A DNA stretch of 64,000 nucleotides from Escherichia coli (lineage in GTDB: Bacteria > Pseudomonadota > Gammaproteobacteria > Enterobacterales > Enterobacteriaceae): assembly GCF_030384885.1 (NCBI RefSeq), contig NZ_CP128613.1, one strand, 5' to 3'. The notes under the pieces are model-generated. The model did no database searches. It was not told where the DNA came from and was given only the letters and a program-made list of their open reading frames with translations. The position numbers and the translations under genes are program-made. This document shows, piece after piece, positions 1 through 64,000 of this stretch. Position 1 is the stretch's first letter. Each line of letters starts with the position of its first letter.

Positions 1-1
1 C

Positions 2-64
2 GGGCAGTCGTTAATTGTCGATGGTGGCTTTATGCTGGCGAATCCGCAGTTCAACCCAGAATAG
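2..64 (+). CDS. 3' end of a CDS truncated by the window edge (tail ...GGFMLANPQFNPE*), possibly the yohF-like short-chain dehydrogenase
   Basis: Open frame from position 2 ending at TAG 62-64; identity inferred only from expected gene order next to yohD. Confidence 0.3.
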   Translation, partial: GQSLIVDGGFMLANPQFNPE

Positions 65-111
65 CACAGTGAGGTGCGTGGTTATTTCAATGGGTAATAT
101 TTGGTAGGCAT

Positions 112-186
112 GGTAAGACGTGCAAGCGTCGCATCAGGCATGGTGCGACGGATGTCGGATGCGGCGCAAACCACCTTATCCGAGGC
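112..186. repeat. REP-like palindromic element
   Basis: gcatcaggcatggtgcgac...tgtcggatgcggcg...ccttatccg matches the REP consensus family (GGATGCGGCG / CCTTATCC motifs). Confidence 0.55.
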
Positions 187-193
187 AATGGTT

Positions 194-772
194 TTACGCC
201 TGATCATCCGGCTTTTTCTTCCCGCGCCGTTTCAGCCACCAGCGCACGCCAACCACCAGAACCACGACCAGGATCAACCAGACCCAGTGCTTCAAATGCT
301 GGTCGAGATTGTGCAACCACGGCGCAATCACCTGACCACCAGCATAACCGATAGTGGTAAAAATCAACGCCCAGGCAAATGCGCCGAGAATATTCAGCGG
401 CAGAAAGATTTTCGGCGGCAGCTGGCTGGCACCAATCAGCGTCGGGCCAATGACCCGAAAGCCATACATAAAACGCGTACCAATGACAAACAGATACGGA
501 TGGCGCTGGATAAGTTTCTGCGCCCGCTCAATTTTATCCTGATGCTTAGAGAAGCGGCGTAACAGCTTGCCACCAAACCGCCGCCCGCACAGATAAAGCA
601 CCTGGTCGCCAATCATGCCGCCAAGCGCTACAGAAAGTACCACCAGCGGGAACTTTAATAACCCCTGATGTGCCGCAACGCCTCCCAGCAACGTCACGGT
701 TTCACCTTCCGCCAGACTTCCGAGCACCAGCGCAGCATAACCATATTGTGAGATGAGTGTATTGAGATCCAT
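194..772 (-). CDS. yohD: DedA-family inner membrane protein YohD
   Basis: ORF 194-808(-); internal start at 772 gives 192 aa beginning MDLNTLISQYGYAALV; hydrophobic DedA-like protein. Confidence 0.9.
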   Translation of the reverse strand: MDLNTLISQYGYAALVLGSLAEGETVTLLGGVAAHQGLLKFPLVVLSVALGGMIGDQVLYLCGRRFGGKLLRRFSKHQDKIERAQKLIQRHPYLFVIGTRFMYGFRVIGPTLIGASQLPPKIFLPLNILGAFAWALIFTTIGYAGGQVIAPWLHNLDQHLKHWVWLILVVVLVVGVRWWLKRRGKKKPDDQA

Positions 773-941
773 AGGCCCGTCTGTCTCCCTTTGGTTGCTT
801 GTAAGCATACACCCTGTGAATCATTCACGCTGAAAAAGGACGCTCATCAGACGGTGCAAATTCTATGAATGCACAAAAAATAATCACAAGCTGACTTATA
901 CTTGAACTGTCAGGTTCATGAACTCACAACAAGGGGGCGGT

Positions 942-1529
942 ATGAGCCATGTCTGGGGACTGTTTTCCCATCCCGATCGTGAAATGCAGGTGATTAATCG
1001 CGAAAACGAAACGATTTCTCATCACTACACCCACCACGTTTTGCTGATGGCGGCGATTCCGGTGATTTGCGCCTTCATTGGCACTACACAGATTGGCTGG
1101 AATTTTGGCGATGGCACTATCCTGAAGTTATCCTGGTTCACCGGACTGGCGCTGGCCGTCTTGTTTTATGGCGTTATGCTGGCTGGGGTCGCGGTGATGG
1201 GGCGGGTCATTTGGTGGATGGCACGCAATTACGCGCAGCGTCCGTCGCTTGCGCACTGTATGGTCTTCGCGGGCTACGTTGCGACGCCGCTGTTTTTAAG
1301 CGGTCTGGTGGCGCTTTACCCGCTGGTCTGGTTGTGTGCGCTGGTCGGCACGGTGGCGCTGTTTTACACCGGCTACCTGCTTTACCTCGGTATTCCAAGC
1401 TTCCTGAATATCAACAAAGAGGAAGGCCTTAGCTTCTCCAGTTCGACGCTGGCGATTGGCGTGCTGGTACTGGAAGTGCTGCTCGCCCTTACCGTTATAC
1501 TATGGGGCTACGGTTATCGTTTGTTCTAG
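942..1529 (+). CDS. yohC: Inner membrane protein YohC (Yip1 family)
   Basis: ORF 918-1529; internal start at 942 gives 195 aa beginning MSHVWGLFSHPDREMQV; multi-TM. Confidence 0.9.
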   Translation: MSHVWGLFSHPDREMQVINRENETISHHYTHHVLLMAAIPVICAFIGTTQIGWNFGDGTILKLSWFTGLALAVLFYGVMLAGVAVMGRVIWWMARNYAQRPSLAHCMVFAGYVATPLFLSGLVALYPLVWLCALVGTVALFYTGYLLYLGIPSFLNINKEEGLSFSSSTLAIGVLVLEVLLALTVILWGYGYRLF

Positions 1530-1702
1530 CAAGTTCTTTTGCGTTGCATTGCTGGCGTAAATGTCAGCAATGCAGCATTTCCTCACGATTCTTCTTTGAC
1601 GATCGCACTTTTTGCTCGTTATGATGGCGTCGCTAGCCTCAGTAAATCCTTACTCCGGCGGTGCGCAACCTGTGCGCGTGAACCACTATCTGAATGCTCA
1701 TC

Positions 1703-2635
1703 ATGCCGAAATTTCGAGTTTCTTTATTTAGCCTGGCCCTGATGCTGGCTGTGCCTTTTGCACCGCAGGCCGTTGCGAAAACGGCAGCCGCTACCACCGC
1801 TTCACAGCCGGAAATTGCCTCCGGTAGCGCTATGATTGTTGATCTGAATACCAACAAAGTGATCTATTCGAACCACCCGGATCTGGTGCGTCCGATTGCG
1901 TCTATCAGCAAATTAATGACCGCGATGGTTGTGCTGGATGCACGATTGCCGCTGGATGAAAAACTGAAAGTGGATATCAGCCAGACGCCGGAGATGAAAG
2001 GGGTCTATTCGCGCGTACGACTGAACAGCGAAATCAGCCGTAAAGATATGCTGTTGCTGGCGCTGATGTCTTCAGAAAACCGCGCGGCGGCAAGCCTTGC
2101 GCACCATTATCCCGGTGGTTACAAAGCCTTTATTAAGGCGATGAATGCGAAAGCGAAATCGCTCGGAATGAACAACACGCGCTTTGTTGAACCGACCGGA
2201 TTGTCGGTGCATAACGTTTCAACTGCCCGTGACTTAACCAAACTGCTCATTGCCAGCAAACAATATCCGTTGATTGGTCAGTTAAGTACTACCAGGGAAG
2301 ATATGGCAACCTTCTCTAACCCGACGTATACGCTGCCGTTCCGCAATACTAACCATCTGGTGTATCGCGATAACTGGAATATTCAGTTAACCAAAACGGG
2401 CTTTACCAATGCGGCGGGCCATTGTCTGGTGATGCGTACGGTTATCAATAATAAACCGGTAGCGTTGGTGGTGATGGACGCGTTTGGCAAATATACCCAT
2501 TTTGCCGATGCCAGCCGCCTGCGTACCTGGATTGAAACCGGTAAAGTGATGCCTGTTCCGGCAGCAGCGTTGAGCTATAAAAAACAAAAAGCCGCCCAGA
2601 TGGCGGCGGCGGGGCAGACGGCGCAGAACGATTAA
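1703..2635 (+). CDS. pbpG: D-alanyl-D-alanine endopeptidase PBP7
   Basis: 310 aa from [25 protein letters not shown] (signal peptide); SxxK motif region [14 protein letters not shown]. Confidence 0.93.
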
Positions 2636-2637
2636 GG

Positions 2638-2820
2638 GTAGGCAGGATAAGGCGTTTACGCCGCATCAGGCATTCGGAGCACGATGCCTGATGCGATGCT
2701 TGCGCATCTTATCAGGCCTACAAACGTGACGCGTCCGTAGGCAGGATAAGGCGTTCACGCCGCATCCGGCATTCGGTGCACGATGCCTGATGCGATGCTT
2801 CTATTTGCATCAGGCATCCA
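2638..2820. repeat. REP/BIME cluster (at least two REP units) between convergent pbpG and dld
   Basis: Duplicated ggcaggataaggcgtt(t/c)acgccgcatc(a/c)ggcattcgg...gatgcctgatgcgatgctt units. Confidence 0.85.
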
Positions 2821-2827
2821 GCCGTAT

Positions 2828-4543
2828 TTACTCCACTTCCTGCCAGTTTTTCCGCTTACTGGTTTTACCGATCCCCGGATTCATGCTGTTGGTCGGATCG
2901 TTCTCGCGATAGAACTTCTGCAACGTCTCCGGTGCTTTATACAAATGACCGACGTTATGCTCGGCAGGGTATTGCGCGCCGCGCTGCTGTAGCAGTTCCA
3001 GCATCTGTTCTTTCAACGCATGCACATCCACGCCTTTTTTAACGATGTAATCCTGATGGAAGACATAGCACATAAAATGGCCGTAATAGAGCTTGTGCAC
3101 CAGCTGGCAGTCGATCTCCGGCGGTAAATGCTCATACCACTCGGTGTCGTTACGCCGCAGAGCGATATCCAGTGCCAGAATGTCTTCGACTTCATCGGAA
3201 TGCACCGCCTGATAACGAATTGCTGCGCCCGCAGCGGCGAAACGGTGTAAAAACGCTTTGCTGCCTTCTTCCGGCGTACAGACAAAGAAATCGCCCTCGG
3301 CCTGTTTGAAATAATCCACCAGCCACGATTTAGCTTCGCCGACGCCATCGCCCGCCATTTTTAACAGCAGATGATGTTCATATTTATCGCGCCAGCTTTT
3401 CATGCGCGGTGGTAAATGGCTGGGGAACAAGTGACCGAATTTTTGCATCGCACGGTCGGTAAAATGCGGACGGAAGAATTTCACTTTCTCCAGCATCGCA
3501 TCGGTGCGTCCCTTGAGATTAAAGAAGAACGGCATCTTGTCGGTGCCTAACTTATCAATCATCAGGAAGGTGTCTTTGCCGTATTTTTCCGCAATATCGT
3601 AGATATCCCGGTGCATATATTCCCCGGCAACTGGCAGATTTTCGAAATTAGCCAGGATATGGCGGCGGATTTCGGTCAGCACTTCCGGCTGGTTGGTGCC
3701 GATATAAAACACTTGCTGATTTTTTTCTGCTTCGAAGGTATCAAGACGTACCGCAAAGACGGCCAGTTTACCGGCGCAACCGGAGGATTCAAACAGGCGA
3801 TCCGGGTCGGCGTTATAACGTGCTGGTGTGTCGGCTTCAATATCACGAACGCGGTGGACATAGTCATAATCGTGGGCGTGACGACCATCGTGGCGCACAT
3901 CGTCATCTTTGATGCGATCGTCATCCAGCTTGCTAAGGATCTGCTCCGGCGTTTCGCCGAGATCAATCCCCAGATGGTTCACCAGCGTCAGTTTGCCGTC
4001 TTCATTTATACGCGCGAATAACGACATTTCGGTATACGCCGGGCCACGCTGCACCAGCGAGCCGCCGGAGTTGTTACAGATACCGCCGATGACTGATGCG
4101 CCTATACACGATGAGCCAATCACCGAGTGCGGTTCGCGTCCCAGCGGTTTGAGGGCTTTTTCCAGCGAATAAAGCGTGGTGCCCGGATAGGCCAGCACCT
4201 GTTCGCCCTTGCCAAGAACATGTAGTTTGTCGAGACGCAGGGTGCTGATGATCACGATATCGCGATCATAGTCGTTACCGTTTGGCGTCGAGCCTTCGGT
4301 CAGACCTGTATTGGCAGCCTGCATCAGAATAATTTTGTCGGCGGTGACGCAGGCTTTCAGCACCCGCCACAATTCCAGTAGTGAGCCAGGGAAAACGACA
4401 GCCAGCGCGTCGCCCTGACCAGAACGGAAGCCCTTGCGATAGCGGGCCGTTTTTGCGGGATCGGTGAGCAGGTGTGAATGACCGACCAGACGGGCAAGTT
4501 CATTCAAAAAGGCTTTATTATCAGTTGTTGTCATGGAAGACAT
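2828..4543 (-). CDS. dld: FAD-dependent D-lactate dehydrogenase
   Basis: ORF 2828-4576(-); start at 4543 (cat on + strand) gives 571 aa beginning MSSMTTTDNKAFLNELARLVG. Confidence 0.95.
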   Translation of the reverse strand: MSSMTTTDNKAFLNELARLVGHSHLLTDPAKTARYRKGFRSGQGDALAVVFPGSLLELWRVLKACVTADKIILMQAANTGLTEGSTPNGNDYDRDIVIISTLRLDKLHVLGKGEQVLAYPGTTLYSLEKALKPLGREPHSVIGSSCIGASVIGGICNNSGGSLVQRGPAYTEMSLFARINEDGKLTLVNHLGIDLGETPEQILSKLDDDRIKDDDVRHDGRHAHDYDYVHRVRDIEADTPARYNADPDRLFESSGCAGKLAVFAVRLDTFEAEKNQQVFYIGTNQPEVLTEIRRHILANFENLPVAGEYMHRDIYDIAEKYGKDTFLMIDKLGTDKMPFFFNLKGRTDAMLEKVKFFRPHFTDRAMQKFGHLFPSHLPPRMKSWRDKYEHHLLLKMAGDGVGEAKSWLVDYFKQAEGDFFVCTPEEGSKAFLHRFAAAGAAIRYQAVHSDEVEDILALDIALRRNDTEWYEHLPPEIDCQLVHKLYYGHFMCYVFHQDYIVKKGVDVHALKEQMLELLQQRGAQYPAEHNVGHLYKAPETLQKFYRENDPTNSMNPGIGKTSKRKNWQEVE

Positions 4544-4738
4544 TTTCCACTCCTTGTGGTGGCGAAAAAATATCACAAACTAGAATAGCGCCTTGTATGA
4601 CAATTCAGCGAGTGAATATTTTGAAAATTCAGACAATAAACTGAGCATTCTTTTTCTCTCTCCATCATGCTTATGGCAAACTACGGTTTTTGCACCATTT
4701 TCGCTGCCTCGTCGGGCAACAGAGGAAGAATAATCCAT

Positions 4739-7036
4739 ATGAAATGGCTATGTTCAGTAGGTATCGCGGTGAGTCTGGCCCTGCAACCAGCACTGGCGGA
4801 TGATTTATTCGGCAACCATCCATTAACGCCTGAAGCGCGGGATGCGTTCGTCACCGAACTGCTTAAGAAAATGACGGTTGATGAGAAAATTGGTCAGCTG
4901 CGCTTAATCAGCGTCGGCCCGGATAACCCGAAAGAGGCGATCCGCGAGATGATCAAAGACGGGCAGGTTGGGGCGATTTTCAACACCGTAACCCGTCAGG
5001 ATATCCGCGCCATGCAGGATCAGGTGATGGAATTAAGCCGCCTGAAAATTCCTCTTTTCTTTGCTTACGACGTGCTGCACGGTCAGCGCACGGTGTTCCC
5101 GATTAGCCTCGGTCTGGCCTCGTCTTTTAACCTCGATGCGGTGAAAACGGTCGGACGTGTCTCTGCTTATGAAGCGGCAGATGATGGCCTGAATATGACC
5201 TGGGCACCGATGGTCGATGTTTCGCGCGATCCGCGCTGGGGACGTGCTTCCGAAGGTTTTGGGGAAGATACGTATCTCACTTCGATTATGGGTAAGACTA
5301 TGGTGGAAGCGATGCAGGGTAAAAGCCCGGCAGATCGCTACTCGGTGATGACCAGCGTCAAACACTTTGCCGCTTACGGCGCGGTAGAAAGTGGTAAAGA
5401 GTACAACACCGTCGATATGAGTCCGCAGCGCCTGTTTAACGACTATATGCCGCCGTACAAAGCGGGGCTGGATGCAGGCAGCGGTGCGGTAATGGTGGCG
5501 CTGAACTCGCTGAATGGCACGCCAGCAACTTCCGACTCCTGGCTGCTGAAAGATGTGCTGCGCGATCAGTGGGGCTTTAAAGGCATTACCGTTTCCGATC
5601 ATGGCGCAATCAAAGAGCTGATTAAACATGGCACGGCGGCAGACCCGGAAGATGCGGTGCGCGTGGCACTGAAATCCGGCATCAACATGAGTATGAGCGA
5701 CGAGTACTACTCGAAGTATCTGCCCGGTTTGATCAAATCCGGCAAAGTGACGATGGCAGAGCTGGACGACGCTGCCCGCCACGTGCTGAACGTCAAATAT
5801 GATATGGGGCTGTTCAACGACCCATACAGCCACCTTGGACCGAAAGAGTCTGACCCGGTTGATACGAATGCTGAAAGCCGCCTGCACCGCAAAGAAGCGC
5901 GTGAAGTGGCGCGCGAAAGCCTGGTATTGCTGAAAAACCGCCTTGAAACGCTGCCGCTGAAAAAATCGGCAACCATTGCGGTGGTAGGGCCACTGGCGGA
6001 CAGCAAACGTGACGTGATGGGCAGCTGGTCCGCAGCCGGTGTTGCCGATCAATCTGTGACCGTACTGACCGGGATTAAAAACGCCGTCGGTGAAAACGGC
6101 AAGGTGCTGTATGCCAAAGGTGCGAACGTTACCAGTGATAAAGGCATTATCGATTTCCTGAATCAGTATGAAGAGGCGGTCAAAGTCGATCCGCGTTCGC
6201 CGCAAGAGATGATTGATGAAGCGGTGCAGACCGCGAAACAATCTGATGTGGTGGTGGCTGTGGTCGGTGAAGCTCAGGGGATGGCGCACGAAGCCTCCAG
6301 CCGTACCGATATCACTATTCCACAAAGCCAACGTGACTTGATTGCAGCGTTGAAAACCACTGGTAAACCGCTGGTGCTGGTGCTGATGAACGGGCGTCCG
6401 CTGGCGCTGGTGAAAGAAGATCAGCAGGCTGATGCGATTCTGGAAACCTGGTTTGCGGGGACTGAAGGCGGTAATGCAATTGCCGATGTATTGTTTGGCG
6501 ATTACAACCCGTCCGGCAAGCTGCCAATGTCCTTCCCGCGTTCTGTCGGGCAGATCCCGGTGTACTACAGCCATCTGAACACCGGGCGGCCGTATAATGC
6601 CGACAAGCCGAACAAATACACTTCGCGTTATTTTGATGAAGCTAACGGGGCGCTTTATCCGTTCGGCTATGGTCTGAGCTACACCACTTTCACCGTCTCT
6701 GATGTGAAACTTTCTGCGCCGACCATGAAGCGTGACGGCAAAGTGACCGCCAGTGTGCAGGTGACGAACACCGGTAAGCGCGAAGGGGCGACGGTAGTGC
6801 AGATGTACTTGCAGGATGTGACGGCTTCCATGAGTCGTCCGGTGAAGCAGCTGAAAGGCTTTGAGAAAATCACCCTGAAACCGGGCGAAACTCAGACCGT
6901 CAGCTTCCCAATTGATATCGAGGCGTTGAAGTTCTGGAATCAACAGATGAAATATGACGCCGAGCCTGGCAAGTTCAATGTCTTTATCGGCACTGATTCC
7001 GCACGCGTTAAGAAAGGCGAGTTTGAGTTGCTGTAA
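4739..7036 (+). CDS. bglX: Periplasmic beta-glucosidase BglX (GH3)
   Basis: ORF 4667-7036; ATG at 4739 gives 765 aa beginning MKWLCSVGIAVSLALQPALA (signal peptide). Confidence 0.95.
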   Translation: MKWLCSVGIAVSLALQPALADDLFGNHPLTPEARDAFVTELLKKMTVDEKIGQLRLISVGPDNPKEAIREMIKDGQVGAIFNTVTRQDIRAMQDQVMELSRLKIPLFFAYDVLHGQRTVFPISLGLASSFNLDAVKTVGRVSAYEAADDGLNMTWAPMVDVSRDPRWGRASEGFGEDTYLTSIMGKTMVEAMQGKSPADRYSVMTSVKHFAAYGAVESGKEYNTVDMSPQRLFNDYMPPYKAGLDAGSGAVMVALNSLNGTPATSDSWLLKDVLRDQWGFKGITVSDHGAIKELIKHGTAADPEDAVRVALKSGINMSMSDEYYSKYLPGLIKSGKVTMAELDDAARHVLNVKYDMGLFNDPYSHLGPKESDPVDTNAESRLHRKEAREVARESLVLLKNRLETLPLKKSATIAVVGPLADSKRDVMGSWSAAGVADQSVTVLTGIKNAVGENGKVLYAKGANVTSDKGIIDFLNQYEEAVKVDPRSPQEMIDEAVQTAKQSDVVVAVVGEAQGMAHEASSRTDITIPQSQRDLIAALKTTGKPLVLVLMNGRPLALVKEDQQADAILETWFAGTEGGNAIADVLFGDYNPSGKLPMSFPRSVGQIPVYYSHLNTGRPYNADKPNKYTSRYFDEANGALYPFGYGLSYTTFTVSDVKLSAPTMKRDGKVTASVQVTNTGKREGATVVQMYLQDVTASMSRPVKQLKGFEKITLKPGETQTVSFPIDIEALKFWNQQMKYDAEPGKFNVFIGTDSARVKKGEFELL

Positions 7037-7184
7037 TGCTTTAGTAAGGGCGCGACGTCTGCGCCCTTTAAGTATTTCTCTGATTCTGCAATTGAATCCC
7101 TCCGCTCAGGCTAACCCCGCCATTATCAACTATGCTTTTCTCTTAATTCGCTGAAAACAACAGTAAAAGAATGAGGAAAGCATC

Positions 7185-8102
7185 ATGCCACTCTCAAAGC
7201 TCTGGGCAGGTTCACTGGTTTTGTTGGCAGCCGTGAGCCTGCCGCTACAGGCGGCTTCTGCCGTTAAAGTCGGTTCAAAAATCGATACCGAAGGCGCGCT
7301 ACTCGGCAACATTATTTTGCAAGTGCTGGAAAGCCACGGCGTACCGACGGTGAATAAAGTCCAGTTGGGAACCACGCCGGTGGTGCGCGGCGCGATCACT
7401 TCTGGCGAGCTGGATATCTATCCGGAATATACCGGTAATGGCGCTTTCTTCTTTAAAGATGAAAATGATGCGGCGTGGAAAAATGCCGGACAAGGCTACG
7501 AGAAAGTCAAAAAGCTCGATGCAGAGCAAAACAAGTTAATCTGGCTAACGCCCGCGCCTGCAAATAACACCTGGACCATCGCCGTGCGTCAGGATGTGGC
7601 AGAGAAAAATAAACTCACTTCGCTTGCCGACCTGAGTCGTTATCTGAAAGAGGGTGGCACCTTCAAACTGGCAGCCTCGGCTGAGTTTATCGAACGCGCC
7701 GATGCCTTACCCGCTTTTGAAAAAGCCTACGACTTTAAACTCGGTCAGGATCAGTTGCTGTCACTGGCCGGTGGCGACACGGCGGTGACAATCAAAGCTG
7801 CTGCCCAGCAAACATCCGGCGTTAATGCGGCGATGGCTTACGGCACCGACGGCCCGGTCGCGGCGCTGGGGCTGCAAACCTTAAGCGATCCGCAAGGCGT
7901 GCAACCTATCTACGCGCCTGCACCAGTGGTGCGTGAATCGGTGTTGAAGGAGTATCCGCAAATGGCACAGTGGCTACAGCCAGTCTTCGCCAGCCTCGAT
8001 GCAAAAACATTGCAGCAACTGAATGCCAGCATTGCTGTGGAAGGACTGGATGCCAAAAAAGTGGCTGCCGACTACCTGAAACAAAAAGGGTGGACGAAGT
8101 AA
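7185..8102 (+). CDS. osmF: Osmoprotectant ABC transporter periplasmic binding protein
   Basis: 305 aa, signal peptide MPLSKLWAGSLVLLAAVSLPLQAASA; first gene of osmF-yehYXW. Confidence 0.9.
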   Translation: MPLSKLWAGSLVLLAAVSLPLQAASAVKVGSKIDTEGALLGNIILQVLESHGVPTVNKVQLGTTPVVRGAITSGELDIYPEYTGNGAFFFKDENDAAWKNAGQGYEKVKKLDAEQNKLIWLTPAPANNTWTIAVRQDVAEKNKLTSLADLSRYLKEGGTFKLAASAEFIERADALPAFEKAYDFKLGQDQLLSLAGGDTAVTIKAAAQQTSGVNAAMAYGTDGPVAALGLQTLSDPQGVQPIYAPAPVVRESVLKEYPQMAQWLQPVFASLDAKTLQQLNASIAVEGLDAKKVAADYLKQKGWTK

Positions 8103-8108
8103 TTTCCC

Positions 8109-9266
8109 GTGACTTATTTCCGTATTAATCCTGTTCTGGCGCTGCTGCTGTTGCTGACGGCAATCGCAGCGGCGCTGCCGTTTATCAGTTACGCGCCTAA
8201 TCGTTTAGTCTCGGGTGAGGGGCGTCATCTCTGGCAGCTGTGGCCGCAAACGATCTGGATGCTGGTGGGCGTTGGTTGCGCCTGGCTGACCGCCTGTTTT
8301 ATTCCCGGTAAAAAAGGCAGCATTTTTGCACTCATTCTGGCGCAATTCGTCTTCATATTGCTGGTGTGGGGCGCGGGAAAGGCGGCGACACAACTGGCGC
8401 AAAATGGCAGTGCGCTGGCGCGTACCAGCCTCGGCAGTGGTTTCTGGCTGGCTGCGGCGCTGGCACTGCTGGCCTGTAGCGATGCCATCCGCCGAATCTC
8501 CACGCATCCGCTGTGGCGCTGGTTGTTGCATATGCAGATTGCCATTATTCCGCTGTGGTTGCTGTATTCCGGCGCGCTTAACGATCTCTCGCTAATGAAA
8601 GAATACGCCAACCGTCAGGATGTGTTTAATGACGCGCTGGCGCAACATCTGACGTTGCTGTTTGGTGCGGTGCTGCCTGCGTTAGTGATTGGTGTGCCGC
8701 TGGGCGTCTGGTGCTACTTTTCCACTGCGCGGCAGGGGGCGATTTTTTCTCTGCTGAATGTCATTCAGACCGTGCCTTCGGTGGCGCTCTTTGGCCTGTT
8801 GATTGCGCCGCTTGCCGCGCTGGTTACGGCCTTTCCGTGGCTGGGAACGCTCGGCGTAGCAGGAACCGGAATGACACCCGCACTGATTGCCCTGGTGCTC
8901 TATGCCTTGCTGCCGCTGGTGCGCGGTGTGGTAGTCGGCTTGAACCAGATCCCGCGCGATGTGCTGGAGAGCGCCAGAGCGATGGGCATGAGCGGGGCGC
9001 AGCGATTCCTGCATGTTCAGTTACCGCTGGCGTTACCGGTATTTCTGCGCAGCCTGCGGGTGGTGATGGTGCAAACCGTCGGCATGGCGGTGATTGCGGC
9101 GTTAATCGGCGCAGGTGGTTTTGGTGCGCTGGTTTTCCAGGGGCTGCTAAGCAGTGCCATTGATTTAGTGTTGCTGGGGGTGATCCCGGTAATCGTACTG
9201 GCGGTGCTGATCGACGCACTGTTCGATCTGGTTATCGCACTGCTGAAGGTGAAAAGTAATGATTGA
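8109..9266 (+). CDS. yehY: Osmoprotectant ABC transporter permease
   Basis: 385 aa, GTG start, multi-TM; overlaps yehX start (9259). Confidence 0.9.
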
Positions 9267-10185
9267 ATTTAGCCATGTCAGCAAACTGTTCGGCACACAA
9301 AAAGCCGTTAACGATCTCAACCTCAATTTTCAGGAAGGGAGTTTCTCGGTGCTGATTGGTACATCAGGCTCCGGTAAATCCACCACATTGAAAATGATCA
9401 ACCGTCTGGTAGAGCATGACAGCGGAGTGATCCGCTTTGCCGGAGAAGAAATTCGCTCGCTGCCAGTGCTGGAGTTACGCCGCCGGATGGGCTATGCCAT
9501 TCAATCTATTGGCCTGTTTCCCCACTGGAGCGTGGCGCAAAACATTGCTACTGTGCCGCAATTACAAAAATGGTCGCGGGCGCGGATCGACGACCGTATC
9601 GACGAATTAATGGCGCTACTGGGGCTGGAGCCAAATTTGCGTGAGCGTTATCCGCATCAGCTTTCCGGTGGTCAGCAGCAACGTGTGGGAGTGGCCCGCG
9701 CGTTGGCTGCCGATCCGCAAGTCTTACTGATGGATGAACCTTTTGGCGCACTGGACCCGGTAACGCGTGGTGCGTTGCAACAAGAGATGACGCGTATTCA
9801 CCGTTTGTTAGGGCGCACCATTGTGCTGGTCACTCATGATATTGATGAGGCGCTACGGTTGGCAGAACATCTGGTATTGATGGATCACGGTGAAGTGGTG
9901 CAGCAGGGCAATCCTCTGGCGATGCTGACTCGTCCGGCGAATGATTTCGTCCGCCAGTTTTTTGGCCGTAGTGAACTGGGGGTCCGCCTGCTTTCGTTAC
10001 GTAGCGTGGCGGATTATGTGCGCCGCGAAGAACGGGCAGAAGGTGAGGCACTGGCAGAAGAGATGACGCTACGCGATGCGCTCTCCCTGTTTGTCGCGCG
10101 GGGATGCGAAGTGCTGCCGGTGGTAAACACGCAGGGCCAGCCTTGCGGCACGCTGCATTTTCAGGATCTGCTGGTGGAGGCGTAA
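9259..10185 (+). CDS. yehX: Osmoprotectant ABC transporter ATP-binding protein
   Basis: Walker [13 protein letters not shown] signature LSGGQQQR, Walker B LLMDEP. Confidence 0.93.
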
Positions 10186-10189
10186 GCGT

Positions 10190-10921
10190 ATGAAGATGTT
10201 GCGCGATCCGCTGTTCTGGCTCATTGCTCTGTTTGTGGCACTGATTTTCTGGCTGCCTTACAGCCAGCCGCTGTTTTCTGCCTTGTTCCCACAACTGCCA
10301 CGCCCCGTTTATCAGCAAGAAAGTTTTGCTGCTCTGGCACTGGCTCATTTCTGGCTGGTGGGAATTTCGAGTTTGTTTGCGGTGATCATTGGCACAGGTG
10401 CCGGAATTATTGTTACTCGCCCGTGGGGTGCGGAATTTCGCCCACTGGTGGAAACTATTGCCGCCGTTGGGCAGACTTTTCCGCCCGTTGCGGTGCTGGC
10501 GATTGCCGTTCCGGTGATTGGGTTTGGTCTGCAACCGGCGATTATCGCCTTGATCCTGTACGGTGTGCTGCCCGTCCTGCAGGCGACACTTGCCGGGCTG
10601 GGAGCGATTGATGTCAGCGTGACAGAAGTTGCGAAAGGTATGGGAATGAGCCGTGGTCAGCAACTGCGTAAGGTCGAGCTACCGCTGGCGGCTCCGGTGA
10701 TTCTGGCGGGCGTGCGAACTTCGGTGATTATCAACATTGGTACGGCGACGATCGCCTCAACGGTAGGGGCCAGCACGCTGGGTACGCCCATCATCATCGG
10801 GCTTAGCGGATTTAATACCGCGTATGTGATCCAGGGGGCGTTACTGGTGGCACTGGCGGCGATCATCGCAGACCGCCTGTTTGAAAGGCTGGTGCAGGCG
10901 CTTAGCCAGCACGCAAAATAA
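10190..10921 (+). CDS. yehW: Osmoprotectant ABC transporter permease
   Basis: 243 aa multi-TM ORF immediately after yehX. Confidence 0.9.
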
Positions 10922-11009
10922 AGGTATAACCTGCGAGCATGACGCCACCAATTCCGCCTAACGCCATAAAAAGGAACAGGGCGATGACCCCAATTTTAGC
11001 TATGCGCAT
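10902..11009 (-). CDS. yohO: Small membrane protein YohO (35 aa)
   Basis: Minus-strand ATG (cat at 11007-11009) preceded by an AGGAG-like SD; translates to [35 protein letters not shown]; overlaps yehW 3' end by 20 nt convergently. Confidence 0.75.
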
Positions 11010-11068
11010 AATGCACTCCTTATGTTAACGAAAGGATTGTACAGTAAAGCGCATTTGTTAACGAATCA

Positions 11069-11800
11069 TTAAATGCCGAGTGGGAAAATATCATGGCCTT
11101 GTTCCTGCCAACTGGTAAGTTGCTGCTGTTGGGCAGAGGTTCGATTTTCACCGCACCACACCAGCAATGTACGGCCTTCGAACAGTTCTGGGCGTAGTTG
11201 ATTGAGCGAGTGGGCGAGGACATCAATGCGCCATCCTTGTTGACTGGCAATCCAGCCCTCTAGCCACAGACGGGTGGTATCCTGAATATTCCAGCCAACC
11301 ACCAGCGCATCTTTACCCTGTTTTTTACGTGCCGAAGCCAGACAAATGGCGATGTAGTTGATCAGTACGCCGTCGAGGATCGCCAGCAGCGCCTGGAGAG
11401 TCGGTTGTTGGCACTGAAGCCGTCGGCGCAGAGGAATAAACAGGTGCGTGGTGAGTGTCTGGGCGGGGTAATCCTGACCGCGCTCTTTGATCCACGTTCG
11501 CAGGCTATGCAGATTGCCGCTTTGCAGGTAAGTCAGTAATGTTTCTTGCTGATCGCGCCAGCCGTTCTGCACATCAACATTTTCATTACTGAGCAGCATT
11601 TTAACTTTGCTGACCTGCACGCCGTTGTCGATCCAGCGTTTGATCTCGCGGATCCGGTCAATATCGGCATCATTGAACAGCCGATGACCGCCGTCTGTCC
11701 GTTGCGGTTTCAGCAATCCGTAACGCCTCTGCCACGCGCGTAACGTGACAGGGTTAATATCACAAAGCAACGCCACTTCACCAATTGTGTAAAGCGCCAT
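11069..11800 (-). CDS. mlrA: MerR-family transcriptional regulator MlrA
   Basis: 243 aa, N-terminal MerR HTH (YTIGEVALLCDINPVTLRAWQRRYGL). Confidence 0.92.
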   Translation of the reverse strand: MALYTIGEVALLCDINPVTLRAWQRRYGLLKPQRTDGGHRLFNDADIDRIREIKRWIDNGVQVSKVKMLLSNENVDVQNGWRDQQETLLTYLQSGNLHSLRTWIKERGQDYPAQTLTTHLFIPLRRRLQCQQPTLQALLAILDGVLINYIAICLASARKKQGKDALVVGWNIQDTTRLWLEGWIASQQGWRIDVLAHSLNQLRPELFEGRTLLVWCGENRTSAQQQQLTSWQEQGHDIFPLGI

Positions 11801-12021
11801 CGTCTCACCCTTGCTCGCGAGGTCCCAGTTTAACTTTAGACGCAGTTTTGCGAACCAGGTAGTTTTGCCCGTTTTTTGTTCATCTATAGGGTGATTTTAT
11901 TTTTGCCAGGCGATTTTGAGTGATCGTACTCACGAATTCTCATTTTTCTGCAAGAGTTCAAAGAAAGTTAAACGCAGGCAATGTATGTTACGCGTTTTAA
12001 AGGGAAGTGTGGTTTGCGGGT

Positions 12022-13707
12022 ATGTACGATTTTAATCTGGTGTTGCTGCTGCTTCAGCAGATGTGCGTTTTTTTAGTCATTGCGTGGTTAATGAGTAAAA
12101 CGCCATTATTCATACCGTTAATGCAGGTCACGGTTCGTCTGCCGCATAAATTTCTCTGCTACATCGTCTTTTCCATCTTCTGCATCATGGGCACCTGGTT
12201 TGGGCTGCACATTGACGATTCTATTGCCAATACCCGTGCGATTGGTGCGGTAATGGGCGGCTTACTCGGCGGTCCGGTCGTCGGTGGGCTGGTTGGTCTG
12301 ACCGGCGGGTTACATCGATATTCGATGGGGGGCATGACCGCGCTAAGTTGCATGATCTCGACCATCGTTGAAGGATTGCTCGGCGGCCTGGTACACAGCA
12401 TCCTGATCCGTCGCGGGCGTACTGATAAAGTCTTTAATCCCATTACCGCGGGTGCCGTCACGTTCGTCGCTGAAATGGTGCAAATGCTGATCATCCTGGC
12501 TATCGCCCGACCTTATGAAGATGCGGTGCGTCTGGTGAGTAATATTGCTGCGCCAATGATGGTCACCAATACCGTCGGCGCGGCGCTGTTTATGCGTATA
12601 TTGCTCGATAAACGCGCGATGTTTGAAAAATACACCTCGGCTTTTTCTGCCACCGCACTGAAAGTGGCGGCTTCGACGGAAGGCATTTTGCGCCAGGGTT
12701 TTAACGAAGTGAACAGCATGAAAGTGGCACAGGTGCTGTATCAGGAGCTGGATATTGGTGCAGTCGCGATTACCGATCGAGAGAAATTGCTGGCTTTTAC
12801 CGGAATTGGTGACGACCACCATTTACCCGGCAAACCGATTTCTTCGACTTATACCTTAAAAGCGATTGAAACCGGTGAAGTGGTCTACGCTGATGGCAAC
12901 GAAGTACCTTATCGTTGCTCTTTGCATCCGCAATGCAAACTGGGGTCGACGCTGGTAATTCCGTTGCGTGGTGAAAATCAGCGGGTGATGGGTACCATCA
13001 AATTGTATGAAGCCAAAAACCGTTTATTCAGTTCAATCAATCGCACGCTGGGCGAGGGGATTGCGCAATTGCTTTCGGCGCAGATCCTCGCTGGGCAATA
13101 TGAGCGGCAAAAAGCGATGCTCACCCAGTCAGAGATCAAACTACTTCACGCCCAGGTGAACCCCCATTTTCTGTTCAATGCGCTTAACACCATTAAAGCG
13201 GTGATCCGACGCGACAGCGAACAGGCCAGTCAGCTGGTGCAGTATCTTTCCACTTTTTTCCGTAAAAACTTAAAGCGGCCTTCGGAGTTTGTGACTCTCG
13301 CCGACGAAATTGAACATGTGAATGCTTATCTGCAAATTGAAAAGGCGCGCTTCCAGTCGCGGTTGCAGGTCAACATTGCTATTCCGCAAGAATTATCCCA
13401 GCAGCAACTGCCCGCGTTTACCCTGCAACCGATAGTGGAAAACGCTATTAAACATGGGACATCACAACTGCTCGATACAGGGCGAGTGGAAATCAGCGCC
13501 CGACGTGAGGGGCAACATTTGATGCTGGAGATCGAAGACAATGCTGGTTTGTATCAACCGGTAACCAATGCCAGTGGGCTGGGGATGAATCTGGTGGATA
13601 AGCGTTTACGTGAACGGTTTGGCGATGACTATGGGATAAGCGTCGCCTGTGAACCTGATAATTACACCCGAATAACGTTACGACTGCCATGGAGGGACGA
13701 GGCATGA
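12022..13707 (+). CDS. btsS: LytS-type sensor histidine kinase BtsS (YehU)
   Basis: ORF 12007-13707; ATG at 12022 gives 561 aa beginning [13 protein letters not shown]; 5TM-LytS N-terminus, GAF, His kinase motifs (HFLFNALN). Confidence 0.93.
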
Positions 13708-14423
13708 TTAAAGTCTTAATTGTCGATGACGAACCGTTAGCACGGGAGAACCTGCGCGTATTTTTGCAGGAGCAGAGTGATATTGAAATTGTCGGCGAGT
13801 GTTCAAACGCTGTAGAAGGGATCGGCGCGGTGCATAAACTGCGCCCGGACGTGCTGTTTCTCGATATCCAGATGCCGCGTATTAGCGGTCTGGAAATGGT
13901 GGGGATGCTCGACCCGGAACATCGTCCGTATATCGTTTTTCTCACCGCGTTTGACGAATACGCCATTAAAGCCTTTGAAGAACATGCATTTGATTATCTC
14001 CTGAAGCCAATTGATGAAGCGCGGCTGGAGAAAACGCTGGCGCGTTTGCGTCAGGAGCGCAGCAAGCAGGATGTTTCGCTGTTACCGGAAAATCAACAGG
14101 CGCTGAAATTTATCCCTTGTACGGGGCATAGTCGGATTTATTTGCTGCAAATGAGAGATGTAGCATTTGTCAGCAGTCGGATGAGCGGTGTCTACGTTAC
14201 CAGCCACGAAGGGAAAGAAGGTTTTACCGAACTGACTTTGCGCACCCTGGAGAGCCGTACACCACTACTGCGCTGCCATCGTCAGTACCTGGTTAACCTC
14301 GCGCATTTACAGGAGATTCGTCTGGAAGATAACGGCCAGGCCGAGTTGATTTTACGTAATGGCTTAACTGTTCCGGTCAGCCGCCGCTATCTGAAAAGTT
14401 TAAAAGAGGCGATTGGCCTGTAA
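13704..14423 (+). CDS. btsR: LytTR-family response regulator BtsR (YehT)
   Basis: 239 aa beginning [16 protein letters not shown]; start overlaps btsS stop (ATGA). Confidence 0.93.
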
Positions 14424-14469
14424 AAGACTGCTAAAATGGTTTTTTGCCTCATCAACACCTGAAGGCCTC

Positions 14470-14940
14470 ATGCTAAGTAACGATATTCTGCGCAGCGTGC
14501 GCTACATTTTGAAAGCCAATAATAACGACCTGGTGCGCATTCTGGCGCTGGGTAATGTCGAAGCCACTGCGGAACAGATCGCCGTCTGGCTACGCAAAGA
14601 AGACGAAGAAGGGTTTCAGCGTTGTCCGGACATTGTTCTGTCTTCATTCCTGAATGGCCTGATTTATGAAAAACGTGGCAAGGATGAGTCAGCTCCGGCA
14701 CTGGAGCCGGAACGTCGCATTAATAACAACATCGTGCTGAAAAAATTACGTATCGCGTTTTCGCTGAAAACTGATGATATTCTGGCGATCCTTACCGAAC
14801 AGCAGTTCCGCGTTTCGATGCCGGAAATTACGGCGATGATGCGTGCACCGGATCATAAAAACTTTCGTGAATGCGGCGATCAATTCATGCGTTATTTTCT
14901 GCGTGGGCTGGCAGCGCGCCAGCATGTGAAGAAAAGCTAA
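14470..14940 (+). CDS. yehS: Uncharacterised protein YehS (DUF1456 tandem domain)
   Basis: ORF 14413-14940; ATG at 14470 gives 156 aa beginning MLSNDILRSVRYILK. Confidence 0.85.
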   Translation: MLSNDILRSVRYILKANNNDLVRILALGNVEATAEQIAVWLRKEDEEGFQRCPDIVLSSFLNGLIYEKRGKDESAPALEPERRINNNIVLKKLRIAFSLKTDDILAILTEQQFRVSMPEITAMMRAPDHKNFRECGDQFMRYFLRGLAARQHVKKS

Positions 14941-14982
14941 GACGGGTATGGCGGCCATGCGAAGAACATGGCCGCCGACAGA

Positions 14983-15444
14983 TTATTTCACTTCTTTAAA
15001 ACCAGCGGCTTTCATCACCAGTTCCATTTGCGCCATAGTGATACCTTTTTTGGCATCTTCAGCAGAAACGTTGATACCTGAAATACCCTGCAGGGCTTTA
15101 AAATCAACTTTTTCCATATCGATAGTCACGTTTTCCTGAGCATAGGTATCGGTAAAGGTTAATTTTTCTTCAACGCCAGGGATGTTTTTATATTTGGCAC
15201 TTAACGGCTCAAGTGTCTTGGCAGCATCTTCTTTGGTGGTTGCACCAATGGAGGCAAATTGAATTTTGGTTTCAGAAGATTGCTTAAGAACCTTGTCACC
15301 TTTGTAGACATAGGTAATAGCAATTTCAGTACCGTTCAGATTAGCGCTAAATTTCTTCGATTCTTCTTTGTCACCGCAGCCAGCAAGAGAGAAAACCAGA
15401 ACAGATGCAACAACAAGGGAAAACAGCTTATTGAAAGCCTTCAT
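14983..15444 (-). CDS. yehR: Lipoprotein YehR (DUF1307)
   Basis: 153 aa beginning MKAFNKLFSLVVASVLVFSLAGCGDKEE (lipobox LAGC). Confidence 0.88.
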   Translation of the reverse strand: MKAFNKLFSLVVASVLVFSLAGCGDKEESKKFSANLNGTEIAITYVYKGDKVLKQSSETKIQFASIGATTKEDAAKTLEPLSAKYKNIPGVEEKLTFTDTYAQENVTIDMEKVDFKALQGISGINVSAEDAKKGITMAQMELVMKAAGFKEVK

Positions 15445-15575
15445 GTAAAACTCCATTTTATTTAATCAAGGAACTGGTGACCACACCAGGGGCCATATAG
15501 GATATGCCTAATACCTTGGCGTGAGCAGTCCGGAACTGGAGTAGAACTCTTTGTAAAAAGCACTATTTGTTCTTG

Positions 15576-17567
15576 TTACTCAAGCAAGGTTAATAATTGT
15601 TCGCAAAGCAAAACGCAGTTATTCATTGCTTCTCCCCGTGCCTCGCCTTCTGTATTACGAAATTGTCCCAACACATGTGCCAGCCGATAAAAACCCATCG
15701 CGGTGAGTTCATTGACCAGCAACTCTGACTGACTAATGGCACTCTGTTCCTGATAGCGCCAGCCATTATGGAGCAGTTGAATAAGCAACGCCTGACAGCG
15801 CATCAGTAACTGATGAGTGGTAGACGGTACAGGCAGAACGCTGGTAGAAGGTAGCGGTGCCACAGGCGAAGTTTCTGCGTCCAGTGCCCAGGCGCGGGTT
15901 TGCGTCATCATTACTCGTGGTTCCAGTGTCAATTGCCCCTCAGCAAAATTGATAAACCCAGAAACCAGACTAACGGGATCTTCTGTTTGTTGTAACAGAG
16001 CTGCCATGCGTTCAACAGCAAAGGGCGCACTGGCTGAAGCTGGCAGTGATAACGTCAGCACATTATCGTCACCTTCGCCACTGATTACCTGCGCATCCAG
16101 TGTCTGCCGACTGCTGTCCCAACCGAGTGAAATGCACTCTTCTACTGGCAGAATAAATAAGTTATCGACCTGGTTAAGCGGTCGTATGGCGGCTGGCGGA
16201 CGTTGGCGTAAATATTCCCGCAAAGCCACAATGCCCGGCTGGCGCAGTGGTGCGCTCAACATTTGCCAGGCATCAGGCGACAGCGGAACAACACTGCTTA
16301 AGCGGTTGCGGGTAGCTAACAGCAACTCGCCATCGGCACTGCGTTTTGCTGCTTGTGAAACAATTTGCCCACCCGCCAGCGCGCCAGCCTGAAAACTAAA
16401 CAGCCGCCGTTTTGCCGCTGGAGAGTTATCCTGTTCACTTCTCGGCCAACTGCGCGAAAGATGCAAAATACTGCCGGTGTCGGGATCGGTGAACCAGATG
16501 CGTAAACCATACCGCTCATTATCCTGCCAGCAACGCATACCTAGTGACACCAGCCGCAAATGATCAAGCTTTGCTTCGCCAGCAATGCCTGCGCCGACGA
16601 GCGTGCGCCACGGTATGGGCGGTACCTCACCGACACTGTCACGTCGCGCCATCTCTTGTGCACTGTTCAAGCGACTGGTTAACGCCGCAATCTGGCACAA
16701 GCATTTTCCGGCATGATAGTGGCTGGCGCGGGCGTGGAAGGCATCAACGCTTGCCCGTAGCTGTCGTAGTGATTCACTTACCCAACGCCAGTTGCAGCGT
16801 TCCGCCGCTTGCTGCGCGCGGCTGAAAGCGGCCTCGTAGTGGATTGGCGGTTGGCTGATCCCGCCCAGCCATAATGCCTGACTTAATTGCTGAACATATT
16901 GACGACATGCTTTACCTTCGTCGCTGGAAAACGGATCGTCAGATGATGTGACGTGTTCACTGTGCATCTGCCAGATCAAATGAGTAAATTCCGCTTGTTG
17001 ATTTTTGGCCTCGACGAAGGCCTGCACAGCCAGTGCTACGTGTTCACACAGCGTTCCTTCAATACAATCACAACGGGCGAAACGAATGCTGCTGCGGGAA
17101 TAAAAACGCACATCGCTCATCGGTAAGCGGGCAGAGGGAATTTCGCCCGGTGTGCAGAACAACTCAATGGTGATGCCTTTAGCGACCAGCGCCTGCGCGC
17201 GTTTACGCGTGGTATTGGGCAGGGTAGCCAGTTCTTCCTGCCAGATTGCCGGATCCCACTCTTCTTCTTTTTCCGTAGGCTGGGCGGTGGCACAAAGTCG
17301 TTGATAACTTAACACCAGCATCACGCGATGACGGCACATGCCGCTGGCCCCGCAGCTACATTGAGCCTCTTTCAGTGCCTGACTGTTCGCCAGCCGGGTA
17401 CGGACACCGTCACTGAAGGTGGCGATTAAAGCGCCGTTCTCATGGCAGATTTCCGGGACATTGCCATTTTCCAGTTCCTTAAGGCTGCGCTTCACAAAAC
17501 CAGCATTGCTTAACGCCGTCAGGGCCTGCGGTGTCAGTTCTAATAATTCCGGACGTAGTGAATTCAT
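15576..17567 (-). CDS. yehQ: SWIM zinc-finger protein YehQ
   Basis: ORF 15576-17672(-); start chosen at 17567 where ATG overlaps yehP stop (ATGA); two CxC...CxH SWIM-like motifs (CSCGASGMCRH, CDCIEGTLCEH). Confidence 0.85.
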   Translation of the reverse strand: MNSLRPELLELTPQALTALSNAGFVKRSLKELENGNVPEICHENGALIATFSDGVRTRLANSQALKEAQCSCGASGMCRHRVMLVLSYQRLCATAQPTEKEEEWDPAIWQEELATLPNTTRKRAQALVAKGITIELFCTPGEIPSARLPMSDVRFYSRSSIRFARCDCIEGTLCEHVALAVQAFVEAKNQQAEFTHLIWQMHSEHVTSSDDPFSSDEGKACRQYVQQLSQALWLGGISQPPIHYEAAFSRAQQAAERCNWRWVSESLRQLRASVDAFHARASHYHAGKCLCQIAALTSRLNSAQEMARRDSVGEVPPIPWRTLVGAGIAGEAKLDHLRLVSLGMRCWQDNERYGLRIWFTDPDTGSILHLSRSWPRSEQDNSPAAKRRLFSFQAGALAGGQIVSQAAKRSADGELLLATRNRLSSVVPLSPDAWQMLSAPLRQPGIVALREYLRQRPPAAIRPLNQVDNLFILPVEECISLGWDSSRQTLDAQVISGEGDDNVLTLSLPASASAPFAVERMAALLQQTEDPVSLVSGFINFAEGQLTLEPRVMMTQTRAWALDAETSPVAPLPSTSVLPVPSTTHQLLMRCQALLIQLLHNGWRYQEQSAISQSELLVNELTAMGFYRLAHVLGQFRNTEGEARGEAMNNCVLLCEQLLTLLE

Positions 17568-18700
17568 GACTGAAGATTCTCCGCAAGCCAGGTAGCCAGT
17601 TCGCCCGGTGTCATGGCAGCTATTTGTGCGCCGACATTTACCAGCGCCTGGGCTGTATCGCGGTCGTAGCAAGGTGTTGCGGTGCTATCGAGCGCTGCCA
17701 GTCCCAGCACTTTGATGCCGCTCTGGACACACTTTTTCACCTGATGCGTCAGCAAAGATGATGAACCCCCTTCATAAAAATCGCTCACGAGTATGATGAC
17801 GCTTTTCGCTGGTTGTTCAATAAGTTGCCGACCATATTCCACGGCACTGGCGATATTGGTCCCGCCGCCCAATTGTACTTTCATTAATAACTCTACCGGA
17901 TCGGCAACGTCGGCAGTGAGATCGACGACGTTAGTGTCAAAAGCGACCAGATGGGTACGAATGCCGGGTAACTGCCATAAACAGGCCGCCATCACCGCTG
18001 AGTGGATCACCGAGTCAACCATCGATCCGCTTTGATCAACCAGTAACACCAGCTGCCATTGTTCGCTATGGCGCTTAATGCGACTGTTAAAGCGGGGGGA
18101 TTCGATATACAACTTGCCGTGTTGCGGGTGCCAGTGTTGCAGGTTGGCGCGCAGAGTACTTTTGAAATCGAAATTACGCGCCAGTGGAATAAATGAGCGG
18201 CGACGGCGATCGCGGACACCAGAAAAAGCCTGACGAACTTCCTTTGCCAGTCGCGCCATAATTTCTTCAACAACCTGGCGCACTATCCGGCGGGCGGCAG
18301 CCAGCACTTCGGGATTCATCAGATGTTTGGTGTGCAAAACGGCGCGTAACAGGCTTTCAGAGGGCTGCATACGTTCCAGCACGTCGAGATTTGTCACTAC
18401 ATCTTCAATGCCATAGCGCAGTACAGCATCGCTTTCCAGCCGCTCAATCACCTGTTGCGGAAACAGCGTGTGAATACTGTTGATCCAATCAGGGGTGGTG
18501 AGATTTGAGCCACCTAATCCACCGGAGCGTTCACCACGCTGGAGCCGTTCAGGATCGCGCCCGTACAGCCACTCCAGCGCGTGGTCCATCCGCCGGGCGT
18601 TGTCATCCAGCCCACAAAGCGTCGTTTCTGCCGCTTCGCCAAGAATTAATCGCCAGCGTTGTAGCTCACGAGTGGTCAGAAGATCGTTCAGTTCAGACAT
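17564..18700 (-). CDS. yehP: von Willebrand factor A domain protein YehP
   Basis: 378 aa beginning MSELNDLLTTRELQRW; MIDAS motif LVLLVDQSGSM; start overlaps yehM stop. Confidence 0.9.
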   Translation of the reverse strand: MSELNDLLTTRELQRWRLILGEAAETTLCGLDDNARRMDHALEWLYGRDPERLQRGERSGGLGGSNLTTPDWINSIHTLFPQQVIERLESDAVLRYGIEDVVTNLDVLERMQPSESLLRAVLHTKHLMNPEVLAAARRIVRQVVEEIMARLAKEVRQAFSGVRDRRRRSFIPLARNFDFKSTLRANLQHWHPQHGKLYIESPRFNSRIKRHSEQWQLVLLVDQSGSMVDSVIHSAVMAACLWQLPGIRTHLVAFDTNVVDLTADVADPVELLMKVQLGGGTNIASAVEYGRQLIEQPAKSVIILVSDFYEGGSSSLLTHQVKKCVQSGIKVLGLAALDSTATPCYDRDTAQALVNVGAQIAAMTPGELATWLAENLQS

Positions 18701-20972
18701 GGAAAACTCCCCAGTGTTGCAGTGATGCCAGTGCCTGCTGTTCGAGCTGTTGATGATGTGCAATGGCTTGCGGTGGGCAATGCAACGGCATTTGCAGCGC
18801 CGAAACGGGAAGCTGAGCGAGCTGGTAATGCTCAAGCACCTGATGCGCCAGCGTCCCGCGTTCTCGTGGCGGTAGCCAGGCCATCGCCGCGCGTAAATCG
18901 GGCAGGGCGTTAATAAAATCGGCGTCACTCAGTTGATTCAAATGGCTGCTGAAACCGGCGATAAATGCAGGCTGACTGGCCAGTTGATGGCGGGCTAATG
19001 CCAGCAAACCGTGCAGCGCCTCGCCAGATTGTGCCGGGGATAATTGTGCCAGCATCGTCAGCGCCGCTTCGGCACTGGCGTTGGGATGTTCCAGACGCAT
19101 CAGCGCGCCAAGGGCCGCACCGCGATCCAGCGCTGGGGCATGAATCGCCTGACTGCGACGTTCCAGTAAGGCTACCGCCGCAGAAAGCGAAACGCCGGGT
19201 AAATTAACGCCGCTATTTAGATCGCGCAGGATATGGCAAAGCGCCTGCCAGCTATGCAGGTGAGCGTGAAACTCCTTCTCATCCGGCCTGCCGTTGGATT
19301 CACATAGCCACAGTGTGCGATCGATAGCCGCGTATAACGTCGTCTGTAATATCTGCGCGCCTTGCATACCGCTGATTTCATCGAGCTGCCACAAGGCGTA
19401 AAGCACTTCCAGCGCCTGGCCCATTTCGGCAAACTGATTTTCCTGGGCGATTAATAATGTGAGTTGTTCCAGTAATTGCTGACTGAAGGACGCCAGACCC
19501 GCTAACGCTGCCTGGCTAAGACATGTGGTGATGCCGCTGATTCCACCCGCGTCCAGCATATCGGCTTCTAATTTATTGCGTGCGGCCTCCTGGAGTGTGG
19601 CACCAAAGCAGGCGGCTTCAATCAATGCCGCATGTTGGCTAAGTGGCTGGGTTAATGTCCAGCGTTCTTCACCGTTGCCCGCCAGCGTCAGTGTACTTCC
19701 TTGCTCGCGCACAATGCCGGGAATCTCCAGTATTGCCAACCGATGTAGCACCTGACTTTGCGCCAGTCCATCGGGGGTAAAGCGATTTAAGGTAAGCTCC
19801 GCCGGAAGAGAGATTCCGGTACGTTCCAGTTCGCAGGTGACATCTTTTGGCAGAGGTGGCTGTGGCGTCGAGGGGGCAAGTTTACCGAATCCGTCACCTG
19901 CTAATGTGTCTATCAACGTTACCAGTATCGGATCGGTATCGGGATGAATAACGCCGCGATAGCTCCACGGCAACGGCGCATTCAAGGCTTCTTTAATCAG
20001 CGAGCCTGCTATGGCATCCAGCCAGTCAGCGCGTAACGGTAGTGTATGACCGCGCAGCTGTGCCAGCGCCATCGCATGTAGATGAGCGGCAGCCATATCC
20101 GCGGTTGAAGCAGGCAAGTGGTGCTGGCGCAAACGGGTAAGAACCGTTTTTAGTAGTTGTTCACCTGCCTGCTGCAAACCTGACTGCCAGCACCAGTTTT
20201 GCCAGACCGGGGCTGGCATTCCTGAAAGGTATCCTGCCAGCACATCAAGGCGCTTTTCACTGTATGGCGTGAGATAGCAACCTGTAACGGCATCATCCTG
20301 TGAGAGCAATTCTGGCTTGTTAATTTCTTGCGGGCATTCGCGCCACATTTTTGCAAGTGCCGGAGCGTGCCAGCCTCCGCAGACGACTAATACGTCGCCA
20401 TTATTTTGCTGCATCGCCCATGCAATCCAGCGGGCCATAAAGGCTTCGCGCTGACGATTGAGTGCATCGCCGGAGGCGTCGCCCCGCAGTTGTGCAAAAT
20501 AGTGCGCCAGTGCAGAGGGTAATATAGTTTGCTGGCTTTCATCTTCGAACAAGTGATCCCACAAGGTGTCGCTGTTATCCATGCGGGTGGCACGCAGCAG
20601 CAAGGCCTGGCTTTCCTCTTGCATATCAGGCGAATCATCCTCTTCTTCACTTTGTGCCCAGCAAGGCAAATCGATGAAGTAAGTTTGTGCCTGAATACGA
20701 CGTGCGGCTTGTAGCGCCTGCCACTCCGGCGAAAATTCAGCAAATGGCGTCCAGGCACCACGCCCAGGGGCCGCACCGTCCTGATACTGGCAATAACTGT
20801 AAATAGCTACCGGAAGCTGGTGGGCTAACAACAGTTCGTCTACCCGGTCATTAAAATCAGCAGGGCCTTCAATCAATACGTATCGTGGCCGCTGTCTTTC
20901 GATTAACGATTTCACCAGCCTGGCACAGGCTGGGCTATGATGCCGGATGCCGACAATTAACGGCTCGCTCAT
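18693..20972 (-). CDS. yehM: Uncharacterised protein YehM (759 aa)
   Basis: ORF 18693-21113(-); start at 20972 gives 759 aa beginning MSEPLIVGIRHHSPACARL; start overlaps yehL stop. Confidence 0.88.
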   Translation of the reverse strand: MSEPLIVGIRHHSPACARLVKSLIERQRPRYVLIEGPADFNDRVDELLLAHQLPVAIYSYCQYQDGAAPGRGAWTPFAEFSPEWQALQAARRIQAQTYFIDLPCWAQSEEEDDSPDMQEESQALLLRATRMDNSDTLWDHLFEDESQQTILPSALAHYFAQLRGDASGDALNRQREAFMARWIAWAMQQNNGDVLVVCGGWHAPALAKMWRECPQEINKPELLSQDDAVTGCYLTPYSEKRLDVLAGYLSGMPAPVWQNWCWQSGLQQAGEQLLKTVLTRLRQHHLPASTADMAAAHLHAMALAQLRGHTLPLRADWLDAIAGSLIKEALNAPLPWSYRGVIHPDTDPILVTLIDTLAGDGFGKLAPSTPQPPLPKDVTCELERTGISLPAELTLNRFTPDGLAQSQVLHRLAILEIPGIVREQGSTLTLAGNGEERWTLTQPLSQHAALIEAACFGATLQEAARNKLEADMLDAGGISGITTCLSQAALAGLASFSQQLLEQLTLLIAQENQFAEMGQALEVLYALWQLDEISGMQGAQILQTTLYAAIDRTLWLCESNGRPDEKEFHAHLHSWQALCHILRDLNSGVNLPGVSLSAAVALLERRSQAIHAPALDRGAALGALMRLEHPNASAEAALTMLAQLSPAQSGEALHGLLALARHQLASQPAFIAGFSSHLNQLSDADFINALPDLRAAMAWLPPRERGTLAHQVLEHYQLAQLPVSALQMPLHCPPQAIAHHQQLEQQALASLQHWGVFHV

Positions 20973-20982
20973 GCATCTTTCC

Positions 20983-22071
20983 TCACGGCAGGCGGTGGCG
21001 AGCTTGATAATAAGCCTGCCAGTGAGCTTCTTTATGTGTAGCGACACGCTGTTCGAAGTAACGGCGCAGACGTGCGCGATCTTCTTCGTTATCTTTGACG
21101 ATGGTTCCGGCAATACAGTCTACCAGGTCGGCAGGCTCCCCAGCGCGATTCGCTAAAAACCAGGCGCGGAAACCCACGGCGTGTGCTACGTTAACGGCTT
21201 CAGCGGTGGACATAATCGCTGTAAGGGTATCCATTGAGGTTTTCTTTTCGCCGTTGGCACGCAGATCGCGGAAGGTGCGGACCAGTAACTCCAGTACCGC
21301 GTCAGGCACTTTATGCGGAATACCGCTATGGGCCAGCAAACGTGCCGAAGCGCTGGCGACAAGCTCCAGCTCCTGGGCGAAATCCATAATCGGAAAGACA
21401 GTTTCAAAATCGAAGCGACGCTTGAGTGCGGCACTCATTTCATTGACGCCGCGATCGCGGGTATTGGCAGTAGCAATAATATTAAAGCCTTCCCGCGCAT
21501 AGAGCTGACTGGCTTCACCAGTGAGTTCCGGCACCGTCATAACCCTGTCAGAAAGCATACCTAACAGACAGTCTTGTACTTCCAGTGGTGTACGCGTTAT
21601 CTCTTCAAAACGGACAATTTTGCCGTCGCGCATTCCCTGGTAGAGCGGGGCAGGGACCAGCGCTTCCGTTGACGGACCATGGTTGATAAGCAGGGCGTAG
21701 TTCCAGCCGTACTTGATTTGATCTTCGGTGGTAGATGCGCCGCCCTGGATGGTTAACCCGGCATCGCCGCTAATAGCGGTTGCCAGTAATTCAGACAGGA
21801 GCGATTTTGCGGTGCCAGGTTCCCCCACCAACATCAAACCGCGCCCGGTAGCGAGAGTGACTAACATGCGTTCGACAGCGGAGGGGCTAATCACGACTTT
21901 ACGGCTAATATTTTGTGCTTCGTCGCCAAGGATAAAAACACGGGCCGCAGGCAAACTTAACTGCCAACCGGGCGGGCAAGGTGCGTGATCATTTTGTTTT
22001 AATTTTGCCAGTTCATCGGCGTATAACACAGCGGCAGGCGGACGCTGCAGATGATTATTCTGCGGTGACAT
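20983..22071 (-). CDS. yehL: MoxR-type AAA+ ATPase YehL
   Basis: 362 aa beginning MSPQNNHLQRPPAAV; Walker A GEPGTAKS; CbbQ/NorQ-like. Confidence 0.9.
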   Translation of the reverse strand: MSPQNNHLQRPPAAVLYADELAKLKQNDHAPCPPGWQLSLPAARVFILGDEAQNISRKVVISPSAVERMLVTLATGRGLMLVGEPGTAKSLLSELLATAISGDAGLTIQGGASTTEDQIKYGWNYALLINHGPSTEALVPAPLYQGMRDGKIVRFEEITRTPLEVQDCLLGMLSDRVMTVPELTGEASQLYAREGFNIIATANTRDRGVNEMSAALKRRFDFETVFPIMDFAQELELVASASARLLAHSGIPHKVPDAVLELLVRTFRDLRANGEKKTSMDTLTAIMSTAEAVNVAHAVGFRAWFLANRAGEPADLVDCIAGTIVKDNEEDRARLRRYFEQRVATHKEAHWQAYYQARHRLP

Positions 22072-22182
22072 ATATTCATCCCTGAAATGTATTAATGAAA
22101 TAAACGATATTTTACGCGCAATAAATGTTTGGCGCATTAGTTGTTTGAGCGGAAAATATCTGGAAAGCAGATCACAGTAAAT

Positions 22183-22265
22183 AAAAAAACCTGCTGGTGA
22201 GGCAGGTTCTTTTATTTACTACTTTCAGGCCTAACACCACGGCCTGTGCAACATCGTGTTCCAAC
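22183..22265 (-). ncRNA. orzO: OrzO-like type I antitoxin sRNA (boundaries estimated)
   Basis: Minus-strand -35 TTGCAA (22295-22300), 17-nt spacer, -10 TATAAT (rc of 22272-22277); intrinsic terminator at 22182-22214; 5' ~20 nt (rc of 22246-22265) complementary to toxin 5'UTR 22412-22431 with one mismatch. Confidence 0.6.
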
Positions 22266-22271
22266 GAACGA

Positions 22272-22322
22272 ATTATAACCATCGGTGGACCCCGTTGCAA
22301 TTAAGATAATGAGATTTATAAT
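22272..22322. promoter_or_regulatory. Divergent overlapping sigma70 promoters for the antitoxin sRNA (-) and the toxin mRNA (+)
   Basis: Palindromic TTGCAA serves as -35 on both strands; + strand -10 TATAAT at 22317-22322 places the TSS near 22330. Confidence 0.55.
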
Positions 22323-22503
22323 CCTGACTGTTGGGACGTTGCGCCGGATCGAACCCATTTCAAGTCCTGGCTACCGGACGGGTGGTGCCGCAGGTAGTGC
22401 CCTGATCCGGAGTGCAACATCGTGGTCCAACATACGTAAACCAGTATCGACAGGCAGTGTAAGGGTAAGATGCTGGTGTTGCGCTCCTTAATAAGGAGAG
22501 CGG

Positions 22504-22593
22504 ATGGACACGCTGACACAAAAGTTAACCGTGCTCATTGCCGTACTGGAGTTATTAGTGGCTCTGTTACGGCTGATTGATTTGTTGAAGTAA
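22504..22593 (+). CDS. zorO: Type I toxin, ZorO-like 29-aa hydrophobic peptide
   Basis: ATG at 22504 preceded by SD AAGGAG; translates to MDTLTQKLTVLIAVLELLVALLRLIDLLK; ~174-nt 5'UTR; recognised from memory as ZorO/ZorP family (which paralog is uncertain). Confidence 0.75.
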   Translation: MDTLTQKLTVLIAVLELLVALLRLIDLLK

Positions 22594-22616
22594 CGGGCAA
22601 ATTGAAACGCATCTAA

Positions 22617-22641
22617 GGGGGAAAATACCGCTTCCCCCTTT
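22617..22641 (+). terminator. Hairpin terminator downstream of the toxin ORF
   Basis: gggggaa-aataccgc-ttccccc stem-loop followed by a U-rich tract. Confidence 0.5.
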
Positions 22642-22759
22642 AATAAAATGATTATTGCTTCCATTAATTCACCCGATAACTTTTTTCTTATTTATTAATT
22701 CATCGATTTTATAATTAACGTACATTTGACCGGGATGTGAGTATTTATGGTGGCTATTG

Positions 22760-22972
22760 GCGAAAAATATCTGGAAACCAGATCGCGGAAAATAAAAAAA
22801 CCTGCTGGTGAGGCAGGTTCTTTTATTTACTACTTTGACGATAACTTGCTGATTGTGCAACATTTCGTACCAACGAGTAAATTATAACCATATCCACACT
22901 CCATTGCAATTCAGTGAGTGAGATTTATAATCCTGCCCCTTGGGAGGTTGTGCCGGATCGGACCAATTTGAA
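22760..22972. repeat. Copy 2 of the repeat; truncated toxin-antitoxin unit with no toxin ORF
   Basis: Homology to copy 1 ends about 15 nt before the yehK stop codon; terminator and both promoters conserved. Confidence 0.85.
22793..22876 (-). ncRNA. Second Orz-like sRNA gene (OrzP-like), apparently orphan
   Basis: Minus-strand -10 (rc of attata 22882-22887) and -35 ttgcaa 22904-22909; terminator at 22793-22825; 5' pairing region diverged (gtgcaacatttcgtaccaac). Confidence 0.5.
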
Positions 22973-22986
22973 TTATTTAGAGTATA

Positions 22987-23304
22987 TTATTCTATTTCTT
23001 GGTTGAATATGTTCTGTAGTTCACGATTAAAAATGGCTATTACCGTTTCTGGTGATTCACCTCGTAATTTTCGCTCATCAATAAATTCATCTCTTATATA
23101 AATCAACGCATCATTTATTAGCGGGTCGGCATCTTCTCCATCACGTTGATGAAATGTTGGACGTAGCCGGAATCGTTCCTGTCGATAGACGGAACCTGTA
23201 AATAATTCAGAGCATTTATGGATCTCAAGTCTGAAGGAAAACGGATCTTCAGGTACAGGGACTTCATAATCATAAGTAGCGACCAGCTCTTTTTGCACGA
23301 TCAT
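22987..23304 (-). CDS. yehK: Uncharacterised protein YehK (105 aa)
   Basis: 105-aa ORF 60 nt downstream of yehI on the same strand. Confidence 0.8.
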   Translation of the reverse strand: MIVQKELVATYDYEVPVPEDPFSFRLEIHKCSELFTGSVYRQERFRLRPTFHQRDGEDADPLINDALIYIRDEFIDERKLRGESPETVIAIFNRELQNIFNQEIE

Positions 23305-23364
23305 CGCTTTTCCCGGTGGTAAGTCGTGTTGATAACGGGCAGTCGCATCACTGCCCGCTGTGTT

Positions 23365-26300
23365 TTAATGGAAAATGACGTCAGGTGCGCTTAACGCTTC
23401 ACTCAAATCAAACGTATCGAGTTCGGCAAAAGTGACAGATTTATTGTCACGGTACACTCGAAGAGAACGGAAGCTCATTAGCGCTTTGCTATCAGCACTG
23501 TAGTGGTTAAAACCGGGTGAAAACTTAAGGACCAGCCGATACTCGCCCAGGTCATAGACACATGCGTCCTCAAAACCTGACTCCCAGCCTTTGTATCGCA
23601 TTCCCATAAGTTGCCCAACGGTTGCGGATTTACCTTCCCAGCGAGTCAGGCTGTTACTGGCTGACTCGTCAGGTGTGAGCAGCACTGTGCGCCGCATCAA
23701 CTGGCGAAAAGGCGGCATAATTTCGTAATCGGCAAAAACCTGTGCAAATTCACTGCGCATTTCTGCTGTCATTTCTAACGGGTGGGCAATGCCAATCAGA
23801 GCATCCGCAGGCAGGTCAATTGGCTCATCTTGTGCGTTGCAGAACTCCCTCTCAGCGGCCACACGAAAGGCGTTAAGTAAACGACGCGGTTCATTTGCCG
23901 GATAAACCGCCCATATTAATCGCTGAGTAACCAGGCGAGTAAAGGGATGATTAACAAACAGAGAATGAAAATCTGCCAGCGACCAGCGTCGAGTGGTGCG
24001 TAGGGCAGTTTCAAGACGCGGGAGCAGGTTTTTGCTCACCTGAGTGGCATCTTTTTTTAGCCCTTTTAGTCGGGCCAGTGCCTCGGGTGCTTTCAGCTGA
24101 TCGTCATCGGCGCGCAACCGGGGAACACTTTTCTGGCGAACGTTTTGCTGATCAAAGATAACCGGGTTGAGGTTTTCATCGAAGCGAACGGTAAACTGCC
24201 GGGGTCCAAAATCAAATATCAACGCCTGCGGATCATCCAGGCCCAGTGTTGGGACTAATCTGTCCGCTAACTCTTCCTGGCTTAGTCCACGATTTTCTGC
24301 GACCACCTGAAGAAATTCCGCCGCGTTATCACGTAAGGGACGGGATTTCGCCCGTTGCGATATATGATGCAGCTGTATCAGCGCCATATCATTATTCATC
24401 AGGGTAAGTATATTCAGACCACTGACAGCACGGGCAGATTTGCCCTCTTGAGGCCAGGCAAGGATCTGTGTCGTCAGATCCCGTGCCGTGCTTTCGTCGC
24501 CAAAGAGACTTAACGCCAGAAATGCCCAGTTGTCTTTTGCGGGAGCACCAGCTTGTTGCCACGCGGTGAAAAGATCCCAGGCAAAAGCGGCCAGCGTTTG
24601 TGGCTGGCAGAACGTTTTCAGTTGTTCCAGCCCGCAATAAAAACGTCCGCCCTGGGTAAAGCGCAGCATTTCGCCAATAATTTCCAGAGCGTCATCAGTA
24701 ACAGGTTGATTATTCGTGATAAGTCTCGGTCTGGACCACATTGTCGGATGCCAGAAATCAGGAGCTTTTGGAATGCGTGTTGGGTAAATCTCTATTGGAC
24801 TCTGTTTAAGTAATTGATCCAGGGCAGGCCATACATCTGTACGCTGCCAGCGGTTTGCCACGGTTTGCAGTAATTCGCCATGCCCTTGTTCATACAGTAA
24901 ACGCAGAGCGCTGAGTGCCGCTTCGCTGTTATCGCCAGACCTGGCAAAGATTAATGGGATCAGCGCCGTAGCCGTATGCTCCGGCCATTGTAAAATCCAC
25001 TGGCGAGCCAGATTACGCTGGCCCGCAAAACGATGCCAGACGCGGGCAACGGGCAGCGCCAGTTCTGTTGCGCCAAAATGAATCAGCAGCGGAAATATCT
25101 CTTTGGGATGTCGGGCAAAGGCGGTGATTAATCCGGGCAAAGCATCGGTACCCAGGACACTTAACAGATATTCTACCCCGGTGTAATGAAAATCAGCCGC
25201 AACAATTTGTTGCCAGCACGATACCGCCATTTCGCGCGGCATCTGCGCGATAAGGTACAGATTCCACACTCCCCAACGCTTTTCATCAGTGTAATTAAAT
25301 TTGCGTTGGAAAGTTCGCCACCCCTCCATCAACGCAACGCTATCTTGTGCCAGTAATGCGCTGGCGGCCTCTTCCCGGTAGTGTTTATTTTCAGTCTGTT
25401 TTGCCTGATAATTGAGCAATCTTCCTAATGAAGTATGTGTCTCTAGTTGATCGGTATCCAGAGCATCCAACTGTCCTGTGAGAATAAACTCATTAAACTT
25501 CCACCTGTGATCTTCAAAACCTAATTCCCGCAAGAAGGTATCTGCCCCTCTGCTTACGAGACGTTCGTCAAAAGACATGGCGCTAAAATGGTCAATTGCA
25601 GTTTGCTGTTCCGGCGTCCAGTGTTTATTCGGCGACCTATACGCTTGCGGTACAAGCGTAAGTTCAGGTAGCGAAAAGTGAGTTATGGAAGTCTTTTTCC
25701 TGCCACGCCATGGTGGTGAAACGAGGATTTCAGGCAGACTGCTGTTATCGGTGCTATCAATAACCGGTTTTGGCGATGCCGATAAATAACTATTCACCAC
25801 TGCCCGGGCTTGAGTACTTAACCACGGGATCACCTCTTCTGCCAGTTGTGGCTGCGATGCCATCAGCGTTTGTAACAGCGTACGCCAGTATTCATCACGT
25901 GCTTTTTGCTGTGCAGGCAGCTTTTTGTCTTCGATGATAGGATAACCAGGGCGCGTAGGGGGGGCTTTTAACGCCAGTAGTTCTGCCAGTGCGGCGAGCG
26001 TCGCATGGGGAAAGTTTTTACTGTATTTAGCCACACGCTGCAGGCTGGGTTTGTTTTTATCGGCAACTAACAGCAAGATGCGAATAATTTGCGGATGGTT
26101 AATTTGTACCAGCAGGCTACCGCAATCTTCTTTATGGGCATACATTGCCAGGTGTGGAATGGCTGCCAGTCCTTGTTCGCGCAAAAGGGCAGCGCAGGCC
26201 GCGTAGCCGAAGTGGTTTTCATGCGACATGTAGCTGGCTTCCCGATCGCTAAATATATCCTGGCTCCAGTAGCGTTCGAGTTTTTTCACCGCTCTGGGGT

Positions 26301-27015
26301 CATTAGCAACAACTTTTAACCACTCCTTAGAATGAAAATGAGTCCGCGGGCATTCAAGGCCTACCAACTCATTGGCGATTTCTGGTTTCTCCGGGAGGAT
26401 GAGTGCAATAAAAGGACGGCGAACTTTGGGTATTCCTGGCAGTGCGGCAATGAGTTTGTCGGCGCAACGCTGCCAGCAGCTTTCCTCTGCCAGAGAGAGA
26501 TGCTTACGCAGTCGGAGATCGAATTCGTTATAGGTTTCTGAGCGATAACCATAACCATCGTCCTCGTTCTGATACTGCAATGTTACTACCAGAGGATCAC
26601 TCTCATAACACCGTACAATAAACTGGCGTGCAATCACCACTTCAGTCGCATATTCCAGTCCCTCTTGTTGGACGATTTCGTCGAGCAACTGTTGGCTATC
26701 ATTTTGCGCGATACAGGCTAGCGCCGCCATTGTCCGGGCCGGAATTGAGGGTTTGTGCTCGCCGATCAAGTTGATGGCTTGCGTAATGGCCGACTGCCAC
26801 TCCAGTGAAAAATTTTCATAACGCCAGACGATGTTTTTTTTCTTCTCAGCAATGTGTAGCAATTTATCACCCAGTGTCTGGATGAGGCTTTCAGTGATAA
26901 CAGGCACCGGTTCGCCCGGCCAATTGCGATGGCTGAGTGGTGTTTTGCCTTTTTTATATTTCAGTTCCAGTTGGGCGTTATCCGCCAGCCACGGTAATTC
27001 CTTGTCCATGCTCAT
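23365..27015 (-). CDS. yehI: Large DUF4132-family protein YehI (MolR paralog lacking the WGR domain)
   Basis: 1216-aa ORF; C-terminal two-thirds alignable with both MolR-like genes (GAPAKDNWAF...FGPRQFTV...YEIMPPFRQL); begins at the position homologous to just after their WGR domain. Confidence 0.88.
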   Translation of the reverse strand: MSMDKELPWLADNAQLELKYKKGKTPLSHRNWPGEPVPVITESLIQTLGDKLLHIAEKKKNIVWRYENFSLEWQSAITQAINLIGEHKPSIPARTMAALACIAQNDSQQLLDEIVQQEGLEYATEVVIARQFIVRCYESDPLVVTLQYQNEDDGYGYRSETYNEFDLRLRKHLSLAEESCWQRCADKLIAALPGIPKVRRPFIALILPEKPEIANELVGLECPRTHFHSKEWLKVVANDPRAVKKLERYWSQDIFSDREASYMSHENHFGYAACAALLREQGLAAIPHLAMYAHKEDCGSLLVQINHPQIIRILLLVADKNKPSLQRVAKYSKNFPHATLAALAELLALKAPPTRPGYPIIEDKKLPAQQKARDEYWRTLLQTLMASQPQLAEEVIPWLSTQARAVVNSYLSASPKPVIDSTDNSSLPEILVSPPWRGRKKTSITHFSLPELTLVPQAYRSPNKHWTPEQQTAIDHFSAMSFDERLVSRGADTFLRELGFEDHRWKFNEFILTGQLDALDTDQLETHTSLGRLLNYQAKQTENKHYREEAASALLAQDSVALMEGWRTFQRKFNYTDEKRWGVWNLYLIAQMPREMAVSCWQQIVAADFHYTGVEYLLSVLGTDALPGLITAFARHPKEIFPLLIHFGATELALPVARVWHRFAGQRNLARQWILQWPEHTATALIPLIFARSGDNSEAALSALRLLYEQGHGELLQTVANRWQRTDVWPALDQLLKQSPIEIYPTRIPKAPDFWHPTMWSRPRLITNNQPVTDDALEIIGEMLRFTQGGRFYCGLEQLKTFCQPQTLAAFAWDLFTAWQQAGAPAKDNWAFLALSLFGDESTARDLTTQILAWPQEGKSARAVSGLNILTLMNNDMALIQLHHISQRAKSRPLRDNAAEFLQVVAENRGLSQEELADRLVPTLGLDDPQALIFDFGPRQFTVRFDENLNPVIFDQQNVRQKSVPRLRADDDQLKAPEALARLKGLKKDATQVSKNLLPRLETALRTTRRWSLADFHSLFVNHPFTRLVTQRLIWAVYPANEPRRLLNAFRVAAEREFCNAQDEPIDLPADALIGIAHPLEMTAEMRSEFAQVFADYEIMPPFRQLMRRTVLLTPDESASNSLTRWEGKSATVGQLMGMRYKGWESGFEDACVYDLGEYRLVLKFSPGFNHYSADSKALMSFRSLRVYRDNKSVTFAELDTFDLSEALSAPDVIFH

Positions 27016-27018
27016 TCC

Positions 27019-30000
27019 TTATTCAAACAGGGCTTCGATGTCGTTAATTAACTCGCTAGCGGTGATGTCATCGAGTGCGGAGAACAGCGCTTCCTGTGTT
27101 GAATTAATCCCCCAGCCATAGCTTTCTGCTTTGCCTTCCCATAGCCACAGCTTGCTTAAGAGTTGCTCGGCACTGAGTTCGGCTGGCGACATACCAACTG
27201 CAAATCCTTCATCGATTTCCATGATTAATGACCAGCGGCCCAGAGGTTTGATCATCCAGCCGATCCAGCCACCGTCCTGCGGTTCACCACGCACCCAGCC
27301 TTTATTCGACAGCCCCATAACCCGACCGCTCGGGCATTTTCTGCCTGCCCAGCGGGTTAGTTCGCTGGTGTTTCGTTCGACTTCAGTCAGGGCATAACTG
27401 TTGCGGTCGAGCTGGCGGAACGGCGGTAACAGCTCGTAGTCGGCAAAAAGCTGACCAAAGGCGGCGGCATCCGTCGGTGATATTTCCAGAACGTGAGGAA
27501 TACCTATAGAGATATCGCCTTCCGGCAGGGTGAAAAGATCATCGTCAGCGGTGCTGTAGCTGTTATCTTCCGCCACACGGAAGCACGCCAGTAACTGGTT
27601 GTCTGCGCTATAAATGCCCCAAATCAGACGGCGGGTTAAGTGGCAGACCAGCGGATTCTCAACCAGAAAGAGCTGAAAGTTTTCTGGCGACCAGCGGCGG
27701 CGCAGGCACATGGCGGATTCCAGCCTTGCCACCTGCTGGGCGGCAACGGTACGCGCATCTTTTTTCAGCAGTTTGTAGCGGTTAACTGCATCGTTCGCTT
27801 GGGTTTCATCATCGCTTTTGTTCGGTTTAGGCAAGTCTTTCAGGCGGCTGCCGGAAGCATCACGCACAAACGGTTTTAAGGTTTCATCAAAGCTGACGGT
27901 GAACTGCCGTGGCCCGAAATCCAGCAGCAGCGAACCGTTATCATCCAGACCGAGATCGGGCGCTAAGCGATCTTCAAGTTCTGCCACTGTGAGTTCGCGG
28001 CTTTCGGCAATGTCGGCAATTTTTTCTTTTGCCCGCTCCTGTAATGCTTTGAATTTCAGTTTCTGGGCGATGCCGTTAAGCTGCATCAGGGCGATATCAC
28101 TACCGATAGCAGCGAGAATATCCAGCCCGACGGTGGCGCGTTTATGCTGGGATTCACCAGGCCAGGCGCGGATTAATGGCGTCAGTTTGCGGGCGGTGTC
28201 ATCGTTGCCAAGAACACCTAATGCAGTGAACGCCCAGCTCTCTTTCGACGGCGCGCCAGCGGTCTCCCAGGCGGTAAACAGATCCCAGGCAAACTCAGCC
28301 AGTGAGTCGGCAGTACAGGCGTCTTTCACCTGTAATAACCCCGCATACAGCGTATCTTCCTGAGGGAAGCGGAGCATTTCACCGAGGTGGAAGAGGGCGC
28401 TATCTGGCAGTGATTGGGCGTTTGCTTTTAATACCGGGCGTGTCCAGAGCGATGGCTGATAAAAGGCCGGAAGTGTCGGGATTTTAGTCGGGTGATTATC
28501 TAAGGGATCGAGCGCAAGTAGAGCGTTCACCGCATCGGTTACTTCCGGCTGGTTATAACGCTGGGCGATTTCTTGCAGTAATGACGGATAACCACTTTCA
28601 ATCAACATACGTAAGGCGGCGCGGGCGTTATCCTGGGCTTCACCAGCTTTGCCGAGTGCCGCAGGCAACAGGCCGATAATGGCATGTTCCGGATATTTCA
28701 GCAGCCAGGTGCGGGCGTCTTGTCGTAGAGTTTTGAGTTTGTTAAAGGCGCGGGCGACGGCAGGAGCCAGCTCACTCGCTGCGAAGTAATTCGTTATGGG
28801 CAAGGCTTCCTGTGGATAGCGTGCAAGTGAGTTTACTAACCCAGGTAATCCTTTGAGTCCAAAATGTAACATGGCGTATTCGGTATCGGTATGCGGAGAT
28901 ACAGTAAGGGCATTCCATGCTCTTATTGCTTTCTCCAGCGGCAATGTTGTCAAAATCCCCAAATGCCAATAATGCCCGGTAGGTGAATGAAACACCTTAA
29001 ATTCACTTATTAAGGTTGAATAATCTTCATTTAGCCATGCCTCAACTACCGCTTCGGGAGCTTTAATATATGTACCAGCGATCCGTCGTTGAAAACCCAT
29101 CCTTGCCAACAGATTGGCAGTACTTTCTTCATGACTAACCGTGATGTGTTTTGAATACCAGATATATTTCGCCAAAAGTTGATTACTGATTTCTTCTGTC
29201 AGATAACTGATTGGCTCAATGCCTAATGGTGCTAAATCAAGCACCGGAATCGACGATTTTTTCTTTTTCGAAAGCCATGGTGGGGAGACTACTATGGCCG
29301 GCAGTAGATCGGTGCTGGCATGGTTTGAGGGCTGTGTCAGTTGTTGCTGGCATGATTTCAGCACTGCAGCTGCGGGTGTCGAAAGCCAGGGAATGACCTG
29401 TTCTGCCAGTGCTGGTTGCGAGATAAGCATCGTCATTAGCATAATGCGCCAACTATTCTCTTCTTTTTGCACTAGAAGTTCCGCCAGTGCTGCCAGTGCT
29501 GCGTGTGGGAACGCAGCGCAGGCTTTCGTCATTCGATCGTGACAGCGTTTAGTATGCCCGGCTACACGTATAAGCAGTGTTAATGCGAACGGATGATTGA
29601 TATGACGCAACACATCGGCGCAGTAGTCACTTGCGGCATAGGGAGCAAATCGGGGCAGGGCTGCAACACCTTGCTCCTGTAATACGGTGGCTGACCATAT
29701 CGCACCACAATAGTAATCATCAAAAATGGCATATGGCTCGTGATATTTTTCTAATGAGGCAAGAATGTGCTCATCAGTCGCCACTATTTTTAGCCACTCA
29801 AGCGAGGGTAATTTTTTTTTCCCCAGTAGACGCTGGGCAATTTCATGTGCAATTTCTGGTTTTTCGGGTAATAACAAAGCAATTAATGGTTGCCGCCATT
29901 CTGGAATATGTGGAATTGCGGCAATGAGTTTTTGTGCACATTTTTGCCAGAGAGACTCTTCCGCCAGTGATAAATGTTTCCGTAGGCGTAATTCAAAACT

Positions 30001-30813
30001 GGAATATTGCTGCAAGTTATCAGGTGCAATGCCAGACGGCAGAATAATAATGATATTATTCGCATAATTCCATTCAATATCAATCTGTTGAAGGTGTATT
30101 ATTACATCAGTAGCATATTCCAGACCGCCTTCCTGAATGATCTGATCCATAACATCCTCACGCACTTTATATCTTGTGCATTTCATTTCAAGTGCCGTGA
30201 GTACAGCCATTACTGGTGATGGTAACTGTGTTGTTTTCAGGCAGTCGATCTGACTGATCGCCTGGGCGACGGTGTTTTGCCATACTAAAGAACAGGCGCT
30301 GAAGTCAAATGTGGCTGTTTTATTATCCCGTTGCGACACGCTACAGGCTAAGCGACGTAACTGGGTCAAGTTGTCTGCTTGCTGAACAGGAACTCCGGGA
30401 AAGCGGCGATGGCTTAACGTGGTGTGTACAACTTCGGGCGGAAAAACGACAGCAATATCTTTCGCCAGCCACGGTAAAACATCATCTGTATTTTTGTCAG
30501 CCACACGGGCTTCTGCTACGCAAAAGGGTTGTTCCTGAATAATGGTGGATAAGGCCGCTACCTTGAGAGAATCCGTTACCGTTTGGGAAGGTTGCAAAGA
30601 ATTATCCTTCGCTTGCTCCACATACCCCTTCTTCATCTTCTCCGCAATCAGCCTCAGTTCCGCTTTTTCCGCCGCCGCAGCATCAGCAAAGCTTTTTACC
30701 TGGCTTTGCCCGTTGGTACCAACTTTGCCCCAACTAATATGCAGCTCGTTTCCCTGTTGCTCCACTGCCCAGAATTTATGTGATTTTTCGTCCTGATAAA
30801 TATAGGTTTTCAT
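27019..30813 (-). CDS. molR: MolR-like protein, WGR domain plus DUF4132 (1264 aa), copy A
   Basis: N-terminus MKTYIYQDEKSHKFWAVEQQGNELHISWGKVGTNGQ is a WGR domain; C-terminal DUF4132-like region; 3-nt gap to yehI start; which copy corresponds to K-12 molR is uncertain. Confidence 0.85.
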   Translation of the reverse strand: MKTYIYQDEKSHKFWAVEQQGNELHISWGKVGTNGQSQVKSFADAAAAEKAELRLIAEKMKKGYVEQAKDNSLQPSQTVTDSLKVAALSTIIQEQPFCVAEARVADKNTDDVLPWLAKDIAVVFPPEVVHTTLSHRRFPGVPVQQADNLTQLRRLACSVSQRDNKTATFDFSACSLVWQNTVAQAISQIDCLKTTQLPSPVMAVLTALEMKCTRYKVREDVMDQIIQEGGLEYATDVIIHLQQIDIEWNYANNIIIILPSGIAPDNLQQYSSFELRLRKHLSLAEESLWQKCAQKLIAAIPHIPEWRQPLIALLLPEKPEIAHEIAQRLLGKKKLPSLEWLKIVATDEHILASLEKYHEPYAIFDDYYCGAIWSATVLQEQGVAALPRFAPYAASDYCADVLRHINHPFALTLLIRVAGHTKRCHDRMTKACAAFPHAALAALAELLVQKEENSWRIMLMTMLISQPALAEQVIPWLSTPAAAVLKSCQQQLTQPSNHASTDLLPAIVVSPPWLSKKKKSSIPVLDLAPLGIEPISYLTEEISNQLLAKYIWYSKHITVSHEESTANLLARMGFQRRIAGTYIKAPEAVVEAWLNEDYSTLISEFKVFHSPTGHYWHLGILTTLPLEKAIRAWNALTVSPHTDTEYAMLHFGLKGLPGLVNSLARYPQEALPITNYFAASELAPAVARAFNKLKTLRQDARTWLLKYPEHAIIGLLPAALGKAGEAQDNARAALRMLIESGYPSLLQEIAQRYNQPEVTDAVNALLALDPLDNHPTKIPTLPAFYQPSLWTRPVLKANAQSLPDSALFHLGEMLRFPQEDTLYAGLLQVKDACTADSLAEFAWDLFTAWETAGAPSKESWAFTALGVLGNDDTARKLTPLIRAWPGESQHKRATVGLDILAAIGSDIALMQLNGIAQKLKFKALQERAKEKIADIAESRELTVAELEDRLAPDLGLDDNGSLLLDFGPRQFTVSFDETLKPFVRDASGSRLKDLPKPNKSDDETQANDAVNRYKLLKKDARTVAAQQVARLESAMCLRRRWSPENFQLFLVENPLVCHLTRRLIWGIYSADNQLLACFRVAEDNSYSTADDDLFTLPEGDISIGIPHVLEISPTDAAAFGQLFADYELLPPFRQLDRNSYALTEVERNTSELTRWAGRKCPSGRVMGLSNKGWVRGEPQDGGWIGWMIKPLGRWSLIMEIDEGFAVGMSPAELSAEQLLSKLWLWEGKAESYGWGINSTQEALFSALDDITASELINDIEALFE

Positions 30814-30825
30814 TGCAAAGTCCTT

Positions 30826-33800
30826 TTAATCAAAAAGTGATTCAACATCGTTAATCAACTCGCTGGCGGTGATGTCGTCGAGCATGGAAAAAGTAAGTAA
30901 AGGTTGTTTACCGTAGCGATCATCTGGCGAGGTGATTTTTACGCTTTCAACAGGTAACAGGTCGCCATAACCTGTTTCACCATAAATTAATGAAAAATGT
31001 TCTGTTTCAAGTTCGAGATCGCCATAAGGGGTAGATTTGCGCATCGCATAGACGCTGCCGCTTTCTTCCAGACGTTGCCAGCCTCGGCGCTCTAGCCCGA
31101 CAATACGTCCGGCCTGACAGAGCTGTCCTTGCCAGCGTGTCAGGTCGTGGGTATTCCGTTCATTATCAGCAAGACGATAACTACCACGATCGAGCTGTTG
31201 GAAGGGGGGAAGCAGTTCGTAATCAGCGTAAATTTGCCTGAATGCAGCGGCAGATTCAGGGGGGATTTCCAGCACATGCGGTATACCGATGTTTCCTGCT
31301 GGCAGCGTGAATAACTCATCCTGCGCATCGCTGTAAGTGCTGTCTTCTGCGACCCGGAAGCAGGCAATCAGCGTGTTTTCTTCAGTATATACTCCCCATA
31401 ACAGCCGTCGGGTTAAGTGACGTACCAGCGGATGCTCCACCAGAAACAGGCGGAACTGTTCTGCCGTCCAGCGTCTGCGCTGGCACATAGCCTGCTCCAG
31501 ACGATCAATCTGCTGACTGGCAATGGCGCGCACATCTTTCTTCAATTGTTTGAAGAGGTTAACGGCGTCAGTTGCCAGTGTTTTATCATCGCTCTGATTT
31601 GGTTTGGGTAAATCTTTCAGGACTTTGCCGTTTGCATCGCGCACTACAGGTTTTAAGGTTTCGTCAAAACCAACGGTGAATTGACGTGGGCCGAAATTAA
31701 GTATCAGCGAGCCGTTGATATCAAGCCCTAAATCTGGAGCCAGGCGGTCTTCCAGTTCGGCCATAGTCAGCCCACGGTTTTCAGCAACTATGTTGATTTT
31801 CTCGCGGGCATGTTCCTGTAATACAACGAATTTAATCTTTTTCGCAATGCCATTAAGCAGCATTAGCGCAACATCGCTGCCAATATCAGCTAATACATCC
31901 AACCCGGACACCGCCCGTTTATGCTGTGATTCCCCAGGCCAGGCACTGATAAGCGGGGTTAATTTACGCGCGGTGTCGTCATTGCCTAAAATCCCCAGCG
32001 AAGTAAATGCCCAGTTTTCTTTTGCGGGTGCGCCAGCTTCTGTCCAGGCGGTATACAGATCCCAGCCAAAGTCAGCCAGTGATTCGCGAGTGAAGGTTTC
32101 TTTGATGATCTCCAGCCCAGCGTAGGCGGTAATGTCGCGAGGAAAGCTCAGCATAGTGCCCAGGTGGCGCATAGCGTCATCTGGTAGAGGCAGGTTGTTA
32201 CTTTTAAGCCGTGGTCTGCGCCATAAGGTGAACTGATAAAAGCCGGGCAGTGGGGCGATTTTTGCGGGATATTCTTCCAGAGGATCGCTATCAAATAATG
32301 TTGCCAGCGCAGCTAAAACATCAGGTTGATTATATCCTTGCGCGATTTTCTCAATCGTTTCTCGCTGGTTTAATTTCACTAGCAGGCGGAGCGCCTGGCG
32401 GGCATATTCCCGATTTTGGCACGGTTTGCCCAGTGCCAAAGGCAGTAGCCCGGCGGCGGCATGGCGCGGGTTATTTGCCAGCCAATTAACGGCATCCTTG
32501 TAAGCCATTTTTTTCTGTAACCGCTGCGCCATTGGTAAGGCTAGTTCACTGGCCCCAATAAAGAGGGTGAATATCCACAGTCGTTGATGATCTCGTTGCA
32601 AGCAGGTCATAAACGCAGGAATGGCCGTACTACCAAAAACTGCCAGAATCTCTTTCTCACCTGAATATCGCTCCTCAATGATTATTTGGTTGAGAAATGA
32701 AATCGCCTGTTGTCCCGGTAAGTAACAAAGCGCAGATAAATTCCAGCTTTTGTTGGCATTGTTGTGATATTTCGCAAACTCAGCTTTTAGTGCTGGAAAA
32801 TCAAAGCGCAACAAGGCATCAACAGCGCTTTGCGGTATGTATTTTTTTTCATGTAAGTCATCTTCGCAATGCAGCCATTCATTAAAACCTAATTGCCAAA
32901 GGATTTGTTGTTCTGGTGTAAAAGGAATGAAAGATGTCTCCCAGCTTTCTTTTTCAATTAGTGGTAGGTCGGTAAATAAGGTTTGCTGTGATGCCTGATA
33001 TTTCGCGATTTCACTGAATCTGGATATGTCAGTGTGACTGATTAACTCTGTAATTCCTGGTGTGATATCCGTGACGGCAGGAATGGGAAGCACAGGTAAA
33101 TCAAATACGGGTATTACATTTTTCTTCTTATTTATTATCCACGGTGGAGCGACAAATAGCTGCGGCAACATATCCGCAGTGGCATACTCACATTCTTTAG
33201 CTACTGACTGAGGACGACATTCAGATAAGATGCCTGCCGCTTTAGCATTAACCCAGGGAATGACGTCAGTGACTAACTCTGGCGTGACGGTAATCAGTTT
33301 GACAAGCGCGTTGCGCCACTGTGCATCTTCATGTATTGCCAGCAAAGTAGCATAAGCGGCAATAGCCGCAGCGGGATGTTTTTGGCAGGCTTTGCTTAAG
33401 TATTCCAGGTGCTTTTTCTTGCCATTTACACCGAGGATCAGAATTTGAATCGCATCCGGGTGATTCGTTTTCCATAGCCATTTGACAAGATCTTCAGTCT
33501 CGCTGATGCGCTCGAAGAGATAAGTGGGATTGTCAGAATGCTCTTCCACAAACTCAGTAAGTATCCGGCTTACACCGCGCCCCCCATTATTTGCCAGCAA
33601 CATTGCCAGATAAGCGCGAAAATCACGATACAACGGTGGGAAGTCGTATTTTTCTGCTGTAGTCAGAGCTATATCATCGGTTACTACCAGTCTTAACCAG
33701 GTTATCGCCGGAACGTTTTGGTCTGCATAATGTAGCGCCATAGCATTGGCAATATCCGGGCGTTCAGGGAGCAGTAACGCGGCAAAAGGTTGCCGTGCTG

Positions 33801-34623
33801 GGGATAGCGTCGGAATAGCAGTAAGCACTTTATCCACACAGCGTTGCCACTCATCTTCTGAAGCGAGTGAAAGATGATGACATAGACGTTGATGCCAACT
33901 CGGTAGCGATTCTGCTTCGTGATTAGGTGGAATGATGGTGGTTACTGCGCCTTTTACTGGTTTATATTTGAGTTGAAGAGCGAGAAGGGCGATTTCAACG
34001 GCACTTTCCAGACCACAGCGAATGACTAAGTCATCGACCAGTTCATCTTGAGAGTAAGAGTTCCAAAAGCCCCAGAGCAATGCTGCATCAGATTGCGCAC
34101 TCCCTGTCGGTTGATTACCCTGAACTCGCATTTGTAACTCAGCAAAAGCCTGCTGCCAGTTTTCTGGATAAGAGCGGTAATTATTGTCGGGGTCATATGC
34201 CCTGGTGTTATTCGCGATGCGCTTCCATATTTGACCATCTTTGTGCAGATAATTGATATCTCTGGGGCGAGAGCGATGTGGAAAAGCAAATCGGTTAATA
34301 TCGTCGGTTAGCGGAATGACTGCATCATCAGCCAGCCATGGGCGTTTGTTTTTACTCTCGGGTGAAGTTTCAACGTCAGGAGTGACTTTGGTGACGGGGG
34401 GGATATGCACGTTTGCCGAAGCGTCTTCCACATAGCCTTTTTTCGTTTTCTCAGCGATAAGCTTCAGTTCCGCTTTTTCCGCCGCCGCAGCATCCGCAAA
34501 GCTTTTTATCTGGCTTTGCCCTTGGGTGCCAACTTTTCCCCAACTGATATGCAACTCGTTACCTTGCTGCCCCACCGCCCAGAATTTATGCGATTTTTCG
34601 TCCTGGTAGATATAACTCTTCAT
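30826..34623 (-). CDS. MolR-like protein, WGR domain plus DUF4132 (1265 aa), copy B
   Basis: N-terminus MKSYIYQDEKSHKFWAVGQQGNELHISWGKVGTQGQ; diverged central region; conserved C-terminus; 12-nt gap to copy A. Confidence 0.85.
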   Translation of the reverse strand: MKSYIYQDEKSHKFWAVGQQGNELHISWGKVGTQGQSQIKSFADAAAAEKAELKLIAEKTKKGYVEDASANVHIPPVTKVTPDVETSPESKNKRPWLADDAVIPLTDDINRFAFPHRSRPRDINYLHKDGQIWKRIANNTRAYDPDNNYRSYPENWQQAFAELQMRVQGNQPTGSAQSDAALLWGFWNSYSQDELVDDLVIRCGLESAVEIALLALQLKYKPVKGAVTTIIPPNHEAESLPSWHQRLCHHLSLASEDEWQRCVDKVLTAIPTLSPARQPFAALLLPERPDIANAMALHYADQNVPAITWLRLVVTDDIALTTAEKYDFPPLYRDFRAYLAMLLANNGGRGVSRILTEFVEEHSDNPTYLFERISETEDLVKWLWKTNHPDAIQILILGVNGKKKHLEYLSKACQKHPAAAIAAYATLLAIHEDAQWRNALVKLITVTPELVTDVIPWVNAKAAGILSECRPQSVAKECEYATADMLPQLFVAPPWIINKKKNVIPVFDLPVLPIPAVTDITPGITELISHTDISRFSEIAKYQASQQTLFTDLPLIEKESWETSFIPFTPEQQILWQLGFNEWLHCEDDLHEKKYIPQSAVDALLRFDFPALKAEFAKYHNNANKSWNLSALCYLPGQQAISFLNQIIIEERYSGEKEILAVFGSTAIPAFMTCLQRDHQRLWIFTLFIGASELALPMAQRLQKKMAYKDAVNWLANNPRHAAAGLLPLALGKPCQNREYARQALRLLVKLNQRETIEKIAQGYNQPDVLAALATLFDSDPLEEYPAKIAPLPGFYQFTLWRRPRLKSNNLPLPDDAMRHLGTMLSFPRDITAYAGLEIIKETFTRESLADFGWDLYTAWTEAGAPAKENWAFTSLGILGNDDTARKLTPLISAWPGESQHKRAVSGLDVLADIGSDVALMLLNGIAKKIKFVVLQEHAREKINIVAENRGLTMAELEDRLAPDLGLDINGSLILNFGPRQFTVGFDETLKPVVRDANGKVLKDLPKPNQSDDKTLATDAVNLFKQLKKDVRAIASQQIDRLEQAMCQRRRWTAEQFRLFLVEHPLVRHLTRRLLWGVYTEENTLIACFRVAEDSTYSDAQDELFTLPAGNIGIPHVLEIPPESAAAFRQIYADYELLPPFQQLDRGSYRLADNERNTHDLTRWQGQLCQAGRIVGLERRGWQRLEESGSVYAMRKSTPYGDLELETEHFSLIYGETGYGDLLPVESVKITSPDDRYGKQPLLTFSMLDDITASELINDVESLFD

Positions 34624-34720
34624 CCGCGTTCCCTGTATTTATATCCAGTTATAAGCGGATGCTAGCAGTTAATGAAAAAAATTAAGAGCGTTGAACAAAC
34701 AAGAAAACAACTTTAGGAAT

Positions 34721-34753
34721 TCATAAAGAAAAGGCGCTGTCGATGCAGCGCCT
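34721..34753 (-). terminator. Intrinsic terminator of metG
   Basis: Minus-strand hairpin ggcgctg-catcga-cagcgcc followed by ttttctttat, 10 nt after the metG stop. Confidence 0.7.
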
Positions 34754-34763
34754 TGAAGGGGGA

Positions 34764-36797
34764 TTATTTCACCTGATGGCCCGGTTTAGCACCGGCATCC
34801 GGGCTTAGCAGGAAAATATCTTTCCCGCCAGGACCAGCAGCCATCACCATGCCTTCAGAGATACCGAAGCGCATTTTACGTGGTGCCAGGTTAGCCACCA
34901 TAATGGTGTGACGACCAATCAGTGCCTGCGGATCCGGGTAGGCAGAACGAATGCCGGAGAAGACATTGCGTTTTTCACCGCCGAGATCCAGCGTCAGGCG
35001 CAGCAGTTTGTCAGAACCTTCAACAAACTCTGCGTTTTCAATCAGCGCCACGCGCAGGTCAACTTTAGCGAAGTCGTCAAAGGTGATGGTTTCCTGAATC
35101 GGATCATCTGCCAGCGGGCCAGTCACGGGGGCGGCAGTGGCTTTCACTTCTTCTTTAGACGCTTCCACCAGTGCTTCAACCTGCTTCATGTCAATACGGT
35201 TATACAGCGCCTTGAACGGATTCACTTTGTGGCCCAGCAGCGGTTGCTGGATACCATGCCAGGTCAGTTCCGTATTGAGGAATGCTTCTGCACGCTCGGT
35301 CAGTTTCGGCAGTACCGGCTTCAGGTAAGTCATCAGCACGCGGAACAGGTTTATGCCCATCGAGCAAATTGCCTGCAGGTCGGCATCGCGGCCTTCCTGT
35401 TTCGCCACCACCCACGGAGCCTGTTCATCGACATAGCGGTTAGCCAGATCAGCCAGCGCCATAATTTCGCGCACTGCTTTACCAAATTCGCGGCTTTCCC
35501 ATGCTTCACCAATCACTTCAGCGGCATCCGTGAAGGTTTTGTACAACTGCGGGTCAGCCAGTTCGCTTGCCAACACGCCGTCAAAACGCTTGTTGATAAA
35601 GCCCGCGTTACGGGATGCCAGGTTTACAACCTTATTAACGATATCGGCATTCACGCGCTGGACGAAATCCTCGAGGTTGAGATCGATATCATCAATGCGC
35701 GAAGAGAGTTTCGCAGTGTAGTAGTAACGCAGGCTGTCAGCGTCAAAATGATTCAGCCAGGTGCTGGCTTTAATAAAGGTGCCGCGAGACTTGGACATCT
35801 TCGCGCCGTTCACCGTTACATAGCCGTGAACAAACAGGTTGGTCGGCTTGCGGAAGTTGCTACCTTCCAACATGGCAGGCCAGAACAGGCTGTGGAAGTA
35901 AACGATATCTTTACCGATGAAGTGGTACAGTTCGGCGGTGGAGTCTTTCTTCCAGTATTCATCGAAGCTTACGCTGTCGCCGCGCTTGTCGCACAGATTC
36001 TTGAAGGAACCCATGTAGCCAATCGGCGCGTCCAGCCAGACGTAGAAATATTTGCCCGGCGCGTTCGGAATTTCAAAACCGAAGTACGGTGCATCGCGGG
36101 AGATATCCCACTGTTGCAGACCGGACTCAAACCACTCCTGCATTTTGTTTGCCACCTGCTCCTGCAACGCGCCGCTGCGGGTCCATGCCTGCAACATTTC
36201 GCTGAAAGAAGGCAGATCAAAGAAGAAGTGTTCAGAATCACGCATTACCGGGGTAGCGCCAGAAACCACCGATTTCGGCTCGATCAGTTCAGTCGGGCTG
36301 TAGGTCGCGCCGCAGACTTCGCAGTTATCGCCGTATTGATCCGGGGATTTACATTTCGGGCAGGTGCCTTTTACAAAACGGTCCGGCAGGAACATGCCTT
36401 TTTCCGGATCGTACAGCTGAGAGATGGTGCGGTTTTTAATAAAACCGTTTTCTTTCAGGCGAGAATAGATAAGTTCTGACAACTGGCGGTTCTCTTCGCT
36501 GTGCGTCGAGTGATAGTTGTCATAGCTGATGTTAAAGCCTGCAAAATCAGTCTGATGTTCCTGACTCATTTCGCCAATCATCTGCTCCGGAGTGATACCA
36601 AGCTGCTGAGCTTTCAGCATGATCGGTGTACCGTGGGCATCGTCGGCGCAGATGAAGTTGACCTCGTGGCCGCGCATTCGCTGGTAACGGACCCAGACAT
36701 CAGCCTGGATGTGCTCCAGCATATGGCCGAGGTGGATTGAGCCGTTAGCGTACGGCAGTGCGCACGTCACCAGAATTTTCTTCGCGACTTGAGTCAT
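34764..36797 (-). CDS. metG: Methionine--tRNA ligase
   Basis: 677 aa beginning [29 protein letters not shown] (HIGH motif), KMSKS present. Confidence 0.97.
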
Positions 36798-36928
36798 AGT
36801 AGGCATTACTTCTTAATAGTGAAAAGGGGTTAGATAGTACCAAATGGGAAAATGTTAAGTAAGTACTTCTCTATATTCTTCAGGTAAACTATCAGCTGAT
36901 GGTTTATCTATACAAAAAAGGAGTCGGG

Positions 36929-38038
36929 ATGAACGAACAATCCCAGGCCAAATCACCAGAAGCCTTGCGCGCAATGGTCGCCGGGACACTGGCCAATTTT
37001 CAGCACCCAACCCTGAAGCATAACCTCACCACGCTGAAAGCGTTGCACCATGTCGCCTGGATGGACGACACGTTGCATGTGGAACTGGTTATGCCATTCG
37101 TCTGGCATAGCGCGTTCGAAGAGTTAAAAGAGCAATGTAGCGCTGAACTGCTGCGCATCACCGGGGCGAAAGCTATCGACTGGAAACTGTCGCACAATAT
37201 CGCCACCTTAAAACGCGTGAAGAATCAGCCGGGAATTAACGGCGTGAAGAACATCATTGCGGTCAGCTCCGGTAAAGGCGGCGTGGGTAAATCCTCCACG
37301 GCGGTAAATCTGGCGCTGGCACTGGCGGCGGAAGGGGCGAAAGTCGGCATTCTGGACGCCGATATCTACGGCCCATCAATACCCACCATGCTGGGCGCAG
37401 AAAATCAGCGTCCAACTTCGCCGGACGGTACCCATATGGCACCGATTATGTCTCATGGACTGGCAACCAATTCAATTGGTTATCTGGTCACTGACGACAA
37501 TGCGATGGTGTGGCGTGGTCCGATGGCGAGCAAGGCGTTAATGCAGATGTTGCAGGAAACCTTGTGGCCGGATCTCGACTATCTGGTGCTTGATATGCCG
37601 CCAGGCACCGGTGACATTCAATTGACACTGGCACAAAACATTCCAGTAACTGGCGCGGTAGTGGTCACCACCCCGCAGGACATTGCGTTGATCGATGCGA
37701 AAAAAGGCATTGTGATGTTCGAGAAAGTCGAGGTTCCGGTGCTCGGTATTGTCGAGAACATGAGTGTGCATATTTGCAGTAACTGTGGTCACCATGAACC
37801 GATTTTCGGTACCGGTGGTGCAGAGAAACTGGCCGAGAAATACCACACGCAGTTGCTGGGGCAGATGCCGTTACACATTTCCTTACGTGAAGATCTCGAT
37901 AAAGGCACGCCAACAGTTATCAGCCGTCCGGAGAGCGAATTTACCGCTATCTACCGCCAGCTGGCTGACCGCGTTGCAGCCCAGCTTTATTGGCAGGGAG
38001 AAGTCATTCCTGGCGAGATTTCCTTCCGCGCGGTCTGA
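36929..38038 (+). CDS. apbC: Fe-S cluster carrier ATPase ApbC (Mrp)
   Basis: 369 aa beginning MNEQSQAKSPEALRAMVAG; P-loop GKGGVGKSS; SD AAGGAG upstream. Confidence 0.95.
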   Translation: MNEQSQAKSPEALRAMVAGTLANFQHPTLKHNLTTLKALHHVAWMDDTLHVELVMPFVWHSAFEELKEQCSAELLRITGAKAIDWKLSHNIATLKRVKNQPGINGVKNIIAVSSGKGGVGKSSTAVNLALALAAEGAKVGILDADIYGPSIPTMLGAENQRPTSPDGTHMAPIMSHGLATNSIGYLVTDDNAMVWRGPMASKALMQMLQETLWPDLDYLVLDMPPGTGDIQLTLAQNIPVTGAVVVTTPQDIALIDAKKGIVMFEKVEVPVLGIVENMSVHICSNCGHHEPIFGTGGAEKLAEKYHTQLLGQMPLHISLREDLDKGTPTVISRPESEFTAIYRQLADRVAAQLYWQGEVIPGEISFRAV

Positions 38039-38300
38039 CGCGTATTAACCTTTTTGGTTGTTTTTCATACACCGCAGAGATGTTACATTGATGCGGTGTA
38101 TTTGCTTTTGCCGCATTAATGAACACTTATTTAATGCTGCGAATATTCTGCGGACCTTCGTCCGAAACTCTATAAAGTCGATTGATCGTACAGGCAATGC
38201 ATCATTATCATCCTTCGTGGCTGTGTAGTGGATGTACAGCTATAGTTTGTTATGCACTCATTCTATCCAGGCATAACCTTTACTACAGGGATAACGTTCA

Positions 38301-38582
38301 ATGAATAAGTACTGGCTATCAGGAATTATTTTTCTTGCCTATGGAATGGCTTCTCCCGCGTTCTCTTCACAGACTGCCACATTAACGATTAATGGCAGGA
38401 TCAGTCCCCCAACATGCAGTATGGCTATGGTTAATGGTCAACCTCAACAGCATTGTGGTCAGTTAACGTATGATGTTGATACCCGTCATCAGGTTTCTTC
38501 GCCAGTCAAAGGTGTGACGACAGAAGTGGTTGTTGCAGGTAGTGATAGCAAACGTCGAATCGTGTTAAATCGCTACGATTAA
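38301..38582 (+). CDS. yehE: Small secreted protein YehE
   Basis: 93 aa with signal peptide MNKYWLSGIIFLAYGMASPAFS. Confidence 0.8.
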   Translation: MNKYWLSGIIFLAYGMASPAFSSQTATLTINGRISPPTCSMAMVNGQPQQHCGQLTYDVDTRHQVSSPVKGVTTEVVVAGSDSKRRIVLNRYD

Positions 38583-38877
38583 TTTGCCACCCTGGTTTTT
38601 TAAGCGGATTTAGAAAGCTGAAATCATTCGCGTGAATGATTTCAGCTTTTTTATTGATATTAATAATACCATTTAAAAAAATCTGCATTAATTAATAGAT
38701 GTGATAAATATTTAATATGCTTAAGTATTTGTTGTATTTATATTGCAATAGTTAATTTGTTTTAAATCAATAAAACAATATGTTTACATTGCGGCAACTT
38801 TTTTGATGTGAGAAATTTGTTTCCAAGAGATACAGACTCTTAACAACCAAAAAATAAATTTTATTAAGGAACATATT

Positions 38878-39420
38878 ATGAAACGTTCAATTATTGCTGC
38901 CGCTGTCTTTTCTTCTTTTTTTATGAGCGCTGGGGTATTTGCCGCAGACGTTGATACCGGAACATTAACCATTAAAGGGAATATTGCAGAATCTCCGTGT
39001 AAATTCGAAGCAGGTGGCGATTCAGTAAGTATTAATATGCCAACTGTACCAACCACTGTCTTTGAAGGTAAAGCTAAATACTCGACCTATGATGATGCAG
39101 TCGGTGTAACCAGCAGCATGTTAAAAATTAGCTGTCCGAAAGAAGTTGCTGGTGTAAAACTCTCGTTGATTACCAACGATAAAATAACCGGAAACGATAA
39201 GGCGATAGCCAGTAGCAACGATACCGTGGGGTACTATCTCTATTTAGGTGATAACAGTGATGTCCTGGATGTTTCTGCACCTTTTAACATTGAGAGTTAT
39301 AAAACAGCGGAAGGTCAATATGCTATTCCGTTTAAAGCAAAATACCTGAAGCTGACAGATAATTCAGTGCAATCAGATGATGTGTTATCTTCTCTGGTTA
39401 TGCGTGTGGCGCAGGATTAA
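38878..39420 (+). CDS. yehD: Chaperone-usher fimbrial major subunit
   Basis: 180 aa, signal peptide, fimbrial subunit fold signature (C...C, C-terminal donor-strand region). Confidence 0.88.
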   Translation: MKRSIIAAAVFSSFFMSAGVFAADVDTGTLTIKGNIAESPCKFEAGGDSVSINMPTVPTTVFEGKAKYSTYDDAVGVTSSMLKISCPKEVAGVKLSLITNDKITGNDKAIASSNDTVGYYLYLGDNSDVLDVSAPFNIESYKTAEGQYAIPFKAKYLKLTDNSVQSDDVLSSLVMRVAQD

Positions 39421-39500
39421 TAAATAAAATTTCAAATTTCTCCAGGTAATAAACATGGCCGCTATCCCCATGGCGGCCTTTTAATTTAAGAGGCATTAAG

Positions 39501-40175
39501 ATGAAAGGATTATTAGCTTTACTCATTTCTTCTATGGTCCTTCCTGCGCATGCCGGAATTGTTATCTACGGGACGCGCATTATTTACCCGGCAGAAAATA
39601 AAGAAGTGATGGTGCAGTTGATGAACCAGGGAAACCGTTCTTCGCTGCTGCAGGCGTGGATTGATGATGGCGATACGTCGTTACCACCTGAAAAAATTCA
39701 GGTTCCTTTCATGTTAACGCCACCAGTGGCAAAAATAGGGGCAAATTCCGGGCAGCAAGTAAAAATCAAAATTATGTCGAATAAACTGCCCACTAATAAA
39801 GAGAGCATTTTTTATCTGAATGTTCTGGATATTCCACCAAATAGTCCAGAGCAAGAGGGCAAGAATGCACTGAAATTTGCAATGCAAAACAGAATCAAAT
39901 TGTTTTACCGGCCTGCGGGTATTGCACCGGTAAATAAAGCGACATTTAAAAAGTTACTGGTAAATCGCAGTGGCAATGGATTGGTGATAAAAAATGACTC
40001 AGCAAATTGGGTAACGATTTCGGATGTCAAAGCTAATAATGTCAAAGTCAATTATGAAACTATTATGATTGCCCCCTTGGAAAGTCAGAGTATTAATGTC
40101 AAAAGTAATAATGCGAATAACTGGTATCTGACCATTATCGATGACCATGGCAACTATATTAGTGACAAAATTTAA
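39501..40175 (+). CDS. yehC: Periplasmic fimbrial chaperone (PapD-like)
   Basis: 224 aa, signal peptide, GTRIIYP motif typical of pilus chaperones. Confidence 0.9.
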   Translation: MKGLLALLISSMVLPAHAGIVIYGTRIIYPAENKEVMVQLMNQGNRSSLLQAWIDDGDTSLPPEKIQVPFMLTPPVAKIGANSGQQVKIKIMSNKLPTNKESIFYLNVLDIPPNSPEQEGKNALKFAMQNRIKLFYRPAGIAPVNKATFKKLLVNRSGNGLVIKNDSANWVTISDVKANNVKVNYETIMIAPLESQSINVKSNNANNWYLTIIDDHGNYISDKI

Positions 40176-40190
40176 TTGCAGGAGCTGCCT

Positions 40191-42671
40191 ATGTTGAGAA
40201 TGACCCCACTTGCATCAGCAATCGTAGCGTTATTGCTCGGCATTGAAGCTTATGCAGCTGAAGAAACCTTTGATACCCATTTTATGATAGGTGGAATGAA
40301 AGACCAGCAGGTTGCAAATATTCGTCTTGATGATAATCAACCCTTGCCGGGGCAGTATGACATCGATATTTATGTCAATAAGCAATGGCGCGGGAAATAT
40401 GAGATTATTGTTAAAGACAACCCGCAAGAAACATGTTTATCCAGGGAAATTATCAAGCGGTTAGGCATTAATACCGATAACTTTGCCAGCGGTAAGCAAT
40501 GTTTAACATTTGAGCAACTTGTTCACGGTGGGAGCTATACCTGGGATATCGGAGTTTTTCGTCTCGATTTCAGTGTACCGCAGGCGTGGGTGGAAGAACT
40601 GGAAAGTGGCTATGTTCCACCGGAAAACTGGGAGCGGGGTATTAATGCGTTTTATACCTCTTATTATGTGAGTCAGTATTACAGCGACTATAAAGCGTCG
40701 GGTAATAGCAAGAGTACATATGTACGTTTTAACAGCGGGTTAAATTTACTGGGGTGGCAACTGCATTCTGATGCCAGTTTCAGTAAAACAAATAGCAATC
40801 CAGGGGTGTGGAAAAGCAATACCCTGTATCTGGAACGTGGATTTGCCCAACTTCTCGGCACGCTTCGCGTGGGTGATATGTACACATCAAGCGATATTTT
40901 TGATTCTGTTCGCTTCAGCGGTGTGCGGTTGTTTCGTGATATGCAGATGTTGCCTAACTCGAAACAAAATTTTACTCCACGGGTGCAGGGGATTGCTCAG
41001 AGTAACGCGCTGGTAACTATTGAACAGAACGGTTTTGTGGTTTATCAGAAAGAGGTTCCTCCTGGCCCGTTTGCGATTACAGATTTGCAGTTGGCCGGTG
41101 GTGGAGCAGATCTTGATGTCAGCGTGAAAGAGGCGGACGGTTCGGTAACCACCTATCTGGTGCCTTATGCAGCAGTGCCGAATATGCTGCAACCCGGCGT
41201 GTCGAAATATGATTTTGCGGCAGGTCGTAGCCATATTGAAGGGGCGAGCAAACAAAGTGATTTTGTTCAGGCGGGTTATCAGTATGGTTTTAATAACTTA
41301 TTGACGCTGTATGGCGGATCGATGGTCGCGAATAATTATTACGCGTTCACTTTGGGGACTGGCTGGAATACACGCATTGGTGCCATTTCCGTCGATGCCA
41401 CGAAGTCGCATAGTAAACAAGACAACGGCGATGTGTTTGACGGGCAAAGTTATCAAATTGCCTACAACAAATTTGTGAGCCAAACGTCGACGCGTTTTGG
41501 TCTGGCGGCCTGGCGTTATTCGTCGCGTGATTACCGGACATTTAACGATCACGTTTGGGCAAACAATAAAGATAATTATCGCCGTGATGAAAACGATATC
41601 TATGACATTGCCGATTATTACCAGAACGATTTTGGCCGTAAAAATAGCTTTTCTGCCAATATGAGCCAGTCATTGCCAGAAGGCTGGGGTTCTGTGTCCT
41701 TAAGTACGTTATGGCGAGATTACTGGGGGCGTAGCGGCAGCAGTAAGGATTATCAGTTGAGTTATTCCAACAACCTGCGACGGATAAGCTATACCCTCGC
41801 AGCAAGCCAGGCTTATGACGAGAATCATCATGAAGAGAAACGTTTTAATATTTTTATATCGATTCCCTTTGATTGGGGTGATGACGTTACGACGCCTCGT
41901 CGGCAAATATATATGTCTAACTCAACGACATTTGATGATCAGGGTTTTGCCTCAAATAATACGGGATTATCGGGAACCGTTGGAAGCCGGGATCAATTTA
42001 ACTATGGGGTCAACCTGAGTCATCAGCATCAGGGAAATGAAACGACAGCTGGAGCGAATTTAACCTGGAACGCGCCGGTGGCAACGGTGAATGGCAGTTA
42101 TAGTCAGTCGAGTACTTATCGACAGGCTGGAGCCAGTCTTTCAGGGGGCATTGTCGCCTGGTCGGGTGGCGTTAATCTGGCGAACCGTCTTTCCGAAACG
42201 TTTGCTGTGATGAATGCGCCAGGAATTAAAGATGCTTATGTCAATGGGCAAAAATATCGCACAACAAACCGTAATGGAGTGGTGGTATACGACGGAATGA
42301 CACCTTATCGGGAAAATCACCTGATGCTGGATGTGTCGCAAAGCGATAGCGAAGCAGAATTACGTGGCAACCGGAACATTGCCGCCCCTTTTCGCGGCGC
42401 GGTTGTACTGGTTAATTTTGATACCGATCAGCGCAAGCCCTGGTTTATAAAAGCGTTAAGAGCGGATGGGCAACCATTAACGTTTGGTTATGAAGTCAAT
42501 GATATCCACGGTCACAATATTGGTGTTGTCGGTCAGGGAAGCCAGTTATTTATTCGCACTAATGATGTACCGCCATCGGTTAATGTGGCAATTGATAAAC
42601 AACAAGGGCTCTCATGCACAATCACCTTCGGTAAAGAGATTGATGAAAATAGGAACTATATTTGCCAGTAA
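40191..42671 (+). CDS. yehB: Fimbrial outer membrane usher
   Basis: ORF track starts at a TTG (40176); ATG at 40191 with an upstream AGGAG gives 826 aa beginning MLRMTPLASAIVALLLG. Confidence 0.9.
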   Translation: MLRMTPLASAIVALLLGIEAYAAEETFDTHFMIGGMKDQQVANIRLDDNQPLPGQYDIDIYVNKQWRGKYEIIVKDNPQETCLSREIIKRLGINTDNFASGKQCLTFEQLVHGGSYTWDIGVFRLDFSVPQAWVEELESGYVPPENWERGINAFYTSYYVSQYYSDYKASGNSKSTYVRFNSGLNLLGWQLHSDASFSKTNSNPGVWKSNTLYLERGFAQLLGTLRVGDMYTSSDIFDSVRFSGVRLFRDMQMLPNSKQNFTPRVQGIAQSNALVTIEQNGFVVYQKEVPPGPFAITDLQLAGGGADLDVSVKEADGSVTTYLVPYAAVPNMLQPGVSKYDFAAGRSHIEGASKQSDFVQAGYQYGFNNLLTLYGGSMVANNYYAFTLGTGWNTRIGAISVDATKSHSKQDNGDVFDGQSYQIAYNKFVSQTSTRFGLAAWRYSSRDYRTFNDHVWANNKDNYRRDENDIYDIADYYQNDFGRKNSFSANMSQSLPEGWGSVSLSTLWRDYWGRSGSSKDYQLSYSNNLRRISYTLAASQAYDENHHEEKRFNIFISIPFDWGDDVTTPRRQIYMSNSTTFDDQGFASNNTGLSGTVGSRDQFNYGVNLSHQHQGNETTAGANLTWNAPVATVNGSYSQSSTYRQAGASLSGGIVAWSGGVNLANRLSETFAVMNAPGIKDAYVNGQKYRTTNRNGVVVYDGMTPYRENHLMLDVSQSDSEAELRGNRNIAAPFRGAVVLVNFDTDQRKPWFIKALRADGQPLTFGYEVNDIHGHNIGVVGQGSQLFIRTNDVPPSVNVAIDKQQGLSCTITFGKEIDENRNYICQ

Positions 42672-42686
42672 TAATCGGGTGGCTCT

Positions 42687-43721
42687 ATGAAAATTCGCAT
42701 AATGTTATTTATATTAATTATGATGGTAATGCCTGTGAGTTATGCAGCATGTTATGGAGAGTTATCTGCCCAGCATAATTTTGCTGTTCAGGGGGATTTT
42801 GCACTGACTCAAACACAAACGGCAACATATGAGCATAATTTTAATGATTCGTCATGCGTGAGTACAAATACTATCACCCCTATGAGCCCGTCGGATATTA
42901 TTGTTGGACTTTATAACGATACCATTAAATTAAATTTACATTTTGAATGGACCAATAAAAACAACATCACGTTGTCAAATAATCAGACCAGTTTCACCAA
43001 TGGTTATTCGGTAACGGTGACACCTGCGGCCAGTAATGCAAAAGTGAATGTTTCTGCGGGGGGCGGCGGTTCAGTGATGATTAATGGTGTTGCGACATTA
43101 TCCAGTGCTTCATCATCGACACGCGGGAGTGCTGCAGTACAATTTTTACTGTGTTTATTCGGTGGCAAGTCATGGGATGCATGTGTAAATAGCTACAGAA
43201 ATGCATTGGCACAAAATGCAGGTGTCTATTCCTTTAATCTGACATTGTCATACAACCCGATAACCACAACCTGCAAACCGGACGATTTATTAATTACTTT
43301 AGAGAGTATTCCCGTTTCACAATTACCAGCTACAGGTAACAAAGCAACAATAAATAGTAACAAAGGGGATATTGTTCTGCGTTGTAAAAACTTATTAGGT
43401 CAACAAAATCAAACATCACGGAAAATGCAGGTGTATTTATCAAGTTCTGACTTGTTAACCAACAGCAACACAATACTGAAAGGTGCGGAAGATAATGGCG
43501 TAGGATTTATTCTTGAAAGTAATGGTTCTCCAGTCACACTTTTAAATATCACTAACAGCAGTAAAGAATACACAAATTTAAAAGAAATTGCGGCAAAGTC
43601 AAAACTTACAGATACAACGGTTTCAATTCCGATAACTGCCAGTTACTACGTCTACGATACAAATAAAATTAAATCTGGCGCACTGGAGGCAACCGCATTA
43701 ATCAACGTGAAATACGACTAA
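42687..43721 (+). CDS. yehA: Fimbrial adhesin-like protein
   Basis: 344 aa with signal peptide; last gene of the yehDCBA operon. Confidence 0.85.
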   Translation: MKIRIMLFILIMMVMPVSYAACYGELSAQHNFAVQGDFALTQTQTATYEHNFNDSSCVSTNTITPMSPSDIIVGLYNDTIKLNLHFEWTNKNNITLSNNQTSFTNGYSVTVTPAASNAKVNVSAGGGGSVMINGVATLSSASSSTRGSAAVQFLLCLFGGKSWDACVNSYRNALAQNAGVYSFNLTLSYNPITTTCKPDDLLITLESIPVSQLPATGNKATINSNKGDIVLRCKNLLGQQNQTSRKMQVYLSSSDLLTNSNTILKGAEDNGVGFILESNGSPVTLLNITNSSKEYTNLKEIAAKSKLTDTTVSIPITASYYVYDTNKIKSGALEATALINVKYD

Positions 43722-43802
43722 TAACAAGCAAGACGAGCAAGTGGCTAATAATAAAAAATAACAAGGTGTCTGCATTTCCACCTCATGATGAGGGGGCTTT
43801 TT

Positions 43803-44141
43803 TTAGCGATGATAAAAAATCTCACCATCGTAGGCTTTAATGATTTTACCGTCGGTGTCGCTGATCAACACGTACGCGCCACCCATATAGGTCCAGTGCG
43901 TCCCGGCATCAGGCGCGGGCAGGTTACGTAACTGCCACTGCTTAATGTTGTACTCATCGGTGCGGTACATCTCTGGGACGGTATCGCCTGGTTTGAAATG
44001 CTTAAAGTCAGCAATGAAACTGCTTAACTCATACTTAGAAATTCCCGAGGTATTGGTCGAACCCGCGGTGGCTGGTGCGGCCCAGGCGGCACTGGTAACC
44101 AGCAAAAGCACACCCAGCAACATCTTATTTTTAATGGTCAT
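43803..44141 (-). CDS. rcnB: Periplasmic nickel/cobalt homeostasis protein RcnB (YohN)
   Basis: ORF 43803-44321(-); start at 44141 gives 112 aa beginning MTIKNKMLLGVLLLVTSAAWA. Confidence 0.88.
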   Translation of the reverse strand: MTIKNKMLLGVLLLVTSAAWAAPATAGSTNTSGISKYELSSFIADFKHFKPGDTVPEMYRTDEYNIKQWQLRNLPAPDAGTHWTYMGGAYVLISDTDGKIIKAYDGEIFYHR

Positions 44142-44359
44142 AAACTCTCCACTTTGGGGATCTGTAATATCAGTCGCATATCTTTCCTGCCATACAATAT
44201 AACTGACAAGCGATATTTTGTTAGTGATCCCATGATTTCGTAAAAAGTGTAAATGAAAGGATGCCCTAAAAGCATCCTTAGCGAGCAGAGAGCCAGCGGA
44301 AATAGCTGATTTAAGAATCATCCTGGGCTGAAGATAACATGCAAGCCTAAAGGATTGAG

Positions 44360-45181
44360 TTATCGTATTATGCCCATAAAGCCATGTACGCCCATATACA
44401 CACCAACTAAGCCAATCAACAGACTGGAAAAATAGGGGGCGCGTTTAGCGAGAGTGTTAAATCCGCTCCAGCGTTTTGCGACCTGCTGAACGCTGATTGC
44501 TGCGCCAATGCCTACGGTGACCAGCGTTAACGCAAGGCCAATGCTGAAACTGACGACCAGTGTTGCGCCCAGTGTCAGGGCTTTCAACTGAATGCAAATC
44601 AACAGCACGGTAATTGCTGCCGGGCAGGGGATAAGGCCACCGGTTAAGCCAAATAACAAAATTTGCCAGTTGGTGACCTCTCTACCATCGAAGCGTCGTT
44701 TAATGTCATTGGCATGGGCTCGTGCATGAGCATCCTGATACTCCCCATGTTCGTGATGGTGATGATGTCCATGGTCGTGGTGATCTTCGTGATCGTGATG
44801 ATACTCATGATCATGCCCGTGCATATTCTCCAGCCAGTTGCGTTCGCCGCGCCAGGTACGCCAGAACATCCAGAACGCGGTGCCAATAATGATCACCGCG
44901 GAAATCAACTGGAGCCACGGTTCTGCAGATTGAGCAGTAAAACGTTTGCTGATCACCATCCCGCCAAAGGCAATCAACCAGACCACCGCGGTATGCGAAA
45001 TGGTTGCTGCCAGTCCGAGCATCACCGCCTGTTTAATGGTGCCTTTGATGGCGATGATAAACGCCGCCATCATCGTTTTTGAGTGCCCTGGTTCCAGGCC
45101 ATGAAGCGCACCAAGTAAGATGGCGCTGGGGATGAAGAACCAGGCATTTCCTTGCTGAAGAAGAGTGGTAAATTCGGTCAT
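44360..45181 (-). CDS. rcnA: Nickel/cobalt efflux protein RcnA
   Basis: 273 aa membrane protein with His-rich loop HGHDHEYHHDHEDHHDHGHHHHHEHGEY. Confidence 0.93.
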   Translation of the reverse strand: MTEFTTLLQQGNAWFFIPSAILLGALHGLEPGHSKTMMAAFIIAIKGTIKQAVMLGLAATISHTAVVWLIAFGGMVISKRFTAQSAEPWLQLISAVIIIGTAFWMFWRTWRGERNWLENMHGHDHEYHHDHEDHHDHGHHHHHEHGEYQDAHARAHANDIKRRFDGREVTNWQILLFGLTGGLIPCPAAITVLLICIQLKALTLGATLVVSFSIGLALTLVTVGIGAAISVQQVAKRWSGFNTLAKRAPYFSSLLIGLVGVYMGVHGFMGIIR

Positions 45182-45218
45182 GATAATAATTCTTAGTATT
45201 AATTCGGCAATCCGATTC

Positions 45219-45253
45219 TACTCCCCCCCAGTACCTGATACTACCCCCCAGTA
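45219..45253. promoter_or_regulatory. Two tandem RcnR operator sites in the rcnA-rcnR divergent promoter region
   Basis: tactcccccccagta (45219-45233) and tactaccccccagta (45239-45253), i.e. TACT-C(6-7)-AGTA inverted repeats. Confidence 0.8.
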
Positions 45254-45301
45254 GAATAATAGTGCTATGATTTTTCATGTTCTTGTTAACCAGGTGTTGC
45301 C

Positions 45302-45574
45302 ATGTCTCATACAATCCGTGATAAACAGAAACTGAAAGCGCGTGCCAGTAAGATTCAGGGTCAGGTCGTGGCGCTCAAGAAAATGCTCGACGAGCCGCAC
45401 GAATGCGCAGCTGTTCTACAACAGATTGCTGCTATCCGTGGCGCGGTAAACGGCCTGATGCGCGAAGTGATTAAGGGGCATCTGACGGAACACATCGTTC
45501 ACCAGGGGGATGAGCTAAAACGTGAAGAAGATCTGGATGTCGTTCTGAAGGTGTTGGATTCATATATCAAATAA
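45302..45574 (+). CDS. rcnR: Ni/Co-responsive repressor RcnR (CsoR/RcnR family)
   Basis: 90 aa beginning [22 protein letters not shown]. Confidence 0.93.
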
Positions 45575-45667
45575 TTTCACAACGTTATTGTAATCCCGCC
45601 GTTTTTCCTCGTTTACAACGTGTGCGCGGGACATTACCATCCATCTCTGCGATTCATCATCGCAACC

Positions 45668-45790
45668 AAACGACTCGGGGTGCCCTTCTGCGTGAAGGCT
45701 GAGAAATACCCGTATCACCTGATCTGGATAATGCCAGCGTAGGGAAGTCACAGACCACCAGGTCATTGCTTCTTCACGTTATGGCAGGAG
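45668..45790 (+). ncRNA. TPP (thi-box) riboswitch in the thiM leader
   Basis: cgactcggggtgcccttctgcgtgaaggctgagaaatacccgtatcacctgatctggataatgccagcgtagggaagtc matches the thiM TPP aptamer; expression platform runs to the SD of thiM. Confidence 0.9.
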
Positions 45791-45796
45791 CAAACT

Positions 45797-46585
45797 ATGC
45801 AAGTCGACCTGCTGAGTTCCGCGCAATCAGCGCACGCGTTAAACCTCTTTTACCAACACTCTCCTCTTGTGCATTGCATGACCAATGATGTGGTGCAAAC
45901 CTTTACTGCCAATACTTTACTGGTGCTCGGTGCATCGCCAGCGATGGTTATCGAAGCAGAAGAGGCCAGTCAGTTTGCGGCTATCGCCAGTGCCTTGCTA
46001 ATTAACGTCGGCACGCTGACGCAGCCACGCGCACAGGCAATGCGTGCTGCCGTTGAACAGGCAACACACTCCCAAACGCCCTGGACGCTTGATCCGGTCG
46101 CGGTTGGCGCACTCGATTATCGTCGCCATTTTTGTCATGAACTTTTATCTTTTAAACCGGCAGCGATACGTGGTAATGCTTCGGAAATCATGGCATTAGC
46201 TGGCGTTGCTAATGGTGGACGGGGAGTGGACACCACTGACGCCGCGGCTAACGCGATACCTGCTGCACAAACACTGGCACGGGAAACTGGCGCAATCGTC
46301 GTGGTCACTGGCGAGGTGGATTATATTACCGATGGTCGTCGCACCGTTGGCATTCACGGCGGCGATCCGTTAATGACCAAAGTGGTAGGAACTGGCTGTG
46401 CATTATCGGCGGTTGTCGCTGCCTGTTGTGCGTTACCAGGTGATACGCTGGAAAATGTCGCATCTGCCTGTCACTGGATGAAACAAGCCGGAGAACGCGC
46501 CGTCGCCAGAAGTGAAGGGCCTGGCAGTTTTGTTCCCCATTTTCTTGATGCGCTCTGGCAATTGACGCAGGAGGTGCAGGCATGA
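45797..46585 (+). CDS. thiM: Hydroxyethylthiazole kinase
   Basis: 262 aa; start [32 protein letters not shown]. Confidence 0.93.
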
Positions 46586-47382
46586 AACGAATTAACGCTC
46601 TGACGATTGCCGGTACTGATCCGAGCGGTGGCGCAGGGATTCAGGCCGATCTTAAAACCTTCTCGGCACTTGGCGCTTATGGTTGCTCAGTTATTACTGC
46701 ACTGGTGGCGCAAAATACCCGTGGCGTACAGTCGGTGTATCGCATTGAGCCTGATTTTGTCGCCGCCCAGCTCGATTCGGTGTTCACTGATGTGCGAATC
46801 GACACCACTAAAATCGGTATGTTGGCGGAAACCGATATTGTTGAAGCGGTGGCAGAACGGTTGCAACGTTATCAGATCCAAAACGTGGTACTCGACACCG
46901 TTATGCTGGCAAAAAGCGGCGACCCTCTGCTTTCACCTTCGGCGGTTGCCACGCTGCGCAGTCGATTATTGCCACAGGTTTCATTAATAACGCCAAACTT
47001 GCCCGAAGCTGCCGCCTTGCTCGACGCGCCACACGCGCGCAACGAACAGGAAATGCTGGAACAAGGGCGATCGCTGTTGGCGATGGGTTGTGGCGCAGTG
47101 CTAATGAAAGGTGGTCATCTGGATGATGAGCAAAGCCCGGACTGGCTGTTTACCCGAGAGGGGGAACAACGGTTTACTGCACCGCGCATTATGACCAAAA
47201 ACACCCACGGCACTGGTTGTACGCTCTCTGCGGCGTTGGCTGCACTACGCCCGCGCCATACAAACTGGGCTGACACCGTACAGGAGGCAAAAAGCTGGCT
47301 TTCATCGGCGTTAGCCCAGGCCGACACGCTGGAAGTTGGCGACGGTATTGGTCCGGTTCACCACTTCCACGCCTGGTGGTGA
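46582..47382 (+). CDS. thiD: Hydroxymethylpyrimidine/phosphomethylpyrimidine kinase
   Basis: 266 aa; start overlaps thiM stop; [27 protein letters not shown]. Confidence 0.93.
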
Positions 47383-47437
47383 GCACCGTACTATAGCTGC
47401 TTTGGTTATTGTCAGTCTTTGGCGCTGACATTCAGGG

Positions 47438-48265
47438 ATGAAACCAATGCAACTGAGAATCACCAGTCGAAAAAAATTCACCGCTTTATTATGCGCTCTG
47501 GGGCTCATTTCTATCGTTGCGATTTATCCGCGTCAGACGGTGAATTTTTTCTATTCGACAGCAATTCAGATTAAAGACTACATCCACTTCTACGGTTATC
47601 GCCCGGTCAAATCTTTTTCTATTCGCATTCCTGCCGCTTATACCATTCACGGAATAGATGTTTCGCGCTGGCAGGAGCGGATCGACTGGCAGCGGGTGGC
47701 TAAAATGCGCGATAACGGTATTCGCTTGCAATTTGCCTTTATCAAGGCGACGGAAGGCGAAAAGCTGGTGGATCCGTATTTTTCGCGTAACTGGCAACTA
47801 AGCCGCGAAAATGGCTTGCTGCGCGGGGCGTATCATTATTTCTCCCCGTCGGTATCCGCTTCAGTTCAGGCGCGATTATTTCTGCAAACGGTGGATTTCT
47901 CACAAGGCGATCTCCCTGCCGTGCTGGACGTAGAAGAACGGGGAAAATTATCGGCAAAAGAATTACGCAAGCGGGTAAGTCAGTGGCTAAAAATGGTCGA
48001 AAAACGCACGGGAAAAAAGCCGATTATTTACTCAGGAGCCGTTTTTTATCACACCAATCTGGCGGGCTATTTCAATGAATATCCGTGGTGGGTGGCTCAC
48101 TATTATCAACGTCGTCCGGACAATGACGGCATGGCCTGGCGCTTCTGGCAGCATTCCGACCGTGGACAGGTAGATGGCATTAATGGTCCGGTGGATTTTA
48201 ATGTGTTTAATGGCACGGTGGAGGAGTTGCAGGCATTCGTTGATGGGATTAAAGAAACGCCTTAA
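47438..48265 (+). CDS. yegX: Glycoside hydrolase family 25 (lysozyme-like) protein YegX
   Basis: 275-aa ORF (start could be 47447); GH25-like sequence with N-terminal membrane anchor. Confidence 0.8.
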   Translation: MKPMQLRITSRKKFTALLCALGLISIVAIYPRQTVNFFYSTAIQIKDYIHFYGYRPVKSFSIRIPAAYTIHGIDVSRWQERIDWQRVAKMRDNGIRLQFAFIKATEGEKLVDPYFSRNWQLSRENGLLRGAYHYFSPSVSASVQARLFLQTVDFSQGDLPAVLDVEERGKLSAKELRKRVSQWLKMVEKRTGKKPIIYSGAVFYHTNLAGYFNEYPWWVAHYYQRRPDNDGMAWRFWQHSDRGQVDGINGPVDFNVFNGTVEELQAFVDGIKETP

Positions 48266-48316
48266 ATAAGAAGCAGTGATATACTCCCACCAGACTCCCT
48301 GGCAGGAAAAAGACAA

Positions 48317-49063
48317 ATGGAACAAGCGCATACCCAGCTGATTGCCCAACTGAACGAACGTATTTTAGCGGCGGATAACACGCCGCTTTATATTAAGTTT
48401 GCCGAAACGGTGAAAAATGCCGTGCGCAGCGGGGTGCTGGAACATGGCAATATTTTACCCGGCGAGCGCGATTTAAGTCAGTTAACTGGCGTTTCGCGCA
48501 TTACGGTGCGCAAGGCGATGCAGGCGCTGGAAGAAGAGGGGGTGGTGACGCGTTCGCGCGGTTATGGCACGCAGATCAACAACATCTTCGAATACTCGTT
48601 GAAAGAAGCGCGAGGTTTTTCTCAGCAGGTGGTATTGCGCGGGAAAAAGCCCGATACGCTATGGGTTAACAAGCGTGTCGTGAAATGTCCCGAAGAAGTC
48701 GCGCAGCAGCTGGCGGTCGAAGCGGGAAGTGATGTCTTTTTGCTTAAGCGTATTCGCTATGTCGATGAAGAAGCGGTATCGATTGAGGAATCGTGGGTTC
48801 CGGCGCATTTAATTCATGATGTTGATGCCATCGGAATTTCTCTTTATGACTACTTCCGCAGCCAGCACATTTACCCACAACGTACCCGTTCCCGCGTTAG
48901 CGCCCGGATGCCGGATGCCGAGTTTCAGTCACATATTCAATTAGATAGTAAAATACCGGTGCTGGTGATCAAGCAAGTGGCGCTTGACCAACAGCAACGG
49001 CCTATTGAGTACAGCATCAGCCACTGTCGCAGTGATCTATACGTTTTTGTGTGCGAGGAGTAG
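48317..49063 (+). CDS. yegW: GntR-family transcriptional regulator YegW
   Basis: 248 aa; N-terminal GntR HTH and UTRA-like C-terminus. Confidence 0.85.
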   Translation: MEQAHTQLIAQLNERILAADNTPLYIKFAETVKNAVRSGVLEHGNILPGERDLSQLTGVSRITVRKAMQALEEEGVVTRSRGYGTQINNIFEYSLKEARGFSQQVVLRGKKPDTLWVNKRVVKCPEEVAQQLAVEAGSDVFLLKRIRYVDEEAVSIEESWVPAHLIHDVDAIGISLYDYFRSQHIYPQRTRSRVSARMPDAEFQSHIQLDSKIPVLVIKQVALDQQQRPIEYSISHCRSDLYVFVCEE

Positions 49064-50002
49064 TTCCTCGCGGGTTGGCGCGCAATCACCGCCGCGATGC
49101 CCGACAACCCACGACGCCACTGCATTGCCCAGCAATACGGCATCCGGCAGTGGCAGACCAGAGGCCAGCCCGGCAAGTACGCCACCGGCATGACTGTCGC
49201 CCGCCCCAATGGTGTCTACAACTTGCGTTGGAAATGCCGGAATGCAGCCAGAAGCGTCGTTGCTGAAATACCATGCGCCTTCTTTATCGAGACGAACGAT
49301 CAACGGCGCGGCAAATTTCTCCTGCCATTGCTTGCCAAGTGTTGTTATCTCTGCGGATAAAGCAAAACGTTCGGCGGCAATCTCAGCCTCCTGACGATTG
49401 AGTGACACTAAAGGTCGACAGGCCATGATCCGCGCCAGTAATGCGTCCGGGATATCGCCAATACGTGGGCCAAAATCGATAAACGGCGTCACGTCTTGCA
49501 GCTTTTCCAGCCATTCCACTAACAATTCGCCGCAGGGCGAGGCCAGTTGATAACCGGAAAAATAGAGCAGGCTGCCAGGCGCAACGGTTAATCGCGCCAA
49601 CCATTGGCGATTCCACTGATTTTCCACACCGCTGAATGACATAAAAGTGCGTTCGCCATCCGGCTCAACCAGCGCCAGACACCAGCCGTTATCACCTTCG
49701 GCGTTATCGATCTGGCTGATTAAGCCCTCTTTTGCCATCCGGTTGCGAATAATCTCCGCCCAAACCCCCTGACCGAGCGGCAAGGCATTACCCGCTTCGA
49801 TGCCGAGGCGCTTTAACGCCACGGCAATATTCAGTGCGCAGCCGCCAACGTTAACGCTCTGCTGTTTCAGTTCGATATCGCACCCACGCCAGGGGAGGGC
49901 ATAAGCGTCGGCGATCACGTCAATGACCGCCGCGCCGACGACCATCACCGGCTGACGCGTGGTTAATTCAGGCAGCAGCGTGTGTAATCGAGCGCCGCTC
50001 AT
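49037..50002 (-). CDS. yegV: PfkB-family sugar/nucleoside kinase YegV
   Basis: 321 aa; ribokinase-like GAGD motif (DTIGAGDSHAGG); 3' end overlaps yegW 3' end by 27 nt. Confidence 0.85.
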   Translation of the reverse strand: MSGARLHTLLPELTTRQPVMVVGAAVIDVIADAYALPWRGCDIELKQQSVNVGGCALNIAVALKRLGIEAGNALPLGQGVWAEIIRNRMAKEGLISQIDNAEGDNGWCLALVEPDGERTFMSFSGVENQWNRQWLARLTVAPGSLLYFSGYQLASPCGELLVEWLEKLQDVTPFIDFGPRIGDIPDALLARIMACRPLVSLNRQEAEIAAERFALSAEITTLGKQWQEKFAAPLIVRLDKEGAWYFSNDASGCIPAFPTQVVDTIGAGDSHAGGVLAGLASGLPLPDAVLLGNAVASWVVGHRGGDCAPTREELLLAHKNV

Positions 50003-51003
50003 ACCGCCTCCCGTTGTTGACGATACTTCGCCAGCGCTGTGGCATAGCGGTTGAAATCAAGCTGATTTACCGCATCCAGTTCCGCCTTTAACGCAGGATC
50101 GATAGCGTTAACGCCATGCAACGCGCCGCAAATTGCCGTCGCCATAGCACCGATGGTGTCTGTGTCGCCGCCAAGGTTAGCGCACAGGACGGCGCAACGG
50201 TTCGGGTCGGTTTGTGCCAGTTCAACCAGCGCAATGGCGCACGGAACGGACTCAATAGTGCTGGTACCTGCGCCAATGACCTGGTAAAGCTGTTCGCTGG
50301 CGGATTCGGTGCCGTCGGCATTGCGCACAATTTTCAGCGCAATCTCCAGGCGTGCCGCCAGTGAGGCGCTGAAGGTGGTGATGCGTTTTTGCTGTGCATG
50401 TCGCGCAATCGAGGGTAGAGAATCAACAATCGCTGACCAGCTTTCTCCGTCAATGGCACGGGAAATCGCCCATGCGATGACTACCGCACCTGCAACCGCC
50501 AGATCGGATTTATGGGTCGGGCTGGACGCCAGCGCCACATCATCAATAAAGGAATCAACATCGCGCGCCGGAAGCAAACAACCTAATGGCGAGACGCGCA
50601 TCGCTGCGCCGTTGGTCACGCCATTGTTTTCCAGTTCAGCAACGGGTTTACCGTCGCGAATGGCGTTGAGAGCAATCTTCGAGGTCGGACCTAGTACGTT
50701 TTTGTTAAAGGCGTCGAAACGCAGCGCCCAGTCGAGAATATTACGCCCAATCAGATCCGGATCGATCTCGCCTTCACGTTCCAGTAACGCATCCGCCAGA
50801 CACAGCGCCATTGAGGTATCGTCGGTGAATTCGGCGCGGTTAAAATAACAGGCCGCGTTATTCTCCTTTGGGCCAGGCAAAAAACGGTCAATCCAGCCAA
50901 AGTGTGCTTTAACGCGGCTGCGTGGCCAAAGCTCGGACGGCATCCCCATCGCATCCCCTAACGCCTGCCCGTAAAGAGCACCGAGAATACGTTCTGTTTT
51001 CAT
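49999..51003 (-). CDS. yegU: ADP-ribosylglycohydrolase-family protein YegU
   Basis: 334 aa; 4-nt overlaps with yegT and yegV. Confidence 0.85.
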   Translation of the reverse strand: MKTERILGALYGQALGDAMGMPSELWPRSRVKAHFGWIDRFLPGPKENNAACYFNRAEFTDDTSMALCLADALLEREGEIDPDLIGRNILDWALRFDAFNKNVLGPTSKIALNAIRDGKPVAELENNGVTNGAAMRVSPLGCLLPARDVDSFIDDVALASSPTHKSDLAVAGAVVIAWAISRAIDGESWSAIVDSLPSIARHAQQKRITTFSASLAARLEIALKIVRNADGTESASEQLYQVIGAGTSTIESVPCAIALVELAQTDPNRCAVLCANLGGDTDTIGAMATAICGALHGVNAIDPALKAELDAVNQLDFNRYATALAKYRQQREAV

Positions 51004-52277
51004 TTAACTTCCCCTTGTGTCAACGCAATATCGCGATCATCGACCTTGATAGCCGTAATTTCGTTGTCGGATTCGCGGAAAAAAATCATGAACAGCACGG
51101 CGATAATGGCAATCATCACCGCGCCGAAAGTCCACATCCCGGACCAGTTGAAAGTCAGTCCGTTTACCGGTTCCGGATAAGCGAACATCTTTTCCATCAT
51201 CACACCGCCAAGACGATAGCCGAGCAAACTGCCGAATCCCTGGCAGCAGAGCGTGATCAGCCCCTGCGCAGCGGTACGCATATGCACGGGGGCTTTTTTA
51301 TCGACATAGATGTAAGCGGTAACGTAGTAAAAATCGTAACTTACTCCATGCAGCAAAATGCCGAGGAACAGTAACGCGTAGGTGAAATATTCATCCGCAC
51401 TACCGTAAATAAAGAAGCCATAGCGGATCGCAGCGGTGACCAGACCAAGTAATAATACCTTTTTGATACCAAAGCGTTTGGTAAAAAACGGCAATGCCAG
51501 CATAAAGAAGATTTCAGAGAACTGGCCGAGCGTCATCCAGCCGGTGGCATTTTTCATGCCGACTTCGGTCAGATAACCGTTGGCAAAGATGTAATAGAAC
51601 GCCAACGGCATCGCAAACAGGAATGAACAGAAGAAAAAGACGAGGAAGTTTTTATCGCGCAGCAGGATCAGCGCATCCAGTCCGAGCATGACTTTAATGT
51701 CCATTTTGCCGGTGCTTTTTGGCGGCGTGTCAGGCAGGAAAAACGCAAACACACCGAGCAGAGCAGAACTTCCGGCGGTAATCAGCAGCGGGATGTTAGT
51801 CGGAGAGATATCGGCATAACCCAGCATTTGCGGCAAGAATCCACATGCCAGACCGGAGGCAATCCAGCCGATAGTGCCCATCACACGAATGCGTGGGAAA
51901 TCACGCTCCACATCCGGCACGTTGGCAAAAGCGATACTGTTAGTCAGCGCAATGGTCGGCATATAGGTTAGCGAGTAGGCCAGCAGTAACGGGAAGAAGC
52001 CGGCAAAAGTGGTCTGTTGCGCAGCGAAATACATCAGCGCCGCACCAGCGAACATCAATACCGCCAGCACTTTCTGCGCCGAGAAAAAGCGGTCAGTGAT
52101 GGAGCCAACCAGAATTGGCGACAGGATCGCTGCAATGGCGGTACAGGCATACGACCAACCAATTTCTCCGGCACTAAAACCGCTTTTACTTAACCACAAC
52201 CACAATGGCACAAACCACGCGCCCCAGATAAACCATTCAACAAACATCATGAACGACAGCTTTGCTGTTGTTTTCAT
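51000..52277 (-). CDS. yegT: Nucleoside:H+ symporter-family transporter YegT
   Basis: 425 aa, 12-TM MFS-like. Confidence 0.85.
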   Translation of the reverse strand: MKTTAKLSFMMFVEWFIWGAWFVPLWLWLSKSGFSAGEIGWSYACTAIAAILSPILVGSITDRFFSAQKVLAVLMFAGAALMYFAAQQTTFAGFFPLLLAYSLTYMPTIALTNSIAFANVPDVERDFPRIRVMGTIGWIASGLACGFLPQMLGYADISPTNIPLLITAGSSALLGVFAFFLPDTPPKSTGKMDIKVMLGLDALILLRDKNFLVFFFCSFLFAMPLAFYYIFANGYLTEVGMKNATGWMTLGQFSEIFFMLALPFFTKRFGIKKVLLLGLVTAAIRYGFFIYGSADEYFTYALLFLGILLHGVSYDFYYVTAYIYVDKKAPVHMRTAAQGLITLCCQGFGSLLGYRLGGVMMEKMFAYPEPVNGLTFNWSGMWTFGAVMIAIIAVLFMIFFRESDNEITAIKVDDRDIALTQGEVK

Positions 52278-52533
52278 CTTTTAATTCCTTCATGACAGGT
52301 AATGTAAGGTACGCGATGACAATACCATTTAATAATACCTTTTAAATACCTTTGTGGTGAAAAATTGACCGCGGTAACATTTTTTCTGATGAATCGAGCC
52401 AACAGAAAACGCTGAAAAAACATCCAAAAGATGGAAAAACTCGCCTGTAACGACCAGGATTATGATTGCCCGCAAAAGGCGGGCCAGGACAATCCATAGC
52501 CGATATCCAATCGGAATTTACGGGAGCATAGTA

Positions 52534-53586
52534 ATGACAGATATTGCGCAGTTGCTTGGCAAAGACGCCGACAACCTTTTACAGCACCGTTGTATGACTA
52601 TTCCTTCTGACCAGCTTTATCTCCCCGGACATGACTACGTAGACCGCGTGATGATTGACAATAATCGCCCGCCAGCGGTGTTACGTAATATGCAGACGTT
52701 GTACAACACTGGGCGTCTGGCTGGCACAGGATATCTTTCTATTCTGCCGGTTGACCAGGGCGTTGAGCACTCTGCCGGAGCTTCATTTGCCGCTAACCCG
52801 CTCTACTTTGACCCGAAAAACATTGTTGAACTGGCGATCGAAGCGGGCTGTAACTGTGTGGCGTCAACCTACGGCGTGCTGGCATCGGTATCGCGGCGTT
52901 ACGCGCATCGCATTCCATTCCTCGTCAAACTTAATCACAACGAGACGCTAAGTTACCCGAATACCTACGATCAAACGCTGTATGCCAGCGTGGAGCAGGC
53001 GTTCAACATGGGCGCGGTGGCGGTTGGGGCGACTATCTATTTTGGCTCGGAAGAGTCACGTCGCCAGATTGAAGAAATTTCTGCGGCCTTTGAACGCGCG
53101 CATGAGCTGGGCATGGTGACCGTGCTGTGGGCCTATTTGCGTAACTCCGCCTTTAAGAAAGATGGCGTTGATTACCATGTTTCCGCCGACCTGACAGGTC
53201 AGGCGAACCATCTGGCGGCAACCATAGGTGCAGATATCGTCAAACAAAAAATGGCGGAAAATAACGGCGGTTATAAAGCGATTAATTACGGTTATACCGA
53301 CGATCGCGTGTACAGCAAGTTGACCAGCGAAAACCCGATTGATCTGGTGCGTTATCAGTTAGCTAACTGCTATATGGGCCGGGCAGGGTTGATAAACTCC
53401 GGCGGTGCTGCAGGCGGTGAAACTGACCTCAGCGATGCAGTGCGTACTGCGGTCATCAACAAACGCGCTGGCGGAATGGGGCTGATTCTTGGACGTAAGG
53501 CGTTCAAGAAATCGATGGCTGACGGCGTGAAACTGATTAACGCCGTGCAGGACGTTTATCTCGATAGCAAAATTACTATCGCCTGA
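52534..53586 (+). CDS. fbaB: Class I fructose-bisphosphate aldolase
   Basis: ORF 52462-53586; ATG at 52534 gives 350 aa beginning [32 protein letters not shown]. Confidence 0.93.
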
Positions 53587-53609
53587 TACGCCTCATACGA
53601 ACAGCACTA

Positions 53610-53648
53610 CCCCGTAGGGCGGATAAGGCGTTCGCGCCGCATCTGACA
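53610..53648. repeat. REP element
   Basis: ccccgtagggcggataaggcgttcgcgccgcatctgaca. Confidence 0.8.
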
Positions 53649-53671
53649 TAAAACAACGTGCACTTTGTTAC

Positions 53672-53698
53672 GGCTTCCCCCGGGAGGCCGTTTTTATT
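53672..53698 (+). terminator. Putative intrinsic terminator after fbaB
   Basis: ggcttcccccgggaggcc hairpin followed by gtttttatt. Confidence 0.55.
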
Positions 53699-53801
53699 GC
53701 CTGTCATTCTGGATTGATTTTCATATTGTCTTTTTTGTGATCGATATCGCGACATTTGGAAACAAAAAATTTCATTATATTTTGAAATCGAAAATAAATA
53801 A

Positions 53802-55959
<2,158 letters not shown>

Positions 55960-55968
55960 GGACGGTAT

Positions 55969-56418
55969 ATGACTAACCTGTTTGTTCGTAGCGGAATTTC
56001 TTTTGTCGATCGTAGCGAAGTTTTAACCCATATCGGTAATGAGATGATCGCGAAAGGTGTGGTTCATGAAACCTGGCCACAGGCATTAATTGCCAGAGAA
56101 GCAGAATTCCCCACCGGGATAATGCTTGAACAGCACGCCATTGCAATACCGCATTGTGAGGCGATTCATGCTAAGTCGTCAGCCATTTATCTGTTAAGAC
56201 CGGCGAATAAAATAAAGTTTCAGCAAGCTGATGATGATAACGACGTGGCGGTGTCGTTGATTATCGCGCTGATTGTCGAAAATCCGCAGCAGCAACTGAA
56301 GCTTTTGCGGTGCTTATTTGGCAAGTTGCAGCAACCAGATATCGTTGAAACGCTAATCACCATTTCTGAATCGCAATTAAAGGAATATTTCACACAGCAT
56401 ATTTTAGATTCCGAATAA
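55969..56418 (+). CDS. gatA: Galactitol PTS enzyme IIA
   Basis: 149 aa PTS IIA-like. Confidence 0.9.
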   Translation: MTNLFVRSGISFVDRSEVLTHIGNEMIAKGVVHETWPQALIAREAEFPTGIMLEQHAIAIPHCEAIHAKSSAIYLLRPANKIKFQQADDDNDVAVSLIIALIVENPQQQLKLLRCLFGKLQQPDIVETLITISESQLKEYFTQHILDSE

Positions 56419-56452
56419 CCAAAAACCTCTGTACCAATAAAAAGGATTGATT

Positions 56453-56737
56453 ATGAAACGCAAGATTATTGTCGCTTGCGGAGGCGCGGTTGCGACCTCT
56501 ACGATGGCGGCGGAAGAAATTAAAGAGTTGTGCCATAGCCATAATATCCCCGTTGAAGTAATCCAGTGTCGGGTTAATGAAATAGAAACCTATATGGATG
56601 GTGTACATCTTATTTGTACTACCGCCAGAGTTGACCGCAGTTTTGGCGATATTCCGTTAGTTCACGGCATGCCTTTTGTTTCTGGTGTCGGTATCGAAGC
56701 ATTACAAAATAAAATTCTGACTATCTTACAGGGGTGA
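56453..56737 (+). CDS. gatB: Galactitol PTS enzyme IIB
   Basis: 94 aa from ATG 56453 ([16 protein letters not shown]; active-site Cys). Confidence 0.9.
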
Positions 56738-56740
56738 CCT

Positions 56741-58096
56741 ATGTTTTCAGAAGTCATGCGTTATATTCTCGACCTCGGCCCTACGGTCATGTTGCCGATT
56801 GTCATCATTATTTTTTCTAAGATATTAGGCATGAAGGCAGGCGATTGCTTTAAAGCGGGTCTGCATATCGGGATTGGCTTTGTTGGCATCGGCCTGGTGA
56901 TTGGCTTAATGCTGGATTCCATTGGCCCGGCGGCGAAAGCGATGGCGGAAAATTTCGACCTGAATCTGCATGTGGTCGATGTCGGCTGGCCGGGCTCTTC
57001 ACCAATGACCTGGGCGTCGCAAATTGCGCTGGTGGCGATTCCGATTGCGATTCTGGTTAACGTGGCGATGCTACTGACCCGTATGACGCGGGTGGTAAAT
57101 GTTGATATATGGAATATCTGGCATATGACCTTCACCGGCGCATTGCTGCATCTGGCAACCGGTTCATGGATGATAGGGATGGCGGGTGTGGTAATTCACG
57201 CGGCGTTTGTTTATAAGCTCGGCGACTGGTTTGCCCGCGATACCCGAAATTTCTTTGAGCTGGAAGGCATTGCTATTCCGCACGGTACGTCGGCGTATCT
57301 GGGGCCAATTGCGGTGCTGGTGGATGCTATCATCGAGAAAATCCCAGGCGTTAACCGTATTAAATTTAGCGCCGACGATATTCAGCGCAAATTTGGCCCA
57401 TTTGGCGAACCTGTCACTGTGGGCTTTGTTATGGGGCTGATTATCGGCATCCTCGCGGGTTACGATGTCAAAGGTGTATTGCAGCTGGCGGTAAAAACGG
57501 CGGCAGTTATGCTGCTGATGCCACGGGTGATTAAACCCATCATGGATGGTTTAACGCCCATCGCTAAGCAGGCCCGTAGTCGTTTACAGGCGAAGTTCGG
57601 CGGTCAGGAGTTCCTGATTGGCCTTGATCCGGCGTTGCTGCTGGGGCATACGGCGGTGGTATCGGCAAGCCTGATTTTTATCCCGCTCACCATTTTAATT
57701 GCTGTTTGTGTTCCGGGTAATCAGGTACTGCCGTTTGGCGACCTTGCCACCATCGGCTTCTTTGTTGCGATGGCAGTTGCCGTGCATCGTGGAAATCTGT
57801 TCCGCACCTTAATCTCGGGTGTCATCATTATGAGCATCACCCTGTGGATCGCGACGCAAACTATTGGTTTGCACACCCAACTGGCGGCTAATGCTGGGGC
57901 GTTAAAAGCCGGGGGCATGGTGGCTTCAATGGATCAGGGCGGTTCTCCCATTACCTGGTTACTGATTCAGGTTTTCTCCCCGCAAAATATTCCCGGTTTC
58001 ATTATTATCGGTGCCATTTATCTTACCGGTATTTTCATGACCTGGCGTAGAGCGCGCGGCTTTATTAAACAAGAGAAAGCCGTTCTCGCAGAATAA
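56741..58096 (+). CDS. gatC: Galactitol PTS enzyme IIC
   Basis: 451 aa multi-TM. Confidence 0.93.
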   Translation: MFSEVMRYILDLGPTVMLPIVIIIFSKILGMKAGDCFKAGLHIGIGFVGIGLVIGLMLDSIGPAAKAMAENFDLNLHVVDVGWPGSSPMTWASQIALVAIPIAILVNVAMLLTRMTRVVNVDIWNIWHMTFTGALLHLATGSWMIGMAGVVIHAAFVYKLGDWFARDTRNFFELEGIAIPHGTSAYLGPIAVLVDAIIEKIPGVNRIKFSADDIQRKFGPFGEPVTVGFVMGLIIGILAGYDVKGVLQLAVKTAAVMLLMPRVIKPIMDGLTPIAKQARSRLQAKFGGQEFLIGLDPALLLGHTAVVSASLIFIPLTILIAVCVPGNQVLPFGDLATIGFFVAMAVAVHRGNLFRTLISGVIIMSITLWIATQTIGLHTQLAANAGALKAGGMVASMDQGGSPITWLLIQVFSPQNIPGFIIIGAIYLTGIFMTWRRARGFIKQEKAVLAE

Positions 58097-58143
58097 TTTT
58101 TACCTGAGGGGGAGTTTATCCCCCTTAATAATCAGGAGTTTTT

Positions 58144-59184
58144 ATGAAATCAGTGGTGAATGATACTGATGGTATCGTACGCGTTGCCCAACGAGTCATT
58201 CCTGAAATTAAACATCAGGATGAGGTGCGGGTAAAAATTGCCAGCTCGGGATTATGTGGTTCCGATTTACCCAGAATTTTTAAAAATGGTGCACATTATT
58301 ATCCAATAACGTTAGGCCATGAATTTAGCGGCTATATTGATGCTGTGGGATCCGGTGTTGATGATTTACATCCTGGCGATGCGGTTGCCTGTGTGCCGTT
58401 ATTACCCTGTTTTACTTGTCCAGAGTGTCTGAAAGGGTTTTATTCCCAGTGCGCAAAATATGATTTTATTGGCTCACGGCGTGATGGTGGGTTTGCCGAA
58501 TATATTGTCGTTAAGCGGAAAAATGTCTTTGCTCTACCTGCGCATATGCCTATTGAGGATGGGGCTTTTATTGAACCGATTACCGTTGGCCTGCATGCTT
58601 TCCATTTAGCGCAAGGTTGTGAGAATAAAAACGTTATTATTATTGGTGCCGGAACCATTGGCCTGCTGGCCATTCAGTGCGCTGTCGCGCTGGGAGCAAA
58701 GAGTGTGACGGCTATCGACATTAGCTCAGAAAAACTGGCACTGGCAAAATCTTTCGGTGCGATGCAAACATTTAACAGCCTTGAAATGAGCGCGCCGCAA
58801 ATGCAGCCCGTTTTACGCGAGCTGCGCTTTAATCAGCTTATCCTCGAGACGGCTGGCGTCCCGCAAACCGTCGAACTGGCGGTAGAGATTGCCGGGCCTC
58901 ATGCCCAGCTGGCGCTGGTGGGCACGTTGCATCAGGATCTGCATTTAACATCGACAACGTTTGGCAAAATATTACGTAAAGAGCTGACGGTTATCGGCAG
59001 TTGGATGAACTACTCCAGCCCTTGGCCGGGGCAGGAGTGGGAAACGGCGAGCCGGTTGCTGACAGAACGTAAGTTAAGCCTGGAGCCATTAATCGCTCAC
59101 CGTGGAAGCTTTGAAAGCTTCGCCCAGGCGGTGCGTGACATCGCTCGTAATGCTATGCCGGGCAAAGTGTTGCTTATTCCCTGA
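58144..59184 (+). CDS. gatD: Galactitol-1-phosphate 5-dehydrogenase (Zn-dependent)
   Basis: 346 aa; MDR family with Zn-binding Cys/His motifs (GHEFSG, CxxCxxC). Confidence 0.93.
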   Translation: MKSVVNDTDGIVRVAQRVIPEIKHQDEVRVKIASSGLCGSDLPRIFKNGAHYYPITLGHEFSGYIDAVGSGVDDLHPGDAVACVPLLPCFTCPECLKGFYSQCAKYDFIGSRRDGGFAEYIVVKRKNVFALPAHMPIEDGAFIEPITVGLHAFHLAQGCENKNVIIIGAGTIGLLAIQCAVALGAKSVTAIDISSEKLALAKSFGAMQTFNSLEMSAPQMQPVLRELRFNQLILETAGVPQTVELAVEIAGPHAQLALVGTLHQDLHLTSTTFGKILRKELTVIGSWMNYSSPWPGQEWETASRLLTERKLSLEPLIAHRGSFESFAQAVRDIARNAMPGKVLLIP

Positions 59185-59289
59185 AACCGCGGGCCAGCGT
59201 GATGCTGGCCCGGTATTGTGCAAAACAGATCATTCACCAATGGTCCCCCTTCGTTTACACTAGCCACAATTGAATATGGGTAAATGACG

Positions 59290-60063
59290 ATGAATTCATT
59301 CGAGCGAAGGAATAAGATCATCCAATTAGTGAATGAACAGGGAACCGTGCTTGTTCAGGATCTGGCGGGAGTATTTGCTGCCTCGGAAGCGACAATCCGT
59401 GCCGATTTGCGCTTTCTCGAACAAAAAGGCGTGGTTACGCGCTTTCATGGCGGTGCGGCGAAAATAATGTCCGGTAATAGTGAAACCGAGACCCAGGAAG
59501 TCGGGTTTAAAGAGCGATTTCAGCTCGCCAGCGCACCGAAAAACAGAATAGCGCAGGCGGCAGTCAAAATGATCCACGAAGGGATGACCGTTATTCTCGA
59601 CAGCGGAAGTACGACAATGCTTATCGCCGAAGGTTTAATGACCGCCAAAAATATCACGGTGATTACCAACAGTCTCCCGGCGGCGTTTGCCCTTTCCGAA
59701 AATAAAGACATTACTCTGGTCGTCTGTGGTGGCACGGTCCGCCATAAAACGCGCTCGATGCATGGCTCCATTGCCGAGCGTTCATTGCAGGATATTAATG
59801 CCGATTTAATGTTTGTCGGTGCTGATGGTATTGATGCGGTTAATGGTATTACGACCTTTAATGAAGGTTATTCGATTAGCGGTGCGATGGTCACAGCCGC
59901 TAATAAAGTGATTGCCGTTCTCGATTCATCGAAATTTAACCGTCGCGGTTTTAATCAGGTACTACCAATCGAAAAAATTGACATTATTATTACCGATGAT
60001 GCCGTGTCAGAGGTGGATAAACTGGCATTGCAGAAGACACGGGTGAAATTAATTACGGTGTAG
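59290..60063 (+). CDS. gatR: DeoR-family repressor of the gat operon (intact)
   Basis: 257 aa from ATG 59290 (alternative start 59284); DeoR HTH N-terminus; uninterrupted reading frame. Confidence 0.88.
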   Translation: MNSFERRNKIIQLVNEQGTVLVQDLAGVFAASEATIRADLRFLEQKGVVTRFHGGAAKIMSGNSETETQEVGFKERFQLASAPKNRIAQAAVKMIHEGMTVILDSGSTTMLIAEGLMTAKNITVITNSLPAAFALSENKDITLVVCGGTVRHKTRSMHGSIAERSLQDINADLMFVGADGIDAVNGITTFNEGYSISGAMVTAANKVIAVLDSSKFNRRGFNQVLPIEKIDIIITDDAVSEVDKLALQKTRVKLITV

Positions 60064-60144
60064 CATTGTTCTTTATGCCGGATAAGGTGTGTACACCGAA
60101 TCCGGCATCACTGATACTCCCTGAATTAAGAAAGAGAAATTTGA

Positions 60145-61044
60145 TTAACGCAATAATGGACAATCCGGTGGTAATCGACAGCGCAATGCTGCCGGAAGTA
60201 TTTCAATATGAAAGTTTTGTCCACTCAACGGTTCGCCATCAAGATTAAAGGTAATTTCGTGTGGCGCTTGTATATCGAACCACGCCGAAGCACCTTCGAT
60301 AATATTCGGGTTATCTTCGTCAGATTTTAAGGTTGATACGAGAGCCGGAAGAATTTCATCGCCGGTGAAAATGCGCAGTTGCAGTAAGCCGTCGTTAATT
60401 AATGCGTTCGGGCACAATTGCTGACCGCCACCTGCCTGACGGCCGTTACCAATACCAATGACTAGTGCGTCACCTTGCCAGTGAAAGTTTTCACCGCGGA
60501 TTTCACAACGGTCCGGTTGCAGTGTATCCATGCGCATTAAGCCGTGAATGATGTAAGAGACGCCACCCAGCGCTGCTTTTAATTTTTCCGGCGTTTCTGT
60601 GGTAATACGTGTCCCAAACCCACCCGTTGCCATATTAATAAAACAGGTTTGTTTGTTGACCTGCGCCATATCAATCGCAATAGCGTCACCAGCAATTGCT
60701 TGTTTCAGCGCCTTATCCAGTGCCTCAGGAATCCCTACACTGGTGGCAAAATCATTGGCGGTTCCTAATGGCAAAATTCCCAGCGCGGGTATGTCATCCC
60801 CCTCACACTGAATCAACGCCGTAGAAACTTCATTAATGGTGCCATCGCCACCACCGGCAATCACCGTTGCGACGCCCAACTTCCGGGCCTCTTCTACAAA
60901 TCGGGCGGCATCGCCTTTCTCCCAGGTGACCCGCACATGGATCGTCATTCCTTCCTCGCGCAACAGCATAATTGCTTCGCGCAAGGGTTGATTGTCAGTA
61001 CTTTTGCCGTTAAGAATCAGTAAGCTGGCGGGAAATTCTGCCAT
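60145..61044 (-). CDS. yegS: Lipid kinase YegS (DAGK-like catalytic domain)
   Basis: 299 aa; GGDGT motif ([11 protein letters not shown]). Confidence 0.92.
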
Positions 61045-61457
61045 AATCGTATGCCTTTATGATTGGTCTGTAGATAGTGTAGAGCAGAAAAGAAAAGGTG
61101 GAGTCAGAACAGGATGAAAATCGGAGGATAAAAAGTCAGTTCAAGTATGGGGGATTCAGTGGTTACCACCAGGAGCTTGCAATGGGGACAGTGAATGTTA
61201 ACGGTAGCCACCGATAAATTTCAAAAAAGAACATATACCTAATATTCAACTAAACAGTGGCATCTTCAATATCTTATTCTAAATATATTAAAGCCCTCAT
61301 GGGGGTACCTGGGAAGGGCCTTCATGTTTGTAATTCCTACTTATGTAGGAAATGTTGTACAGAACATTTATTATAATCCTATTCAATTATAATAATCATG
61401 CCATTATTATATTTAAACACCATAGCGTGTCGTTGGTATTTAATGGGGGAAGGTGAG

Positions 61458-61775
61458 ATGAAAAAGACAGCTGCTATATCATTAATTAGTGTTTTTCTTA
61501 TGTCTGGTTGTGCTGTGCATAATGATGAGACAAGTATCGGTAAATTCGGTCTTGCCTATAAAAGTAATATCCAGCGTAAACTCGATAACCAATACTACAC
61601 TGAAGCCGAAGCATCTTTAGCCAGGGGAAGAATATCTGGTGCGGAAAATATAGTGAAAAATGATGCAGCTAATTTCTGTGTTACTCAGGGCAAAAAAATG
61701 CAGATAGTTAACCTGAAGACTGAAGGGGCAGGATTACATGGCGTCGCGCGTCTGACATTCAAATGTGGAGAGTGA
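61458..61775 (+). CDS. yegR: Small lipoprotein YegR
   Basis: ATG at 61458 after SD; 105 aa beginning MKKTAAISLISVFLMSGCAV (lipobox). Confidence 0.8.
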   Translation: MKKTAAISLISVFLMSGCAVHNDETSIGKFGLAYKSNIQRKLDNQYYTEAEASLARGRISGAENIVKNDAANFCVTQGKKMQIVNLKTEGAGLHGVARLTFKCGE

Positions 61776-61945
61776 GAATATTTTTTTGTAAGCGTCAAAC
61801 ATGCGCGTTCTGGTTGTGCGTAGCCGGAGCCTGTACGAGCACGATGCCGTTAAGTGAAAGGCATCGTGCTATGAAGGGGGATTCTATCGATGTGGTCAAT
61901 GGAAGACGGTCACCTGGGATCAATCCGTCTCTATGGTTTATGCAT

Positions 61946-62032
61946 AAAAAATAAGCCCGTGTAAGGGAGATTACACAGGCTAAGGAGGTGGTTCCTGGTA
62001 CAGCTAGCATTTTATGGGTTATGTTTTTCAGC
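61946..62032 (-). ncRNA. cyaR: CyaR (RyeE) Hfq-dependent sRNA
   Basis: Minus strand reads GCTGAAAAACATAACCCATAAAATGCTAGCTGTACCAGGAACCACCTCCTTAGCCTGTGTAATCTCCCTTACACGGGCTTATTTTTT, matching CyaR including its terminator, as recalled. Confidence 0.9.
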
Positions 62033-62116
62033 GAAACGGATGATAACCTTAATAAATGCAGCTGTATGTGATCGGTTTCTAAGAATTTTCCATCCGGGAA
62101 AAATAATCGAAATTAA

Positions 62117-63478
62117 TCACTTACCGTGGGGGTTACGCGTGGTTTCCCCGGAGAAATTACGCATCAGCAGCGCGTAATTTAGCTCAAGATCCTGCGGGAC
62201 CGGGATCCACACAGTATAACCATCGCCCGGTGCGACCGGCATTGCTTCGCCTTTGGCGTTTTCCATATGCTCAAGGGTAAAGTTAATGTTCCCTTGCGGC
62301 GTCATCAGCTCAAGGCTGTCGCCAACGGAGAATTTATTTTTCACCGCTACCGCCGCGAGGTCGCCCTTGCGCTCACCGGTAAACTCACCAACAAACTGCT
62401 GGCGGTCAGAAACTGAATAACCGTATTCGTAGTTCTGATAATCGTCGTGAGTATGACGACGCAGGAAACCTTCGGTATAGCCACGATGCGCCAGACCTTC
62501 CAGAGTTTCCAGCAGGCTGGTATCGAATGGTTTTCCCGCAGCTGCGTCATCGATAGCTTTACGGTAAACCTGCGCGGTGCGTGCGCAATAGTAGAAAGAT
62601 TTTGTACGACCTTCGATTTTCAGCGAATGCACGCCCATTTTGGTCAGGCGTTCTACGTGGGCAATGGCGCGCAAATCTTTTGAGTTCATGATGTAAGTGC
62701 CGTGCTCATCTTCAAACGCGGTCATATACTCGCCCGGACGCTGGGCTTCTTCGATCATAAACACTTTGTCGGTTGGCGCGCCGATACCCAGCGTCGGCTC
62801 AACATTTTGCACCGGAATTGGCTCGTACTTGTGTACGATGTTGCCAACGTCATCTTCTTTACCTTCCTGGACGTTGTACTCCCAGCGGCAGGCGTTGGTG
62901 CAGGTGCCCTGGTTCGGATCGCGCTTGTTGATATAACCAGAGAGCAGGCAGCGACCAGAGTAGGCCATGCACAGCGCGCCGTGAACGAAGATTTCGAGTT
63001 CCATATCCGGCACCTGATTGCGGATCTCTTCAATCTCTTCCAGCGACAGTTCGCGAGAGAGGATCACGCGGGTCAGGCCCATTTGCTGCCAGAATTTCAC
63101 CGTCGCCCAGTTCACTGCGTTAGCCTGTACCGAGAGATGGATCGGCATTTCAGGGAAGTGCTCACGCACCAGCATAATCAGCCCTGGATCGGACATAATC
63201 AGCGCATCCGGCCCCATTTCCACCACCGGTTTCAGGTCACGGATAAAGGTTTTCAACTTAGCGTTGTGCGGTGCAATGTTGACCACGACATAAAACTTTT
63301 TCCCCAGCGCGTGGGCTTCATTAATGCCGAGCTGAAGATTTTCGTGGTTGAATTCGTTGTTGCGCACACGCAGGGAGTAACGCGGCTGGCCCGCATAAAC
63401 AGCATCTGCGCCATAAGCGAAAGCGTAACGCATATTTTTCAGCGTTCCCGCCGGGGAAAGGAGTTCCGGTTTAAACAT
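62117..63478 (-). CDS. yegQ: Peptidase U32-family protein YegQ (TrhP, tRNA U34 hydroxylation)
   Basis: 453 aa beginning MFKPELLSPAGTLKNMRYAFAYGADAVYAGQPRYSLRVRNNEF; U32 Cys-rich region. Confidence 0.93.
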   Translation of the reverse strand: MFKPELLSPAGTLKNMRYAFAYGADAVYAGQPRYSLRVRNNEFNHENLQLGINEAHALGKKFYVVVNIAPHNAKLKTFIRDLKPVVEMGPDALIMSDPGLIMLVREHFPEMPIHLSVQANAVNWATVKFWQQMGLTRVILSRELSLEEIEEIRNQVPDMELEIFVHGALCMAYSGRCLLSGYINKRDPNQGTCTNACRWEYNVQEGKEDDVGNIVHKYEPIPVQNVEPTLGIGAPTDKVFMIEEAQRPGEYMTAFEDEHGTYIMNSKDLRAIAHVERLTKMGVHSLKIEGRTKSFYYCARTAQVYRKAIDDAAAGKPFDTSLLETLEGLAHRGYTEGFLRRHTHDDYQNYEYGYSVSDRQQFVGEFTGERKGDLAAVAVKNKFSVGDSLELMTPQGNINFTLEHMENAKGEAMPVAPGDGYTVWIPVPQDLELNYALLMRNFSGETTRNPHGK

Positions 63479-63681
63479 AATTCTCTCGTTCTGATGACAG
63501 GTCAGATCCGCTTCACCTGATGAAGCGGTTGGGGGAGTGCCCCCACTTTAAGGGCGGGCATTGTAGCGCAATCGGTGGGGTTGACTCCAGTGACAATGTT
63601 AAGGGAAAGACTGCGCATTTATTTCGTTTTGACTCCGATAGTCGTCAGGTTCAATTGTTATCAGTTGACCTTAATTTGGTG

Positions 63682-63951
63682 TTAAAGAAAGGGAATATAA
63701 CCCCATAACTTGTTGTGAAGTTCCGGATTGCAGGTAAAAAGCGCCTGAAGTTGCTGACGCTGAGGAGCATTTGGTTGAATGCCCGAAAGATTGAAATTGC
63801 GTTGCCATATCGCGAGCTGTTTACCTGCAAATTCTTCAGTTAGCTTGTGTTGCGATTGCAGAAGAAGAATTAAACAGGCCCATTTGTTCAAGTTATGATA
63901 CAGCCGACAATATGCGCAAGCATGTTTAACTGACGGTGCGTTTTCCAGCAA
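63682..63951 (-). CDS. Hypothetical 89-aa ORF of doubtful coding status
   Basis: Only an open frame (MLENAPSVKHACAYCRLYHNLNKWACL...); no recognisable family and no clear SD checked. Confidence 0.15.
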   Translation of the reverse strand: MLENAPSVKHACAYCRLYHNLNKWACLILLLQSQHKLTEEFAGKQLAIWQRNFNLSGIQPNAPQRQQLQALFTCNPELHNKLWGYIPFL

Positions 63952-64000
63952 CTTACGTATTTCCTCGAACGTAAGCGGAACTCGACACCATACACAGATG

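What the first reader, a model, noticed from the sequence alone, without database searches (positions are those of the whole stretch)
63479..64000. Unassigned ~520-bp segment upstream of yegQ with stem-loops and a Cys-containing 89-codon ORF
I expected the next minus-strand gene (yegP, DUF1508) close to yegQ but could not recognise it here. The region holds two GC-rich hairpins at 63509-63550 (ccgcttcacctgatgaagcgg and gggggagtgcccccac) and an ORF of unclear validity at 63682-63951. It could be a 5' leader or attenuator of yegQ, a strain-specific insertion, or an unannotated small gene or sRNA.
Basis: inference. Interest (0 to 1): 0.3.

Follow-up and report, generated by a model that had tools for sequence, protein, structure and literature searches.

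The report
Strain-variable HEAT-repeat gene beside yegQ
The "unassigned" 520 bases are the ordinary conserved upstream region of yegQ followed by the tail end of an already annotated, strain-variable gene for a 466-residue HEAT-repeat protein of unknown function. That gene sits between yegP and yegQ in about 2% of E. coli genomes.

Summary

- **63479-63569:** the yegQ/trhP upstream region. It is 99% identical to K-12, and a stretch of the query (inferred to be this one) matches in 5423 of 5426 complete E. coli genomes. It holds a -10-like TACAAT and both hairpins. There is no U-tract, no Rfam hit, and only one compensatory pair.
- **From 63570:** a 1.6-kb strain-specific segment found in 96 of 5426 genomes and mostly complete (at least 80% aligned) in 39.
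- **63605-63655:** a 17-codon relic of a ParD antitoxin gene.
- **63682 to the window end:** the last 105 codons of a 466-aa HEAT-repeat protein (RefSeq WP_000911984.1). The "89-codon ORF" is only its C-terminus. yegP is intact 1.2 kb beyond the window.

The protein is a confident all-alpha solenoid (pLDDT 92) under purifying selection (dN/dS 0.1-0.3). It belongs to a widespread, unnamed family of basic proteins of about 450 aa. Orthologues occupy the same baeR-yegQ slot in other Enterobacteriaceae. In a sister clade, three relatives lie in rtcR-rtcB(-rlaP) RNA-repair operons.

Its function is untested; an RNA-repair or tRNA-linked binding role is a lead only. For the locus itself this is ordinary, already annotated accessory DNA.

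The parts
62117..63478 (-). yegQ/trhP CDS (453 aa, tRNA 5-hydroxyuridine modification protein). This is the context gene downstream of the finding.
   Evidence: ORF; RefSeq annotation of the near-identical genome; K-12 trhP.
63479..63569 (-). Conserved 91-bp yegQ-proximal region: probable promoter -10 element plus 5' leader. It is shared by K-12 and by island-bearing strains.
   Evidence: 99% identical to K-12 up to 63569, then divergence. A stretch of the query matches in 5423/5426 genomes; that this is the 91-bp region is inferred from the K-12 alignment. Near-invariant in other genera.
63560..63565 (-). -10-like hexamer TACAAT, invariant in all nine distinct leaders compared. K-12, L012 and L025 have TTTAC(C/T) exactly 17 bp upstream. 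In the window the nearest -35-like hexamer (TTGTCA) is 23 bp away.
   Evidence: Read from the sequences. The consensus scanner did not call it. Promoter function is inferred, not shown.
63531..63544 (-). Hairpin 1 (GGGGG-CACU-CCCCC in the yegQ sense). The stem is partly degenerate in other genera.
   Evidence: 86% of cells paired and no compensatory change.
63508..63528 (-). Hairpin 2 (9-bp stem, CCGCUUCAU-CAG-GUGAAGCGG). It is not followed by a U-tract.
   Evidence: Present in both the MFE and centroid folds. 97.5% of cells paired, with one compensatory pair (UA to CG in 2 of 9 sequences). No terminator-like site.
63490..63506 (-). Hairpin 3 (UCUGA-7 nt-UCAGA), just upstream of the GAGAG Shine-Dalgarno-like stretch. 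It is sequence-invariant.
   Evidence: It never varies, so it gives no evidence for or against a structure.
63570..63681 (.). 112-bp spacer on the island side, not alignable with K-12 by BLAST. Its first ~27 bp (63570-63596) resemble the 21 bp that K-12 has at this point, with indels.
63605..63655 (-). Relic of a ParD-family (ribbon-helix-helix) antitoxin gene. 17 codons align to residues 21-37 of the intact 83-aa ParD found at this position in locus L007. ST540-type E. coli keep a 53-aa fragment, and the window has lost a further 117 bp.
   Evidence: tblastn 47% over 17 aa, E = 0.002 in a tiny search space. ST540 annotation and alignment. L007 ParD matches Pfam PF03693 at 4.8e-18.
63682..64000 (-). 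3' end (stop codon plus the last 105 codons) of the 1401-nt gene for a 466-aa HEAT-repeat protein (RefSeq WP_000911984.1). The CDS continues to window-equivalent 65082.
   Evidence: Pfam HEAT_2 2.5e-9 and HEAT 3.6e-7, both above the curated cut-offs. AF2 pLDDT 92.3.

Best explanation
**What the segment is.** It is the junction between core and accessory DNA.
- The first 91 bp upstream of yegQ (63479-63569) are the conserved yegQ/trhP promoter-proximal region and 5' leader, including the hairpins.
- From 63570 onward the window enters a 1.6-kb accessory segment lying between the yegP terminator and the yegQ -10 element.
- That segment carries one intact gene for a 466-aa cytoplasmic HEAT-repeat alpha-solenoid, of which the window holds only the last 105 codons.
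- Downstream of that gene lies the eroded remnant of a solo parD antitoxin gene.

**History of the slot.**
- The baeR-yegQ slot is an old, recombining, polymorphic site in Enterobacteriaceae, with at least four arrangements:
  - yegP alone (K-12 type);
  - yegP + HEAT + parD relic, or a 201-aa ORF in place of the relic (minority E. coli);
  - a 238-aa signal-peptide protein + HEAT, followed by parD (L007) or by a homologue of the 201-aa ORF (L008);
  - HEAT alone (L025).
- The gene is not a mobile-element cargo. It moves by homologous recombination of its flanks and is being lost in many carriers.

**How the protein works (inferred, not shown).**
- It has no catalytic domain.
- It is a basic solenoid of about 14 helical hairpins with a family-specific conserved surface: HxNGxxR, NDW, RxDH, LNKWD and a C-terminal W...P...Q.
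- It most likely acts by binding a partner.
- Relatives are co-oriented directly behind rtcB or rtcB-rlaP under RtcR control, and this clade sits next to the tRNA-modification gene yegQ.
- The most likely partner is therefore an RNA (tRNA) substrate or a protein of the RNA damage/repair response.

**Confidence.** About 0.9 for what the segment is, and about 0.25 for the RNA-repair-linked function. The score given (0.85) refers to the identity and anatomy of the segment.
For: **Identity.**
- The window differs from E. coli 2013C-4282 at 1 of 11,522 bases compared.
- RefSeq annotates yegQ, the HEAT-repeat protein and yegP there in that order.

**Junctions.**
- K-12 matches up to window 63569, and again from the yegP terminator hairpin.

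**Distribution.**
- The segment is in 96/5426 genomes, always about one copy, and on the chromosome in all but one record.
- It is mostly complete (at least 80% of the query aligned) in 39.
- Elsewhere it is truncated, IS1-hit or split.

**A real gene.**
- dN/dS is 0.11-0.30 over deep comparisons.
- There is an AAGGAA Shine-Dalgarno sequence 6 nt before the ATG.
- The AF2 model has pLDDT 92.3 and pTM 0.83.
- HEAT Pfam hits are above cut-off.

**Family.**
- 1685 representatives at E<=1e-3 and 462 at E<=1e-10.
- The matches are collinear over the full length.
- Invariant motifs are listed.
- pI ranges from 7.7 to 10.

**Synteny.**
- HEAT orthologues at 38-100% aa identity lie between baeR and yegQ in L007, L008, L011, L012, L025 and L026.

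**Horizontal transfer.**
- E. coli versus L008: HEAT dS is 0.28 and yegQ dS is 0.60.
- Nucleotide identity is 91% for the HEAT gene against 80-87% for the flanks.

**RNA-repair link.**
- rtcR / rtcB-HEAT in Pectobacterium zantedeschiae, with a 17-bp gap.
- rtcR / rtcB-rlaP-HEAT in L018 and in L030-32.
- An Rv2179c-like exoribonuclease neighbour in L037 (weak Pfam hit).
- RlaP is reported to act on damaged RNA and tRNA (PMC12776372).
Against: **Against the functional inference.**
- Only 3 of about 12 independent contexts are rtc operons.
- All three lie in one Enterobacterales clade, so they may reflect one or two ancestral events.
- Other relatives sit beside unrelated genes: hutWX, Mrr-like, DUF4132, SLFN-like helicase.
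- Variable DNA (parD, or a 201-aa ORF on the opposite strand) separates the HEAT gene from yegQ, so their linkage may be merely positional.
- No RNA-binding domain is detected, and a basic pI is weak evidence.

**Against the leader interpretation.**
- The promoter is not experimentally mapped here.
- Covariation support is one pair, and shuffle controls are not exceeded.

**Against a settled history.**
- The direction of the event in E. coli (ancestral retention or re-acquisition) is not resolved.
Confidence: 0.85

Rival explanations
1. The whole 520 bp is a long regulatory 5' leader or attenuator of yegQ. In this reading the hairpins act as a terminator/antiterminator switch and the ORF is irrelevant.
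For: - The hairpins lie 30-70 nt upstream of the yegQ ATG and are conserved across genera.
- No terminator-like site separates the HEAT gene from yegQ, so read-through into yegQ is possible.
Against: - Only 91 bp are conserved; the rest is absent from 98% of E. coli genomes.
- No hairpin is followed by a U-tract, and the scanner found no terminator-like site.
- There is no Rfam match.
- Folding energy is not exceptional (z = -1.2).
- An invariant TACAAT sits upstream of the hairpins. This places them in a short leader rather than a 500-nt one.
Confidence: 0.1
2. The 89-codon Cys-containing ORF at 63682-63951 is an independent, unannotated small protein gene, or the region encodes an sRNA.
For: - ORF listing reports it as a stand-alone TTG-initiated ORF.
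Against: - The frame is open to the end of the window.
- It continues for 466 codons in the near-identical genome.
- Homologues align over the full length.
- No Cys column is invariant or nearly invariant.
- Rfam finds nothing here.
Confidence: 0.02
3. The HEAT protein and ParD form a toxin-antitoxin-like pair. The HEAT protein would be a novel toxin or effector kept in check by the ParD-family antitoxin encoded just downstream.
For: - An intact 83-aa ParD (PF03693, 4.8e-18) lies 123 bp downstream of the HEAT gene in L007, with no ParE partner.
- The fast divergence of the HEAT protein resembles that of conflict genes.
Against: - In E. coli, parD is reduced to a 53-aa fragment or a 17-codon relic while the HEAT gene stays intact and under purifying selection. 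This would be lethal or strongly counter-selected if HEAT were a ParD-dependent toxin.
- L025 and L008 have the HEAT gene without parD.
- There is no toxin domain and no PADLOC toxin-antitoxin hit.
- The genes are separated by more than 100 bp rather than overlapping.
Confidence: 0.05
4. The segment is a mobile-element insertion or a dedicated anti-phage defence gene dropped into a defence hotspot.
For: - Presence is patchy (1.8% of genomes).
- Alternative cassettes occupy the same slot.
- IS1 copies lie nearby in some strains.
- There are signs of inter-genus transfer.
- There is a weak PADLOC hit to HEAT-ARM_XIII at 1e-7.
Against: - No integrase or transposase belongs to the segment, and no terminal direct or inverted repeats or target duplication are seen.
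- There are no phage homologues and only a few megaplasmid ones.
- The PADLOC hit covers about 190 residues of a 1972-position profile, which is repeat-level similarity only.
- PHROGs finds nothing.
- The gene stands alone with no enzymatic effector.
Confidence: 0.08

Closest known systems
PBS-lyase-type bacterial HEAT-repeat proteins (Pfam HEAT_2 PF13646), for example E. coli YibA (PDB 1oyz) and the consensus-designed alphaRep proteins
   Same: - The repeat type and the all-alpha solenoid fold are the same.
   Different: - Those proteins are about 170-300 aa and match only part of the solenoid.
- They lack the family-specific motifs HxNGxxR, NDW, RxDH and LNKWD, and the C-terminal W...P...Q cap that lies in the window.
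- None gives a functional assignment.
Ro/Rsr, the HEAT-repeat ring protein of rtcR-rsr-rtcB-rtcA operons
   Same: - Both are HEAT-repeat proteins encoded in RtcR-controlled RtcB operons of Enterobacterales (PMC3854526).
- This offers a working analogy: a non-enzymatic RNA-binding scaffold accompanying an RNA ligase.
   Different: - There is no TROVE or vWA Pfam hit.
- The gene lies downstream of rtcB or rlaP, whereas the cited operon places ro upstream of rtcB.
- The window's own copy is not in an rtc operon at all.
Canonical K-12 yegP-yegQ (trhP) intergenic region
   Same: - The 91 bp next to yegQ, with TACAAT and all three hairpins, and the yegP terminator hairpin are shared at 97-99% identity.
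   Different: - K-12 has 146 bp between the two genes; the window's strain has 1726 bp.
- K-12 has a TTTACC -35-like hexamer 17 bp from TACAAT. In the window the corresponding hexamer is 23 bp away.
- The yegP hairpin is followed by TTTATTTTCT in the island strain but by GCTTTACC in K-12.
ParD/ParE type II toxin-antitoxin systems
   Same: - The DNA between the HEAT gene and yegQ derives from a ParD-family ribbon-helix-helix antitoxin gene.
   Different: - No ParE is present in any of the loci inspected.
- In the window only 17 degenerate codons remain, so no functional toxin-antitoxin module is present.

Membership tests
HEAT-repeat proteins (Pfam HEAT_2 PF13646 / HEAT PF02985) | Sequence match above the curated gathering score | tested here: met
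   HEAT_2 scores 37.7 bits (cut-off 27.7, E 2.5e-9). HEAT scores 30.3 bits (cut-off 23.5). All 32 aligned relatives match HEAT_2.
HEAT-repeat proteins (Pfam HEAT_2 PF13646 / HEAT PF02985) | Tandem helix-turn-helix hairpins forming an alpha-solenoid | tested here: met
   No ORF in this stretch resembles YegP. yegP is annotated 1.2 kb beyond the window end in the near-identical genome.
Intrinsic terminator / transcription attenuator | GC-rich hairpin immediately followed by a U-tract on the transcribed strand | tested here: not met
   No terminator-like sites were found in 63300-64000 on either strand. The hairpins are followed by AACCGC and AUCUGA.
Any curated RNA family (Rfam 15) | Covariance-model match at E<=1 | tested here: not met
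   The only match in 61700-64000 is CyaR at 61949-62034.
ParD antitoxin (PF03693) | Intact ribbon-helix-helix ORF of about 80 aa matching the family model | tested here: not met
   The window holds only 17 alignable codons. The ST540 fragment scores 20.9 bits, just under the cut-off of 21. The L007 protein meets it at 65.8 bits.
Ro60/Rsr (TROVE + vWA) | TROVE domain ring and a C-terminal vWA domain | tested here: not met
AlkD-like HEAT-like-repeat DNA glycosylases (PF08713 DNA_alkylation) | Match above the gathering score | tested here: not met
   16.1 bits against a cut-off of 21, E 0.0092, covering residues 83-192 only.
Known anti-phage defence systems (PADLOC-DB v2) | Full-length match to a system component, plus the partner genes of that system | tested here: not met
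   The only hits are a partial repeat-level match to HEAT-ARM_XIII (27.5 bits, profile positions 582-769 of 1972) and a noise hit to BrxF. No partner genes are present in the locus.
Mobile element insertion (IS, transposon or integrative island) | Transposase or integrase, terminal repeats, target-site duplication | tested here: not met
   The segment has a single CDS. No repeat pair spans its two ends. No duplication is seen at the junctions.
Rtc RNA-repair operon component | Co-oriented gene within an rtcR-controlled rtcB operon | tested here: inconclusive
   This is met for three relatives at 28-33% identity (L014, L018, L030). It is not met for the window's gene, which lies between yegP and yegQ. 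A biochemical role cannot be tested with these tools.

The most novel reading that the evidence does not exclude
The 466-aa protein may belong to a previously unrecognised family of fast-evolving, basic HEAT-solenoid accessory factors of bacterial RNA damage and repair.

- In one Enterobacterales clade the gene takes the position after rtcB or rtcB-rlaP in RtcR-controlled operons.
- In the sister clade it is fixed next to the tRNA U34 hydroxylation gene yegQ/trhP.
- The protein would bind damaged tRNA, or neutralise a tRNA-targeting ribotoxin in the manner of an immunity protein.
- Either role would explain why it diverges far faster than its neighbours: HEAT proteins are 37-48% identical where the adjacent RtcB proteins are 84-88% identical.
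Probability: 0.2. Interest if true: 0.55.

Novelty: already known. Interest (0 to 1): 0.2.

Why it matters
For the window itself, this closes an apparent gap. The segment is annotated accessory DNA plus the normal yegQ upstream region. It is not a new RNA element or a small gene.

Three smaller points follow.

- **A polymorphic slot.** The baeR-yegQ slot is an old, recombining polymorphic site in Enterobacteriaceae. The accessory segment abuts the yegQ -10 element and changes the -35 spacing. It also provides no terminator before yegQ. Carriers may therefore express the tRNA-modification gene differently.
- **A family worth testing.** The gene belongs to a large uncharacterised HEAT-repeat family. 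Some members sit in RtcB/RlaP RNA-repair operons, an association I did not find in the literature searched. If real, it would add a non-enzymatic component to bacterial RNA repair.
- **A caution for ORF readers.** An ORF that seems to start near a window edge may be the tail of a long gene.

Tried and rejected
**Checks on the hairpin region**
- Rfam scan at E<=1 returned nothing for the hairpins.
- Promoter and terminator consensus scans found nothing on the yegQ strand.
- Covariation test of the three hairpins: 95% of cells are paired, against 39-58% in the slid controls. Only one compensatory pair was found and the shuffle controls were not exceeded. Structure-level selection is therefore not demonstrated.

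**Attempts to assign the protein**
- PHROGs gave nothing. NCBIfam gave noise only. PADLOC gave repeat-level similarity only.
- The PDB sequence-profile search returned alphaRep and YibA only.

**Searches for more relatives and contexts**
- The word-indexed protein searches found only close relatives.
- Peptide-pattern scans yielded just 4 loci in genome contigs and 8 in metagenome contigs. A statistical neighbourhood census was therefore not possible.
- The phage collection held no homologue.

**Literature**
- No paper was found on this intergenic region, or on HEAT proteins other than Ro in rtc operons.
- The Burroughs & Aravind 2016 RNA-repair survey is not held in the library.

**Readings considered and rejected**
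- Toxin-antitoxin pair with ParD.
- Mobile-element cargo.
- Zinc- or Cys-motif protein.
- Ro homologue.
- AlkD-like glycosylase.

Full report
**What is in the sequence**

yegQ/trhP occupies 62117-63478 on the minus strand.

The reported ORF has its stop at 63682-63684. Its frame does not close upstream: translating 63682-63999 on the minus strand gives 105 sense codons running to the window edge. The "89-codon ORF" is therefore the tail of something longer.

**Identity by comparison**

The 522-bp segment is 100% identical to E. coli 2013C-4282. The preceding 11 kb differ from that genome at one base. RefSeq annotates the region there, in window orientation, as:
- yegQ;
- a 466-aa "HEAT repeat domain-containing protein" (WP_000911984.1);
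- yegP;
- baeR.

The HEAT CDS ends at window 63682 and would start at window-equivalent 65082. yegP lies at 65205-65537, outside the window. The C-terminal 105 residues of the annotated protein equal the window translation.

**Boundaries of core and accessory DNA**

- K-12 aligns at 99% from inside yegQ up to window 63569.
- It aligns again at 97% from the yegP terminator hairpin onward.
- In between, K-12 has 21 bp where the window's strain has 1601 bp.
- The last ~27 bp on the island side (63570-63596) resemble K-12's 21 bp with indels, so the true indel is about 1.58 kb.
- No repeat pair spans the two ends. There is no target duplication and no recombinase gene.

**The conserved 91 bp (63479-63569)**

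- A stretch of the query matches in 5423 of 5426 complete E. coli genomes. From the K-12 alignment I infer that it is this 91-bp region.
- The region is nearly invariant in loci from other Enterobacteriaceae whose mdt-bae genes are only about 80% identical to E. coli.
- It begins with an invariant GCGCTACAAT.
- K-12, L012 and L025 carry TTTAC(C/T) exactly 17 bp upstream of TACAAT. This is a reasonable sigma-70 arrangement.
- In the window the corresponding hexamer is 23 bp away.
- The hairpins lie between TACAAT and the ATG, so they probably sit in a leader of about 75 nt. This is an inference, because no TSS data were available.
- They are not terminators: there is no U-tract and no terminator-like site.
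- They match no Rfam family.
- They fold no better than shuffled sequence (z = -1.2).
- Across nine distinct leaders, 95% of cells are paired, against 39-58% in the slid controls.
- Conservation is mostly plain sequence invariance. Only one pair shows a compensatory change.

**The spacer (63570-63681)**

- ST540-type E. coli have an annotated 53-aa ParD-family fragment here.
- The window's strain has lost a further 117 bp.
- It keeps 17 codons (63605-63655, minus strand) that align to residues 21-37 of an intact 83-aa ParD.
- That intact ParD is found at the same position in locus L007 and matches PF03693 at 4.8e-18.
- No ParE is present in any of the loci inspected.
- A third E. coli variant (XJ6.1) has a 201-aa hypothetical ORF on the opposite strand instead.

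**Distribution and decay**

- The 1.6-kb segment occurs in 96 of 5426 genomes, in the same slot.
- At least 80% of the query is aligned in only 39.
- Elsewhere the gene is truncated, split in two, or interrupted next to IS1.
- At least two alleles about 92.5% identical circulate.

**Is it a real gene?**

Yes.
- dN/dS is 0.11-0.30 in deep comparisons. yegQ gives 0.005-0.07 in the same genomes.
- An AAGGAA Shine-Dalgarno sequence precedes the ATG.
- Pfam HEAT_2 and HEAT hits exceed their cut-offs.
- AlphaFold2 with a 32-sequence alignment gives a confident all-alpha solenoid: pLDDT 92.3 and pTM 0.83, with only residues 1-20 disordered.

**The family**

- An exhaustive phmmer scan of 1.84 billion representatives found 1685 proteins at E<=1e-3 and 462 at E<=1e-10.
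- The matches are collinear over almost the full length, to proteins of about 430-550 aa.
- The alignment shows family-specific invariant positions beyond the generic HEAT consensus: H63, N65, G66, R69, N93-D94-W95, R134, H137, W401 within LNKWD, W426, P437 and Q441.
- The last four lie in the part of the protein encoded inside the window.
- Members are basic, with pI 7.7-10, and have no conserved cysteine.
- No library gives anything beyond "HEAT repeat".
- No solved structure belongs to the family.
- There is no phage homologue, and only a few on megaplasmids.

**Synteny and history**

Orthologues lie between baeR and yegQ in several loci:

| Locus | aa identity to the window's protein | Organism, where named |
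|---|---|---|
| L008 | 85% | not named |
| L007 | 59% | not named |
| L025 | 40% | not named |
| L012 / L026 | 38% (L012) | L012: Enterobacteriaceae bacterium UBA3516 |
| L011 | 94% (best segment) | Escherichia sp. MOD1-EC7003 |

The slot has at least four layouts:
- yegP alone;
- yegP + HEAT, with a parD relic or the 201-aa ORF;
- a 238-aa signal-peptide, TPR-like protein + HEAT, followed by parD (L007) or by a homologue of the 201-aa ORF (L008);
- HEAT alone directly after baeR.

Between E. coli and L008, the HEAT gene is more similar than its flanks. dS is 0.28 for HEAT against 0.60 for yegQ, and nucleotide identity is 91% against 80-87%. This points to exchange across lineages by homologous recombination.

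In the island strain the yegP hairpin is followed by a proper T-run (TTTATTTTCT). K-12 lacks this T-run. I cannot say whether E. coli carriers retained or re-acquired the gene.

**Functional lead**

A neighbour-joining tree places the yegQ-slot clade as sister to a second Enterobacterales clade. In that second clade three members are co-oriented inside RtcR-controlled RNA-repair operons:
- rtcR / rtcB-HEAT in Pectobacterium zantedeschiae, with a 17-bp gap;
- rtcR / rtcB-rlaP-HEAT in L018;
- rtcR / rtcB-rlaP-HEAT in L030-L032.

Other relatives have unrelated neighbours: hutWX, an Mrr-like gene, DUF4132, an SLFN-like helicase, and a weak Rv2179c-like exoribonuclease hit.

I therefore rate an RNA-repair or tRNA-linked binding role at about 0.2-0.25. 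The rtc contexts may trace to one or two ancestral events.

**Rivals**

- *Toxin-antitoxin pair with ParD.* This is contradicted by parD decaying while the HEAT gene stays intact and constrained.
- *Mobile-element cargo.* This lacks every hallmark tested.
- *Defence gene.* This rests only on patchy distribution and a repeat-level PADLOC hit.
- *Long yegQ attenuator.* This conflicts with 98% of genomes lacking the DNA.
- *Independent small gene.* This is refuted by the open frame.

**Verdict**

- The segment is already explained by public annotation.
- It is of low interest as a locus.
- A modest lead concerns an uncharacterised HEAT-repeat family and RNA repair.

Noticed in passing
window 61949-62034 (-), and 61776-61948: CyaR sRNA lies downstream of yegQ (Rfam 100.7 bits). 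Only 173 bp separate it from yegR. K-12 has 788 bp there, holding the PR-X cryptic P2 remnant (ogrK, yegZ). This strain therefore lacks that remnant.
   Followed up: partly
window 63566-63600; L003 3557-3590; L025 about 3390-3430: The -35-like hexamer is 17 bp from the conserved TACAAT in K-12, L012, L025 and L026. It is 23 bp away in the window, ST540, XJ6.1, L007 and L008. No terminator-like site lies between the HEAT gene and yegQ. yegQ expression may therefore differ between the two locus types.
   Followed up: partly
L007 7280-7996; L008 7271-7990; L022 149-943; L011 3125-3922: In some Enterobacteriaceae and Escherichia-like contigs, yegP is replaced by a 238-aa protein. It has an N-terminal signal peptide and sub-threshold TPR hits, and it ends 4-10 bp before the HEAT gene. 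This may be a two-gene unit.
   Followed up: partly
L004 1858-2463 (+); L011 5360-5965; L008 9429-9842: An alternative cassette lies between the HEAT gene and yegQ: a 201-aa hypothetical protein with no Pfam hit, convergent with the HEAT gene. It takes the place of the parD relic.
   Followed up: no
L006 (NZ_CP083887.1, 43-kb 'plasmid unnamed3' of E. coli NDM2): A record labelled as a plasmid carries P2-like tail genes and ogrK. It also carries a frameshifted yegQ, the parD fragment, a HEAT-gene remnant, IS1, yegI, yegD and alkA. This is chromosomal DNA from this very region, so the record looks like an excised or misassembled circle or an IS1-mediated rearrangement.
   Followed up: no
yegQ CDS, window 62117-63478 versus L002 and L004: Synonymous divergence of yegQ between E. 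coli strains is 0.12-0.15. By recollection this seems high for an E. coli core gene, which would suggest that alleles are imported by recombination around this slot. No other core gene was measured here for comparison.
   Followed up: no
L010 / L013 (Affinibrenneria salicis) 5038-8347: A HEAT-family homologue sits divergently next to a Schlafen-group-3-like helicase (PF09848) followed by a second peptide deformylase gene. This is an unusual pairing that was not examined further.
   Followed up: no
window 63682-63951: the ORF listing reported this ORF as complete, although its frame runs off the window end. ORFs whose first in-frame start codon lies near a window edge can be the tails of long genes.
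   Followed up: yes
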